64,000 nt of DNA from Pseudovirgaria hyperparasitica (lineage: Eukaryota), in assembly GCA_010093815.1 (NCBI GenBank), contig ML996583.1. One strand, given 5' to 3'. Positions 1 through 64,000 of the stretch are shown in pieces. The translations under genes were made by a program, and so were the position numbers. The notes beneath the pieces were generated by a model. It saw only the letters and a list, made by a program, of their open reading frames with translations. It was not told the origin of the DNA and made no database searches. Position 1 is the first letter of the stretch. Each line of letters starts with the position of its first letter.

Positions 1-587
1 GCGTTTGGCGAACTTCGTGGTGAACTCGCACGGTCGTGCCCATCCTACCAATGCTGCAGGCAGCAATCCGAACAACCCAAATGTTTCTTCGGCTATGGAT
101 GTTGATGTCGAATCAGACTACCCGAAGCAGGAGGGCGAGATCCCTCAAGAACTACTCAGGAAGTACATTCTATACGCTCGTGAGAAGTGCAGCCCGAAAC
201 TGTACCAAATGGATCAAGACAAGCTTGCTCGTCTGTTCGCAGACATGCGTAGAGAGTCTTTAGCTACTGGAGCATACCCGATCACTGTAAGTTACCCGTA
301 TTGACGTTGTCTTACAGAATCTAATCAGATCCCAGGTTCGTCACTTAGAAGCCATCATTCGTACCGCTGAAGCGTTTGCCAAGATGCGTCTTTCTGAATT
401 CTGCAGCTCGGTAGATCTCGACCGTGCCATTGCTGTCGCGGTTGACTCGTTCGTGGGCAGTCAGAAGGTCAGCTGTAAGAAGGCACTTGCTAGGGCGTTC
501 GCCAAATATACCCTTGCCAGACCTGGGGCTGTGAAACCTACAGGCCGGGTCTCAGGAAGGACGCAACAGGTCAATGTACGGGTATGA
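1..587 (+). CDS. MCM2: DNA replication licensing factor MCM2, C-terminal part (5'-truncated by window edge); intron 287-335
   Basis: ELLRKYILYARE...FADMRRESLATGAYPIT|VRHLEAIIRTAEAFAKMRLS is the MCM2 C-terminal signature; the GTAAGT...CTAAT...CAG intron joins the two ORFs in frame. Confidence 0.93.
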
Positions 588-784
588 GGTTGAGTTTACT
601 AGCGAAGGCGAATGGTATGGAAAGGGACGATACTCTGGGGTGACGTGTTTCAGAAGGGAAGATGAAGCATGAAGGAGTTCTGGGTTATCCGTACCACTAG
701 CACTGTTCTACGGAAGATTTAATGTACATGTACAGGCTGTCGAAATATCAGATTTACACAACGAGCAATGTTTATATACATCAG

Positions 785-2097
785 TTACTGCCAAGCCTCG
801 TTGACGAGAATCCCAAATGGATCCCTATCCCTTTCGCTTACTTCCACCTCGACCGTCTCATCACTCATCGCTTCTTCATCTCCGCCTGTCTCTTCCTTCC
901 TGATCTTCTCCCACTCCTCCTTCACAGTCTCCAACAACTGCGCCCGCAACACCCCGTGCAAGAACCCCCTCTCCGTATTACTATGAAAAAGCGTAACGAC
1001 ACTTTGCCCACTTTCAATCGCCGCCAACGCCTCATGATGCGACAACTCCCCGGTAAACAACATATCAACACCACTCAACCCCGCAAACAGCGAGCCCCCG
1101 CTCCCCGCACAGATGCCAACCGACTTTACACTGATCTCGTCAACTGCCTTACCCTGGGGAATAGCAATCGGGAAGCCCTTCGGATTGCCCACGCCCGCCG
1201 CCACGCGCTCGATGAGCGCTGCAAGCGGCTGTGCTTCGGCGAAACGCACAATGCGGCCCATGCCTGCTCCCGGGCGGTCGGGGAAGTCGACGGGCTTGAT
1301 GGGTGCGCGAGTGTGCTTTGTGACACCAAGATTTAGTGCTGTGTTAACCTGTGATGCAGACGGGTAGTGCTGGAGCTGGAACGTGGGGCGCTTCTGGGTG
1401 AAGGGGTCGTCAGTAGGCTTGGTGCTGGGGGTGGGTTGGGAGTGCGAGGGGTTTGGAGGAGTTTGGCCAGTTATGATGTCTGCGAGCCAGTCGCCTAGAC
1501 CTCCGGGAGCGCAGTCAATGGCAGTATGAGGGGAGTAGACCTTTTGATGGGTTAGTGGTACCGGGAATAGGAGAGATTTGGGAAGGACATGCGCTTATGC
1601 CTGCTGCGGCCAAGCGTAGGAGAGATTGTTGTTGGCTGTTTGCGAGGGTGATTGATTTGAGACCACGGAATATTATGGGATCTGATGGCATTAGAGGCGA
1701 GAAGTCAATGGTCGTGAGTGGACATACGGTATGCTATTATAATCGAAGCTTTTCGTTCAATTGCTTCATCCGTTACCGCTTTCGTGAGATCGACAGTGAG
1801 AAGCACTGAGTTCCTTTGTCGGCGCGATGGATCAAAGGGAGCTTCGAGTAACACTTTGGTCATCAGTACAACGGTTATAATTGAATTTTGAAATCATGAA
1901 CAGACGCCCTGTATTGTCCCATGCCTTCTCCGCCAAATCCTCCGGATAGCTGTACTTGTCAGTAAACAAGCTCTAGGAGGAGCAATGCAAAGATGGACAT
2001 ACAGTCTCCTCATCGAAGCCACCACAGCCTTCGAGAATGGCGCCGTCGATGTAGTAGAACTCATACTGAAGGCACGCTTTGCTATGTTTGAGAACAT
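785..2097 (-). CDS. NIF3: NIF3 / DUF34 (NGG1-interacting factor 3) family protein, 4 introns (one GC-AG)
   Basis: Spliced motifs YPEDLAEKAWDNTGLLLEAP, HPIIFRGLK, GIS|VYSPHTAID, GICAGSGGS, FTGELSHHEALAA, HSNTERGFL, ERDRDPF; starts at 2097 or 2064. Confidence 0.92.
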
Positions 2098-2355
2098 CAA
2101 TCGGTATGTTTTAATAATTTCAAGGTTCACAAGTCGCAAATCAGAAATCTTGACTAGAATACATCAAGTTTGGATTTGACACTAGCCTAACTTGGACATT
2201 ATAATGGGGCAGTCGCGTTCGTACCATGTCACGTTATCAATCTTATCACGTCTTCGGAGATCAAGCGGGGTTTATGAGGTACTCCATCCTCTAAATGTGA
2301 GGTTACCACAACGTTTATAAACACATCACAACATTGCCCTTCACCCACAAGAATC

Positions 2356-2713
2356 ATGAGTGCACGACCGGATCAAGAAGCAAACCAAGTTCAGGCCTCG
2401 ACTGGCATCACAGCCGAGTTCTTAAAGGCGAAGCTCGAGACTGAGCTTGGCGCAACCCACGTCTCAATTGAAGACATGTCAGGTATTCGGCCTACGCCAG
2501 ACATATTTGGGGAAGGGCTTCACTAATCTCAGAACAGGTGGCTGTGGACAGATGTTCGAGGCTATCATCGTGTCGCCTCAATTTGCGAAGAAAACAACCC
2601 TGGCGCGCCATCGACTCGTGAACGGACTTCTAAAAGAGGAGATTGCAGCGATCCACGCATGGACCCCCAAATGTCATACGCCCGAGGAATGGGAGAAGAA
2701 GAAGGCACAGTGA
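2356..2713 (+). CDS. BolA-like protein (Bol2/Fra2 type); intron 2483-2537
   Basis: [24 protein letters not shown]...[21 protein letters not shown]olA signature. Confidence 0.92.
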
Positions 2714-2817
2714 GATGCTAAAAGCGATACATGAAATCAACATACTTTACCACATCATTTGCACAGGGCATATATAAGAGCGTATTGCTCTACTCGAGGC
2801 AGCAGAAGCTATATTAT

Positions 2818-4953
2818 CTAGCTAAGGAGAACTTTGATCTCTCCACTAGTTCGCGGGAACAGATCTCGCATACAAGGCTCTTCCTCGTCTTCCCGCTTGC
2901 CATCTTGCATTTCATCGACCGCGAGGATTTTCTCTTCAACTGCTTCGAAATCCTCGCAGAATTTATCTGCAGCATGCTCTGTGATATCCTGGGCTATCTG
3001 GGCATTATTTAGACACTTGACGTTCTCCCTGGCATCCATAAGGGCTGATGGGAGGAAGTCATCGAGCTTTTGGCTGATGGCCACGAGTGAATCAGGACTG
3101 AAAGGTGGCAAGGTGGGAATCTTAGCAATACTATCCTTGGAATCGGCAACTTCCCCTAGAGCGAATATAAGGGTATTGAGTCCAGACTCATCAAGTAAAT
3201 AGCGGTGTTGGTATGCGACTAAATTTGAAGCGTGCTTGTTCAACCTAGATCCAAGCTCCGTTATCCGATCACCAGTGAAAGTGAAAGGTGTGAGTGTAGC
3301 TCTTGTCTGCATTAGGCAGTTTATGGCAAACACATCGTTCTCGGGTTCCGTCAATGACTTGTACATTTTCTCACATGCGTTCAGGCAGGGGTCCAGTGCT
3401 TCTGTCAGCACAGGCTGGAAGCTACTATCCTGATCGTCCGCTGTCGCCATTGATGTGTCGTAACTGGTCAGCAATGCCTTCAGCATATTCAACGCCTCAG
3501 TGAGAAACTCTGGTGGTGAGAGGTCTTCGGGAGCTGCACCTAAGTCGCTCTGTACAGTCACAAGATGATCCTGCATGTTTGCTTTGAATCTTCGAAAGGC
3601 AGAGTCTTGCAGCTCATCGAGGATCTCAAGGACTTCAGAGTCTTCGCCCACGAGCTTTTTAAACGTCGATCGATAGAAGGCCACGAGATTTGCAATCTTG
3701 TAGACCAAGACAGGATCGTCATGGCTCTGTGTGACCTGTTCGGTACGCTGCCGCAGGAGCCTTGCAACGCCTTTTAAATCATGACTGACCAGCTCGTTCA
3801 ATGCTTTTCTGCCATCATAAGCCTCTTGCCCAGATTCTTCTCCATCTTCACGGGTCCATGGCTCGCTTTCCAGACCCAACTTGATGCTTCTCGCAATTTC
3901 GTCCCCTTCAGAAACGAACAGAACTTCCAGTGCTTCCTTCTCAGATACTGCGGCGGAGTGGGCCCAAGCAAGCATATCTCCAATATAGCGCAAAGGATCG
4001 TGAGCTTGGAACTCTATCGGTTTCATCTGGCTCTCCCCGGTGCCAGTCAATGCATTGTAGAAGGATTCGGACAAGATGTTCTCTCGAGCTCCTGCGAAAG
4101 CATCTAGGCAGCTTTGGAACAAAGCTGGTCGTTCAGCTAGAACACGGATAGATCTTCGTATCGAGGCATTGATTTGAGGATTCTCCAAATCTAGATTTTT
4201 GAATTCTCGCTGTATCCAGCGGTACAACTTCTGAAATGCAGCATTCAGTTGCTTTGAGCTCTGCTCTAGCAACTCTAATCCTAATACCTGGTTCTCGGAT
4301 CCTAACAGAATCTGACAGTCACTATGAATTTTCTTCACGCGCGTGAGAACCTGAAAGAATTCGTCGTTGACTGGCTCCGAGGTCGAAGTCAGGACCATGA
4401 CGTCTCGCTCAGAGATGATGAAGTGTGAGTTGAAAACATCTAGTAGCTTTGCTTTCGTCTCGACCTGTACCTTTTGATTGAAGAGAGAACTCGCCTCTTC
4501 TAGGACCGGGGCGCTCTCTCGATTGCTTGCATTTATGTGGGCTCTCATGTCATCACAGCAGCGATTCAGGTTCTCAATTGCTACGCCTATGCGTCTCAGT
4601 TGCTGTCAATTGTTAGATTATCACAATATTTCGCTGCTCAACGAACATACAGCAGCCACTTGACCAAAGTCTTTAATGATGTCGGCGTTGCACTGTATGA
4701 CTTCTTTCTGGACATCTAGTCGAAGCCGCCTCCGAGTCTCTTGGTTATTCTTGATTCCCCGAGCATCCAAGGTTTCTAAGGCATCGCGAATGTCCAAGTC
4801 CGAATACGATGCGGATAACACACTCGTGATTCTACTTGATAATGCGTTTGCACGAGGTCCCACTCCTTGCGAAGGTGTTCCTGGGCTTGATATCCCCAAA
4901 GCATCGGGTGACGGACCCGGACGTAGAGTGCGTTCCTGAAGATAGCTTGTCAT
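2818..4953 (-). CDS. COG6: Conserved oligomeric Golgi complex subunit 6; intron 4603-4650
   Basis: [33 protein letters not shown] motif and C-terminal [15 protein letters not shown]-terminal exon MTSYLQ...[14 protein letters not shown]. Confidence 0.93.
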
Positions 4954-5370
4954 TGTATGGTTTCCTGCCGTCCTGAAACAAAGAAGAGGATTGTCTGTTG
5001 GTAAATTCAAATACCACGAACACCATTGCGATGCGTGCAGCAGACTTAACCTTGTGTGGCGTAGTGTGGGGTGCTTGGAGCTTGGGCCACCACATGCCTG
5101 TCCATAGATGCCAGGATGCCTCATGGTTTACGCATGACTTCACTCTCACATTTCGACATCAATACGCGCCTGACCTGTACACGTTCTCCCTTTACCCTCT
5201 TGGAAACAGCCTAATAGCAATGTCTTGAGTCTGATACCTTTCTAGCTGCGTGCTGGCAAGCATACTTACACCCACCATACCACTCTACGAAGCCAGTCAC
5301 GCAGCCACTCTCCTTCCAGACCTGTCCCGCGTCCCTATCCCCGTCCGCGTGCACAACTCTCCTAGACAAC

Positions 5371-8175
5371 ATGATGGCCTCGAATATCTTGTCAAGGCTC
5401 CTCCCCTCTGCTACCGACGAGAACTCAGACCTATTACCTCCTCGCCCACCTCGGTCGTCCACTTCCTCCGATCCTGACAACCTAGAAGCAGCCCTGGACG
5501 AAGAGAACTTAGGAGAGCATTTTGAAGACCAAGATCTGGATCATCTGCTTGCTGAAGCTGCTGGAAGTCAAGCTGACACTGCGAGCACTGCAGCGTCGCC
5601 TGATCGGAAGCGCCAGGCCTTCTCCGCTGGTTGGAAGCCTCAGATGAGCAGGCCGAAATGGATGTCGACCGCGCCGGGACGGGAGCATACTGACGATGAT
5701 GACGATGTCCCGGAATCACTTTTGCTTGAAGCCAGGACAGAAGCACCTCCACGAGTAAATAAGCCTACAAATATCCCTGGACCTAGAAGTGCAGCGGTCC
5801 CTGCATTACCGGGTCCATCGTCACAGCGAACACAAACACAAACACAAACACAAACACAAACACAATGGGACGCTACGCGAGCACATCAGCGCCTTCATAG
5901 TGACGGGAGGTACAAGAGACAGGGAACCAGAATCCCCATGATAAATCAAAGAGTAACGTTAACACAAGATAGAAGAGAAAAGGCTTTGTGGTTGTGGGCC
6001 AATGTTCAAGATTTAGACGCCTTCCTGGTCGAGATCTACGAGTACTATGCGACCAAAGGTATCTACTCGATCATGTTATCGAAGGTACTATGGCTTTTAC
6101 AGGTAGCCTTTATCGTTGCGCTAGGGACATTTGTGTCCTTCTGCGTTGACTTTAGTGCAGTATCACATGAGAAGAAGCTTCGAGATGTTGTGCATGGCCA
6201 ATGCATCCAAACAAGAGTGCACGGCTTCTGGTCCTTTATGCTCTGGATATTATTTGGTGGGTGGTTCTACGCCCTGGCCATATATGTCATCCAGATCCCG
6301 CGGCTTTGGCAGATACACGATTTCTTCCACTTCCTACTGGATGTACCAGATCGCGACATCCAGACTGTTTCGTGGCAGCTTGTTGTTGCCAGGCTTATGG
6401 CACTCAGAGACTCCAATATCATAACTGCGCAGAATATATCTGCCGCCAATCGAAGATTCATTGGTAGCCAGTCTAAAACCCGCATGGATGCACACGACAT
6501 CGCCAACAGGCTTATGCGTCGTGAGAACTATTTGATAGCGTTGTTTAACAAAGACATCCTTGACCTCACAGTACCTATCCCGTTCCTCGGTAGACGGCAC
6601 TTATTTTCCAGAACGACCGAATTCCATGTCAACCTGGCCGCAATAGATTTCATGCTGGATGAACAAGGCCACGTGCATCCTCACTGCCTGTCTGATAAGA
6701 ATAGACACTATCTAATCCAGACTCTCAGACGTCGCTTTGTACAAACAGGTCTCATCAGTATCGTATGTGCTCCCTTTCAGGCGATGTACTTTGTGGTCTG
6801 GTTGTTCTTCAAGTATTTTACGGTACGTGGATTGCCGCCAATGGAAGACACGCGAATTAATCAACCATAGGAATTTCAAAAAGACCCATCCCAGATCATG
6901 GCACGATCGTTCACTCGACTTGCTGAGTGGAAGTTCCGAGAATTCAATGAACTTCCTCATTTGTTCGACATACGCAAGAACATGGCCCTAGGTTATTCTG
7001 ACAGATATCTACAGCAATTCCCGAAAGACAAGACCGAGAAACTCGCAGGTTTCGTGGTCTTTATATCATCAGCTATTCTCGCTGTGCTCGGGTTGGCTAC
7101 ACTTCTCGACTCGGAATCTTTCCTTGGATTTCAGATTACCGATGGACGAACAGCGATCTTTTACATTACGCTCTTCTCAACTATCTGGTACGCTGCTCGG
7201 AATAGCGGTCCACAAGAAGAACCGACGATGGATCCCAAGCTGGCCTTGTCCTTTGTTATCGAGTGTACGAGATACTGCCCGGCATCGTGGACTGATCGAC
7301 TACATACTGATGAGGTCCGTCAAGAGTTCACGACCCTGTACCAACTCCGGCTGGTCAACGTCTTCGAGGAACTACTGAGCATATTTGTAACTCCTTACAT
7401 ACTTATGTACCGGCTTCCAAAATGCAGCGAACGCATCGTAGACTTCTTCCGCGAATTCACCATCAACGTGGACGGCCTGGGTAACGTCTGTTCCTTTGCA
7501 GTCTTTGACTTCAAGAAAGACGTCGAGAATGTCGCACGCATCCGCCCCGACCGGGCGCACGAAGAATCGGGCCTCCGCGACGACTACTATGGCACCAAAG
7601 ATGCAAAGCTCGTCGCCTCCGTCATGGGCTTCCAGGAAACATACGTCACGAACGCCGCAAGTACGCGCCGCTATAATCGCAAGCCCACAAAGTTCCAGTT
7701 CGAGCTACCGCCCCAGTTTGACTTGTACAATCTCTCGGATCCGCAAAAACAGTCCACTATCCGAACGCCACAAATGCGTGGGTTTCAACATACCCCACGC
7801 GTTAACGCACATCCTGGCCGTGCGTCGCCCATGCACTCGATCCTGCTTGATCCGCATCATCAGCCGGCCATGTCCATCATGCGGGGGTCACAAGCTCAGC
7901 ATGCACAGGCGCGCCAGCGTGGCTCACGGCAGCCGTTCAGTGGGGTCGATGAGAGTCCGGTGATCTCGGCGCGGGACATGACGACGAGTCGCATCATCGA
8001 GGAGGATAGTAACCTTGGAGAGTCGTGGCGGACGACGAGGGCTGCGCATGTGGATGAGGATGAGGATGCGAAGGAGATGGAGATACAGGATCAGAGGCCG
8101 GGTGTGTTGGGGCTGCTGTATCAATTTCAGAAGAAGCAGACTCAGGGACGAGGACCCGGCGCTGGCGTGGTCTAG
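5371..8175 (+). CDS. ATG9: Autophagy-related protein 9 (lipid scramblase); intron 6823-6870
   Basis: RMDAHDIANRLMRRENYLIALFNK, AEWKFREFNELPHLF, IVDFFREFTINVDGLGNVCSFAVFDF motifs; in-frame GT-AG intron. Confidence 0.96.
5829..5864 (+). repeat. (ACACAA)n hexamer microsatellite encoding a TQ dipeptide run in the ATG9 N-terminal disordered region
   Basis: aacacaaacacaaacacaaaca... visible; translates TQTQTQTQTQTQ. Confidence 0.9.
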
Positions 8176-8443
8176 AAGATCCGGCATGGACGTTTGTTTG
8201 GTGCGTTCTTCGTGCACGGGTATTGGCGCTTGGGTAGACGCTATGTCATTTAGCAGCATCAGGCTGGAGTTTTGATATTGTCCGAACTAGTACAGGCAAA
8301 GTTATATACCGCACTCGAGCTACATCTACATGCTCAACTCCTCTTCTCTTATGCACCCCCCTCACCAACGCCACCGCTCGCTCACTTTTCTAATCATCAA
8401 CGCCGTTCTGCCAGTCAATGCACCCACGCGTCCCATCCTCTTT

Positions 8444-9984
8444 CTAACTAGCCTTCGCACAACAACCCAAATCCAACTTCTTGACTTCCGCCCCAGGACT
8501 AATATCAAACTCAAAGATATCCATCGGCACGCCCAGGGTCGTACACGCATTCGGAATATCGACCATGCCGGCAAGATGGCCCTGCACAGGCGCACAGCTC
8601 AGCAGCAAATAGATCTGATAATCATCATAGCCGAACCGGCGCAGATACTCGATGGCGCGCAGACACGTCTGACGATAGGCCACCGTGGCGTCCATGTAGT
8701 GCTGCTTGCCGTGCTCGTCGACGCTGAATCCCTCAAAGTAGATGTATCGGCCCGGCCCGAACTGCGGCTCCACCGGGCCTGGCATGTAGATGGGTGATTT
8801 GAGACCGAGTTTGGACATGCCGCCCTTCATGACGCTGAATTTGAGCGTGATTTCACCTGCCATTTCGATGGCGCCGCAAAAGGAGATTTCGCCATCGCCC
8901 TCTGTTGTGCGCGAGAAAGAGGGAGGTTAGCGGTGCCTGTTTTTTCGGAGGGGTAAAAAGGGGGTTTGAAAGGGAGGTCTGACGTACGAGAGAAATGCAA
9001 GTCGCCAACGCTGAACTTCGCACCCTGTACATGCACGGGCAGGTACACCTTGCTGCCACGGCTCAGATTCTTGATGTCGCAGTTCCCGCCGTGTTCGGGG
9101 CGGCCCGGGATCGTGCGCGCGCCCTCCCGGCCGACCTTCTCCTTGATGGCGGCATCGGCAGAGCCGGCGTGCACGTTCTGGGGCGTGGGCGGGATCGCGA
9201 CATCGCGGTCTAGGTGGGCGCAGGCGGTGATGAGTTCGGCCTCGCGGCGGTTCCATTCGGCGAGGATTTCGGCGGAGGGCGCGCAGCCGAGGATGCCTGG
9301 ATGGATGAGGCCGGCGAAGCGCACGCCGGGGATGTGACGGGAGGAGCAGAAGATGCCTTCGAAGTCCCATATGGCTTTTGCTCTGTTTCGGGGTGTGATG
9401 TTAGCTTTGGGAGATCTTGAGGGGGGAGAGGGGTGGCTAGGTTACGCGTCTGGGTAGAGCTCGTCGAGGAAGCCGCCGCCGTTGGTCTTTGGGAAGACGC
9501 CTGTGAAGCCCCAGGGCTGGTCTTGTAGGGGCTGGACGTCCTGGATCTCGACGAGGAGGATGTCGCCTGGTTCGGCTGTTTCGATCTCGAAGGGGCCGGT
9601 TAGGTAGTGGATCTTGGTGAGCTGGAGGGTTCAATGTTAGACTTGGAATGGCACACTATCTTTGTTTGAACATCTCACATCGACATCCCTGACGTCGTTT
9701 GCGGAGTCATTATTGCCAATCTGACCGCCTGTCCAGTCTACACATTGGATCTTGACCACTTCGTTGTTCTTAATCTTTCCAGCGAAAGGGACTGTAGGAG
9801 CTGTGAGCTATTGGATCGGTCGTAAAGAGAGACGTATTGACCGTCCGGATGCCATCGATTCTGGACAATGTTAGCTTCAGTTATCCGCATTGGTGTGTTG
9901 ACAACGTACATGTAATTGCGGTTGTTCAGCAGCTGGCTTCTCCAAGTCAACCTTTGCGGCGTATCGAAGACCTTCTTTGCCCAT
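8444..9984 (-). CDS. fmdS: Formamidase (FmdA/AmdA family), 5 introns
   Basis: NRWHPD, CVDWTGGQI, IHYLTGPF, GGGFLDE, IHPGILGCAPS, GRPEHGGNCDIKNLSRGSKVYLPVHV, FSVGDLHFSQGDGEI, HYMDATVAY motifs across spliced exons. Confidence 0.95.
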
Positions 9985-10325
9985 GATGACGAGATCTTGG
10001 ATCAGTTGACGGCAGAAAGGACTGGTAAAGGCTCAAGAGTAGTAGAAGGTCAATTGGCATGACAGGTCAGGATTGGAAGTGGAATACAGTAGTATATCGA
10101 GATATAAATAAATGCGGGGCTACTGATAGGGAAAAAGGAGCCGTGACAAGCCATCGTCAGGTAATTGAGGGCCGAGCGGGATGCGCGATAAGGAGATGGC
10201 TATAGCTCTGCTGGGTCCACAGGTAGCTACAGTACGTGACTACGTAAACACGTGCTATGTGCTATATACTATATGCTACTGCTATTCTGCATGAGGCATA
10301 CACAGGACGCGTCGCGTCGTAGCTT

Positions 10326-10370
10326 GGGCGGGGGCGGGGAGAGGCGGGGAGGTGGGGTTCCAGGGCGGGG
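10326..10370. promoter_or_regulatory. Cluster of five SYGGRG (CreA/Mig1-type) motifs, also G-quadruplex-capable, upstream of formamidase
   Basis: gggcgggggcggggagaggcggggaggtggggttccagggcgggg; function inferred only. Confidence 0.4.
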
Positions 10371-10572
10371 TTTCAAAGCATCCTTTTCAGTCGTATTTAC
10401 ATCATGTATCAGATGATGATATCAGTACCGCATTGGGACCGTAGCCAAGATAGTAAAAGCGGCATTGTCATATCATCATGTTGATCCTCATGGACGCCTG
10501 TTCCGTCAAGCCATATCATTTGTCGCATAAGTTGCACACATTATAGCATCAAGCAAGTCCAATACACGGACG

Positions 10573-11959
10573 TTAGCTGAATGTCTTGCCTGGCATCCCG
10601 GAATCCAGCGGGTCTTCCTTCTTTGCACTCGTCTCAACATTCAGGGCGTCGATGTTGCCCAAGGAGAGCGTCATGAAGTCGTGCTTGTTCTTCCATGAGA
10701 CCTGGCTTTCGGCGTATTTGGCCTCATCGACAGGTGGTGGCGGAGGGTCCGTAATCTTGGTGATCAAATAGGCAGTCGAAGCTTCTGCAACCCCATAGAT
10801 GAGGACACCAAGGAGAGGAATCTTGAGAAAGACGAAGAAGCCGACTCCAAACCCGAACAGCACGCCTTCGCGGTCTCGAAACCATGCTTTCTTCTGTTCT
10901 TTTGTGAAATGTACTCTAGAAAAGTACGGATCAAGCTGGAGAAACAGTAAGCGATGTTCCATTATGCGTAGACGACTGTACGTACCAGCTCCCTCATCAA
11001 GCTTCGAGACGAGAAGTAGGTCTGCAGGAATCTGACCAAGTAATGCTTGGGTACAACCAGGCCGCTCGCGAAGATTAAGACAGCAGGAGGAGTCCCTACT
11101 GCTTTGTTGAACGTGTAAAAACTGGCAGCAGGTAGTACAAATCGACCGACAATAGGAAGATACGACAAAAGATAGATGGCAAGTGAGATCCCAGCTTTAC
11201 GACTGTATCGCAGGGCGAACGTGAAGGCCTTCTCCTTGTTACTTTTTTTAGGACCGTCATGTCGATTCCTAGGATACATCTTTAGATTTTGATGATACGA
11301 GGCTCGAAGATTCTGGGGGTCTTCTGATTGATGCTTCTGGTAGTAGGTGCGGTCGACCCATGCTAAAGACTCTATGAACCTGGTATCGATAAGCACAGTC
11401 TGAATGCAAGATCTACTTGGCATACTCACAGGTTGTCAAGTGTAGGGCTCAATGATCTATGTCTGAATCAGTATACGTGCCCGCATTCAAGCTTGAGAGG
11501 CATTTTACCTTAGTAGGGACATTAGGAAAAATGGCACCTGCAGTACAGAATTTTCCAGGAAATGAAGCCCTTGGATCAAATCATTGTCCCATGTGGCGTG
11601 CTCGAGGTCCATGAACAGTCCAAGGAACCATATCAGAGCCTGTACGCTAAGGATCTATATGGCAATTAGCTCTCTTCATGCCCAGCAGTGTTCATTTCGT
11701 CATGTACCGGGATTGCAATAATGATACGAATGGCAATACCTGCCACTACAGCTATAGCTACCTGTCGGTAGTGATCTGAAGTAAACAGACTTGGATTTTG
11801 CAAAGCACGATGGGCTAGACATGGTCAACAAACTGTCACGGGTTTCAGAGGACGGATATTATGAGGTCACTTACCTCCAACAAGAGTTAGCTGAGCTCCT
11901 CGTAGTATGGCATTAAAGTCAAAGTTCGACATCTTCGCTTTAAGATCTTTCGTGGACAT
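10573..11959 (-). CDS. usgS: UsgS-like transmembrane protein (EI24-like), multi-intron
   Basis: NFDFNAILRGAQLTLVG, HRALQNPSLFTSDHYRQ, FLQTYFSSRSLMRELL.PYF, WFRDREGVLFGFG, YGVAEASTAYLITKITDPPP; lies upstream of formamidase. Confidence 0.85.
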
Positions 11960-12440
11960 TTTGAAGATGGTGATGCCAATGGAGGAACGCAATTAGATGC
12001 TCGCATGTGTAATAGCTGGCCATCAAAGGTCAAGCCACAACTCAGGGTCTGACGCGGCAAGTGATGACGTATGCCCAGCTAGTGCAAATATCTCTAATGC
12101 TCAGATGTTTGACTATGTGAACAACAACTAAAGTATACACCCCTGGTATGTTATTTCAAAGGTAAGCATAGGTATAATACTGTAGAGAAGTGGGATACAG
12201 TGAAAGTGGCGTTCACGTTCAGCCTCAGGTGTGGCTGGTGCGACCTCAGGCAGTGCTTGCTGCTTCTGAGCACGAGCCCACGACCGTCCTCGTCCTCCTT
12301 CGCGTGCATGGATCTTCCTTCACACTTACCCTGTCAACAAAGCGGCCTCTGCTCCCTGGATTGCCAACTACAGCTTTGAACCGCGAGGCTATCCTGTGGG
12401 AACTCAGTATCACGAAATGCTCATCTAGAACACTGCTATC

Positions 12441-14469
12441 ATGTCGAGCGGTCCTTGGACGCCTGAGCGCAGTTTTCCGGGCGCTCAAGCGGGCGGCATA
12501 CGACGTTCCTTTACAGTCCCGGCGAAACTGGAAACATCCCGATCGGCAAATGCTCCGTCTTCTCCAGGAACGGAGAATATAGAGACATTGTTCACTCATT
12601 CCTTTGCACGCGTCGTATCCTTTACATCTCAAACCCCTACCGCAAGCGCAGACAGACGCTCCTCCCTTCCTTCTACAAGCCATGCTGGACAAAGCATGCC
12701 ATGGGGCTCTCCCACCGAGCGCACCATGGCTGCAGGTACGTTCACCAAGAAATCTGTCTCGGTCACATTACTCATTATCTGCAGGTCCCGTAAAGATGTA
12801 CCGTGTTCCCAACTCTGTCTCGTTCCTGAATTCCGGAAACTTCCTCCACCCAATCCTTCCTAAGTCTCAATGCTGGTGTGTGGACGATCAAGGAAAATTT
12901 GTCTTGAAGGCTAGAGGTAACAACTACTATCGCATTGAACTGGCATACCAGACAGAAGAAGATAAAGGTGTTATCGAGGACTTCAAGACAACCTTGAGCA
13001 AGGTCCTACAATTTGAAAAGACACCATGTCCATTTCGAGGAAACTATGTTGAAGACACCGTAGAGACTCCTCTGCATTCACGGAAGCCACGGCGCGATAC
13101 GCTGGAGCGGGCGAAGAAGTGGAAGTTCGATAGGAGGTGGAAACCTGAAGGAGCCGAGAGTGTGCCATCTGATGTCTCGGAAGAGAGTGGGCCTTCGGCA
13201 TCTGAGGAAGATGATACTGCTAGCATTGTATCGAGCTCCCACGAGGAAATGTCACGATCGCGTGGCGTAAGTCCGGACGTACGTGGAAGAAGTCCAGCAA
13301 CGATCATAGACACTTCGGGCCCGGGAATCGCGGAGCGAACGAAACGATTACTGGGTAACAGGGCACTTACAGGAGTATTGCAGAGCCCTACTGCATCATA
13401 CTTACCATCTGCTGTTCCAGATACTGTGATTGTTACCCCGAAAGTCAAGCTCATACCAGACGTTGATGCATCCGCCTCTAGTTCATTCGTATTCCCTTCT
13501 GCCAACGCTTCACCGAGTAATGACGTCTCTGCTGCAAGACAACAATTGATAGAACAGCTCAGCTCTCCCGTGCCGGTGGATTTCCGGTCTGATCACAGCC
13601 CAGCCACAACCAGTCCCCAAGAGGCTCTAGCTAAAGAGCAACTTGATGCACGAGAGGAAGCGACTACAAACCCAGAGGCCCGATTAGAACCTCGATTGAA
13701 TTCTCTAGAGACCCTAGAGGAAAATCTCAGGTCGCCAGAAGCTTCAAACATACTGACGCATTCGACCAGCTTTGATTCCTTCTACTCTCTCGCGAGTGGA
13801 GACCCTCACCCTCGCTCCCCGTCCATTTTGGACTCGGAGTCCCTGTATGATGACCCACTACCCGATACTGAGGCACTCGATATTCAACGGACACTCTCTC
13901 ACAAACGTGGCATATCAGAAATGACTATCATACCTACTGAGTTCAGCGGCCACGCATCACCGAAGGGGGCCGCTCAATCATCTCCACCTATCATAAGGAT
14001 CGGGTCAGAGCCCACTACGCCTACGCTGATGAGTGACACTGAAGACTCATTCGAGCCTCCATTACCTGACGTTCTTACACCCCCTGACGCTATTCGGCTG
14101 CGAAAGCTGACAGGCGCTTCGCAACGACGTGCTTATTCCCCTATGCCACACCCATCCAATATAATCAGCACCAGCCGATCAAGGAGCCAAACACGGTTAA
14201 TAGCATCTACCATCGTCCAAAAGACATGTGCTCTATTACTAAGCCCACCATCGCACCTAGTTGAGCTGATGTTCCGCATTGCAGCGCGGATAGCTGCGGG
14301 TTTTGGAGTTGGGACTTATGACCTTGGACGCGCTTTTCGAATACCAGGATCTTGGGAGTCAGCAGAGGACGAGGATGAATACGGTGAAGACGATTATGGC
14401 ATACCGCTACAACCCATAATTAGCCACGAAAGCCGAGACGGTAGCATGTCTTCCACAAACCGAATGTGA
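12441..14469 (+). CDS. INP1: Inheritance of peroxisomes protein 1 (Inp1 domain); intron 12736-12784
   Basis: PWGSPTERTMAA|GPVKMYRVPNSVSFLNSGNFLHPILPKSQCWCVD...YYRIEL...VLQFEKTPCPF, followed by a Ser/Pro-rich tail. Confidence 0.85.
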
Positions 14470-16153
14470 TAGTACTGCGATCGAACAATGACTTGTATCT
14501 TTTGCATGTTTTGAGGCAATATGGAGTTGAGCATTGATACCAAGGGGCGCTGGCATATGAATGCTTCGGGAAAGGGAGTTGGATCATCTTTTTGCATGCT
14601 GGAGACTGGACATGATCAATGAAGGAGTAAAGTGATTATTGACTATTTTGATGGATGTCTACATGGTAAACTTAGTTCATCACACATGCACTTTACAAAC
14701 AGCCACACACTTTAATGGCATAGGCGCCTCCTTGTCCATATTCGCATAGGAGAATCGTCTTCTCAACGGTGACAATGTCGGTCACCAGCTAGCTGTTGAG
14801 GGATATATGAGAGACCCTGGGGGCTTTCGCGTCCACTTGACTGGCTCTATGGGATTCAGCCGTAGCTGATAAGAGGAAGATGCTGAAGGCAGCAGTCATT
14901 TCCGGTCAGTCATACATGGACTGTCGGTATCTTTGTATCAGCTATTACCAGGCTTCGCGAATGACGAGTTGGATAAATGCAGAGTGGCTGACCGGACCCC
15001 TATCAGGCCCTAACAGCCGGGATTGCGTGGCGGGCAACAGGGCTGGTCTAGTCCCTGTTTCCCCTCTTTCTCGGGTCGTATCCGGGCTGTAAAAAGACCC
15101 TGCCACCCTGCCACCGTATTCTGCTACATATGCCTCTTTCTGTCTTGGCGATGCGACAATACATTTTCAAACAGGCTACTAAACACTTGCATGCGCTCTT
15201 TGTCGGATTCTGAGGACAATTCCTCTTGTAATAAGTCTGCTATCTTGCCGCGCTGTCGTGGTCTGAGGACATGCATCGAGGTCGCTTGGCAGAAACATCA
15301 ACAACAACGACAACCTCACCACGTCTTACCGCTTTCTTGTCCCCGATGGATAGCACGTAAACACTCCGTCGACCGTCATGGTTGAGACATATAACCTTCA
15401 AGACGGCTGGGCCCAATAATTTCCTGTCGTGTTGTTAGCATCGCCGGCAGTGCAGTTGGCTGAGGCTGGTGATATATTCGCGGCCCAGCCGTCTGTTTAC
15501 TCCCATCCATCCACGATGCACCATCTACTCCATATACACAATCGTGTCATCGGCCAGCCATCTTCACGCGCACAATTCGCGCATCAACGTATGGCACACC
15601 GTCCAACGATAGACTTCTTACACACGCACCTAATCATACATGTAGATTGTAGCTCCATCCTCCTGTCGCCACTGTCAGCTTCCTGGCAAATATGACAGCT
15701 GCTCACCCACACCTGCTGCTAAGCTACCTGCCACCATATTAATGAATCAATCTTCGTGCTCATTAGTGACCCTGTACCACTTGTAGACAGCACGCGTGGA
15801 TAATATATTCTCCTATGTGGCCTAGTTCTATGTGCGGTCAAAGTCCTTTATTCCTCGTCCATCTATCAGGCCTAGTTTCGGAGCGTTTGCTTGCTTCGTT
15901 GTCTTGGTCTCGTTGGCAGGCCTGTCGGACGCTGTGCTGCTATACTGGAACTTGGACCTAATTTGCGTGGACCTTATTGCAGCATATATTGCTAAGAGCT
16001 TAGGATTATTTTCCAGTGTCTATCCTGCGAATTCGACGGTGAGATTAAAGCATTCGACTCTGTGGAGACCTGTTTGCATCATATACCAGCCAACCCAGGA
16101 ACACTTGAAGACGAGGGACCTTGAATCCTCAAGAGCACGATTTAAAGATTAGT

Positions 16154-17701
16154 ATGACTGCTTCCCAGCGCACGCAACGTCCTCAGCGCTCATTCGCAAA
16201 CATGGCCTCCCTATACAACTCCCTCGCCGACCACTTAGGTGTCCCATACTCGGACTTCCCATCACCTCCACCCTCAGTCTCTCCCGCTCCAAGTCTTCAC
16301 TACCCGGAGCACTCCATCTCGCTCCACACGCCCTGGAGAGATCTCGATACCATCCGACCGTCTGCCCCGTCACCTCCACCCCCAATCCCGCGCAAGTCCT
16401 CCCGTAGAGAATCCCTGGGCATGCACTACCCCCCGATCCGCCCACGTCTGTTCAGCGTCGCCTCTGTCGAAGACCTTGGACTGCCAAGTGAAGGCGCGCC
16501 TGTAATGCCTACCTTCATTCGCCGTCATAGTCCTCTTGCGGAGCGACCGCCTGCCAGAATAATGTCTCGCGTCGACTCAGGCATGTACCTCGGCACCTCT
16601 GCCGCGAATATCGGATCTAGCTTAAGATCGAGCTCGACCAGTAGCTCGTCGTCTATGCGATCTGTCGGAAGTAATAAGTCTGCGTCAAGCTTCCAGAGTG
16701 CGAGCGATACCTCTGCTTCGAGTGTGGAGAGTTCTAGTGAGGCGACAGAGTTGTGTCGCAAAGCGACTCTGCCGCGTTACACCCTGTCGGACCCGCCTAT
16801 AACGCTGCTTGAGTCGCCTCCTACTTCAATATCCGTATCTACGACACATGAATCCGTGTCTGTAGTTGCATCGCCTTCTTCATTTTCCTCCCGTGTCAAC
16901 CGTCTGGATCAACAGGAGACCACACCTACCACCCCTCTTCAATCGCCGTCCAGACGTACCTCCTCGTCACTGCCAACGACTTCACCAACATCCTCTCCAA
17001 AGGCCTCACCTAGAGCCTCCCCAAGAGCCTCCCCAATATCCTCCCACCTCTCACCCTCAAGCACACCCCCAACAGCAAGCTCCATACCAGCACGCCTACG
17101 CCACCACACCTCGCCCCAGAAACCTGACCTGCGCAGCCTGCGGACCCAGGACTCCGAAACCAGCCTGCAGCGCGTCTATGAGGCGCAGACAGCCACGTAT
17201 CTAGATGGCCCAGTCTTCACGCCCAGTCCAACCTGGAAGCCGCGATACAGGCGCGTTGTGAGCGAGGGGAGTAGGCCGACGGAGAAACACAAGGAGAAGG
17301 AGAAGGAGAAGAGTACAGAGAGAGTGAAAGAGAGAGTAAAAGAGATGGAGAAGGCCATGGAGAGGACGAAGAGCGGCGACCAGCACCCAAAGGAAAGCGC
17401 CACGCTCAAAGCACCGCGTAAATCCTCACTATCATCCTCATCATTATCACCATCAACAATCACCCGCCCAGAACCAACCCTCACACGTAACCCCCGCCGC
17501 ACAAACACCCCTCTCGCATCCTCGCTCCGAAAACGAGAAGCAGCAGGCGATATCCTCCGTCCCGCGCTCCAGGGCTTCCTGACTACGCCGTCGGAGTTGG
17601 CGCAGAGGCCGCGCGGCAGAGTGAGGTCCAGTATGGCGCGTGGAGATGGGCTGCAGAGGAGAAGTGGGAGGCCGAGGGTGAGGTTTGATGTTGATGCTTG
17701 A
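16154..17701 (+). CDS. Hypothetical Ser/Pro-rich, probably disordered protein
   Basis: Uninterrupted ~515-codon ORF from ATG 16154; PPPIPRKSSRR motif; no recognisable domain. Confidence 0.65.
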   Translation: MTASQRTQRPQRSFANMASLYNSLADHLGVPYSDFPSPPPSVSPAPSLHYPEHSISLHTPWRDLDTIRPSAPSPPPPIPRKSSRRESLGMHYPPIRPRLFSVASVEDLGLPSEGAPVMPTFIRRHSPLAERPPARIMSRVDSGMYLGTSAANIGSSLRSSSTSSSSSMRSVGSNKSASSFQSASDTSASSVESSSEATELCRKATLPRYTLSDPPITLLESPPTSISVSTTHESVSVVASPSSFSSRVNRLDQQETTPTTPLQSPSRRTSSSLPTTSPTSSPKASPRASPRASPISSHLSPSSTPPTASSIPARLRHHTSPQKPDLRSLRTQDSETSLQRVYEAQTATYLDGPVFTPSPTWKPRYRRVVSEGSRPTEKHKEKEKEKSTERVKERVKEMEKAMERTKSGDQHPKESATLKAPRKSSLSSSSLSPSTITRPEPTLTRNPRRTNTPLASSLRKREAAGDILRPALQGFLTTPSELAQRPRGRVRSSMARGDGLQRRSGRPRVRFDVDA

Positions 17702-18464
17702 GGGGGTTGGAGGCGAAGAAAATAGAGACGAACTGGACTCGGTTGGATTGGGTTGAATTAGATTGTATATATATCTATACCCTTTTTAAACGAATGAATT
17801 GGTTGGAGCAGGTATGTCTGTGTTCATAGAAATCGAGCTGAGGTGATCGGCCTTAGTTGCTCGCCGGGCACCTGTCAGGCAGCATTCTAGTCAAGCGATA
17901 TCATTCTTGGATCATTCAGACGAGGAATCGAAGACTATAATGGAGAATTTATGAACTGGATCCATCAACATAACTCTCTATCGCTTTCTTCCCATGGTGC
18001 CTTTTTCTCCTTTTCCTTTTGATCTCCTTTCATCCCTGAGTTCGCTAGAACTATCCTTAATTATTACAAAGTATGTATATATAATGTTACTTTATCAATC
18101 TAAATGAGTAGACCACTTGCATTGTTTTAGTAGATGACTAGGATTGTTTTAGTGGATATGTGTGTTAGTATGGTCATAGTATTACATCTATTGTATTACT
18201 GATTTAGTTTGTCCCGTGGTCTAATTGTTGTACATGGACTACTCGCTCGTGTAGCTATATAGTGGTGTCGTTCGTCTTGTTTGTCGTTGTGGTTATGCCA
18301 CTGCAGTAAGAATCCACTAGATTGGCCGTATGGAATCACGTTATGAGACCGAACATAGAGGCGTTTATCTCCCTATAGGTATAGATAGTAGCAGCAGAGG
18401 CCATTTTAAGCTTCATTTACCATGGGATCTAAGTCCTTAGTCGACCCGTCACCCGTTACCCGTA

Positions 18465-19220
18465 ATTAGTTATCCGTCACCCGCGGTCGTTGATCGAGGC
18501 CGAGGGATCCGGGAACGGGGCGGGGCGCACTACCTGATTGAGCCTTAGCGTCCTCTGTGTACCACAATTGTGGAAAATCAAGTTTTGGAAAGGTTCTTCT
18601 TGACGAATGAAGACCCCGCCTGTGACCTATTTGAGACCAAAGTGTCCAGAGCGATTCCGTAGAGGGGTCGTAATCTTACTTCTTTAGGTGGTTTCGGCGG
18701 TAAGAGAAGAATGTTCACCTTTGATGACATTTGCGGAGTTTGCAAGTAGGAAACAGTAATAGAGGGTCGTGGATCGCTATCTTCCGATCCTCTACTATGT
18801 TCAAACCCTCTATGTATGTTGAAAATCTATATGTAGTGATAGACAAATTAAAAATACTCTAGCTCCAGAGTCCTTGAGTAAGAAGGTACTCAGGATTATC
18901 GGTTTTAGAGGTGAATAAAATGTTTAATTGTAGTAAGTTTCGCTTACGAGATCGACGACGTTTGCATTCCTCTGTTACTATACATTATGCTAAGAAGTCT
19001 AAATCTTACATGTTTCCTTCTATGATTAAATAAGATAGTCCGGGTTATGGATTGTCGTACTTCCGCGCGCAATTCGCATTACTACTACATTAAGTTTTTT
19101 CTTATGTATATCAGCTCTCTACACTCTAATTACTGCTTATAACTAGTATCAAGTAAAGGTGATGTTATAGAGATATACTATTTAGATAATAGCGACATCA
19201 AAGGTGAGATTTTAGTAACA
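18465..19220 (-). pseudogene. Possible RIP-degraded gene or element relic
   Basis: AT- and TpA-rich; one minus frame has only 6 stops over the 200 codons 18481-19080 and reads protein-like; no family recognised. Confidence 0.3.
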
Positions 19221-20143
19221 GGGAGTTGGAACGGCGATCGGTGATTATCTTGGACCACTGTTGCTTGGGCAAACACCACAGTCCAGGGCTTGGGCGTTAC
19301 CCGCGGCGGCGGAACACGTCCACGACCTCCCTCTTCATTCACCATTACTCTACCTTTCATACACCCAACCGCGCCCAACATGTTTCAAGTATAAACGTTG
19401 ACAACCAGCGCCTCAATACTTTTTTTCCCAATCGACGTTGTTCGAATCACCACAGCGATGCGTGCCACCATAGCCACGACTGTAATTGCAACAGGCACCC
19501 ACCTACCAGTCAAAAGTGCTACGGAAGCCAGACGCAGGCATGCGCGTCCGGAGCGAGTGGAGTCGGCAGATTTATTACTGCTTAACACGACGAGCATATG
19601 GTTGCAGCCATGCACTAACAGGGTTGTCCCTATGTCGGTGATGGAGATATCTCCACTATGGACTGTCGCAAACGTGACGTTCTCAGCAGCAACTGACATG
19701 CACTTGACACCGGGCAAGAGTAAGGAATGCAGAGTAAAGACTTTACCGTGAAGCCCGCGATTAATTACTCCATGACCGAGGAATAGTTCAGCCTCGTAGC
19801 CAAAGTCGAAAACGACACGTGATCCGACTCCGAGACCAGATGATATTAGAACCTTGGCCAAACCTCACATCATTCGACCAATGAACGGTTCTGTTGCATT
19901 TTTAATCTTACTAACGTATACTTCTCAATTATAGAAATACTTAGACACTTCTTAATACTATTAATTTGTTTCCATAAGTGATCTCTTTATAGTAAATATA
20001 TAGGATATATTAGTAGTATTTGATAGATATGCTTCTTCCGCACCCCTACTCGATATGTATTCCGACAGATTGATACTCGTAACAGTCGTGGCATATGCAA
20101 GTTAGAGCGTCGTCCAATGATCGATTAAGTTGGCCCGTTAGTG

Positions 20144-20197
20144 GGTGGCCCCGCGCCTGAAAATGACAGTCTCGGTGGCCTCTCGCCTGAAAATGAC
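20144..20197 (+). repeat. Imperfect 30-bp-period direct repeat (GGTGGCCYYKCGCCTGAAAATGAC x2)
   Basis: ggtggccccgcgcctgaaaatgac at 20144 and ggtggcctctcgcctgaaaatgac at 20174. Confidence 0.85.
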
Positions 20198-21102
20198 GGG
20201 CTGAGCTTAGTTTAATGCATCTTGTCTTTTGCCGACCAACACTATTGGCTCCATTTGTCAGAACGACTACCAAGCTGTGCCACAAGATCAGATTGTAAAG
20301 AATTCGTGTATATCCATGTAAAGACAACATTGGCCGAATTCGCCAATGGCATGAGCTGTGTGTGACTGGTTAAGGATGCGACTTTGCTCGGACGAGAGGC
20401 ATGCAGCAGTAGATGCACTATAAAGAGTTGAGGATTCGTCCAGTCTTTCTAGCAATCTATACTCAGCTCTTTCATCATTGAAGGAATCTTTCTCTGAAGC
20501 GAATATACAGACAAAGTTGTGGTGTGTCTTTATCAGTTTGTCTTGTGAACTCTCCTGGTTGTCTTGACTTGCTCCTAAGTCTACTCGTCGTTTATATTGA
20601 CTATCAATTCTACCATCAGTCCTTCACTCATATAGAGCTCACACTTTTCCGGCAAGGCTATACCCTCAGTGACCACCCTGGCAATCGTGCTCTGAGTCAA
20701 CTCTCATCACTGTAACGTCTGCAGTATAGTTGTAAGTTGACTGGCTCCTTCATCACCTGTCACCGGGCTCGATTCGACCGTACATTAATACTCGTCGTCT
20801 AGGCATGAGTATTATCCAAACATTTGTTTGACGAGGACGAAGTCGAGAACAGAGACGGAGTTCTGTCCTCAGCTGAAGCATTATAATATATTCACGCAGC
20901 CCAATACCCTCACGACTGGCGCTTTGAACTCCTTCGCTTCCTGACTATTGAAACATTTTGATCGTCCTCAATTATTCATACGGTTCTTGCAAGCAATCTC
21001 TCGACCAAAGCAATTCCCACAGTGGCCCGTGAGATACGCATCAAACGAAAGCTTGAGCTCGCAGCATTCTTGCTCGCAGTCCAGAAACGAACGCCCAGCA
21101 AT

Positions 21103-22599
21103 ATGTCTCGGACTCTTCAAAGACGACCCATTGAGGCTCTTCCTGCGCCTCAGGTTCGAGACGGCATTGAAATCATTGAAAGCTTTATGAAAAGGTACGA
21201 GAGAACCTCGAGGGATTGGTATGAAAACATTGCACAAAAGGCAAGGAGTACATGCGAAAAGCTACTCGAAGGAAGGGTTGAAGCTATGTATGAGCATCGT
21301 GCGAAAGACCCTAAATCCTTGAGGGATAAGCTGTACAAGAGGCACCCGGACTTTGTCCGTAAATCTGTTTTAGACAGATACGGAACCAGAAAGGCTGTCC
21401 CTGGAAGCGAGAAAGGCTACCGGAACCATGAAGATATCAAAGAAGACGTCATTGACTTTGCTGGAGTTCGAATCATCATCTACTTCCCTCACGCGGACCA
21501 ATGGAACGTCGTTCACTCAATGATCAAGAACGCCTTCGACGTCCGCAAAGAGCCAGAAATAGACGATATTGATAGCGCAAATGTCAATCTACTTTATCCA
21601 GGCCTCAAGAAACGACATTATCGTGTCAATATTCGAGAAGAAGAATTCGAGACAGGTCACGATCCAAACGACATCTGCGAGATCCAAGTTCGATCTACAG
21701 CCATGCACGCTTGGGCAATGATTAGCCACAAACATTTTTACAAGCCCCAAGATGATTTCACGTTAAGTGGGGAGGAGAAGGACATACTGATCAGTCTCAA
21801 TGGCCATGTACACTCACAAGAGTTACTCCTTGGGCATCTGTGGGAACTTAGAAGAAACCGTGTGACACCTTTCAGAAGTAAACACGAGCTCGGAAAATAT
21901 CTGGAGGACAACATACCTCAACCGGAAGTGAACTTCGAGCGGAAACAGAAGATCAAGAGCAATAACCGCGACATCAAATTGATATCAAACAACGGGACCC
22001 TAGAGATCCTTAGAAGATTCCTGGAGTTGGCTGGCAAAGACACACCAGAGAAATTGGAACCTGTGCTCCAGAGTCTGGACTTTTCTGATCTCAAAGCCGA
22101 GAATGATAGCCCTAGAAGGATGATCAAAGACCGATTCTTCGCACACCAAAAGCTCAAACCGTCCGTGTACATCATCAAACATATCCTGGATAAGGAACGT
22201 TTGGCAGGCAGTGCTATAAAGTATCGCTACACACGGTATAGTTCCTATTCGGCTAAATTTGCCGTTGTGGCAAGCTCTCTCAGCTGGGTCCATAAACTTT
22301 TCATGGAGTATCAGATCATCGAGGAACTTCTTTGCGACAATGAAAATCAGCACGAGTTCGCAAAGTACATGGATTTCATCTACAATTCACCTGACCGAAC
22401 CACTATTCTGGAACACACTGAAGAGGATATGTGTACTCCGCAGCATAAAGCAGCCATCGATGGCTTGTGGGAATGGTTCGAGAAACACGAGAGTCCGGCA
22501 TTTGCCTTGGTTTTTGAAATCTCCAGGATAGGGGTACTCGAAGATCTTCCTAGGAATCTTTCAAAGATATTTTTTTCGATAAGATATACATCACAGTGA
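21103..22599 (+). CDS. RelA/SpoT-family (small alarmone synthetase-like) nucleotide pyrophosphotransferase domain protein with C-terminal extension; intronless CDS
   Basis: Ordered RSH synthetase motifs HRAKDPKSLRDKL (21295), DFAGVRII (21454), PGLKKRHYRV (21598), EIQVRS (21679), MHAWAMISHKHFYKP; first in-frame ATG at 21103; no HD hydrolase domain seen. Confidence 0.9.
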   Translation: MSRTLQRRPIEALPAPQVRDGIEIIESFMKRYERTSRDWYENIAQKARSTCEKLLEGRVEAMYEHRAKDPKSLRDKLYKRHPDFVRKSVLDRYGTRKAVPGSEKGYRNHEDIKEDVIDFAGVRIIIYFPHADQWNVVHSMIKNAFDVRKEPEIDDIDSANVNLLYPGLKKRHYRVNIREEEFETGHDPNDICEIQVRSTAMHAWAMISHKHFYKPQDDFTLSGEEKDILISLNGHVHSQELLLGHLWELRRNRVTPFRSKHELGKYLEDNIPQPEVNFERKQKIKSNNRDIKLISNNGTLEILRRFLELAGKDTPEKLEPVLQSLDFSDLKAENDSPRRMIKDRFFAHQKLKPSVYIIKHILDKERLAGSAIKYRYTRYSSYSAKFAVVASSLSWVHKLFMEYQIIEELLCDNENQHEFAKYMDFIYNSPDRTTILEHTEEDMCTPQHKAAIDGLWEWFEKHESPAFALVFEISRIGVLEDLPRNLSKIFFSIRYTSQ

Positions 22600-24399
22600 T
22601 GCAGGTTCAGGTTCAACAGAGGTGTATATCGGATTCTCAATACATTATGACATTCAAGTCTGCTGTGTGGGTCTAGACAGAGATTCCATTATGAAGAACT
22701 ATCATATCTCCTGCGTACATGAGATGAACGAGTCCCTTCGCCATTTGTACTGGAAATAACAGAAATTTATCTAGCTTTGTTTCACTAGGCCTTGAACCAG
22801 TTCACATGCAATCGTGGGAACGCCCACTAGACCAATCCGACTCAAGGATTCCCACAGGTAGAAGCCATTAACTGGTCATAAGGGACCATGCGCTAAAGAC
22901 ACTACCAAGTGCCCACAGAATGTGTGTGGTAATTCTCTGCATTTAGATCCTGGCTAACACAGTGTGGACGAGCATGTAGGCTATCTCCATGCTCAGCAAG
23001 TCAAGCAAGAAACAGAGCGGTGGAGATTTTCGGTAGAGGCTTACCGAAATGCCCTTTAGTCTCGAAAGTACCACTATTACCTCGGAGGCTCGGACACACC
23101 TCAGAAAGGTATCGACGCTGCCCTCAATGACCCTTGTCCGGTCTGACACGGATGGTGAGTTTCAGTACAACCCATGGGAATACACTGTTTCGTCTCGAGT
23201 TAAAAGCTATTAAGCTTTGAACTTAGAGTCAAGTTACGCATAATTTTTTCATTTCTGCACTACTCAAGGCGTTGCTCGGAGAGGAGCTCATGGATATTTG
23301 GTGTCGACTAGGCTCCAACCGAGCTCCAATGGAGCTACGGTTCGAGGGCAACGGCATAGACAGACGGTCAATAGCCTCATAGAATCCAAATTCTATTGTC
23401 ATGTGTAGGTTATGAAAATATGAGGGACTACGAAATCTGACGATCTGTTGGTATTACTTGCAATAAGGAGTTGCAGGGATGAATGAAGTAAAGGGACGTG
23501 CGAGTAGATCGAGATGACCGTTACGTCGCATACCTGGCTTTCCCACTTTTCCGTCATTTACCGATGTCGCATTCAGATTATGCTTAAATGGAATTGCCTA
23601 CCCACTGTGCGAAGTGAGGTAAACGAAACATCAACGAGAACGGGATGTTGGACCACACGTTGGCCTGCACATTTCTCTGCAGAACCCGTGATTACTGTAA
23701 GTGCGTCTGACAGGAATGAGCAGCGATGGTATAATGCTACCGGTCTCTGTATGATTGCGTGCAGACGCTGGAATATTACTACTTCCGTGTTAGATGAAGC
23801 TTCTGAATACTGCTATGTCTAGTTGGCACAAGTCTTCTCGGTAGACGAGGCAACTCGTGAAGAAAACTGTATCCTTGTGAGCTCGGGTGAGCTCATTAAC
23901 CTCAATCAAAGCATACCTGGGTAGGATCATCGGTCGTCATTCGTATTCCAGAGTATGTCATTCGTACTCCAGAGTGTGGTGCTGTTTGTCTGTCCCTAGA
24001 GCTGTAAATATGAAATCCAGTTGTGATGGCGGCAATCACGCTTCAGGCAAACATTGTGTGGAAATGATACTCCAAGGTTGGTCCTTCGTAGCAGGGACTA
24101 TGATCAGTCATATCACCAACCTGTAACAGAGTCTCCGTCAGTAGTAGTACTATGAATATATATATATAGAGAGAGAGCGCCGAGGGAGTTGACGGTCTAT
24201 GTTCAATGGTCTGATCAGACAAGACGAGCCGTCAGTCGATAGTTTTGATAGTCAGAAGTGGCTGCCATTAACTCGCATACTAAAGTGCCTCGTTCGAAGT
24301 CTAGCATACGAGTGGCCATACGCATGTCAGTTCTGAACATGGTGTCACCCTTTCTATATATAACATGTATTGTGCAGCCGTGTCCATTTTTGACCAACG

Positions 24400-27300
24400 T
24401 CACCTTTTCTTACTGCCTCGTCCGCCGCGACTACTCTTCACTCCTTTACCTTTACTGCCACCCTTACCACCACTGCCCTTGCCTCCCCCCACTCCACCTC
24501 CTTGTACAACTCGAACCTTTGCAACAGGTACAACGCCATAGACTTCAGCTTCTTTCCAAGCTCGAATGGCCTCAATTTCTCCCGGCCACATACGTTCGGT
24601 ATCTTTGCTTTCACGGTCGACGTTTCGAGGTTCTTTTGCTGCAATCTCCCACTTTGAAAGGATGTCCTTAACTGCTTTACCCTTCTTGACTGTCCCGGGC
24701 TGGAGCTTCACTTTGTATTTGTAGTTTGATAGTGCGGTCCAAGGTGCACATACGGGCACCGCAAGTACGATGGAGTCTGCAGGGTGAGGTCGACCGATGA
24801 AAGCGTCTAAGGGTGTTTGCATTGCAGCGAGTTCTTCGGCAGTTGGTTCGTAGTTGGCAGGCTCCTGGTCAGTGGCAGCACCGGTTTTGTCACCACCTTC
24901 AGCAAGAGCAGCACGGCGAGCTTCTTCTGCTGCTTTACCTGCTGCTTGTGCGCGTTGATGTTGCTCTCTTCGCCGCTGTTTTTGAGCCTGTGCTTCTTCT
25001 TCTTTAGCTTTTTGATCGGCGACCTTTGTTGTCTGCGCACTCTGCTCCACGGGTTGAACTCCCAGTAGGCGCAGTGCAAGGGCACGATCCTCTTCGTCCT
25101 GTTCACCATACTTTGCGGCGAGGCGTTTGGCTTTGCTGCGTTTCCCTCTTGGAAGTTGCTTGGTGGGCTGGGTGGCAGTGTTCGAACTAATAGCTGTGGT
25201 AGACTGTTGCTTTGACTGGACTTCATCCTGCGACTCTGTCGTACTCTCTGTGCCGCTTTCTATATGTTGATGCTCGGCTGTCTCTTGCTCACCCTTGCGA
25301 ATGTTACGTCGTTCACGTGCTGTACGGTATTTTGAAATATCATTTCCTGACTCTTCTGTAGTTACCAGGTCACCCAACGCTCCGGACATGGTAAATTTCC
25401 CTGCATCGTCTGCAGCGCCAGTCTGCTCGTCAGAGGAATCGTCGTCAGTGGAGGGTTTCTCAGGCCTGACAGATGATTCCAGTGGGTTATTACGCGCAGG
25501 TCCTCGAGTCTCTGTGTCCTCATCATCATCTGAGCCAGAGTCAAGTCTATCGTCAGGAAGTTCACCGTCACTGTCGCTAGCAGGATGTTTGATATTGCGT
25601 ATGCCGTTTTCGGCTTGACCTGCGTCGAGATCTGTACCCTCTTCGGCGTCTTTCCCAGCCTCGCTCCCAATGACACGGTGCTTAATGTGGTTGATTTTGC
25701 TCTCTTCTGTGATCTGGAACATTACCCCAAACCCAAGAAGTAGCTGCGTAGGAGGCAAAAAGTTTTTCTTGCCAGTGATATTGAAGGCCCCCACAGGTAG
25801 GTACTCGCCGGTTCTACCAAGCTTGGTGACCTGATCAAAGTTCACCCACCACGCTGACATCACAGCTTTTGAGTCCCAAGCTGCAGACGTGCATACACAC
25901 AAGTGACCAGCTTGTGAAAGGGTTGACGGCGGTATAGGGGCATCAGGTGTGGACGCAAGATTCTTGATGACGAAAGGAGACGCTCCGTGCAAGTCTGCAT
26001 ATACGTACACATCCCCTTTCTTCAAGTGTCGCTGATAGATGAGTTCGTTCTGTTGAACGTCTTTACCACCAACAACTAGGTAGCCGTCTGACGAGATGAA
26101 ATAGGTAAACTTCTCAAACCAGAATTTGCCACGAACAGGCCGCAATACTTCTTTTTCTTGCTGTAAACCCTTCTTGAGATCGGCAGCAATCTTCTTCTCC
26201 GTGTTTTTCAGTGCCTTGCCTAGTGACTGAGCAGTCTTTTCCTCTTTGACTGCTGCGTTCTTCTTTGCATCGAAATACTCGTTGGCGTTCTGCCACGGTG
26301 ATAGTCCCAAGTTGATATCAATGGCCAGCCTCCCGTCTTCTGGTGTCAATAGCGCCTTCTTCCTGTTGGCCCCTTCCGGTTCATCCTCACTATCAGAAGT
26401 TGGCTCGGTAGATGATGAGTGGTAACCTTCTTCATCACTCTCTGCGTCGTATGTCTGCTCAGCAAGCAATAAAGTTACCGTGTTCTCGTATAGCTTGAGG
26501 GGAAGCTTGATCATATGAGCCACTGTGTTCCCCTGGGCCTGCTCTCGCTCGATCAAACGAGCTATCTCGACCCAATCCATACCTTTTTCAATAAGACCAT
26601 TTACTGCGCCCATGGCTTCGTGTACACGTTCGACATTGGCTTTTATTGCGTCTGCTTTGCGTATGTGGAGCTGTTGAGCATCTTGTAGTCCACCTAGACG
26701 TTTTGCATGGTCTTCTCGCGCTAGTTCTAGTTTTCTTTTGGCTGTCGCTTCGCGTTCTTGTAGCCGTGTTTCGAGCTTTTGGCCTTCGATAGACGAGAAG
26801 AACTCATCAACGGTCTTGTTGAAACCCTCAAACTCGAGGAATTCGGTTTCAGTGTTGTCCTCAAACTGCTTAGGCCTGAAGGGGTGGAAGTCATCATACA
26901 GTATACTGCTAGAAGATCCACCAGTATCGTTCTCCCCCTGGTGCGTTGAGGTTCGTTTGGCGAGTATAAAGCCTTTTGCGCTGTCTGCGCTAGTGATGTC
27001 ATTTATCGTTTTTCTAGCTTCTCCAAACGCCAACATCAGCTTATCTAGCGCATCATCGTCGTCAAGAATATGATTCGGCTTTATGGTCGAATCGAAGCCT
27101 GTAACCGTGAAAGCATGGTCCATGAGTAGCGGCGGAAACTCCGCGATAGAGGTTGATAAAGCTTTTCTTAGCGCATCCTTTTCTTTGGCTTTTGATTTCT
27201 TGCCCGAGGCAGCATCCTTCTCCTGTCGCTGGATTGCCTTTTGTAACCCAGCCTTGATTCGTTCCTTCGTTAGTGGTGGCACGCCGCCATAATTTTGTCG

Positions 27301-27863
27301 CATGGATATGTCATATTTGAGTCCGGCGCGCAGCTGCTCATGTTCCTCGCCTTCACTGACAGATCGCCACAGTGCCAGTATCTTCAAGTCCGCATCGGTC
27401 AATATTATGTTACCTGCTGCGTAAAATTCCAAGTACAATCGAAATATCCCATCCGAAAATTGGAACTCTATGACTCGGTCCGTGCCAACTTGAGCTACTG
27501 AGGTCACTCTTCTGGTTCTAAGTATCTTTCGTAGGCGTTCCGTGAACGGGGAAGGTTCGGTCGCAGTCGTGCGCGCATATTGGGTCAGATGGCAGCGGAA
27601 GCCCGACTCGATAATTAGCTGTTCTCGCTGGCCGGGCTTCTGAAACTTGATCAGAAAGATACGCTGAGCATTGTTAGCCTATTCATTGGACCGATATCGG
27701 TTTACAAACAGATGATAAGTCGTAGATGTTCTGAACTCGTAAGGAACATAGACTTTTTGAGAGTTCATGTGCGATGACCTTGGCAGGGAAGATTAGCTGT
27801 GGTCATCGTGAATGCGGGCAAAGGCCGTACAGTAACATCTAAAGAGGAAAATCGTTGTTTCAT
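24400..27863 (-). CDS. RQC2: Ribosome quality control subunit Rqc2/Tae2/NEMF (NFACT family); introns 27779-27830 and 27664-27709
   Basis: MKQRFSSLDV, RVQNIYDLS, LYLEFYAAGNIILTD, FWFEKFTYFISSDGYLVVGGKDVQQNE, AVPVCAPW..L.NYKYKVKLQPG..KKGKA. Confidence 0.95.
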
Positions 27864-28394
27864 GCTGTATTTAATATATTCCAGCGTGAGTGTGTCGAGC
27901 GTATAGACCCAGCTGGTGAATGTCAGGTGTTTGTCAAAGACCACATTTTCGGACCTCGTAGATTGTCATTGAACTGACGTCTTGCCCCACTAAATAGAGT
28001 ACAGGCCCGCGGCTCGCAGCTTGCGGCGTTCGGGAGTGTCACACTCGAGGTCTGAGGTTTCCTGCAGCTTGTTGTTCACATCACATAGAGATTCGCGAAA
28101 TAGTGTTGTGTTGATCGTCACATCCTTGAATGCTTCTTGATCTCATTCAATGCATTCGGGCGAGATATGCGCCATGTAGCTGCTCCTAACTGTAAAACCC
28201 CCGGCCCTTCCCACCGTTAATCGCGAAGTCCAAATTCCGATATGCGGAGCAGGATAGAACTGCGTCAATAGCAAGGGCCACTCCGGAATCTACGAGCTAT
28301 ACCGGAGTGAGCCAGCCGGCCAGACAGCTTTCGTACTCTTCATGTGGTTGATACCAGTACCGTTCCCTATACAACCATAAACGCCTTTCTCCTT

Positions 28395-29047
28395 TCACAT
28401 TTGGCGCAACCGGTCCGCTAATCTAGACTTGCCAAACTCCCATGCATTCAAAAGTCCCTGCTCAGAAAGATCGATTCCCTTCATGGATGTCATGTCCTGC
28501 GCCGGGGGCCGGCTCACCCTTGATGCGACCACAACTGGGTCCGTCTCGAGCACAATACCATCATCGATGATTTCGTCAATTGCAAGGGATACAAGGTCAT
28601 AATTTTCGATTATCGTTCGCTTGTCTACGGTGTTTCTGCTTACGGTCAGCGATTTAGCAGATAATCAAGAGGCGAAACTCACTTAAGCAGGATATTTAAA
28701 GAATCCCTTAGAGCTAGAATAACATTGTAGAGCAGGATCTCATTCTCGTCTGCGCCTCCGACCACGTATAACATTATGTCACTTTCCATCTTGAATACTA
28801 CGACACGATTATCGTAGAGTATGATATCGCTTGTCTGCTTAGCAGTCTTTTCAAGTAACCCTTTCTCGAAGGCTTTCTGGTCTTTCAGGTTTGGGTACGG
28901 ATTTGCGCCTGGGTAGCTGGTAGAGTTGGCAGGAGTGCCCGCTGGAGGGTGCGGAGGTGCATAGTATTTCGCGAGAATTCGAGACGAATCGTCCGTTGCC
29001 AGGACGAGGATCGCATTGACTGAGAACAATGACACGTTTGGAGCCAT
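28395..29047 (-). CDS. RET3: Coatomer subunit zeta; intron 28636-28682
   Basis: SRILAKYY, LKDQKAFEKGLLEKT, LYVVGGADENEILL, DKRTIIENYDLVSLAIDEIIDDGIVLETDP. Confidence 0.94.
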
Positions 29048-29243
29048 TATGAAAGTCAAGATCGTCGTAGCAGGGAGGAGACAGAATGGCGACCTGTTCG
29101 TCTTCGTCTTCATGCTCATGGAAGGATGGTCGTGGCCTTGGCCGGTCAAACTTCGGCTGGACTCTAGAGGTCTGCAGGGACAAATTTACAGGCGACGCGA
29201 CAACATCTTCTGCACTCACTCGAGAGTCGTAGTTGACGGCTCA

Positions 29244-31637
29244 ATGGCATCCAAAAAGATCGTGAACGGTGTCATATGTCCACACGCCCCTTTCCTTGTC
29301 CCTAGAAGCTGCTGGTCTTTGTTATCCTGCGTAGATCAACGGATATCCGTTTCGCGATGGCCACCGGCCTTACAACAGCACTTCGCAACGGACAGTGCAC
29401 CCAAAAAGCAGTCAAAATATCTGCTACGGAAAAAGGTCGAATCATATAAGCGAGATCACAAAGTAAAACATTATGGGGTTCCTGATAGCGCCGAGAAATT
29501 GGTTAGTCACTCCACCACTCTGATGCAACAACATTAGAGCTAATAATTCTTAAAGGATACCATCATGCGATGCCGAGAATTCCTACACAACGGCGAGCTG
29601 GCTGAAGTCATGCGACTATACCCGGTCTTGATAGCCGAGGCTCTTCTTTCACCAAGAGACACTAAAACCATCGCACAGTTGGTTCACAGGAAGATACGAG
29701 GCACGAGGAATCGGAATTTCGACGGATCCGGACTTTTGGCATTCACCAACATACTCGTCCGCGATTTGCAGGCGAGGAGGCTACCGCCAGAAAGTCAAGC
29801 GATCGTGCACCTTTTGTCAATCTACAAAGAGACCAAGGAGTATGAGTCAGGAGTGCAACTCTGGCAGTGGTTAGTCCAACAGAACGAGGAATATGTCAGT
29901 CAAGAGATATATGGATCTGCAATTGAGCTACTTGCGTACCAAGGGGAGGTCCCTTTGAGTGAGCTTGAGGACTTGTACGCAACGGCACTGAAACGATTCC
30001 CGGACGGTTTCATTGAATATCATATCTCACCAGAGGCCGTTCTTCCTGATCGCTCTCAACCTAATCGAATTCGCATAAAAGCAATGCTCCTCCAAGGTAT
30101 CATCACTGCCAGACTACTGCACCGAGACTGGAGGAATGCATACATCGGACTGGATGTATGTCTACGACTGTTCCCAACTCAGACACCATGGAGGATTTTT
30201 GAGGTATTTCTCCAGGAGCGGCCATATGCTGAAGCGTTTCCCGTCTTCATGATGGCTTGCCGATCAGGGCTATGCCCGAAGCCTGAGGCGCTGACAATCT
30301 GGCTGAATGCGATGACTCAAAGTATAAAAGTGAATTCGATATCCCACTGTTTACTAATCGTAAGGGGCTTTGCTGCCGCTCTCCAAGGATATGTGGGTGC
30401 TGGAGGACAGCTGGCTCCCCATCTTCTTGGGGTGGTGGTCAAGGCTTTGGACTCGATGGTGCCGTTTCGAAGCTTTGAGCAGAAACCCAGCGAAAACGGC
30501 AAATTGGTTCTTGAGTGCGCTGAACAGCTCATGTCGCTCTTCTACTACACCGGAATCCATCCTACACTTCCGACGCTCGGAACTCTCATCACACTCGCCG
30601 GCAAAGCGGGACGAGCTGATATTTTCGAATCAGCCACAAACATGATGACGCAAAATTCAACAGACAGGAATCCCATTCAGTACCGGATATGTCTTGTTGC
30701 TGCGGGCCAGCTCGGAAGTAAGAGTGTGTTGGAGCGTGTATGGCAAGATATTGTAGACGAAGCTCAAGCCAGGGGGTATCAGTTGACTCAAACGGAATGG
30801 GTCGCGTTTGCATACGCAGGAAAGGTGACGCGACATGTCAAATACGTTGCGGCGCAAATGGAAGCGTTGAGCCACACAATGACCGAGGAAATCCAGGAGT
30901 CAATCCGCACTACACTTGACGGTCCTACTTTATCGGCAAAAGACAATCTGCGCGAGTTTGACCATGAGGCATTGGAGCTGAATCTTCAGCAATTCATGAC
31001 AACGTTCAATCAAGTTGCGCGAATGCTACAGGCGAATGATCTGCAATATTTCAAGGACTCCTCATTGCCAATGATCCTCGGACCCCCAATCATCACGGCT
31101 AGCGACGAGGTGCTCCGCGCAGTGTACGACAAGCTCACTACGGTCCCAGACCAGCCGATACCGGAGCACAACAGTCAAACGCAGATCTTCGTGAGCACGA
31201 CCGGCATCCCGCTCGCAGATCTCCGGTTCGCGAACTGGAAGACAATAAACGAGATCTTAGCACTAGCGGAGCACTACGAGGCGAGTCGCAGTAGCGTCTT
31301 GAAGCAGAACATGGAGAGCGGCAGCCCATTTGACAGCGTCAAGTTCAGCCAGAACCTTGCTCACTACTACAGCGACGCCGAGGTGGCACGCCTCACGACC
31401 ATTGAGAAGTCAGCCGTGGACAGCGCGGCGCAGCAGGACGCCGAGGAGCAGTCTGTGGAAGACGCCATCAACAGTGTCTTCGACAAAAGGGGCCGGTTGC
31501 TCGAGCCCCTGGGGTCGCAGAAGAGTGACGAGGACGTCGAGGTGGAGACGAAGTGGGCAGAGGTGCTGAAGGAGCATGTGGAGGATGAGTCGGCGGTCAT
31601 GACGCAGGTGCTGCGTCTCCGTGGGCGCAAGGCATGA
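29244..31637 (+). CDS. Hypothetical helical-repeat (PPR-like) protein, probably mitochondrial; intron 29502-29555
   Basis: Basic presequence-like N-terminus; PPR-like segments (EIYGSAIELLA, GIHPTLPTLGTLITLAGKAGRAD, IQYRICLVAAGQLG). Confidence 0.65.
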
Positions 31638-31776
31638 TGATGTACGTCGTACATTGTGCGTGGATCGGTCTTGTACTGTATTGGATTGTATATAGTGTAT
31701 CATAGTCACGACAAAGTATAATATAGTGTACATTCATTATGACTTGCTGATGATCTATGCATGGTAATTACATGCA

Positions 31777-31915
31777 CAGACTACAGACTAGATAGAACAT
31801 GGGCTACAGACTAGACTATAGACTACAGGCTAGAACACAGACCACACTCTAGAATACAGACTAGACTATAGCCTACAGACTAGACGACAAGCTACAAAGG
31901 ACTACAAGAAATTAC
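31777..31915 (+). repeat. Degenerate GACTA/GACTACA tandem low-complexity repeat
   Basis: cagactacagactaga...ctacagactagactatagactacaggctag... repeated motifs. Confidence 0.75.
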
Positions 31916-32471
31916 AAGAAAAGAGAAATGACATTCATGGTGCGTGCGTGCGTGTGTGGGTGCGTTGGAATAGAGTTTAATTCAGAGTTTACGTCTCGGT
32001 TTGTTTGAGTTCATAAATTACGTTTCCGTTTTACGTTTGCGTTTACACTCAAGATCCAAGTTCAAGAAGGCTATTTCATTTCAAAATTTATACGATGATG
32101 ACGACATATCGATATTTTTTTGAACCGTACGGTTAGTAATACCTACCTGGTAGGCCAGGACACGCTGACGTAAAAGCACATACCACATAATTACAACACT
32201 AAATCACTGATTAATCAATCATTCAATCCTCTTTAGTAAAAGTACACAGCACAGCGTCGTCTCACAGCGACGCACTGACTAGTTCGATCCCCTTATACCA
32301 CACATTGAACTCGCACGCTCAGGCAAGGAAACGCTCTAGAAAACGCCTGATGAACACCCATCTCCCCGATCCCGGAACCCATCAGATCCATCAGCACACC
32401 CAGAATTAACGTAAGCATCCCCTTTTCCCTCCTTGCCCCTTTTTCAACCCTACACAAAATGCCTCGACATA

Positions 32472-32816
32472 TCACCTCCTTCCCTCCGCGCCGTGATAAC
32501 AGCTACTACCATCCAAGGACCAATCCGAGTCCTCGCTGATGCTGCTGCTGCGATCCGAGGCACAGCTGGGAAAGCCAAAGTCGACGGGCGAGGGGGGCGG
32601 CGGAGCGGGGGTTTCGTAGAGGTAGGAGGAGTTGCGGTGGTGGGATGATGTGGTTGATGTTGTTCTTGACGTCGAGGTTGATGTGAGGGAGGAGGGAGAG
32701 GTGGAGATGCGGAGGGCGGCGGAGACGTCGTGGCCGAACGACGGGTTTGTGCAGAGGGAGAGGTTGTGGTGGGCGGGTTTGGAGGAGGGTTTGCTGGGGG
32801 TTTTGGAGGATGACAT
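32472..32816 (-). CDS. Small hypothetical Ser/Thr-rich protein (114 aa)
   Basis: ATG in AAAATG context after a C/A-rich leader; TATA-like tttatatata on the minus strand near 33060; low complexity. Confidence 0.45.
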   Translation of the reverse strand: MSSSKTPSKPSSKPAHHNLSLCTNPSFGHDVSAALRISTSPSSLTSTSTSRTTSTTSSHHRNSSYLYETPAPPPPSPVDFGFPSCASDRSSSISEDSDWSLDGSSCYHGAEGRR

Positions 32817-33998
32817 TTTTAGGTGTTTGGTGGTGAGGTTTGGTTTGGTTGTTTGGGGTAGTAGTAGTAGTGGTGGTGGTGGTGTGATTCGTGTGTTTTG
32901 TTGGTCGAGAGCCGGGTAGACGGACGCAAGTGTGGCTTTATCTAGGACTGTGGACAGACAAAGAAGACGGAGACTCTTTGTTGAATGGTTCAAGGGGCGT
33001 TGTGACGGGTGTATTTTTGTCTCGGAGCAAGAGGCACGGCGGAGACCTGCGTATATATAAACATCAGCACGGGCGGGAGGGATGAGGGCGCGGTGCGTTG
33101 GCAGTGAACCATGGCACCAGCAAAGCAGGGCTTACCGAGATGATGCGGAGGAGGAAAGTGACAATCCTTCTTGTCTGGTCTTGTCTTGTCTGGCGTTGGC
33201 AAAGGGCGGAGACGTGTCAGACAGGACTCGTCTGGGGCTGGGGGGGGAGAGAAGCAGTAAGCCGGGCTTTTTTAAGTTTGTCAGGGCGCGGACGGAGTGT
33301 GCGGACGAGACGGAGTGGATGTGAATGGTGTAGCAGGTCCAAGCAGGGGGAAACAGGGCGACAAGGGATGATATATGAATGAAGAATGCAGAACGCAGAA
33401 TGAAGAATGCACAGTCGGAGTGGAGCGTGGTGCAAACGGAGGGATCGTCTTTTCGCAGATATGGGGAACCGGGGGGGGAGGGCAATAAAGTATTCATTCA
33501 CTCATTCATCTATCCATCTATTCATCCATTCATCCATTCATTCGCGTATTCATTCACGGGCCAAGGCTAATACCGGCTACACGAAGAAGCAAGACGAAGC
33601 TAACGGGGGTCCTTCACCGCTCAGGGCATCGGAAGGAAGTCTGCTTGCGTGTGCGTCAGTGTGTTTGAAGAAGCCTGAGTCAGGAAATGAAGCAGAAAGT
33701 AATTATTATATCTTCCTATTTTCCTCCTAAAAGTCTGGGGGAGCCGAAAGGGGGAAAGCCGTCCGCTGTTTTTGGCGGTGGAGGAAGGCGCGCCAAACAC
33801 GCCCCATGCCGCACTAAATTAGGGGAACCCACCCCCCAAAAACCGGGTGCCCTCTGCCCAGAAATTAGTGGGATTAGTGGGATTTAGTGGCAGCAAAGAG
33901 CAAATGCGATTCATTGATTTCACTCTTTCCCCACGACCTCCGATCGCCCTGTCCTTGTCTTGTGTTTTCTTGTGTTGTTCACTTGCTCCAGTCTGCGC

Positions 33999-34037
33999 TC
34001 TCCAGTCTCCAGTCTCCAGTCTCCAGTCTCCAGTCTC
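33999..34037 (+). repeat. (CTCCAGT)n heptamer tandem repeat
   Basis: About five consecutive ctccagt units. Confidence 0.85.
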
Positions 34038-37000
34038 CGCTTCATTCCTCCACGCCCGCAAGCTCAACTCAGCTGCACGTTTGACGCCCAAATCTCCGCC
34101 TCATCGTTCTCCTGCGTTTGCCTCCGTCTGCTTGTGTCGCCATCTTGCATGCCGTTTCATCGGCTTGTTTCCATCTGACGCTCAAACCGAGGCGTGGCAC
34201 GCACATCTGCTGTGCTGACGCATACACTTCCTTGTGCCTTGTGCCCCCGTCCGTCAGGACTGCTGTCCTTATTTCAGGCCAGCTGTGGTGGAGGCGGACG
34301 TCTGGGGAACGCGATCGCGCAACGGGGAACGGCCCTGCCCGAGTGGATGGGCGATGGTGATGACTGCGTCGACCGAATCGTACCGTAATTCGTCTCGACA
34401 CGCGCCATGGATTGCTGAGATGAGACCATGTCACTCAATCAATCAATCCGAGTGTGGAGTGGACGCGATCGGCGCCGTGGTACTTGCAGTTTACTCCTGT
34501 GTGCCCCCCGGACTCCAGAGTCTGATTGACTGCTCATGTCTCGTTACTGGACATGCTGCTGTCTTGCACACTCAGCAATATCGTAGCGAGCCATGTTGTG
34601 ACTGTGCCTCGTCCATCAATGTCATTCCACCGTGTCACGCCGAGAGTAGTATATACGGCGACGCGGCGACTCCAGACAGTTGGCCTCTTGGCCGCTGGAC
34701 ACGACATGCCTTGACTGGAGCTCGGCCGCCGCAAGACCGACTCTGAGACGGCTTGGATGGACACCTCGCCGTCCTCGTCTTTGTCCAACTCGAAGTCGAG
34801 CGTGCGTTTACAGGGTGTGGAAGTAAGGGGTAGGGTATAGTGAGTGTCTACGTGGACAACCACAACCGTAGCACCCCCACGCACATCCGCATTCATGGAA
34901 CAGGAAAAGAAAGAGAAGAAGAAAAAGAAAAAAAGAAAGCCTGGTTTGATCTCCACCGTCTCCACGCCGCGTCCACGCTTCCCCAGCATCTCCACTTCCC
35001 TAGATCCCACTATTCCAGGTTTCCCCCCTAAACCCGCCAATACGGCCCCGGGCTTGTCCGCCCACGCTTCTTGCACTCACTCTCAGTAGTAGTATCAGAC
35101 ACACACACAACCAACACAACACATAGCTGGCTGCCCAGTGCTCGCCTCATCTCGTTGTCTGGCGCCTACACCACGCCAGGATGGTTTCTCGAACGCACAC
35201 GGAATAACCTGCCGTCGTCGCACGCCCACATCACACACGGGACTTCGTAGCCGTTTGCACCGCACGCTGGCCAACCGTCGGTCCATCGCAGCACCCGATC
35301 CATGCCTTTGCTTGCCTTTGCTGTCCTGTCTCCAGTCGAGAAGGAAGAATCATGGAACAACGCCCCGAATCTCGACGCATATTGGCCACTACAATACCAC
35401 CCCAAACACGCACCAGCAGATCGTACACCGGGCCCCAGCTTGGCACCTGCAACGACAACTCCCGAGCCAGATGGACGGCACGCAGGTACCGCGCAACCCA
35501 GTCAGCCCCTGTCGTCGTGTCGTCTTCTTTCATTCAGGTTGCTTGCCTTCTGTGACGTACCGTGTCCATGGCGGAGGAGGCCTTTTTGCCTGCTTGCTTG
35601 CTTGATTGATTGATACTCTGATACTTTGATACTCGCGTCAACCTTACCCCCCCTCCGTTTCCGTCCTCTCGTTCGTTGCCCGGAGTAATTCGTATCTTAT
35701 CTCACGAATGTCTCACTCACTAAACACGCATATTCTAGAATGAGCAAATGCTAGTCTAGTCTGAACGATCAGCGACTATAAGATTAGTGCGTATGTGAGA
35801 GAGCCCTGGCCGCCGCCTGGGAGGGATCGAACAAGGCCGCCAACGGACGGGCTCCCCCCGGCAGCTCGCCCCGTTCCCCGCGCCTACATACTCTAGCGCT
35901 CGCCCGGGGAGGTCTACGGGTGGGTGTGGGTGTCCCACAATGGATGGATGGATCTGACCGGCTATTTAATTAGTAGGAAAGAAAAATCGATATCGATAAT
36001 CGTCGTTGATTTATCTATGTACGTACAGCAGCTGCTGGAGCTAGCTTTCGGGGGACGAATATATCATATCGCCCGTTGATCGAGCCGGTGTTTGTATTCA
36101 TTTTCATATTCACATTCATATTGAGAGCAGACGGGACCGGGCAGTTTCGATCATACCTAGACTCGGCCTAACGACCGTTGACCGTTCTATGGATATCTCA
36201 GACTTGTTGCTCCCTACTGCACTGCACTGCACTGCACCCGTCCGTCAAGTCGTCAATCCTGCCGTCTAGAACGCCACGATCCGCACTATGATATCACGAA
36301 CAAAAGTAATATAGTACACATCTACTCCAAATATACACGCTCTCTGCGAGTACCCTGATGGCCAACTAATATCCCATCTTTCCCCCATTCATCTCCATCT
36401 CCATCTCCATCCATCTACGCAGCGCACATCGTACCGCGCGCCGCCCATCGCACATCGCACCGCACTGTAGATCAACCGTCCAAGCTCCCCGGCTCTAATC
36501 GCTGCCGATAGAGTGTTGGAGGTCAATTCCAGATCAATACCCGTACGGGTATACCGCTCGGTTAGACTATTAATTAGTGGATGGTGTATTTCTCCGACTT
36601 TGCTAGATAATTAGTCAGCTAATTAATTGTCTAGCTGAGTGAGTGAGTGAGAGTAATTACTGGACGCTCTCCATCTGTCGGCATGGCGGCGTGCGGGTAA
36701 TTGGCGTGTACTTGATGGGGAAATATATATGTATGTGTTGGATTGGGTGGTGGTGTTTTTTATTAGGGTTTGGTGCATGTATATATGAATGAGTATATAC
36801 ACACCGTAGAACACGCATTACGCATAGCTACCATATCGACCATGCCGAAGCGATGTAATAATTACTGCTAAGGATGATTCTAGACTACCGATAGTGAGGG
36901 TTAGTGTCCATAATTATCGGATAGCCCATCTTGCCCTTCTCGTCCTTTCTCCCTCGCCTACCTCCCTCCCTACCGTGCGCGTTAATTATTAAGCTAAGTC

Positions 37001-37120
37001 GGAACTTGCTCCTTCTTTGCTCGTTTTGTGCTTTGTGCTTTGCTCTCTTTGTGCTTTGTGTCTCCGTCTCCGTCTACGTATGTGTCTTAGTATGCGTCTT
37101 AGTATGCGTCTCCGTCTGCC

Positions 37121-37280
37121 CTGCTCTGCCCTGCTCTACTCTGCTCTGCCCTGCTCTACTCTGCTCTGCCCTGCTCTACTCTGCTCTGCCCTGCTCTACT
37201 CTGCTCTGCCCTGCTCTACTCTGCTCTGCCCTGCTCTACTCTGCTCTGCCCTGCTCTACTCTGCTCTGCCCTGCTCTACT
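37121..37280 (+). repeat. Perfect minisatellite, 8 x 20 bp CTGCTCTGCCCTGCTCTACT
   Basis: Directly visible identical units built from pentamers. Confidence 0.95.
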
Positions 37281-37899
37281 CACTCCACTCCCCACTCCCT
37301 CCAAAGTCCACACAGTCATCCAATTTCGTGTGTTCGTGTCCATATATGCATTTAACCCCGTGCGTATCCGTATTAATGAACTGCTAAATAGTGTCCGCGG
37401 GCCCCGGGTTCCGGGTTCCCCGTCCCCCCCCGTTCCAGCCGTTCTACCCCATCCATCCACCCAGTCGCTGGCTCCCGTCGGATCATGCACGTATACATGC
37501 ACGTACGTTCGTTTCGGGTTCCTTCTGTTTCACGCCCCGTGTTTTGTAGAGCTGGCGTATTTTTAGTCGTGCTTGCTTGACGGCTTGGAAGGGGTTTGGG
37601 AGGGGCTTAGAATAGGGGTTGGAAGAGGGCTTAGAAGGGGGGCGGAGAGAGAGAGAGAGGGACTAGAAAGAGAATTGGAAAGAGGATTGGAGAGCAGACA
37701 GGTTATAAAGTAATTACTACTTAGATTGCGTCGAATGCGTGCGTGTATAATGGCGAAGGGTGATGTGTTGATATTGGATATATATATATAGTGTTTGCTT
37801 ACTATGAATATGGGTTTTTAAGCTATTTTTTGATGATGTTTAGTCTAATGATGGTTGATTTGTGATGATGTGCAAGTGGTGGTGTGGAGAATTATAGAT

Positions 37900-38170
37900 T
37901 GGGTGTAGAGTGGGTGTAGAGTGGCTGTATACTGGCTGTATACTGGCTGTAGAGTAGCTATATACTAGCTATAGAGTAGCTATAGAGTAGCTATATACTA
38001 GCTATAGAGTAGCTATATACTAGCTATAGAGTGGCTATATACTAGCTATAAGGTAGTTATAAACTTAGGTATAGAGTGGGTGTAGAGTGGTTATAGAGCG
38101 GGTATAGAGTGGTTATAGAGCGGGTATAGAGTGGTCGTAGACTGAGTATAGACTGATCGTAGACTGTCTA
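37900..38170 (+). repeat. Degenerate 10-bp tandem array (GGTGTAGAGT / GCTATAGAGT / GCTATATACT variants)
   Basis: 10-bp periodicity across ~270 bp with variants differing mostly by transitions. Confidence 0.85.
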
Positions 38171-38346
38171 TAGATTTGGCTATATACTATGGATTATCTA
38201 TTGGCGGTAGTCTAGGGCGGGCATGTATATATGCTATATAGTAAGTAGTATGCGATATGCTACTACTTATGTATGTATCTATCCATCCATCCATCCATCC
38301 ATCCACATGTATGATTAGCAACCACAACCACACCTACGTACGACAC

Positions 38347-40203
38347 TCACGACCTCCGCACAACCACATCCACGCCAAACCCCGTGTCCAAGTCCACCCA
38401 ATGCTTCCTCTTGCCCGCCTTCTCCACGGCACGCACCTTGCCCTGCACATCCTCCGTCCACAGCGCCGCGCCCTCAGGACCGTGGAGCTCAAGCTCAAAT
38501 CGCACAGTTGCTACTTTCCTCTTCTTCTCCTTCTCCTTCTCGCCCTTCCCCTCCTTCTCCTTTTCAACCCTACCCTCCCCACCCTTCTCCCCATCACCAC
38601 GTACAACCCACCCAGCACTCAACCTCGCCACATCCCCGACCACAACCCCAGCAGGCCACACACCCCTAACTACGCCCGCGACACGGCCCAGATACATAAC
38701 CCACCACGCCTTAGCCGCCGGCAAGAGACGCACAAGACTAGTGTAGAACACCAGATCCGCGCCTGTCAGCGCCTTACGGCCACCGTAGCTCTCACACAGT
38801 AGTACGGCCAGCTCGGCGCGACGCACGTGCGAGAGGCCGTGTGTACCGGCCAAGGCGCCCGTCGTGGTGCTGCGTAGTGCGGCTGCGGCGCGGACATCGC
38901 TTGGGAGGGCGGCGTGCATGTATAGTGTGCCGGCAAAGGCGGATATGTCGGCGGGGGTGTATGGGCAGGTGAGCTCGCCAGGGGTGTGTGTGTCATGAGA
39001 CGGGATGGCGTGGCTGAGGATGGGCGCGAGGAGGTGTGCGTGCGGTGGGGCAAAGGGGGCACTGGCGACGTGCAGCGGGTCCTGAGTGCGGATATCGTTT
39101 GCGAGCTCGCGGAATAGGGTGCCCTCGCGCACGCCGCCCTGAGCGAAGAAGACGTCTGAAATGGTGGGGAGGGCGGCGAGGAGGCATTCGACCAGTAGGG
39201 CGACGGCGGGGACTTGGGTTGCGCGGCGGGCGCTCACGCGGAAGATGGCGCTGTGGTCGTCGGACACGAGACTTGCGACGGCGGATGTGATGGCGGATGT
39301 GTTGTAGAAGGCTGCGGGCGCGATGCGGAAGCCGTTAATCAGGGGGATCGGATATGGCTGGACCGGGTGTGTGTGCATCTGGACGAAACCCCAGCCGCGG
39401 AAGCCGCCGCCGGAGAGATATAGATTGAGACCCTTCCCGTCGGCGTCGGCCAGGAGGTGGTCTGGAATCCCGATTGCGTGCACGGCGTCTTTCATGGCGG
39501 TCGTGATCTCGCTCTTGAGCGCTGCGACTGCATCTGCGCCGGACGCTTCGGCTTCACGGAGCCGGCGCAGGAGCGCGGCAGCACCGTACGGCATGCTGAC
39601 GGAAAACTTGTCGCTGAGGCTGACCTTCTCCGGATGGTCATGGTCCGGGAACACGAGCCAAGTGATCTGAGTTGAGCCGCCTCCGAGATCCATGACGAGG
39701 CCGCGAACGGCGTCAAAGGAGGATGCCACGCCGTATGCGCCGACGAGCCCCTCTGTGTCCTTAGGATACATCTCGACGTCGAGGCCAGTCTCATGTTTGA
39801 TGCTTTGCTGGAGTTCGACGGAGTTCTTTGCGGTGCGTGTTGCTTCGGTAGCGACGATGCGGACGTTGGACTTGGGGACGCCAAAGGCAGCACAGGTGCG
39901 TTGAAAGGCCTTGAGGGCAGCGGTAACCTCATTGATGGTGGACGAGGGGATGGGAATAGCGTCGGAGCCCTGCCATTGGGCGTCGTAGAGGGAGATGCCG
40001 GTGCGGTGTTGATAGATGACCGGGAGGATACGGGCGACTTCAGGGGAAGTGTCAGTGATCGAGAAGCGTATACCATTACTGGGAGATCTTAGTATGAACA
40101 AGGACAATGGTTCTCAACCCAACATGGAGGGATGACAATCGGCTTACCTGCCCATATCCACTATAGCCTTGTAGCCAGGCTTCTCAACAGGGAGATGTGG
40201 CAT
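38347..40203 (-). CDS. RTG2: Retrograde regulation protein 2-like Ppx/GppA-family protein; intron 40079-40147
   Basis: IVDMGS|NGIRFSI, IVATEATRTAKN, GLVMDLGGGSTQITW, SMPYGAAAL, LYLSGGGFRGWG, YPIPLINGF, FAQGGVREG; orthologue versus paralogue not resolved. Confidence 0.88.
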
Positions 40204-40662
40204 GATGCCAAGAGTCTGTGATAGACGTCTCGAAGCGGAAACTAGTGTTGAGTACTTGGGCATAGACTCATGCCACCAGGTTTCATGCGGGGTAAGGAGA
40301 AGGAGTACAGCCGCGACCAAGATCAGAAGGATGTGGTAACTCCAACAGAATGCCAGGGTGGAGTCTTGATCCTCAGAGTGTATGTTAGTTGTGGTATTGA
40401 GCTTTGCAAGAAGGCCGTTCCCTTATGGTAAGGTAACAGGCGAAAACTGTGCCATGACGTAATCAAATCTGTTGAATGTGGCAGGTCAGCACGTGCTTGT
40501 GCTCAGAGCTGTTATCAAGGTGAGGGATCGCATTTTACAGATATTACTTAAGCCCTCTCAAAAAGTATGCCACCAAACACCACTCAGGGAATATTACATC
40601 GATCCTGCACCGCCCTTGAAAACTCCATATTACTGCGGAATTCAGCCACTGCATGCCGAACA

Positions 40663-42935
40663 CTAGGTCATGAATGTCGTATGTACGTCGAAGATGTCAT
40701 TCCTCCATCCACCCTGCTCGTAGTCGAGCACGCGTTCTTCAGCATGAGCTGCTTCGTCGTTCCAGAGCTTGACCACGCTGCCAGGTGCATATACGCCTTT
40801 GAAGACGCCCTTGCCCGGCTGCGCAACACCAACGCGGCTGTACAGATCGGGGTCTTCCTCTGGCGTGAGACGAGCAGCGACAGCCTTGAAGAACGTCATG
40901 ACATCCTTCGGATCTGAGATACGGGTTGCTCTCAACCTCTCACGAGCAAATAGTAGTTCGCGGTTGGCAGCATGAAGGCCGTCTGCAATGGCCGTAGCGA
41001 GTTGCTTTTCCATGACTTTCCGCACGACAGGGCGTAAAAGTGGCTTGAACAGCCAGGCGAGCCAACTGAGCTTGCTCTTGCGAAGTTTATAGTTCAGCTT
41101 ATGGACGTGCACGCGGACGTCCTTGAGTGTGAGGATCTGCTCGAGCTTCTCCTTGGCTATCTCAACATCGAGATGAATGTCAATGCCTCGTTCGTCTAGT
41201 TCAAAGGAAGTGATTCCCTCGTCGGCGAAACGGAGTATGCCAGTGTGTGCTCTGAGCCAGAATCCGACCTCCTCAGAACGAAGGGATAAGCCGTCGATCT
41301 TGATGGTGACCAGGGACGTTGTTTTGGTTGTGGTGCGGAATCGAGCCTTACGAATTTCCAGATCATTGTACGTCTCAATACGCAACTTGTATGGCAAGAA
41401 GGAGGTATGGTTAATCGTTCGACCGGGTTCGAGAATCAAGTTTTCAAGTAAGAGATCAATCTCAGGCGTGGATATTTCGAGGCGAGGAATCGGGAGATAT
41501 TGAACTGCCTGGATAAGTAAGGGGACGAACACATGAATGCTATCTTTGATGAGTTCGGTATTGGTGTACTGATGGGCAGGAGACAAGATCTTTGCGATGG
41601 TAGTCGATGTCTTGATCAACTTTGCAATATCTTCATCATACAACACCGATTGGATGGTAGCTTGGATGGCGCCGAGGAACGCGTCAACATCATCACGTAG
41701 GGAGGACTCCTTGCCCAATAGTCGGGTCTTCTCACGTAGCTCTGCAAATTTCTCGTCGGCATTGTCGAAGAAGCTGGGGTCGGTCAGGAGTTCTTCCAAC
41801 GAGTTACCAAGGTGCATCATCATATCCTCAAACTGCGGATCATTTTCACCATGCTCTTTCAGCTGTAGAAATCTTTCCTCCAATTTGTCCCACTGCTTGC
41901 CGTCGCCAAAAGACTTCAAGAACAGCCAGAAGTTCTTTACAGCTCTTTCGGTCGCAGGATTGGTATGAATGTCTTGGTCGGCAGTCTCTGCAGTGTCCTT
42001 GATAGCTCTGGAGTATACCATGGCATATCGCTTTATAAGCAGAGATATGGTGGAAACTGAGTCTGAGTAATCATTTCTTCTCCGAAGTTTAGTCACGGCC
42101 TGCTTCAGTCTGTAGAGGAGTGTCTCCTTCTCGTCTCCAGTGATTTTGTCCTCAAGACTTTGTTCGGCCTCCTTTGCGACCTCGAGCGCACCGTTTCCAA
42201 CAGCTTTCGACATGTCTGCAACATCACCAGCGAGCTCATTGCTGGTGGGCGCTGGCCTGTCATCGGCACCGGGTTTCTTCAATGCATCCTGCTCAGTCTG
42301 CGAAGGCTCAATTTGTTTACCGGCTTCTTCGGCGACGTCAGATAACTTGAATGCAGCATCTTTGAACACCTCACGACCAATTGTTGTGATATCGGACAGG
42401 AATACACGGAAATCGGAGTTGGTAAGGAGGAGGGAGCCAACAGTACGGAGGCTTTGATAGGCTAGGCTGAGTTAGCGGGAAATCATCAGAACAGGAGCAC
42501 GAGTCGTTTACCAGCAGCAGTATCTGCCTTGGCTTTGGCTTTGGAAGCTCTTTCGGCGATATCGTCAACATCCACAGAGACCCTTGACTTTGACAGATAC
42601 CAAATCAAGTCTTGTATCTGGTCTTCGGAGTTCTTGTGCTGCAGCATCTCCATGAATTGCTTCAGGAACAGCTTCGTGTACCGGACCAGGAGTCGTCCGG
42701 AATCGCTGAGGTCCTCATTGTCCGGATTGAGGATGTCAGCGGCAGACAACGTACGCAGATTAATTATCGCCTGCTCGTTGGACGGCATATAACCCTTGGT
42801 CAGGGCTCGAATCATCTGGTAGGAGTGCAGTTTTTGATGGAGCTCCCTTTGTAAGACGGTGTCATCGTGGTACTGGGGGAGCAACGGCTCGGTGTCCTGG
42901 CCCTTGGACTTGCGGAAACCTAGACACGACGACAT
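40663..42935 (-). CDS. HAM1-like / DUF4449 (BPI-like fold) protein; intron 42462-42511
   Basis: QKLHSYQMIRALTKGYMPSNEQ, LLTNSDFRVFLSD, VQYLPIPRLEISTPEIDLLLENL, SKLSWLAWLFKPL, GWRNDIFD. Confidence 0.75.
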
Positions 42936-45041
42936 GTTTGTACTGAGGCCCATCTAGTATAGGGCTATGCTAGAGTTGGGTGTAGAGGAGACTGGGTACT
43001 AGGTGTAGGAGTCGGTGTAGGGAGTGCTCATTATAGGCAGCAAACGGGGCGGAGAAGATGACGAGGGAAGTGCTCATGAGCGAACCAGACCAAGGAGCAA
43101 TACAAGAAGTTGGAACGGCGTTAAGGTAGCGACGTATCACACGGGTTGGAAGTTGGAAAGGATGGTTAGTGTAGGCGTCGTGTGAACTGCTGAACTCTGA
43201 ATGTCCTCCGGGAGCTTCACTTCGCATCGCATCATGACGTACGACGCTCGCAATACCAAGCCACATCTGTGGCGCTAACCCTCCTCATGCCTCAGGCTAT
43301 AATACAGCCTCAGGCTTGTACCGAGGTACTGTAGTGACATGCAGCCATCAACGGAACGCATTGCATTATTGATGATGGGTTTGGCACCGATGCTTGTCGA
43401 GCTCAAGCCTTTGCCCAGAAAATCGTCTGCTTAAGATGATACGGTCGGGAGTTTGTGCAGAAGCTTTGATCATGAACTACTGGAATGACGGCTATTGAAT
43501 AAATCCCGTTCAGCGATACCAGGTACACTGCGCTCGAGCTAGTGCAGTGCTGTGTTGTTCCACGACATTTTCACGTCGACGAGAATTGAAGATGCTCAAT
43601 TACGCGTTGACGATATCAATCGCGTGTGGTGTGATGGGTAGAAGAGCTCTCGGGTGTTCTTGGGTGTTCTCGTGCGGGGATCCGCAGTCGTCGAGACAGT
43701 GAATCATATTGAAAGCGCGGATCAGAGACGGACGGTAATAGAGAGACAAGACCACCTTTTCACTTTTCACCTTGGCTCCACGTGGAAAGTGTGGGCATAG
43801 TGCTCAACGGCCGACCGACTAGCCGAGTGACGATCCATGATCCATGGTACGGAATAGATAGCACTGCAGGTTGTAGTGGTACTATACACGGCAACAACTC
43901 AATCAGCGTATAATTAGAGCTGTCGCGGTTGAGTCGAGCATGTCTGAGACCAGCACGCCGCCGTAAAGGCGCGGTCGCCCGCTTCATCATTGAAACTTCA
44001 AACTCATCAGAAAGAATCGACCCCATTTCTCAGCAGCCAAGCAGGGTACAGGTAGCGGCCAGCACGCAGTCTGTGCCCACATCCCCGTCCCACACACCAT
44101 AACCAACATCCTGGGGAAGAAAAAGTCTGAGGTTGAGATTGAGTCGAGGCAGGTCGACCGATGTGTGCTTCTGATACACACATCTCTGGCCTGGCTGCGG
44201 ACCCTTCACCGACGTTCCAGTTTGCTGCATCTGATGAGCATGCAACGAAACCCAATCGGAGATGCTTCAACTTCCATGACCAATGCTCAACACCAACAGC
44301 TCCTTCAAGCCACAGGCCAGCCAATTCCATCAAGTTGCGGGCTGCTATTGTCGTTGGGACTCGGGGGCGAGCACGATGCAGCTGCAACGTATAGCTTTTG
44401 CAGTGTGAGGGCCACGCATGCACCCAACCAGGTTCCTGGAAAAGCGGCTGATGGCTGAGTCAAGGAAACCGTTGAGTAGAGAGCCACAAGCCCCGGTAAT
44501 TATTAACATAACGAGAAATTATAGGGAGAGATTGTGTAGGTATTAGCTATTATAGCTGCTGGCACCGAGTCATCATCACTAGTTACTATCCATTTGCAAG
44601 TCGTCCGAGTGGAGAGAGCTCTGGCCATCCCCAGCGGACAGAATAGGACAAAAGAGGCCCAGACGATAATGATAATGGTAATAGTTAGGGAATAATAGGT
44701 CCATTTATATGGGCCGTCGCGAGGATGAATTGATTCCTTTTTTTTTTCTGTTTTCCGACTGCTGCTCCGGTGATCCAGTCATTGCCAGTGCCACCCTGAA
44801 ACAGACACTCTCTCATTCCAACACGCCTCTCACATACTACACACACCCACACACACACACTACACACTCATACCCTGACAGCAGCCCTTACCTGCCCTGC
44901 ATCTTACATTTGCCGCGGCTGGCTGTTCCTTTGCTTACTTGCCCTTCACTAATGCTCCCTCTATCTTCTTCCTTAAAAGCGACCTCTCGCCCCGTACTCT
45001 GCTCTCTCCAGTCTCCAGTCCCTAAACTATTCTTCCAGCCT

Positions 45042-47092
45042 ATGGCCTCGCTCGCACACGACCAATCGCCCCACCAGAAAATGAAGAGCTCACAACTACT
45101 ACGCCCTAACATGCCTCCGAGGCAACTCTCCACCACGTGAGCTTTAAACTTGTACTGCTCCAGCTACCTGTCTACCTGTCCAGTGCCCTTGTCTACTGGG
45201 GTATCTATGTGTCTGGGTAATAGGTAGTTGGCTATCATGTTCATGCCCACTGACCATCTTCAAGCTCCGGTGACTACGATACCGCGAACCCTCCAGAGGT
45301 GCGCAGGTATCTTCGCACCTATGGCCTCACTCCGCCCAATGTCGAGACCTATGAGACTCAAGCTCAAAGATGTACGTACCAGAAATTGCACCTTATCTAG
45401 CTGTAGATACTGACAGGACACAATTGCAGGTCTCAAACTCCTGTCCATGAAGCCCACTCCAATCGAAAAGTACCAATACTTGACACATCTCCGAGCCACC
45501 AACGTCCATCTTTTCTACCGCCTCCTTGCCGATAATGTTAGAGTATGTTTCGCTCTTCATGAGGTGCAAATCTGGTACTGATGCCGCCACAGGAACTCAC
45601 TCCTCTCATCTACACCCCCACCGTCGGTGAAGCCTGTCTTCGCTGGTCAGAAATATATACCCAGCCCGAGGGCATGTACATTTCATATTCAGACAAGGGT
45701 CATATCGCCGAAGTGCTGAAGAATTGGCCTTACGATGTCGACATCACCGTTCTCACCGACGGCTCTCGTATCCTGGGTCTCGGAGATTTGGGCGTCAACG
45801 GAATGGGTATTCCGGTCGGCAAGCTGGCTCTATATACCGCCTGCGCCGGCATTCGTCCAGAGAAGACTCTTCCTCTGACTCTGGATCTTGGTACGAGCAA
45901 CGAGGCTTTCAGGAACGATCCTCTATACATGGGTAGTCGAAGGCCGAAAGTCACAGCGGAGGAAGAGCGGGAGTTTCTGGACGAACTGATGGAGGCGCTC
46001 GTGCAGAGGTGGCCAGGCATCGTCATTCAGTTTGAGGACTTCAAGAACCCCTTCCCGGCTCTCGAACGGTATCGTGACAATTACGCCATGTTCAACGACG
46101 ATGTGCAAGGGACTGGTGCGGTCATTGCCGCTGGCTTCATCAACGCCGTGAAGGCTTCGGGTGTGCCAGCCAAAGATCACAAGGCTGTGTTTCTCGGCGC
46201 TGGGAGTGCTGGTGTTGGTGTCGCCAAGCAGCTCGTGGAATACTTCATGAAGGAGGGTCTCACCGAGGACGAGTCGCGCCGCAAGTTCTGGTTCGTAGAC
46301 TCGAATGGCCTGGTGACGAACGACCGTGGTGACAAGCTCGCCGAGCACAAAGTCTACTTCTCCCGAGACGACAACCAAGGTCGCCAATTTCAGTCTCTGG
46401 CACGCCTCATCGAGTACGTGCAGCCAACCATCCTGATGGGCCTCTCCACGATCGGAGGTGCATTTACCAAGGATATCCTCCAACGCATGGCTCGCATAAA
46501 CCACCGCCCAATCATCTTCCCTCTCTCGAACCCGTCCTCGAAGTCCGAATGCACATTCGAGGACGCCGTCGCTTATACAGAAGGTCGCGTGCTTTTCGCC
46601 TCGGGATCGCCCTTCCCAGCGGTTCGTTGTGACGGCCGCATCATGGTCCCAGGCCAGGGCAACAACATGTACGTCTTTCCGGGCATCGGGCTCGGAGCGA
46701 TCCTCTCCAAGGCATCTTCTGTCACGCAAGACATGATCTACGCTTCGGCCGAGCATCTGGCTGCGTCGCTGAACGAGCAGGAGCGCGCCGATGGCTGGCT
46801 GTACCCTGACATCCGCCGCATTCGCGACGTGAGCGTCATCATCACCCGTGGCGTGATCCGTGCTGCTCAAGAAAACGGCGTCGATCGCGAGACCCTCCTC
46901 CGCGGGCTCAGCGATGAGCAGCTCGACGCTTACATCAAAGAGAGGATGTATGACCCGTCCACGGAGGTCGAGAAGGTTCTCTCCGAGGTCGAGCAGCTCG
47001 AGACCACGGCATCGGGCATGAGCTACACAAATGGCCAAGTCAATGGCCTAATCAACGGCGTCGTAAACGGGCTCAGCTCCGCGCATCTCTAA
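45042..47092 (+). CDS. Malic enzyme (malate dehydrogenase, decarboxylating); several 5' introns, start codon uncertain
   Basis: PLIYTPTVGEAC, VLTDGSRILGLGDLG, IQFEDF, FNDDVQGTG, FLGAGSAGVG, PIIFPLSNP, FASGSPF, PGQGNNMYVFPGIGLG. Confidence 0.95.
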
Positions 47093-47673
47093 GCGCACGA
47101 CCCGTCCTTTTCCACCTTCAATTAGGTGAAATTCCGAGTAGACAAAAGCGGTGTTTTGGGTTCTTGTCCTGTTTGATTTATAGATCGTCGTGCGCTGGCC
47201 GAGCCCAGCCGTACAATTTTCCCTGTTCTTGATTTCGAGATACCTGCACATACTAAGGGCACCTCAACCCTGAGCCGGGAGTCTCCTACCACGTTCATTC
47301 TAATGGTGGTCCTAGTAGACTCCTGGACTCGTCGTTTGGATTGCATTAGCGAACTGGTCTTTTTCTTGCTGTTTGTGGTGGCGATCGTTTGGGGGAGACA
47401 CTCAACTCATTAGCACATGCTGACTTTGTGCCAAAAAATTGATGCATAATGAATACTATGGACTTCTTTGCCGTTTTTTAAAAGAATGCTTTGCCTTTAT
47501 TGTGACTGTTTTGTCTCGCTATGGAAGATACACTTGATGATTATTACACTAATTACGAAAGACTGTTTAGACGGCTGTGAGACAGTATTGTGCGTTGAGG
47601 CATTGCATTAACGAGGTATATACCAAAAAGAAATGTTGAGTATAGTCAACGACCAGAAAAAGACAAAAGAACA

Positions 47674-47745
47674 TAGCTGAAAGTGGTTTCGATCCACTGT
47701 CCTCCGGGTTATGAGCCCGGCGCGCTTCCGCTGCGCCATTCAGCT
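47674..47745 (-). tRNA. Initiator tRNA-Met (CAT), intronless
   Basis: AGCTGAATGGCGCAGCGGAAGCGCGCCGGGCTCATAACCCGGAGGACAGTGGATCGAAACCACTTTCAGCTA: A1-U72 pair, GGG/CCC anticodon stem, GATCG T-loop, downstream oligo-T Pol III terminator. Confidence 0.97.
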
Positions 47746-48785
47746 TGGTGCATGTGAAACACAAATTTAGTGGACTTATAATACACACGATGGTCAGCTC
47801 CCCCAAGCGATTGTCCTAGCGCCATCGCCTCGGTCGGACGTACCCGCCCGTGATCCGGTCGTTGAAGATTCAAGCAACTCCAAGATCCGTGCATTGCGGC
47901 AATTAATCTTTCGATATCATGGGTTCCGCTGTCATGAATTGTTTCAAGAGGAGAAAATAAAGCCAGTGTGGTCAATACTGCATCATACTGTAATACATTC
48001 CGCCCGCGGTGTGTGTCGTGGCCGTGGACGTGTCATTTACTGCCTTGATGTGTGCGAAAGTGAAGATGCGGGGTGGGCGTGATGCAATGCGCGCGGGCAT
48101 GTAGGTACAACAACAACATACAGATGTGTATGTATATAGCTACACTTATAGGCATCGTGTCCAATTACAACAATGTATTTGCTAGACGAACGCACATCTA
48201 GAATATTTCCATTACAGTAGTTCCATGCAGCGAAATCCGGAGTCCCATGCCGGGAGTTTCGTCGCAATTAAAAAATATCCGGGGTTGAGTTGTAGTGCCA
48301 GCCCAGCCTCCTTCCTTCCTTACCAGCCACCCGCGACCGACGACGATGGCTCCTTCCCCCCATGGATTGTGCCGCACCATCCCGGCGTCATTCGGCGAAA
48401 TACAACAGACTTTGTCACTCTCACTTCGATTACAATACACACACACTTTACTCACTTCTTGAGCTGCTGCTCTTCTTCCTCTTCCTCTCTCATTCTGCCT
48501 TCTCTGTCTTGCCCTCGCGGGTTCTCTTCACTCTTTCAAGAGCTGTCGCCTTGCTTCCCAAGCTTCTCCACGTTCGTTCTCTATGGCCCTGCCCCGCTGT
48601 TGAACATACGCCGACGCCGCCCTGTCTTTGCCAACTTCCAACAGCCTCACTCACGCATAGCTACGTCGCAACTACGCAATTACGCAGTTCTTCCCTCCTC
48701 TTCCTCCTCCGCCACCTGAGGAGCTGAAACCATTCATTCCAATCCTCCATAGGACAAGCGTCCGAGTCCTACCTACATCCTCACC

Positions 48786-49546
48786 ATGGCGCCCATTCCA
48801 CAATCCCCAGACGCCTCAGCGCCCTTGATCTCCCTCCGCGCCCTCACAACCACCCTCACCTCCCTACTCCCACACTCCGCCCTCCAAGCCCGCCAAGTCG
48901 GCGTCAGTGTCAGCAACAGCGGCAATGGCATCATCCCCTCCTCCTACCATGACATGAACAGCGGTCCCGCACCAGGCGTCGTCATTGGCGCAACCCTCGG
49001 CTCCGTCGCTGGCTTCCTCCTCCTCTGCTGGCTCTTCATGTCACTCGCCGGCTTCTCCGGCGGCGCCATCGTCGGCGGCGAAGAAGAGATTATCGTACGC
49101 AAACAGCCCTCGCATGCCACTCCACGCAGTCGCCGTAGTCGCCGCTCGCGCTCGACTCGTGAGGTGCGCTCGGTTCGCGAGGTCAGTGTGGGCCGCAGTC
49201 CGCGCCGTAGCGAGCGCATTATTATAGACGATACTAGGAGGGGAGTGCCGCTGGGTCGCCCGCGGAGTAGGAGTATTCTAGTGGAGGAGCGCGTCGAGCA
49301 TCGTGTGCCCGGCGATGATATGGTTGAGGTTATCGAGGAGGTCAGCGATATAACGGCGAGCAGTGCGCCGCCGCCGCCGCGTCGGAAGAGCAGCAGTCGA
49401 CGGGATGGTGGAAGTGGCGGGTACAGGTCAGTAGATGCTTGATTTTTGTTCACTGAGGAGCAGTCGTCGATCTTCCTTTTGGCTGTCAAACCCGGATTCC
49501 AACAAAACCTGAAATACTAATATATGCTTTGTCCCACAGATACTAA
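48786..49546 (+). CDS. Hypothetical single-pass membrane protein with Arg/Ser-rich tail; probable terminal intron 49427-49539
   Basis: GPAPGVVIGATLGSVAGFLLLCWLF transmembrane segment; GTCAGT...CTAAT...CAG intron gives ...GYRY*; the unspliced ORF ends at 49442. Confidence 0.75.
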
Positions 49547-50636
49547 GTGTCCTCGGAACCCGATATCCTTTCAATCTCGATATCGCATTTACTTACTTGT
49601 CTGTCACCACCAGCACCACAACAACAACACGCGCATATATAATACACTATTACCTCAACGCGGCGTTTAACCAGGCGTTTGAAGAGATATCATAATCATC
49701 TTGAAAGGGAAAGATTGGGAGTGATGTCGTGGACAGACTTTTACCTACTCAGGTCTATCTATACCCCAATCCCCCATCCCCTTATTGGCCTGGCGTTGAG
49801 TGGAGATGTTGAATTGATTTGAACTCAATGAGTATGGTATGGCATGTAACAATATGGGCTGCGTTTTGTCGTCGTCGTCGTTCTTCTTCTCTTGTTTTTT
49901 AGTTGTTTCTCGCTTGTTCTGTGGGAAGGGCATCAATGTATATGCAAGTGCGGGATGGAGGATCTAGCGATGTAGCGGAGGATGAGGACGAGGAGGAAAT
50001 ATCCCGGAAATCATGCATATGAGTGTTCAAGAAAGCCACGTCTTTACTGTTCGTTTATGTGTGTGACGGCCGGACGGACGGACGGACGGACGGACAGACA
50101 GACACTGGCCTGCATCTATGAGCTGCGCTTACGGGTTGGTCATGCATGCATTCATGTGTATACGCGCGCAAAACATGAACTACCTAAACTACAAAGACAA
50201 CGAAAAGACAACGATGATACAGACAGAGACTGTGTGATATCACGCACGCTACAATTGCGTTACTTTCGGTGATTTGAGAAAACAAAAAAACGCCCTTGGA
50301 AATTCTACGCGCTTAGCTATTATGTGTGTGTATGAATGCCGTATGCTGTATGCTGTATGCTGTATGCCGTATGCTTGCTTGCTATTTCCAACATGCCGCT
50401 CGCTGCTATACAAAGACGAAACAAACCCCCAAAAAAACAAAATCCTCCCAAACACCACGCTAATATGAACCGCAACCCAAACAGCAAAAAAAAAACACAC
50501 AAAACGCCCCCTTTTCCCCCTCCCCTTATATCCAGCAACCCCTTCGTCCCTTCACCAATCCACTCACGACCCTCTCCCCCCCTCTCCATTCCCTCATCCA
50601 TCCATCCATCCATCCCCCCATCCCGTCCGATTAGAA

Positions 50637-53084
50637 TCACAAATCCAGCTCCCCCAACCCGGCCCTCATCCCCTCCACCGACCTCACCCCAACACCCTTC
50701 AACGCCGCCAGCGCCGCCAGATCAAGCACATCCGCACCGCCCATCTCGACGAGATTATTCACAATCGTCTCTGCGCGCTTCGCGCCCACGCCGCGGAGCG
50801 CACGGATCTGTTTGATGTCTCTTGAGTTGATGATGCTGAGGAGGGAGGTTGTGCGGGGGGTTGGTGGTGGTTGTGCTTGTGCTTGTTCTGATGCTTGGGG
50901 TATGGTAATAGTCGTGCAGGTTTGGGTTTCGCGGTGGAGGGGGTCTGAACTGGATGCCGAGATCGAGTCGCGGAAGATGGCGACTTTGGGAGCGCGTTTC
51001 TGTTTGGGTTTGGTGGTGTATGATGTTTTGCGTTTTTTGAACTGGATGCTTGAGTCGGAGGTGTATGCGTCGTCGTTGTCGTTGTCGTTCTCGTCGGCGT
51101 CGTCGAGGTCGGCGTTGGGGATGAATTCGGACGTGTCTGGGTCGTCTTGGGGCTGCTTTCTGGCTTCCTCGCTGATGCGGGATTTGGGTTTCGTCGTCCT
51201 TGAGAGAGAGCGTTTTGCTGGGGCGTTGAGACTGGCTCGCGCGGCTGGGGCTTGGAATGACGGGGTCGGGTCGTAGGAGTCGGTGGATGTAGATGTGAAT
51301 GCCGGAGCTTGATGTTGGAATGAGTTCCCATTCGTCCTCCCGTTTTGGATGTGCGGGTTCTCTTCTGAATACTGGTCCTCTTTGGTAATCTGTCCCTGTT
51401 GAAGCTTCGCTTCGCGGATCTTTTCGTCCAAGGCGGCGATCTTCCTTTCCAGCTTCTCGTTATCTGGGAAGTACGGCACAGCCAGTCGATACATCTTCAG
51501 CGCACTCGTATCCTCGCCTCTGGCTTGGTGTTGTTTTGCCATCATGAGAAAGTGGAGCCCCTCTTCCTTGCTCTTGTCCGTGGACGCTTCCACCCGTCGT
51601 TCCAAGTCAAGCAATCGCTGCTGGAGCTCAGGAGGCAGCGCGGGTAACGCAGAATTCACATCCGAGATGGCCCTCTCCGCGAACTTCTCCGACAGCTTAG
51701 CGTCTATCATGGCTTCTATGGCAGCCGCTGAGAGGACTGGCTCCGAAGGATGCGATCGGAAGACAGCCGGGCGTATCGCTTTCGAGGGGCGGCTTTGTAT
51801 TGACTGCTCGGCAGGCCGTTTTTGGGTCTCATTCGAGCGGCGTGTAGTGCCAGTGGGTGCATTGGCAGATGCTCGAGGCAGCTTTCTTGAATCTGAATAG
51901 ACTGAGAATTCCTTCACCGGTTTGTCGGACTTTGGAACTTTGTTGATGCCTATGTTGTGCGCCGTCGCCAGAGCCCGAAGCGGCTGTCTTTGTATGTTTT
52001 TTCCAGCTATACTCGAGGTCGTGGTAGAAGACTTCGTGTCTGACCGGAACACCGGCTCGTTCTCGACCTCGCATACCTCGATCTTCTTCGTCCGATTTGC
52101 AAAATTCAACGAGCTCAGGGTATCCAGGTGGTAACCTTTCACGGGCGCCAGATTAAGGATCATGATAGTCAGGCCATTATTCTGCCCTAATGAGAGTATG
52201 CGAGTCATCTTGGATTCTCTGTAAGGTATCCTGGTTTGTTTCTTGCTTATTGCCTCAACACATTGAGCAAGCACGAAAAGTGACTTGTTTATGCTGGAAG
52301 ACTCGACGAGGCGCTCTTTGTTGTTGTCCGTACGGCGATTGTCTTCTGAACCTGCCAGGTCGATGGCTGACGCCCGACTCACACGAACGCTCGTTTCTGT
52401 CGTCTGAGTAATTTTCACACAGAGGACCGCGTGAGATCTCGAAGAGTGCGCATTCAGCTTGGTAGCAGAAGTGGACCGGTTCACATTGGCCTGGTCATAC
52501 AGCTGTTCAAACTCTTTCAGTGTCGTGCACGGCCTCTCGGTCAGGCCCACGACGACTGTTTTGCCATTGTTGTCCCGTATTGGCAGGCCTGCTGGTGTTC
52601 GCTTTTCTGGCGGCTCGAATAGGTCAAAGACCTTATCGTTGTATATTTCGTAGTAGCTCATCGCGACTTCAATCTCTGTGGCCCCTGCCGTACTCTTTTC
52701 AATCTTTCGCTGTTCCCTATATATCTTGCTAAGCAGTCGCGGGATGACGCCTCGTTCGGCCAGAGATTTTCCTCCGCGCATCGTATGTGTCTTGCCCGTG
52801 CCCGTAACACCATACGCAAATATCGTAGTATCGAAGCCATTGAACAAATGCTTCACGGTCGGGGCGATTTCGTGGTCAAAAAGGTCCTGTTGCGTCGCGT
52901 GTTGTTCGTAGACACTGTTGAACTGGAACGAAAAGCTCTCTGCACCATTCTTAGGGTTTGGTATTCGGACCACCGTGGGACTGGCTGGCTTCTCATTGCC
53001 GACGCTTTCGGCGGTGACAATTACATCTTTTTCGATCTCGAGCTTCAGCAAAGGCCGGATTCGAGCGACGACGCGGACGCTCAT
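50637..53084 (-). CDS. Kinesin-10 (KIF22/Kid-like) with C-terminal helix-hairpin-helix DNA-binding domain
   Basis: AYGVTGTGKTHTM, NAHSSRSH, IDLAGSEDNRRT, IPYRESKMTR; HhH motifs LRGVGAKRAE and LKGVGVRSVE. Confidence 0.93.
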   Translation of the reverse strand: MSVRVVARIRPLLKLEIEKDVIVTAESVGNEKPASPTVVRIPNPKNGAESFSFQFNSVYEQHATQQDLFDHEIAPTVKHLFNGFDTTIFAYGVTGTGKTHTMRGGKSLAERGVIPRLLSKIYREQRKIEKSTAGATEIEVAMSYYEIYNDKVFDLFEPPEKRTPAGLPIRDNNGKTVVVGLTERPCTTLKEFEQLYDQANVNRSTSATKLNAHSSRSHAVLCVKITQTTETSVRVSRASAIDLAGSEDNRRTDNNKERLVESSSINKSLFVLAQCVEAISKKQTRIPYRESKMTRILSLGQNNGLTIMILNLAPVKGYHLDTLSSLNFANRTKKIEVCEVENEPVFRSDTKSSTTTSSIAGKNIQRQPLRALATAHNIGINKVPKSDKPVKEFSVYSDSRKLPRASANAPTGTTRRSNETQKRPAEQSIQSRPSKAIRPAVFRSHPSEPVLSAAAIEAMIDAKLSEKFAERAISDVNSALPALPPELQQRLLDLERRVEASTDKSKEEGLHFLMMAKQHQARGEDTSALKMYRLAVPYFPDNEKLERKIAALDEKIREAKLQQGQITKEDQYSEENPHIQNGRTNGNSFQHQAPAFTSTSTDSYDPTPSFQAPAARASLNAPAKRSLSRTTKPKSRISEEARKQPQDDPDTSEFIPNADLDDADENDNDNDDAYTSDSSIQFKKRKTSYTTKPKQKRAPKVAIFRDSISASSSDPLHRETQTCTTITIPQASEQAQAQPPPTPRTTSLLSIINSRDIKQIRALRGVGAKRAETIVNNLVEMGGADVLDLAALAALKGVGVRSVEGMRAGLGELDL

Positions 53085-53808
53085 GTTGTTGGGGGAAGGG
53101 TGAAAGAATGCGCGAAGAGATGAGCTCTATGAGCGGCCTGGATGAGTATCAGGCTTGTTCGTAGCTCAATGCAAGAACAATCTTGTTGTGTATGAATGGA
53201 TAGGACCTCGCATCGGTGAGCTCATGAGAGTTTCGCGTAGACCGTCCCTGAATGAGGTTAGCGTGCGGTTGTCAGGAGCAACGGCCAAAACTCCGGATAT
53301 ATCGTGCGGCCTCCAATATCATCTTCCTGATGTAGCGGTATTAGATACATCTCTCAATATATGAGAACATATCCGGGTACTTGTTCAACACCCTATGCTG
53401 GTGTCAAAAGACCATTCGCAACTAAGGATATTCGCATGACATGAAATTGGATATCTGAGCTGAGCGCACAGGGCGATGGACGCACTATCCATATTAGACC
53501 TCGAAGATCGCACATAAGCTTTATAATATACATAGGGGAGTATCTCAAGACTACGATCTGAGGTGCGAATAAAGCACAAGGGAAAACTCTAGTATCAGTC
53601 ATCAACCCTTCCACAGTCTGAGTCTGGTTCATTTCTCGCTCCTACACTGTGAGAGCACGTACTCGTACACTGATGAATCACTTTTCAAATTTTACAATTC
53701 AAAATTGATCCGTCCAGTTGAGATAATCGAATTACTTCTAGCTATCTGGTACAAAGCATTTCCACATTGGAGTACTTGTTGTCGTTACATAGTACCATCA
53801 GCAAGCGC

Positions 53809-54431
53809 TCAATTGCCGTCAGGGTAGACATTCTGAGAGACCTTGCAACCACCAGAGCTGCTCCACAATTTGTTTGCTACTATTGTGTCAGTCACATGCT
53901 ACTAGTATCATGATCCGGACTTATATGCTTACTGTTGGGAGAATGTCCGTTTGAGCCGTCACGAATCAGCTTGTGACCGCCCCCAGATGGAGAGTTGTTC
54001 TCGCAGTTGAGCTCAGCTTGACCGCCGTCGCCGTCTCCAATCCAGATATCAATCTGCTTGTCGTTACAGCCAGTGCAGATGTCTGCCATGACAAGGTACT
54101 TTTTCAGATACGGGAACCAGGTGATCTCGCATGGCTTGTGGAGCGAGCCGCCCTTTTTGGTCGCGTATGTCAGGGGCTTGTCATACGATCCATCGCCTCC
54201 AGCGCGGGCACCGCGGCCAACGCAGCTGTACGCAACCTGGTTGTTGCCACAGCCTGCGTGGTAACCGTCGAGGCAGTTGTCTGGGTCTGTGATTGTAAGT
54301 TTAGGTTTCATGCTGAAGTTTCAGGGAGGGTACTTACATCCAAACCAAGTCTGCTTGCTCACAGTGACAGCGTCATAGGCTTGAGCTGTTGCCAAAACCG
54401 TGGCAAGGATAGTAGCAATGGTTGCCTTCAT
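53809..54431 (-). CDS. Small secreted cysteine-rich protein; introns 54287-54337 and 53877(or 53880)-53932
   Basis: Signal peptide MKATIATILATVLATAQA; TWFGYPDNC...AGGDGSYDKPLTYA...PYLKKYLVMADICTGC..IDIWIG; canonical splice sites; TATA on the minus strand near 54520. Confidence 0.85.
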
Positions 54432-56216
54432 TGTCGGGAAAAGTTCCAAGATGTTGATATCTATTCGTGAAAGAAGCAAGGCTTGATGGTCTCAACGAAA
54501 GGGAAATAATCAGTCCTTTATATACACGCCCAGGGGGACTATCAGGGCACCAAATAGCTTAGACACCATTACGAACGACTGAAGCATCCGGATACATCGG
54601 AAGGAGCCTTCGAAAAGCTTGTAAACATCTTCCCGAGCCCCATTGTAGTAGACGGTGACACATCAATTGGGCCTACAAGAGGACCAAGTCCGACCTTCGG
54701 AGTCGAAAAGTACGCTTACAGTCTCAAAACTGATGATCATGGACGACAATGTGACCAATCTACTGGATCTTGATTTTCTGTTTACGAAACATCTGTGACG
54801 GCGCGCAGTTAGTGATTACAGTCTCCGCGTAAGTTCTTCATCTATTATACACAATGGGATGGTGACAAAGTGATAGTACAAAAGGTAAATACCACAGCTA
54901 GCTAGGGACGACAGCTCCGACAAACAAGTTTGGCCCCTCGGGATTACCACATATGGCCTTAGTTCCGGCCTCGAAGGTAGAGGCATCTTTCACTCTACTT
55001 GCTGAATTGGGAAGGTCAATGCGGCGGATAGTGTAGAGGTAGGCTAACGTGTCAGCTTATAGATATGCAGAACTAGTCACAGAACTCACTAGGCAAGTCT
55101 CCAAACCCGTGTCCACTATTACGCTATAGTTGTGGTTGTCGGGCGGGACCCTGAAGCCGGTGCGTACGTACGTGGCTAGCATTCATATGATCGTCATGTG
55201 AAGTTATCAATGCCGTCTTGTCGTTCTTCCATGTACACATTTCGACTAGAGATGAAGGGGTGATTTTGCAGCGGTATAACAAATAGATGCATCATTCTGT
55301 GATACCGCTTATTTCGGCACCATACAGTTTTGATAGGAGGGCTCATCAATAACATCGATTATATTATCGACACGAGCAGATACAGAAGATGACCTTGAAA
55401 CTGTCCATGGCTGATGCTGGTCTTTGATCATAGGGCCTACTGCGCTTCAGGGGTGTTGAAAGATCCCAACAGTTACCTTCAGTAGATGAAGTTCCACGTT
55501 TACTGCCTCCTGAGGTCTATGTCTAGAGCCGACCTTCACAGCAGCAACGCATCTGCAGAGAAGTCTCCCACAGTCCCACCCAGTAACACATAGACAGGAG
55601 GTCTAGATAGAGTGTCAAGGCCAAGACCCCATCCAGGGCAAGGATCGTAGAAGAGCCTTTCGGAGATATGGCAGCCGTTGGCACGGATGATAGAAACGCT
55701 GAGCGATGACGTAAACGGGACAGAAAGGCTCCTGGAAGTGTCCCAAAAGCCATCGAGTTTGGTACGAACCATGGACTAGAACCCAATTTTCCGATATCTC
55801 CAGGAACTTCGCATATCCAGGCACGAATTTCAGCTCCGCCGAAGTCGATAGCTCATCTATAGCCTGCTTGCGGCTCTACACAGTGATCAAGTCGAGGTTC
55901 AACATTAATTACATCGACACTCGAGATGAGAGAGTGTACGCCTCGCCGCCAGTCCCGATTTAAAGACCATTGTATAATAAAACGATGACATGGCTGCTAT
56001 AGACATTGACATCAGCAATGCTTATCTCGCAGTCACAAATCCCACTACATTCCATTAACAGACATGTACGTGAGCAATTGCGTTGTCATGGCTGCCGCCG
56101 TATATAGAACCTCTGCCAGTAGCCCCCCAAACGAAACAACCATCACAGAAATCAGTAGTGGAGTCAAAGATTCGCTTTCGAGATTGCCACCTGCTCTCCT
56201 TAAACGTCACCTCACA

Positions 56217-56312
56217 GATAAGTTCGTATGTACAAGAGATAGATCTGAAGCAGCCGTACCGCACCGCCTCAGCGAGGTTCTATCGACGAGTGTGTTGGTG
56301 CTTGAAGCAGGA
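56217..56312 (+). pseudogene. Relic of a GMC oxidoreductase FAD-binding N-terminus
   Basis: DKFVCTRDRSEAAVPHRLSEVLSTSVLVLEAG aligns in register with D.IVVGGGTSG.AVANRLSE....VLVLEAG; three Gly codons are single G>A changes away. Confidence 0.5.
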
Positions 56313-57218
56313 CAGATAGCTGGGATAGTTGGCGTCGTCGATACCCTACCTTCACACTCGACTATACCGTAGCCTAGGTCCAGGCTATGAAAGCAACCAA
56401 GACATCCGCATCGGACGATCTGAATCTTAGTTATACCCCAGGCGCAGACCAACAATCAATGCATCACTCAAGACTCTACGCAGCCACCGAACGACATCTT
56501 ACAGTGTTCATCATGAACCAATCCGAAAGTACGGCAAATCCCATCGTCAAACAACCCTCCCAGGCCCTCCAAATCATATCCGAAGACAGAAAAGAGGCCC
56601 CACCACCAGACTCATCCCGACAGATTCCAGAAGCAGCAACACACTGCTCGCGATAGCATCCAAAGATATCATTCTCGCCGCCAGCGCCGTCCAGACACTA
56701 CAAAGTTGCTGATGATATCCGGCATTGGCGGCCCCGAAGAGACACTCTCAAAATTCGCAATTTACCTTATACCTCGCCTCTATCTCGCATGTACATGGAA
56801 GGAGGGGGCACCCGTATTGTAGACGGCGGTGTGTTCCTAAGGATATCAGATCAGGGATATCCGCAATGTCCGACTTCCATGGCTGTTGCCCGAAAAAAGG
56901 CGGAGGATACGTATGATAAAGAAGATCAAAGCCCCAGAGTGTAGAGTTTATGTCAAACCCCTGAGAAAGGATATCATTTGAGTTTTACGGAAAAAGACGA
57001 TAAGCGCATATTCATGCCATCATCCGCCATGACTCCCAAAAAAAATGTGTCAGAGTGCCAGACCAGCCATGCCCAAACACATCCCTACGAACTCTCCAAG
57101 AAGCCCTTCACCAACGAGAAAGTTACAACAGGTTACAACCCAGGTCAAATTCAACAACCACTCGAACTTCTTGACCAGCAATTCTTCGCTATTCAAGTAG
57201 CGCCACACACAAGTTCTC

Positions 57219-59362
57219 TTATGGGCCTTGCTCCGCCTTGTTTCCAAACCATCCAGTCGGGATCCAACTGCCCCGATTCGCTGCCTTTCGCGCCCTCTCA
57301 CTCTCCGCGTCCTGCTCCTGTGCTTCCTGTACCAATCTCAGTGGCCGAGGCCCACGTCCGCTCATGACGGCTCCGCCACCAGGGCCGCCTTGTCGGTCAA
57401 AGCTACTGGCAACACTGCGCGGCGGGCTTGGTGTGTCAAGACTGACGCTCCCACCCTCGGCACTAACGCTGCCTTCATTCGGCGTCGTTGTGCCAGGGCG
57501 ATTGTTCTCGTCCGAACTTGGCGCTCGCGCGTGGCCTGGTCCCGGTGGGGCTGATGTAGCAGACGGCGCGCGAGAGCCGGATGACGAGGGTGCAGGGCCA
57601 CCGGGCAGCGAACCGAAGAATGAGTTCCGGGGTGATGCGATACCGGGTGAGACTTGGCCGGAAGTATTTGCCGGCAGGGGGCCGCGGTACATGTTTGACA
57701 CAATGCTGGCGGAGGGCCATTCGGAATTCGAGCGGCGGTGGAAGTTTCCAGATGAGTTGCGGTTTGGGTTGTTTCTGAGGGGGACAGAGGGTGCGGTGTC
57801 GGGGTTTTCGTTGAGGATCGTTCCATTAGGATTAGGTGGGGGGATGTAGGACATTGGGCGCGATTTGCGACTGTCGGAAGAAGTGGTATTTGAGGTTGTT
57901 GCTGCTGTCGCGGCACGTTGGGCGACTGATTTGGCGCGCTGGAGGAAGGATGAGTTTTCTTTGGGAACTGGTGGAGGTGGGAGGTCTTTGTCTGTGTTGG
58001 GCTTTGAAGGGGTGGTCGTCGCGCTTGGAAGGTCTAGATCATTCTTGTCGAGGATTGACTCGAAGCCCTGATGTTGTAAGACACGCTCGATGATCTTGTT
58101 GATATATAGCGTAAGAGCCTTGTTCTGTTCTTTTAACTTGCTCACTTCTCCCTCAAGTCGTTTCGTATATTCGGCTTCGTCAGCCTCTTCGGCAGACTCA
58201 AGTTCGTCGGCGAGACTCGTGCTCGGACCATTACTAGTCGACGGTCGCTCATTCATATCATTTGTGCCGCGCATAAAGTCTCCACGAGCGAAATCGCCAT
58301 TAAGAGTCTTCTCGCCCAAGAGAACTTGAAAGCTCTCATTGTCCTCCATGATACGGGCGTTGGTCATACGAGCTTCCATGAGCAGTCTTTCTAGCTCTTG
58401 AACCCGACCGCCGCCCTGGTTTTCCAACTCAACCTGTTTTATCTGTGCTTCAGCGAGCTCTAGTCGGAGTGACTCGATGACCTTGTCCTTCTGTAGTAGG
58501 AGTTTAGAGCTGTTCCGCGAGTCGCTTCGTTGAACTGATCCAGGAGGTGCAAACTGGCCGTTGTCATTAATATTTTGTTCAGAGTTCTTCCTAGAGTTGC
58601 TCCTGAAGCTTGCTGTTTGAATTACGTCAGCTGGGTACTCAGGTTGGTAAGGGCAGTGCAGTGTGGACGATGATGTGAGGAGGCTGTGCTGGGGACCTTA
58701 CAATTCCGTGACAATTTCCCGTCGTTATCAGGCCCTGGCCGCAATTCACGGTGCGCCTGGCCTTCTTTCAGCCTCTGGATAATCTCCGATAGTTCATCTT
58801 CACGAGTCTGTGACTCGTCCTTTTGCTTCATGAACGAGGCCCGCTCCGCTTCGTATATGCTTTCGAGCTCCCTCCTTTGTCGAACGAGCTCACGCTTCTC
58901 ATTTTCGAGACCCTCGTTCCTTTCTTCTTCCTCGTGAACCTTCTCTTCAAGTTTCGCTTGGTCGCTGTGCGACTCGTCGAGGCGAGTTTGAAAGACTTCT
59001 ACTTGCTTACGAAGATCGTCTGATGTACTTTCTGCCTTCAGTAACTGGTCCTTCAATTCCTGTATGGCAGCAGCAGATTCCGCGCGGGCATCTTCGGCAG
59101 CGGCAGCATCGTCCTGCGATGCCGACGTACTGAGATTCGAAGGAGCCCCCGGCTTCCGCGCTGCAGCTCGCGCCGACAGCGGGGCGCCATTTCGAAGCGA
59201 TCTAGTCCGAGTAGGAGCTGGAGCTGTTGTAGAAGAGGAGGCTGGCGTTGTCGTCGTCGTTCGGGACGGACTACGGGCATTTTGACCGGGGGATGAGGAG
59301 GGGTTGGAGGAAGGCCGGGAGGATGCGCCAGAGACAGGCGGCTTCTTTGGAGTGGAGGACAT
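57219..59362 (-). CDS. Conserved fungal coiled-coil hypothetical protein; intron 58613-58701
   Basis: Long coiled coil, KDKVIESLRLELAE, LLMEARMTNARIMEDNESFQVLL, ALTLYINKIIERVLQH, PRPLRLVQE, KAANRGSW. Confidence 0.85.
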
Positions 59363-60514
59363 GTCGTCAGTGGCAGAGGCAATATACTCGTAGGAATCAA
59401 GACGTCTCTATGCAGCTATTGGTGTCGTGATGTGACAGATGCAAGAACGCCGGGATCCGGGGAAAGAACGAGAGTCAGCGAGCAAGGAACCGATGAGTTC
59501 ACAATGAGGTCTTGATACTAGATACAAGAAGTGAAGAGCATGTCGACGTATGGTGAATGAGCGAGGGCATGTACAAAGTATTCAAAACAAGACACGATGA
59601 ATACAGAGATTGGGCGCAATCTCCAGAAAGTCTGCACGGTGGCACGGTGTCACGTTTTGGCCCATGCTCCGGGCTCCTCAGCACCAGCACCGCTTACTTA
59701 CAGTTACGGGGACAGTATTGCCTACTAAAATCTCCTGAAACAGAGCCAATAAGCACGAGGCCGTTTCACCCTGCCTCACGTGTTCTGCAAAACCCTAAAA
59801 TAGCTTTGGTCCTGTCTATTCCGTCGTTATGTGTCTTCAATATATAATTGGGTAAGACCATGACGAGCTAGCGAACTGTCTACTGTGGCAGCCTTGTTTG
59901 ATGACATTCGTCTATAAACAAGGAAGAAACTTCTCTTTTGAGGGAAATGGCTACTTCTTAAATGGCGCACCAACGATACTAGTAATGAATGCAACGATGG
60001 CCATGATTCTTTACTCTTCATAAACACTGCTGTCAGAACTGCTTTCACATTCGGCCATACCAACCAGAAAGCAAGCGGTCCCGTTCGCTCCCGCCTATTT
60101 AAGCTGGTTAGGGGTGGATTAGTAGTTAGGTGGGTGACCACTAGCGAATACCCACTGCTGAATGTTTTGTATTTTTGTCTATTTGAACGGCAGTTCTTGC
60201 TACGTTTATATGGCTAAACAAGCGTTGTTTATTGTCTATCCTACGCTATCAACCTATGATGAAAGCTATACTAGCGTCGATATCACGGTCTGAATGAAGT
60301 ACGGATGGCAAATTATACTTCCCATACTAAATAACGTGATACCTATTATAATCCACTCTCATTGCATCTCGCAAACCATCGTTGTCCCATTTGGTACCAT
60401 CCATAAGCCAAGCCTGAGCAATTCCACCTGCCAAAGACGTTGAAGATGGGCAGTCCCGACGGACACATTGCCGCGCGCGGGGAACCGTGCAGCCTGGATG
60501 GTTAGGTAGCAGCG

Positions 60515-60580
60515 GCCGTTATCAGGTTGATAGATCCTCGGAAGACCGGCCGGGGCCTGAGCAAACCTTATCTATCATAT
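60515..60580. promoter_or_regulatory. GATA-site cluster (AreA/Gln3-type) upstream of the DAL5-like permease
   Basis: ttatca, tgatag and cttatctatc within ~65 bp, with ccggccgg between them; consistent with nitrogen regulation (inference). Confidence 0.45.
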
Positions 60581-60906
60581 ATCATCATCATCCACCTCCG
60601 ATGCTGGCAGAGGTGGATTCGTTGAGACCTGGGTGGAGACGCAGTTGATATCGAGATTTATGATATTTATAGGTTGCTCTCCATTCTGTCAACAATTGAA
60701 TGCGAGAGTGGTTCTGCGTCAGTTGGTATTCAACGGAGTCCAACTGTGTCCTGTCTACATCAGCTATATTGATTGTCTGAACGTGTGACGCAGCTGGCGA
60801 GCTCTATATCGCGATAGATCAAACGACCCTGATACTATTGATTTCACGACAGTCTCACAATTCAACTTGCTGCCCTGCGCAGCACACACACCCACAAACC
60901 GCCACC

Positions 60907-62792
60907 ATGCCAACGCAAACCACTCGATCAAACAAGTCTATCGATATGGAAAAAGACATATCCACCCCGGCCGACGCGGAGCCCACGCCAGACTCCCAGC
61001 CCCGAACCGGCAACAGCGACACCAGCATAACCACCGCCAACGTTGCCAAAGTAGAACAGGACATCCTCGCCCACGCCAACGACGCCGACGCCGCGTACGA
61101 CGCCCTGAAAGCCTACGGCGGCCAAGTCATCGCGCTCGATGCCGCCACAAACAAGCGCCTGTTACGCCGGATCGACATGTTCATCATGCCGATCATGTGC
61201 CTTGTCTACGGGCTCAACTATCTCGATAAAACGACACTCTCGTACGCATCCATCATGGGGCTAAAGCAACCGCACTCTGACAACGTGCTGCAGAGCGGTA
61301 TCGGGATCAGCGGGACACAGTACAGCTGGCTGTCGAGTCTGTTCTACTTCGGCTATCTCGCGTGGGAGTATCCGACCAACCGGCTGATCCAGCGGCTGCC
61401 GCTGGGCAAGTACTCGGCTGCCAATATCATCATCTGGGGCTTGGTGCTGAGCTGCTTTGCTGCCGTGAATAACTTCTCGGGTGCGATTGCGATCCGGTTC
61501 TTTCTGGGCGTGTTCGAGGCTGCCGTCACGCCTGGCTTTGCGTTGTTGACTTCTCAGTGGTATACGAAGCGTGAGCAGGGGCTCCGCGTTGGGATCTGGT
61601 TTTCGTTTAATGGCTTCGCTCAGATCTTCGGCGGGCTCGTGGCGTATGGGATTGCTGTGGGTAGCGAGAGGCACGGTACTGTGTTGGAGCCGTGGCGGAT
61701 CGTGTTCCTGCTCACCGGCTGTTTGACAATTGTGATGGGTATTGCGTTTCTAATCATTATGCCGGACAACCAGATGAATGCGTGGTGGCTGAGCAAGGAG
61801 GACCGCGTCAAGGCATTGATACGAATCAAGGGAAACGGGCAGGGTGTGGGCAATAAGCACTGGAAAATCTATCAATTCAAGGAAGCCTTCACGGACCCCC
61901 TAACATGGGCATTTGTGTTCCTTGCCTTGGTTGCAGACATTCCCAATGGTAAGCCCTTATCTCCGAATATTCATATAGCTATGCGTTGCGCAACAAGTCC
62001 ACCTCTTCGGGCGATTAAGCCTGAACACTTGTGCGGACCATATATTGATCATGGAAGATATTGACATCATAACTAGGCGGGATCTCAAATTTCTTCTCTC
62101 AGCTGATTGTCGGATTCGGCTACACACCTCAGCAATCTTTGCTCTATGGCACACCAGGCGGAGCAGTAGAAGTAGTTGCACTGATCGCCTGCGGCTATTT
62201 TGGTGATAAGATTGGTAACCGAATCTTGCTCGGTTGCTCTGGACTGGTTTGTGCGCTTCTTGGTATGATTTTGATTGTAGCTCTGCCACTAGACAACAAC
62301 TCAGGACGGCTGGCCGGATACTATCTGACTCAGGCGTCCCCGACGGCTTTCGTCGCTCTGCTGAGTCTCATCGCGTCCAATGTCGCAGGATACACCAAGA
62401 AGACTACTGTAAGATATATCCTCCAGGATGATAATAGGCAGTAAATAACCATTAGAACAGGTTGCCGCTATGTACCTGGTAGCTTACTGCGTTGGTAATA
62501 TCATTGGTAGGATACATGGCGCCTGGATCGATTCCAACCGATACTGACGACTGCGACAGGCCCTCAGACGTTCCGTCAAAGCGATGCGCCACGATACGTA
62601 CCTGCAGAGATTACCATAATTGTATGTTGGGGATTATGTATCCTTGACATGGCATTCATCTGGTGGTACTGCAAGAAGCAAAACGCGAAGAAAGCAGCTA
62701 TCCGGGCGCAACCAGAGTATATGAAGTTGGAAAATCAGGAGTTCCTCGATCTCACGGATCGTGAGAATCCAGATTTTGTGTATACCATATAG
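60907..62792 (+). CDS. MFS allantoate/dipeptide permease (Dal5 / ACS family); introns 61949-62076, 62409-62460, 62507-62559
   Basis: LLRRID..IMPIMCLVYGLNYLDKTTLSYAS, YSWLSSLFYFGYLAWEYP, SQWYTKREQ, SNVAGYTKKTT, GNIIGPQTF, FLDLTDRENPDFVY. Confidence 0.93.
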
Positions 62793-63102
62793 TTATAGTA
62801 GCCCCTCATGCACCGTGGTCCTTAATCCGAAGCATCTTACCATATGACAACAAGTCTTTGTGGTTTTGCGAACCACATCACCACCTACAACCTCGTAAGT
62901 GTATGTGTGTTGTGGCCCGAATCACAAATGCTGATTGACCCCGATAGCGAGGTTTGATACAGCCAGTGTGTCCGGCCTTCCATGTGCTGAGTGACTTTGT
63001 TCGTATGTCCTGGTCAGTAGGTTGTTCGACACACCGTGAGATGGCGCTGTGATGCCTCATTGGCATCATTTTCTAGTCTTGGACATGACCTAGTGCTAGC
63101 TT

Positions 63103-63987
63103 TCATCCCTCGACCTCGACCTCTACATCCTCTTTAGGCTCTCTTGGCTCCTGGGCTTCGTGGTACTGTATTGAGTCATCGATGTAGCTAAGGATCGCGC
63201 CGACGCTGTCTTCGTCTTGAACGTTGAGTTGTAGAAATGAAACCATGCTGAAATCATCGATGAGTTGAGCCACTGCTCGATTTAGTCTATCAAAGGAAGC
63301 TCCTGTCATGATATTGGTCGTGGCTGCAGGATCGTCAAACGACACCTCCGAGGCTTTTGATCTCTTTTTCGCAGCCTCCCCGTCATCTAGTAGGTTGACG
63401 TCTGGCGCCAGAAAGCGCTTAAGGTCTTTTCTCTTGATTGTTCCCTTGATAAGGTCCATCTTGCTGAGAATATTGACGTGGGGCATCTCTAACATGAGCA
63501 TGGCGCTCATAGCGGACAGCGTTCCAGAAAAGAATTTCGGCTTGTCAACTACGAATGTACTCTCGAGCAAATATGCCGCGCACATGTTTATATTCAGACT
63601 ACCGCGCATCAAGTGCTTGACCAGACTTGGTAGGACTGGCACATGGGTGTATAGCTCGATCTGGCCCGGCATATCTATTATGATGAGGTACTCTTCCGTG
63701 ACCTGTTCCAGCGGTATAGTAAGGAAGTCGAGATTCTCCAATAAGAATTCAAAGCAGTATATCAAGCCGCCGTTTGGACCCAGCGACATTTCTTCCATAA
63801 CATCGTCGAGAGATATAAGCTCTTTAATGTCAAGGTCTGGCTCGAAGGTGAATTCGGACGCGGCAGGATCTAGGTTGACGTAGAAGCATGATCGACGGTT
63901 CGCTCGCAGGTGTTCAATCAGGGCGGTGCAAAACGTTGTCTTGCCAGCACCGGCTGGGCCCATTACGACGACCCCGAACTTGCTCAT
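63103..63987 (-). CDS. GPN3: GPN-loop GTPase 3
   Basis: MGPAGAGKTTFC, VNLDPAA, SLGPNGGLIYCFEFL, IDMPGQIELYTH, QYHEAQEP; single exon. Confidence 0.94.
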   Translation of the reverse strand: MSKFGVVVMGPAGAGKTTFCTALIEHLRANRRSCFYVNLDPAASEFTFEPDLDIKELISLDDVMEEMSLGPNGGLIYCFEFLLENLDFLTIPLEQVTEEYLIIIDMPGQIELYTHVPVLPSLVKHLMRGSLNINMCAAYLLESTFVVDKPKFFSGTLSAMSAMLMLEMPHVNILSKMDLIKGTIKRKDLKRFLAPDVNLLDDGEAAKKRSKASEVSFDDPAATTNIMTGASFDRLNRAVAQLIDDFSMVSFLQLNVQDEDSVGAILSYIDDSIQYHEAQEPREPKEDVEVEVEG

Positions 63988-64000
63988 AGTGGACGGTGGG

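Follow-up and report, generated by a model that had tools for sequence, protein, structure and literature searches.

What is a synthetase gene of the RelA/SpoT type, whose bacterial relatives produce the stress signal (p)ppGpp, doing in a fungus, and could its product still act as an enzyme? The question is raised by a gene of Pseudovirgaria hyperparasitica, a Dothideomycete that parasitizes rust fungi. The gene lies in the window analysed here, a stretch of 64,000 nucleotides from contig ML996583.1. We find that it is a real, intact gene of this organism, and that its product (P0001) is a divergent member of a two-part family rather than a one-off. The features on which the analysis draws are listed below, in coordinates of the window.

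21103..22599, + strand: complete, intronless coding sequence of P0001, 498 codons plus stop, from ATG to stop
21103..21861, + strand: N-terminal SAS (RelA_SpoT synthetase) domain, residues 1–253, placed by Pfam, fold match and family profile
21298..21342, + strand: putative ATP-donor phosphate-binding motif R66-x-K68-xxx-S72-xxx-K76-xxx-R80, from column conservation
21454..21471, + strand: D118-xx-G121-x-R123, with the predicted Mg2+-binding Asp and adenine-stacking Arg, both in every non-gapped row of 238
21595..21618, + strand: G-loop (acceptor site), residues 165–172, Y-P-G-L168-K-K170-R-H172, with Leu for the canonical Tyr
21679..21693, + strand: catalytic strand E193-I-Q195-V-R197, E193 and Q195 being present in 232/232 family rows
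21868..22092, + strand: 'neck' helical subdomain, residues 256–330, homologous to the bacterial post-synthetase region
22093..22596, + strand: distal helical module, residues 331–498, of fungal type only and with no recognisable fold

The reading frame is open from stop to stop over 20962..22599, and its earliest ATG is that at 21103, in agreement with the initial annotation, which described an intact, intronless coding sequence of ~498 amino acids. The 498-amino-acid protein is found letter for letter in NCBI and UniRef, and the public gene model is therefore intronless as well. A look through sequencing runs turned up the locus in two contig sets of one study and in no RNA run, a result that speaks neither for nor against expression. 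P0001 aligns end to end with its relatives (residues ~23–492), with P0005 as the top match (E 3.5e-58). Identity to the best relative is only 39%. This orphan appearance is best attributed to poor sampling, since the adjacent housekeeping gene Rqc2 is also just 57% identical to its best relative.

The gene is located on an 839,468-bp contig between core eukaryotic genes, which are found on both sides (COG6, ATG9, Inp1, Rqc2, RTG2 and kinesin). Its overall GC content of 0.452 is below that of the neighbours because of GC2, that is, because of amino-acid content, while GC3 is 0.506 and falls within the range of the neighbours (0.457–0.728). No compositional sign of transfer was found at the gene. 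Around it there is no tRNA and there are no flanking repeats beyond two short tandem pairs; the 12 small flank ORFs scanned with Pfam gave no matches and include no mobile-element ORFs. The scanned ORFs of the window yielded no recognisable NLR or HET gene. The label 'accessory', applied to the gene in the initial annotation, finds no support in its core fungal neighbours and ordinary GC3. Bacterial contamination or very recent horizontal acquisition was also considered, with bacterial homologues 33–40% identical to fungal members and the low overall GC in its favour. However, the core eukaryotic neighbours, the GC3 value, the clean flanks and a fungal-type distal domain that has no bacterial counterpart effectively refute it.

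The only Pfam match in P0001 is RelA_SpoT (PF04607), at residues 81–216 (47.8 bits, where the cut-off is 27; E 2e-12). Hydrolase, TGS and ACT domains were not found by Pfam, and the RelA_SpoT match recurs in 40/40 aligned relatives. In the AlphaFold2 model of the whole protein (pLDDT 83) the SAS domain spans approximately residues 20–253 and includes a long N-terminal helix (16–55) and a helix at 223–254. Comparison of this model by VIA-align with B. subtilis RelQ (5dec_A) gives Z 15.9 and an rmsd of 2.5 Å over 180/188 residues (model range 29–253), and RelP (6ewz_A) follows with Z 15.7, the rmsd to the two being 2.5–2.7 Å. Rel, SpoT and RelA are matched at Z 7–11.5, and the top Foldseek matches are all SAS. 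A search of the family profile against the PDB retrieves RelP (6fgk, E 7.5e-13) and, at E 0.0034, CapRel. P0001 thus consists of the synthetase domain only, as the SAS class demands, although at 498 amino acids it exceeds typical SAS length. The motifs read R66-A-K68-DPK-S72-LRD-K76, D118-FA-G121-V-R123, H172, E193-I-Q195-V-R197, H202-A-W204 and H209-KHF-Y213-K214. The earlier reading of the protein as an RSH synthetase without hydrolase domain, with the synthetase motifs in order, is therefore confirmed in the translation and by Pfam, Foldseek and VIA-align, and the profile search and structure prediction proposed along with it recover the domain and the SAS fold.

Conservation in these motifs was tallied over 238 rows, of which 232 belong to the family and six are canonical SAS outgroups. 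Neither the non-gapped family rows nor the canonical SAS (6/6) depart from R66, K68 and K76. ATP is bound by the corresponding donor-motif residues of RelP from S. aureus (PMC5794853) and of FaRel2 (PMC11782079), and work on the same two proteins is the source of the roles given above to the Asp (Mg2+) and the Arg (adenine stacking). The donor and catalytic residues that mark RSH synthetases are all present: R66, K68, S72, K76, D118, G121, R123, E193, Q195, H209, Y213 and K214. With its donor-site and catalytic residues retained, P0001 is predicted from its sequence to be catalytically competent at these sites.

The acceptor site reads differently. The G-loop His is present in P0001, and the Tyr that stands four residues before it in the canonical GYRSxH is replaced by Leu168 (GLKKRH). 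Among 238 aligned sequences P0001 alone carries Leu in this column, the remaining 237 all having Tyr, and GLKKRH sits opposite GYRS[LY]H in three pairwise alignments. Lys170 is also unique to P0001, the family having Ala or Gly. Arg197, in turn, is shared by P0001 with 6/6 canonical SAS outgroups and with no other row; the rest of the family carries V, M or I (fungal-type) or A or G (bacterial) at this position. The change from Tyr to Leu went unnoticed in the initial annotation. The G-loop Tyr stacks on the guanine of GDP/GTP and has been described as 'critical ... in all (p)ppGpp synthetases' (PMC5794853). Present in the family at large, this Tyr is missing from P0001. Efficient use of GDP/GTP by P0001 is therefore doubtful in view of Y168L and of Lys170 in place of Ala, and probably either its acceptor differs from GDP/GTP or its catalysis is weakened. 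Tyr165, three residues before Leu168, might replace the lost Tyr. The Tyr-less G-loop is a new local detail of P0001 and makes the protein a natural acceptor-site variant.

Residues 255–498 are all-helical, with 13 helices in the C-terminal half of the AlphaFold2 model. An extension of this kind, ~250 amino acids in length, had been proposed in the initial annotation; we place it at ~245. The separate model of the C-domain is confident (pLDDT 85.4, pTM 0.85), and the region divides into two parts. The neck comprises ~75–110 residues directly after the catalytic domain and is homologous in fungi and bacteria. A profile of the fungal C-domain aligns with the bacterial post-synthetase region with a probability of 98.5% (hhalign, E 2.1e-15, fungal positions 1–114), and approximately the first 50–118 positions of the fungal C-domain HMM are matched by 76/80 bacterial proteins. 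Residues 256–267 of P0001 read PFRSKHELGKYL, and residues 303–318 read LRRFLELAGKDTPEKL.

The distal module, by comparison, has no bacterial counterpart detectable with hhalign. No Pfam or NCBIfam family matches the C-terminal half of P0001. For the fold of the C-domain the best VIA-align score is Z 4.6, with 0/48,161 chains at Z of at least 5; Foldseek searches of the PDB and BFVD gave no matches at E<=0.001, and the Atlas search gave TM<=0.37 with a feature score of 0.76. Mean pairwise identity falls from 35.6% in the catalytic domain to 26.4% in the neck and is lowest, 22.4%, in the distal part. Across the family this part consists of fungal-specific helices, of TPR repeats or of an unrecognised module, or there is none. 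Bacterial forms are 318–337 amino acids long without a distal part, 587–596 with TPR and ~437 with the unrecognised module. P0001 keeps 19/22 of the C-domain columns that are conserved at 70% or more. A role of the C-terminus as sensor or autoinhibitor is plausible, and the exchange of the distal module, for TPR in bacteria, together with its high variability would lend it indirect support.

The family to which P0001 belongs comprises 919 representatives at E<=1e-3, of which 434 reach <=1e-10 and nine <=1e-30, and it is common to ascomycete fungi and to bacteria of more than ten phyla. Most relatives are metagenome proteins, and the label 'fungal-type' draws on architecture and a small number of named records (Cenococcum and Neofusicoccum, both of which have paralogues within one genome). 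A scan of bacterial genomes with an 8-sequence alignment as query confirmed 370/424 candidate stretches, the best 80 being 29–40% identical. The family and canonical RelP/RelQ-type SAS from three genomes form separate clades with support of 100/100, and the branch between them has a length of 2.94 in a quick tree. Each of the three bacterial genomes checked carries a family member besides short frames of RelP/Q type and a long one of Rel type.

The root of the tree is in a poorly supported region. Fungal-type monophyly is recovered in only 2% of 200 bootstrap trees, yet it is compatible with the data by the AU test (p 0.826), so that neither a single origin nor a donor can be stated. The proposal that the gene is possibly derived from bacteria thus finds close bacterial kin, which fits; its origin is unproven, since the tree gives no direction. 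No neighbouring gene recurs at more than 14 of the 80 bacterial loci. The commonest neighbours are aspartokinase, a flavoprotein, serine recombinase and malic enzyme, and their recurrence (at most 14/80 loci) is explained by closely related genomes. The lack of a partner gene in more than 14 loci fits a self-contained single-chain unit.

We regard P0001 as a member of a two-part family in which an effector would be coupled in cis to a C-terminal sensor, with an altered acceptor site in P0001 itself, and give this reading a probability of about one half. The N-terminal domain would bind ATP-Mg2+ at the intact donor site (R66, K68, S72, K76, R80, D118, R123 and H209), and an acceptor ribose would then receive the beta,gamma-pyrophosphate on its 3'-OH in a step that depends on E193. 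Synthetase activity may be gated in cis by the C-terminal region, whose variable distal module would bind a ligand or protein. Such a design would be that of an effector plus sensor rather than of a housekeeping stringent-response enzyme. We infer this mechanism for P0001, and its gating step is argued purely from architecture.

A toxin of the toxSAS type, which would serve in cell death or defence by triggered pyrophosphorylation of the tRNA CCA end or by making (pp)pApp, with the C-domain as a fused antitoxin or sensor as in CapRel, is an unlikely alternative to the effector-plus-sensor reading, but one with several observations on its side. The effector is fused to a variable C-terminal module, which is TPR in bacterial relatives; in the family the Arg of EIQxR is missing and GYRS becomes GYxA, which gives an acceptor pocket unlike that of RelP/RelQ; the paralogues within the Cenococcum and Neofusicoccum genomes are expected of diversifying immune-type families; and a serine recombinase lies upstream at 12/80 bacterial loci. 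However, P0001 is nearer to RelQ and RelP, by the Z values given above, than to CapRel (Z 10.1), Tas1 (Z 9.0) or FaRel2 (Z 6.7). The C-domain found no fold match in a PDB search that included CapRel chains, which by itself decides little. Moreover, there is no conserved antitoxin-like neighbour at the 80 bacterial loci, the window ORFs scanned show neither NLR nor HET gene, and PADLOC gives only weak matches, to the unnamed candidate model PDC-S33 (E 0.004 for P0001). The nearness to RelQ and RelP bears also on an ordinary (p)ppGpp synthetase, a bacterial-style alarmone enzyme in a fungus whose C-terminal helices would serve for oligomerisation alone. These two proteins are the closest in solved fold and in sequence, their own C-terminal helices form an oligomerisation interface (PMC11782079), and the acceptor and catalytic Tyr, His, Glu and Gln are found in nearly all family members. 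Since the nearest solved structures are those of the non-toxic RelQ and RelP, a plain (p)ppGpp role is conceivable for the family as a whole. For P0001 it is highly improbable: the guanine-stacking Tyr is missing, P0001 reaches 29.1 bits with the NCBIfam YjbM equivalog (NF053588), whose cut-off is 320, and the C-terminal region, ~245 amino acids, variable and with TPR in some members, far exceeds a pair of oligomerisation helices. In addition, the family stands apart from RelP/Q and in bacteria is an extra paralogue beside Rel and RelP/Q, and the fungi with divergent SAS are, in the available text of Atkinson et al. 2011 (PMC3153485), without an RSH hydrolase to remove the product.

The same substitutions could also mark an inactive or decaying copy that has lost acceptor binding through Y168L and persists as a pseudoenzyme scaffold or binder, or drifts under relaxed selection. 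Among the 41 N-domain columns conserved at 90% or more, P0001 is off consensus at 11, and only 7/232 sequences deviate as much or more, so that relaxed constraint in the P. hyperparasitica lineage is possible and P0001 may represent the family in an atypical or weakened form. Its terminal branch is long (1.13–1.44 against a median of 0.49). However, a long branch is expected because the organism is isolated in databases, as Rqc2 illustrates. The frame is open over 498 codons, donor-site and catalytic residues are all retained along with most conserved C-domain columns, and the models of the whole protein and of the C-domain are confident. The radical changes are clustered (Y168L, A170K and Arg197), more like a local shift than general decay. 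We judge decay to be no more probable than a toxin, and likewise improbable. An extension of the effector-plus-sensor reading is more speculative and must be called a long shot, if not quite so long as plain (p)ppGpp synthesis by P0001. The family might be a self-contained immune or signalling module of ascomycetes and bacteria, independent of NLRs: a neck-inhibited pyrophosphokinase that would be freed on binding of a non-self or stress ligand to its rapidly evolving distal domain. Instead of (p)ppGpp, its product could be an altered RNA end or a 3'-pyrophosphate of another nucleotide, and P0001, without the purine-stacking Tyr and with two extra basic residues in the pocket, might have become adapted to a new acceptor.

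Stand-alone divergent SAS ('divRel') without RSH hydrolase are described in Ascomycota by Atkinson et al. 2011 (PMC3153485), with examples from Aspergillus nidulans, A. fumigatus and Gibberella zeae. The name 'FunRel' appears later for a subfamily in Jimmy et al. (bioRxiv 10.1101/575399). Like P0001, these proteins are ascomycete and have the synthetase domain only, a likeness that rests on taxon and architecture. A gene of this kind, known but uncharacterised, will be no surprise to RSH specialists. However, the neck and distal domain, the bacterial sister group and the Tyr-less G-loop do not figure in the portions of these two descriptions available to us.

RelQ (SAS1/YjbM) and RelP (SAS2/YwaC) are the best fold and profile matches and have donor and catalytic residues in common with P0001. 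In contrast to both, P0001 has the additional C-terminal region, Leu for Tyr in the G-loop and a position in a separate clade, and by equivalog score and clade it falls outside the RelQ/RelP subfamilies. RelP/Q read GYRSxH and EIQIRT, whereas the family reads GYxAxH and EIQ-V-[V/A/G]-S. CapRel (7ztb/9erv) is a pyrophosphokinase of RelA_SpoT fold with a C-terminal regulatory or sensor region on the same chain, which is the design proposed here for P0001. However, CapRel, Tas1 and FaRel2 are all more distant in fold than RelQ/RelP, and the helical C-domain of P0001 found no match among solved folds.

Some fungal NLRs also carry a RelA_SpoT domain at the N-terminus as their effector domain (Dyrka et al. 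2014, PMC4986451; a survey of Sordariales, PMC12258605). The NLR RelA_SpoT clade has been termed minor and intriguing (PMC10197012), and its role was called 'poorly documented' in a 2023 review. These domains belong to the same Pfam domain as P0001 and likewise occur in Pezizomycotina, but P0001 has no NACHT or NB-ARC domain and no ANK, WD40 or TPR repeats by Pfam. A search for NLR-fused relatives among longer proteins gave no matches at E<=1e-3 in 414 candidates, which is weak evidence. The literature searched gives no product or function for fungal RelA_SpoT domains, whether stand-alone or in NLRs.

A parallel in architecture is provided by bacterial SAS-TPR and other sensor-fused SAS (L004, L045, L055, L057, L064 and Atlas clusters), whose catalytic domain and neck are homologous to those of P0001. 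In SAS-TPR the host is bacterial and the distal module consists of protein-binding TPR repeats rather than the fungal helical domain. The anatomy of the family can now be described: the catalytic domain is followed by a neck that fungal and bacterial members have in common, and this in turn by a distal module that can be exchanged. Together with the acceptor-site variant and a bacterial sister group that includes culturable genera (Paenibacillus, Nocardioides, Ralstonia and Lutispora), this anatomy makes the function of fungal RelA_SpoT proteins testable with simple constructs.

The RelA/SpoT-like protein P0001 is encoded by an uninterrupted open reading frame, and NCBI and UniRef list a 498-aa protein identical to it at every residue, so that the public gene model is also intronless. 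This agrees with the intact, intronless CDS of about 498 aa claimed by the initial annotation, whose RelA/SpoT homologue (RSH) synthetase motifs are all found in the translation in the order it gave:

21103..22599, plus strand: P0001 CDS, 498 codons, starting at the first ATG of the stop-to-stop frame 20962..22599
Residues 66-76: RAKDPKSLRDK
Residues 118-123: DFAGVR
Residue 172: H172
Residues 193-197: EIQVR
Residues 202-204: HAW
Residues 209-214: HKHFYK
Residues 256-267: PFRSKHELGKYL
Residues 303-318: LRRFLELAGKDTPEKL

A Pfam scan of the 498 residues places RelA_SpoT (PF04607) at residues 81-216 with 47.8 bits, above the gathering score of 27 (E 2e-12), and found no second family. The sole NCBIfam match, to the YjbM equivalog, is below threshold (29.1 bits against a cut-off of 320). 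An AlphaFold2 model built with 40 full-length relatives (mean pLDDT 83, pTM 0.75) was searched all-against-representatives of solved structures. Residues ~20-253 match the small alarmone synthetases (SAS) Bacillus subtilis RelQ 5dec_A (Z 15.9, rmsd 2.5 Å, 180/188 residues), Staphylococcus aureus RelP 6ewz_A (Z 15.7) and B. subtilis RelP 6fgk_A (Z 14.6), followed at lower scores by Rel 8acu_B (Z 11.5) and an exported Streptomyces SAS (Z 10.8). In a Foldseek search with the same model, SAS entries fill the first 40 ranks. The predicted structure therefore fits the SAS fold and, with the Pfam match, bears out the enzyme class first assigned.

Pseudovirgaria hyperparasitica is a Dothideomycete of the order Acrospermales. 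Pfam matches were obtained for 15 of the 21 large window ORFs scanned, including COG6, ATG9 (two frames), formamidase, Inp1, RTG2, HAM1-like, malic enzyme, kinesin, MFS transporter, GPN-type ATPase and NIF3-like proteins, as well as the gene that adjoins P0001:

24400..27303, minus strand: Rqc2 (NFACT and Rqc2 domains, Pfam)

The locus is core fungal chromosome with no obvious accessory island. No Pfam family was found in the 12 small ORFs flanking the gene (~3.4 kb upstream, 1.8 kb downstream), and around it we found no tRNA and no repeats besides two short tandem pairs. Overall GC of the gene is low (0.452); its GC3 of 0.506 is not unusual, 12 coding frames nearby spanning 0.457-0.728, and the deficit sits in GC2, that is, in amino-acid composition. 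The best relative of P0001 in a HMMER search of representatives is 39% identical, and the top relative of the housekeeping protein Rqc2 is likewise at most 57% identical. The organism is thus poorly sampled, and the orphan look of P0001 is no evidence for an accessory gene. Together with the core neighbours and the GC3, this removes the grounds for the label "accessory" given to it initially.

Several other features of the window deserve mention. The Pfam-free flanks (17700-21100 and 22600-24400) are unusually long, with a local GC of 0.34-0.52 against 0.50-0.58 in neighbouring genes. An RTG2-like protein, a conserved fungal regulator, is encoded at 38347-40110 (minus strand; PF02541 of the Ppx/GppA phosphatase family, 119 bits; RTG2_C, 186 bits), ~16 kb from the SAS-like gene; nothing connects the two. 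The Ppx/GppA family includes bacterial pppGpp phosphatases. ATG9 lies in two abutting plus-strand frames, 5218..6870 and 6871..8175 (Pfam profile positions 1-265 and 266-478), separated by a single in-frame stop, for which a sequencing error, a real disruption or a very short intron might each account.

Searched exhaustively with P0001 by HMMER, 1.84 billion representatives yielded 919 relatives at E<=1e-3, of which 434 reach <=1e-10 and 9 reach <=1e-30. Many of the relatives align across residues ~23-490. Full-length relatives with a species name belong to Cenococcum geophilum, with two distinct members, and to Neofusicoccum, where N. ribis has two; most others are metagenome proteins without a species name, so that we use "fungal-type" as a label drawn from architecture. 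A scan of bacteria and archaea, with one genome per species, gave 424 pattern matches, 370 of which were confirmed by tblastn. The best 80 of these 370 bacterial loci share 29-40% identity with a fungal member across residues ~7-283, the alignment extending in a few cases to residues 313-374, and bear out the bacterial kinship proposed earlier. They come from Clostridia, Actinomycetota, Acidobacteriota, Pseudomonadota, Spirochaetota, Chloroflexota, Planctomycetota and other phyla, and their proteins, some of them truncated at contig ends, range from 226 to 596 aa with a median of 437.5 aa.

With HMMs from the 40-sequence alignment, 160 of 168 relatives match both the N-domain and the C-domain. 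However, the C-domain match extends over more than 150 of its 240 positions in only 72 of the 168, because bacterial proteins share only its first part: in 76 of the best 80, the match to the fungal C-domain HMM is limited to its first ~50-118 positions. Profile-profile comparison finds positions 1-114 homologous to what follows the synthetase domain in bacteria (probability 98.5%, E 2.1e-15) and no bacterial counterpart for the remaining ~125. Since only these first positions are common to fungi and bacteria, the family consists of a catalytic domain, a conserved helical neck (residues 256-330 of P0001) and a variable distal module (residues 331-498), which takes these forms:

Absent: bacterial forms of 318-337 aa (e.g. 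loci L005, L011)
TPR repeats: bacterial forms of 587-596 aa (locus L004, residues ~313-584)
Unrecognised, ~130 aa: the common ~437-aa bacterial form
Fungal-type helical: P0001 and its full-length relatives

Mean pairwise identity among 40 full-length sequences falls from 35.6% (catalytic) to 26.4% (neck) and 22.4% (distal). Folded alone with 57 sequences, residues 255-498 are predicted to be all-helical, with 13 helices (pLDDT 85.4, pTM 0.85), as the initial annotation had described this extension. Searches for a solved fold gave a best Z of 4.6 in VIA-align (0 of 48,161 chains at Z>=5), no Foldseek match at E<=0.001 in PDB or BFVD, and none above TM 0.37 in the Atlas. Scores of this size are noise for helical domains and are no proof of a new fold.

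A catalytic-domain tree (64 rows, 218 columns, LG+C20 PMSF, 200 bootstrap trees) splits the family from five canonical RelP/RelQ-type SAS of the same bacterial genomes at 100/100 support, with a branch length of 2.94 in a quick tree. The architecture-based fungal-type labels and the bacterial labels are strongly clustered, requiring 3 changes (minimum 2) against a mean of 24.4 in label shuffles, 0/200 of which were as low. A single fungal-type clade is present in 2% of the 200 bootstrap trees; it is not rejected by the AU test (p 0.826), and the tree constrained to it exceeds the quick free search by 15.6 log-likelihood units. The terminal branch of P0001 is 1.13-1.44 against a median of 0.49, and the placement of P0001 and of another protein, P0114, is unstable. 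In 3/3 bacterial genomes examined, the family member is accompanied by one long frame of Rel type (747-776 aa) and by one or two shorter ones of RelP/Q type (261-293 aa); in bacteria it is therefore an extra paralogue and not itself the housekeeping enzyme.

No conserved neighbour gene occurs in more than 14 of the best 80 bacterial loci, the commonest neighbours being aspartokinase, a flavoprotein, a large serine recombinase and malic enzyme. In 12 of the 80, L001 among them, the recombinase, which has Resolvase, Recombinase and Zn-ribbon domains, is found upstream of the SAS gene in divergent orientation, pointing to a mobile-element context in one subgroup of Clostridia. On a Treponema MAG contig (L029:184-1770), a single open frame joins RelA_SpoT to a downstream fragment of a penicillin-binding transpeptidase and a PASTA domain; this is either an unusual fusion or an artefact of assembly or of a frameshift. 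A 652-aa Nocardioides frame (L089) has a divergent RelA_SpoT at residues ~326-519 and a long tree branch; it lies outside both canonical RelP/Q and the P0001 family.

Fungal proteins of this kind have been reported previously, and novelty was initially overstated. Atkinson et al. 2011 (PMC3153485) describe a divergent synthetase-only RSH, "divRel", in Aspergillus nidulans, A. fumigatus and Gibberella zeae, in fungi with no RSH hydrolase, and the methods of Jimmy et al. (bioRxiv 10.1101/575399) name a "FunRel" subfamily. [quoted passage not shown] 2014, PMC4986451). In a Sordariales survey such NLRs are few, and 14 of them, given as 82% of the NLRs with a RelA_SpoT domain, belong to the T-NACHT type (PMC12258605). 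In a 2023 review (PMC10197012), the part played by these metabolites in fungi is described as poorly documented, and our full-text searches, with most subscription journals outside their coverage, found no experimental study on fungal RSH function. We file P0001 as an atypical member of a kind already known in fungi but uncharacterised; the useful additions are the family anatomy and an acceptor-site change unique to P0001.

In S. aureus RelP, as described in PMC5794853, the adenine of the ATP donor is stacked by Arg78 and Arg112, the phosphates are bound by Lys80, Ser84, Lys88 and Arg91, and the ribose by His190; the donor residues given for FaRel2 are R64, K66, S70, K74, R77 and D90 (PMC11782079). 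We aligned 238 catalytic domains, guided by HMM (59 fungal-type, 93 other representatives, 80 bacterial loci and 6 canonical or divergent outgroup SAS). The P0001 counterparts (R66, K68, S72, K76, K79/R80, D118, R123 and H209), as well as E193 and Q195, are kept in P0001 and every non-gapped row. P0001 is off consensus at 11 of the 41 N-domain columns at least 90% conserved (fungal-type median 5), and as many or more departures are found in only 7 of 232 family sequences; P0001 keeps 19 of the 22 C-domain columns at least 70% conserved. The picture is of a protein that is divergent yet structurally maintained, with donor and catalytic sites intact and the acceptor site remodelled.

The G-loop tyrosine, present in 237 of 238 catalytic domains, is leucine (Leu168) in P0001 alone, and in three pairwise alignments with solved SAS its GLKKRH stands opposite GYRS[LY]H. 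In PMC5794853 this tyrosine is described as stacking the guanine of GDP or GTP and as critical in all (p)ppGpp synthetases. The FaRel2 equivalent, Y128, is reported as base-coordinating (PMC11782079). Use of GDP or GTP would be expected to be poor because the purine-stacking tyrosine is missing; P0001 would then either use another acceptor or be less active. The next-but-one column is Lys only in P0001 (Ala or Gly in the family). P0001 is also the sole family member with Arg197, which restores the canonical EIQxR of 6/6 outgroups; in the rest of the family the position is V/M/I (fungal-type) or A/G (bacterial), and we found no stated role for this arginine in the SAS literature consulted. In the structural search with the P0001 model, toxSAS structures rank below RelQ and RelP (CapRel Z 10.1, Tas1 Z 9.0, FaRel2 Z 6.7). 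Among PDB sequences, the family profile finds RelP 6fgk at E 7.5e-13 but CapRel only at E 0.0034, and the neighbourhoods of the best 80 bacterial loci carry no sign of a two-gene toxin-antitoxin arrangement.

We propose that P0001 would transfer pyrophosphate from ATP to a 3'-OH, that its C-terminal region would regulate this transfer in cis, and that the variable distal module would be the ligand-binding part. Less probable readings are a toxSAS-like death effector, a pseudoenzyme or decaying copy, and a plain (p)ppGpp synthetase. Regulation in cis is argued from the exchangeable distal modules, TPR included, from the gradient of identity between catalytic domain and distal module, and from the autonomy of bacterial members as single genes. 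It also has a precedent in CapRel, in which a C-terminal domain is described as gating a toxSAS (PMC11782079).
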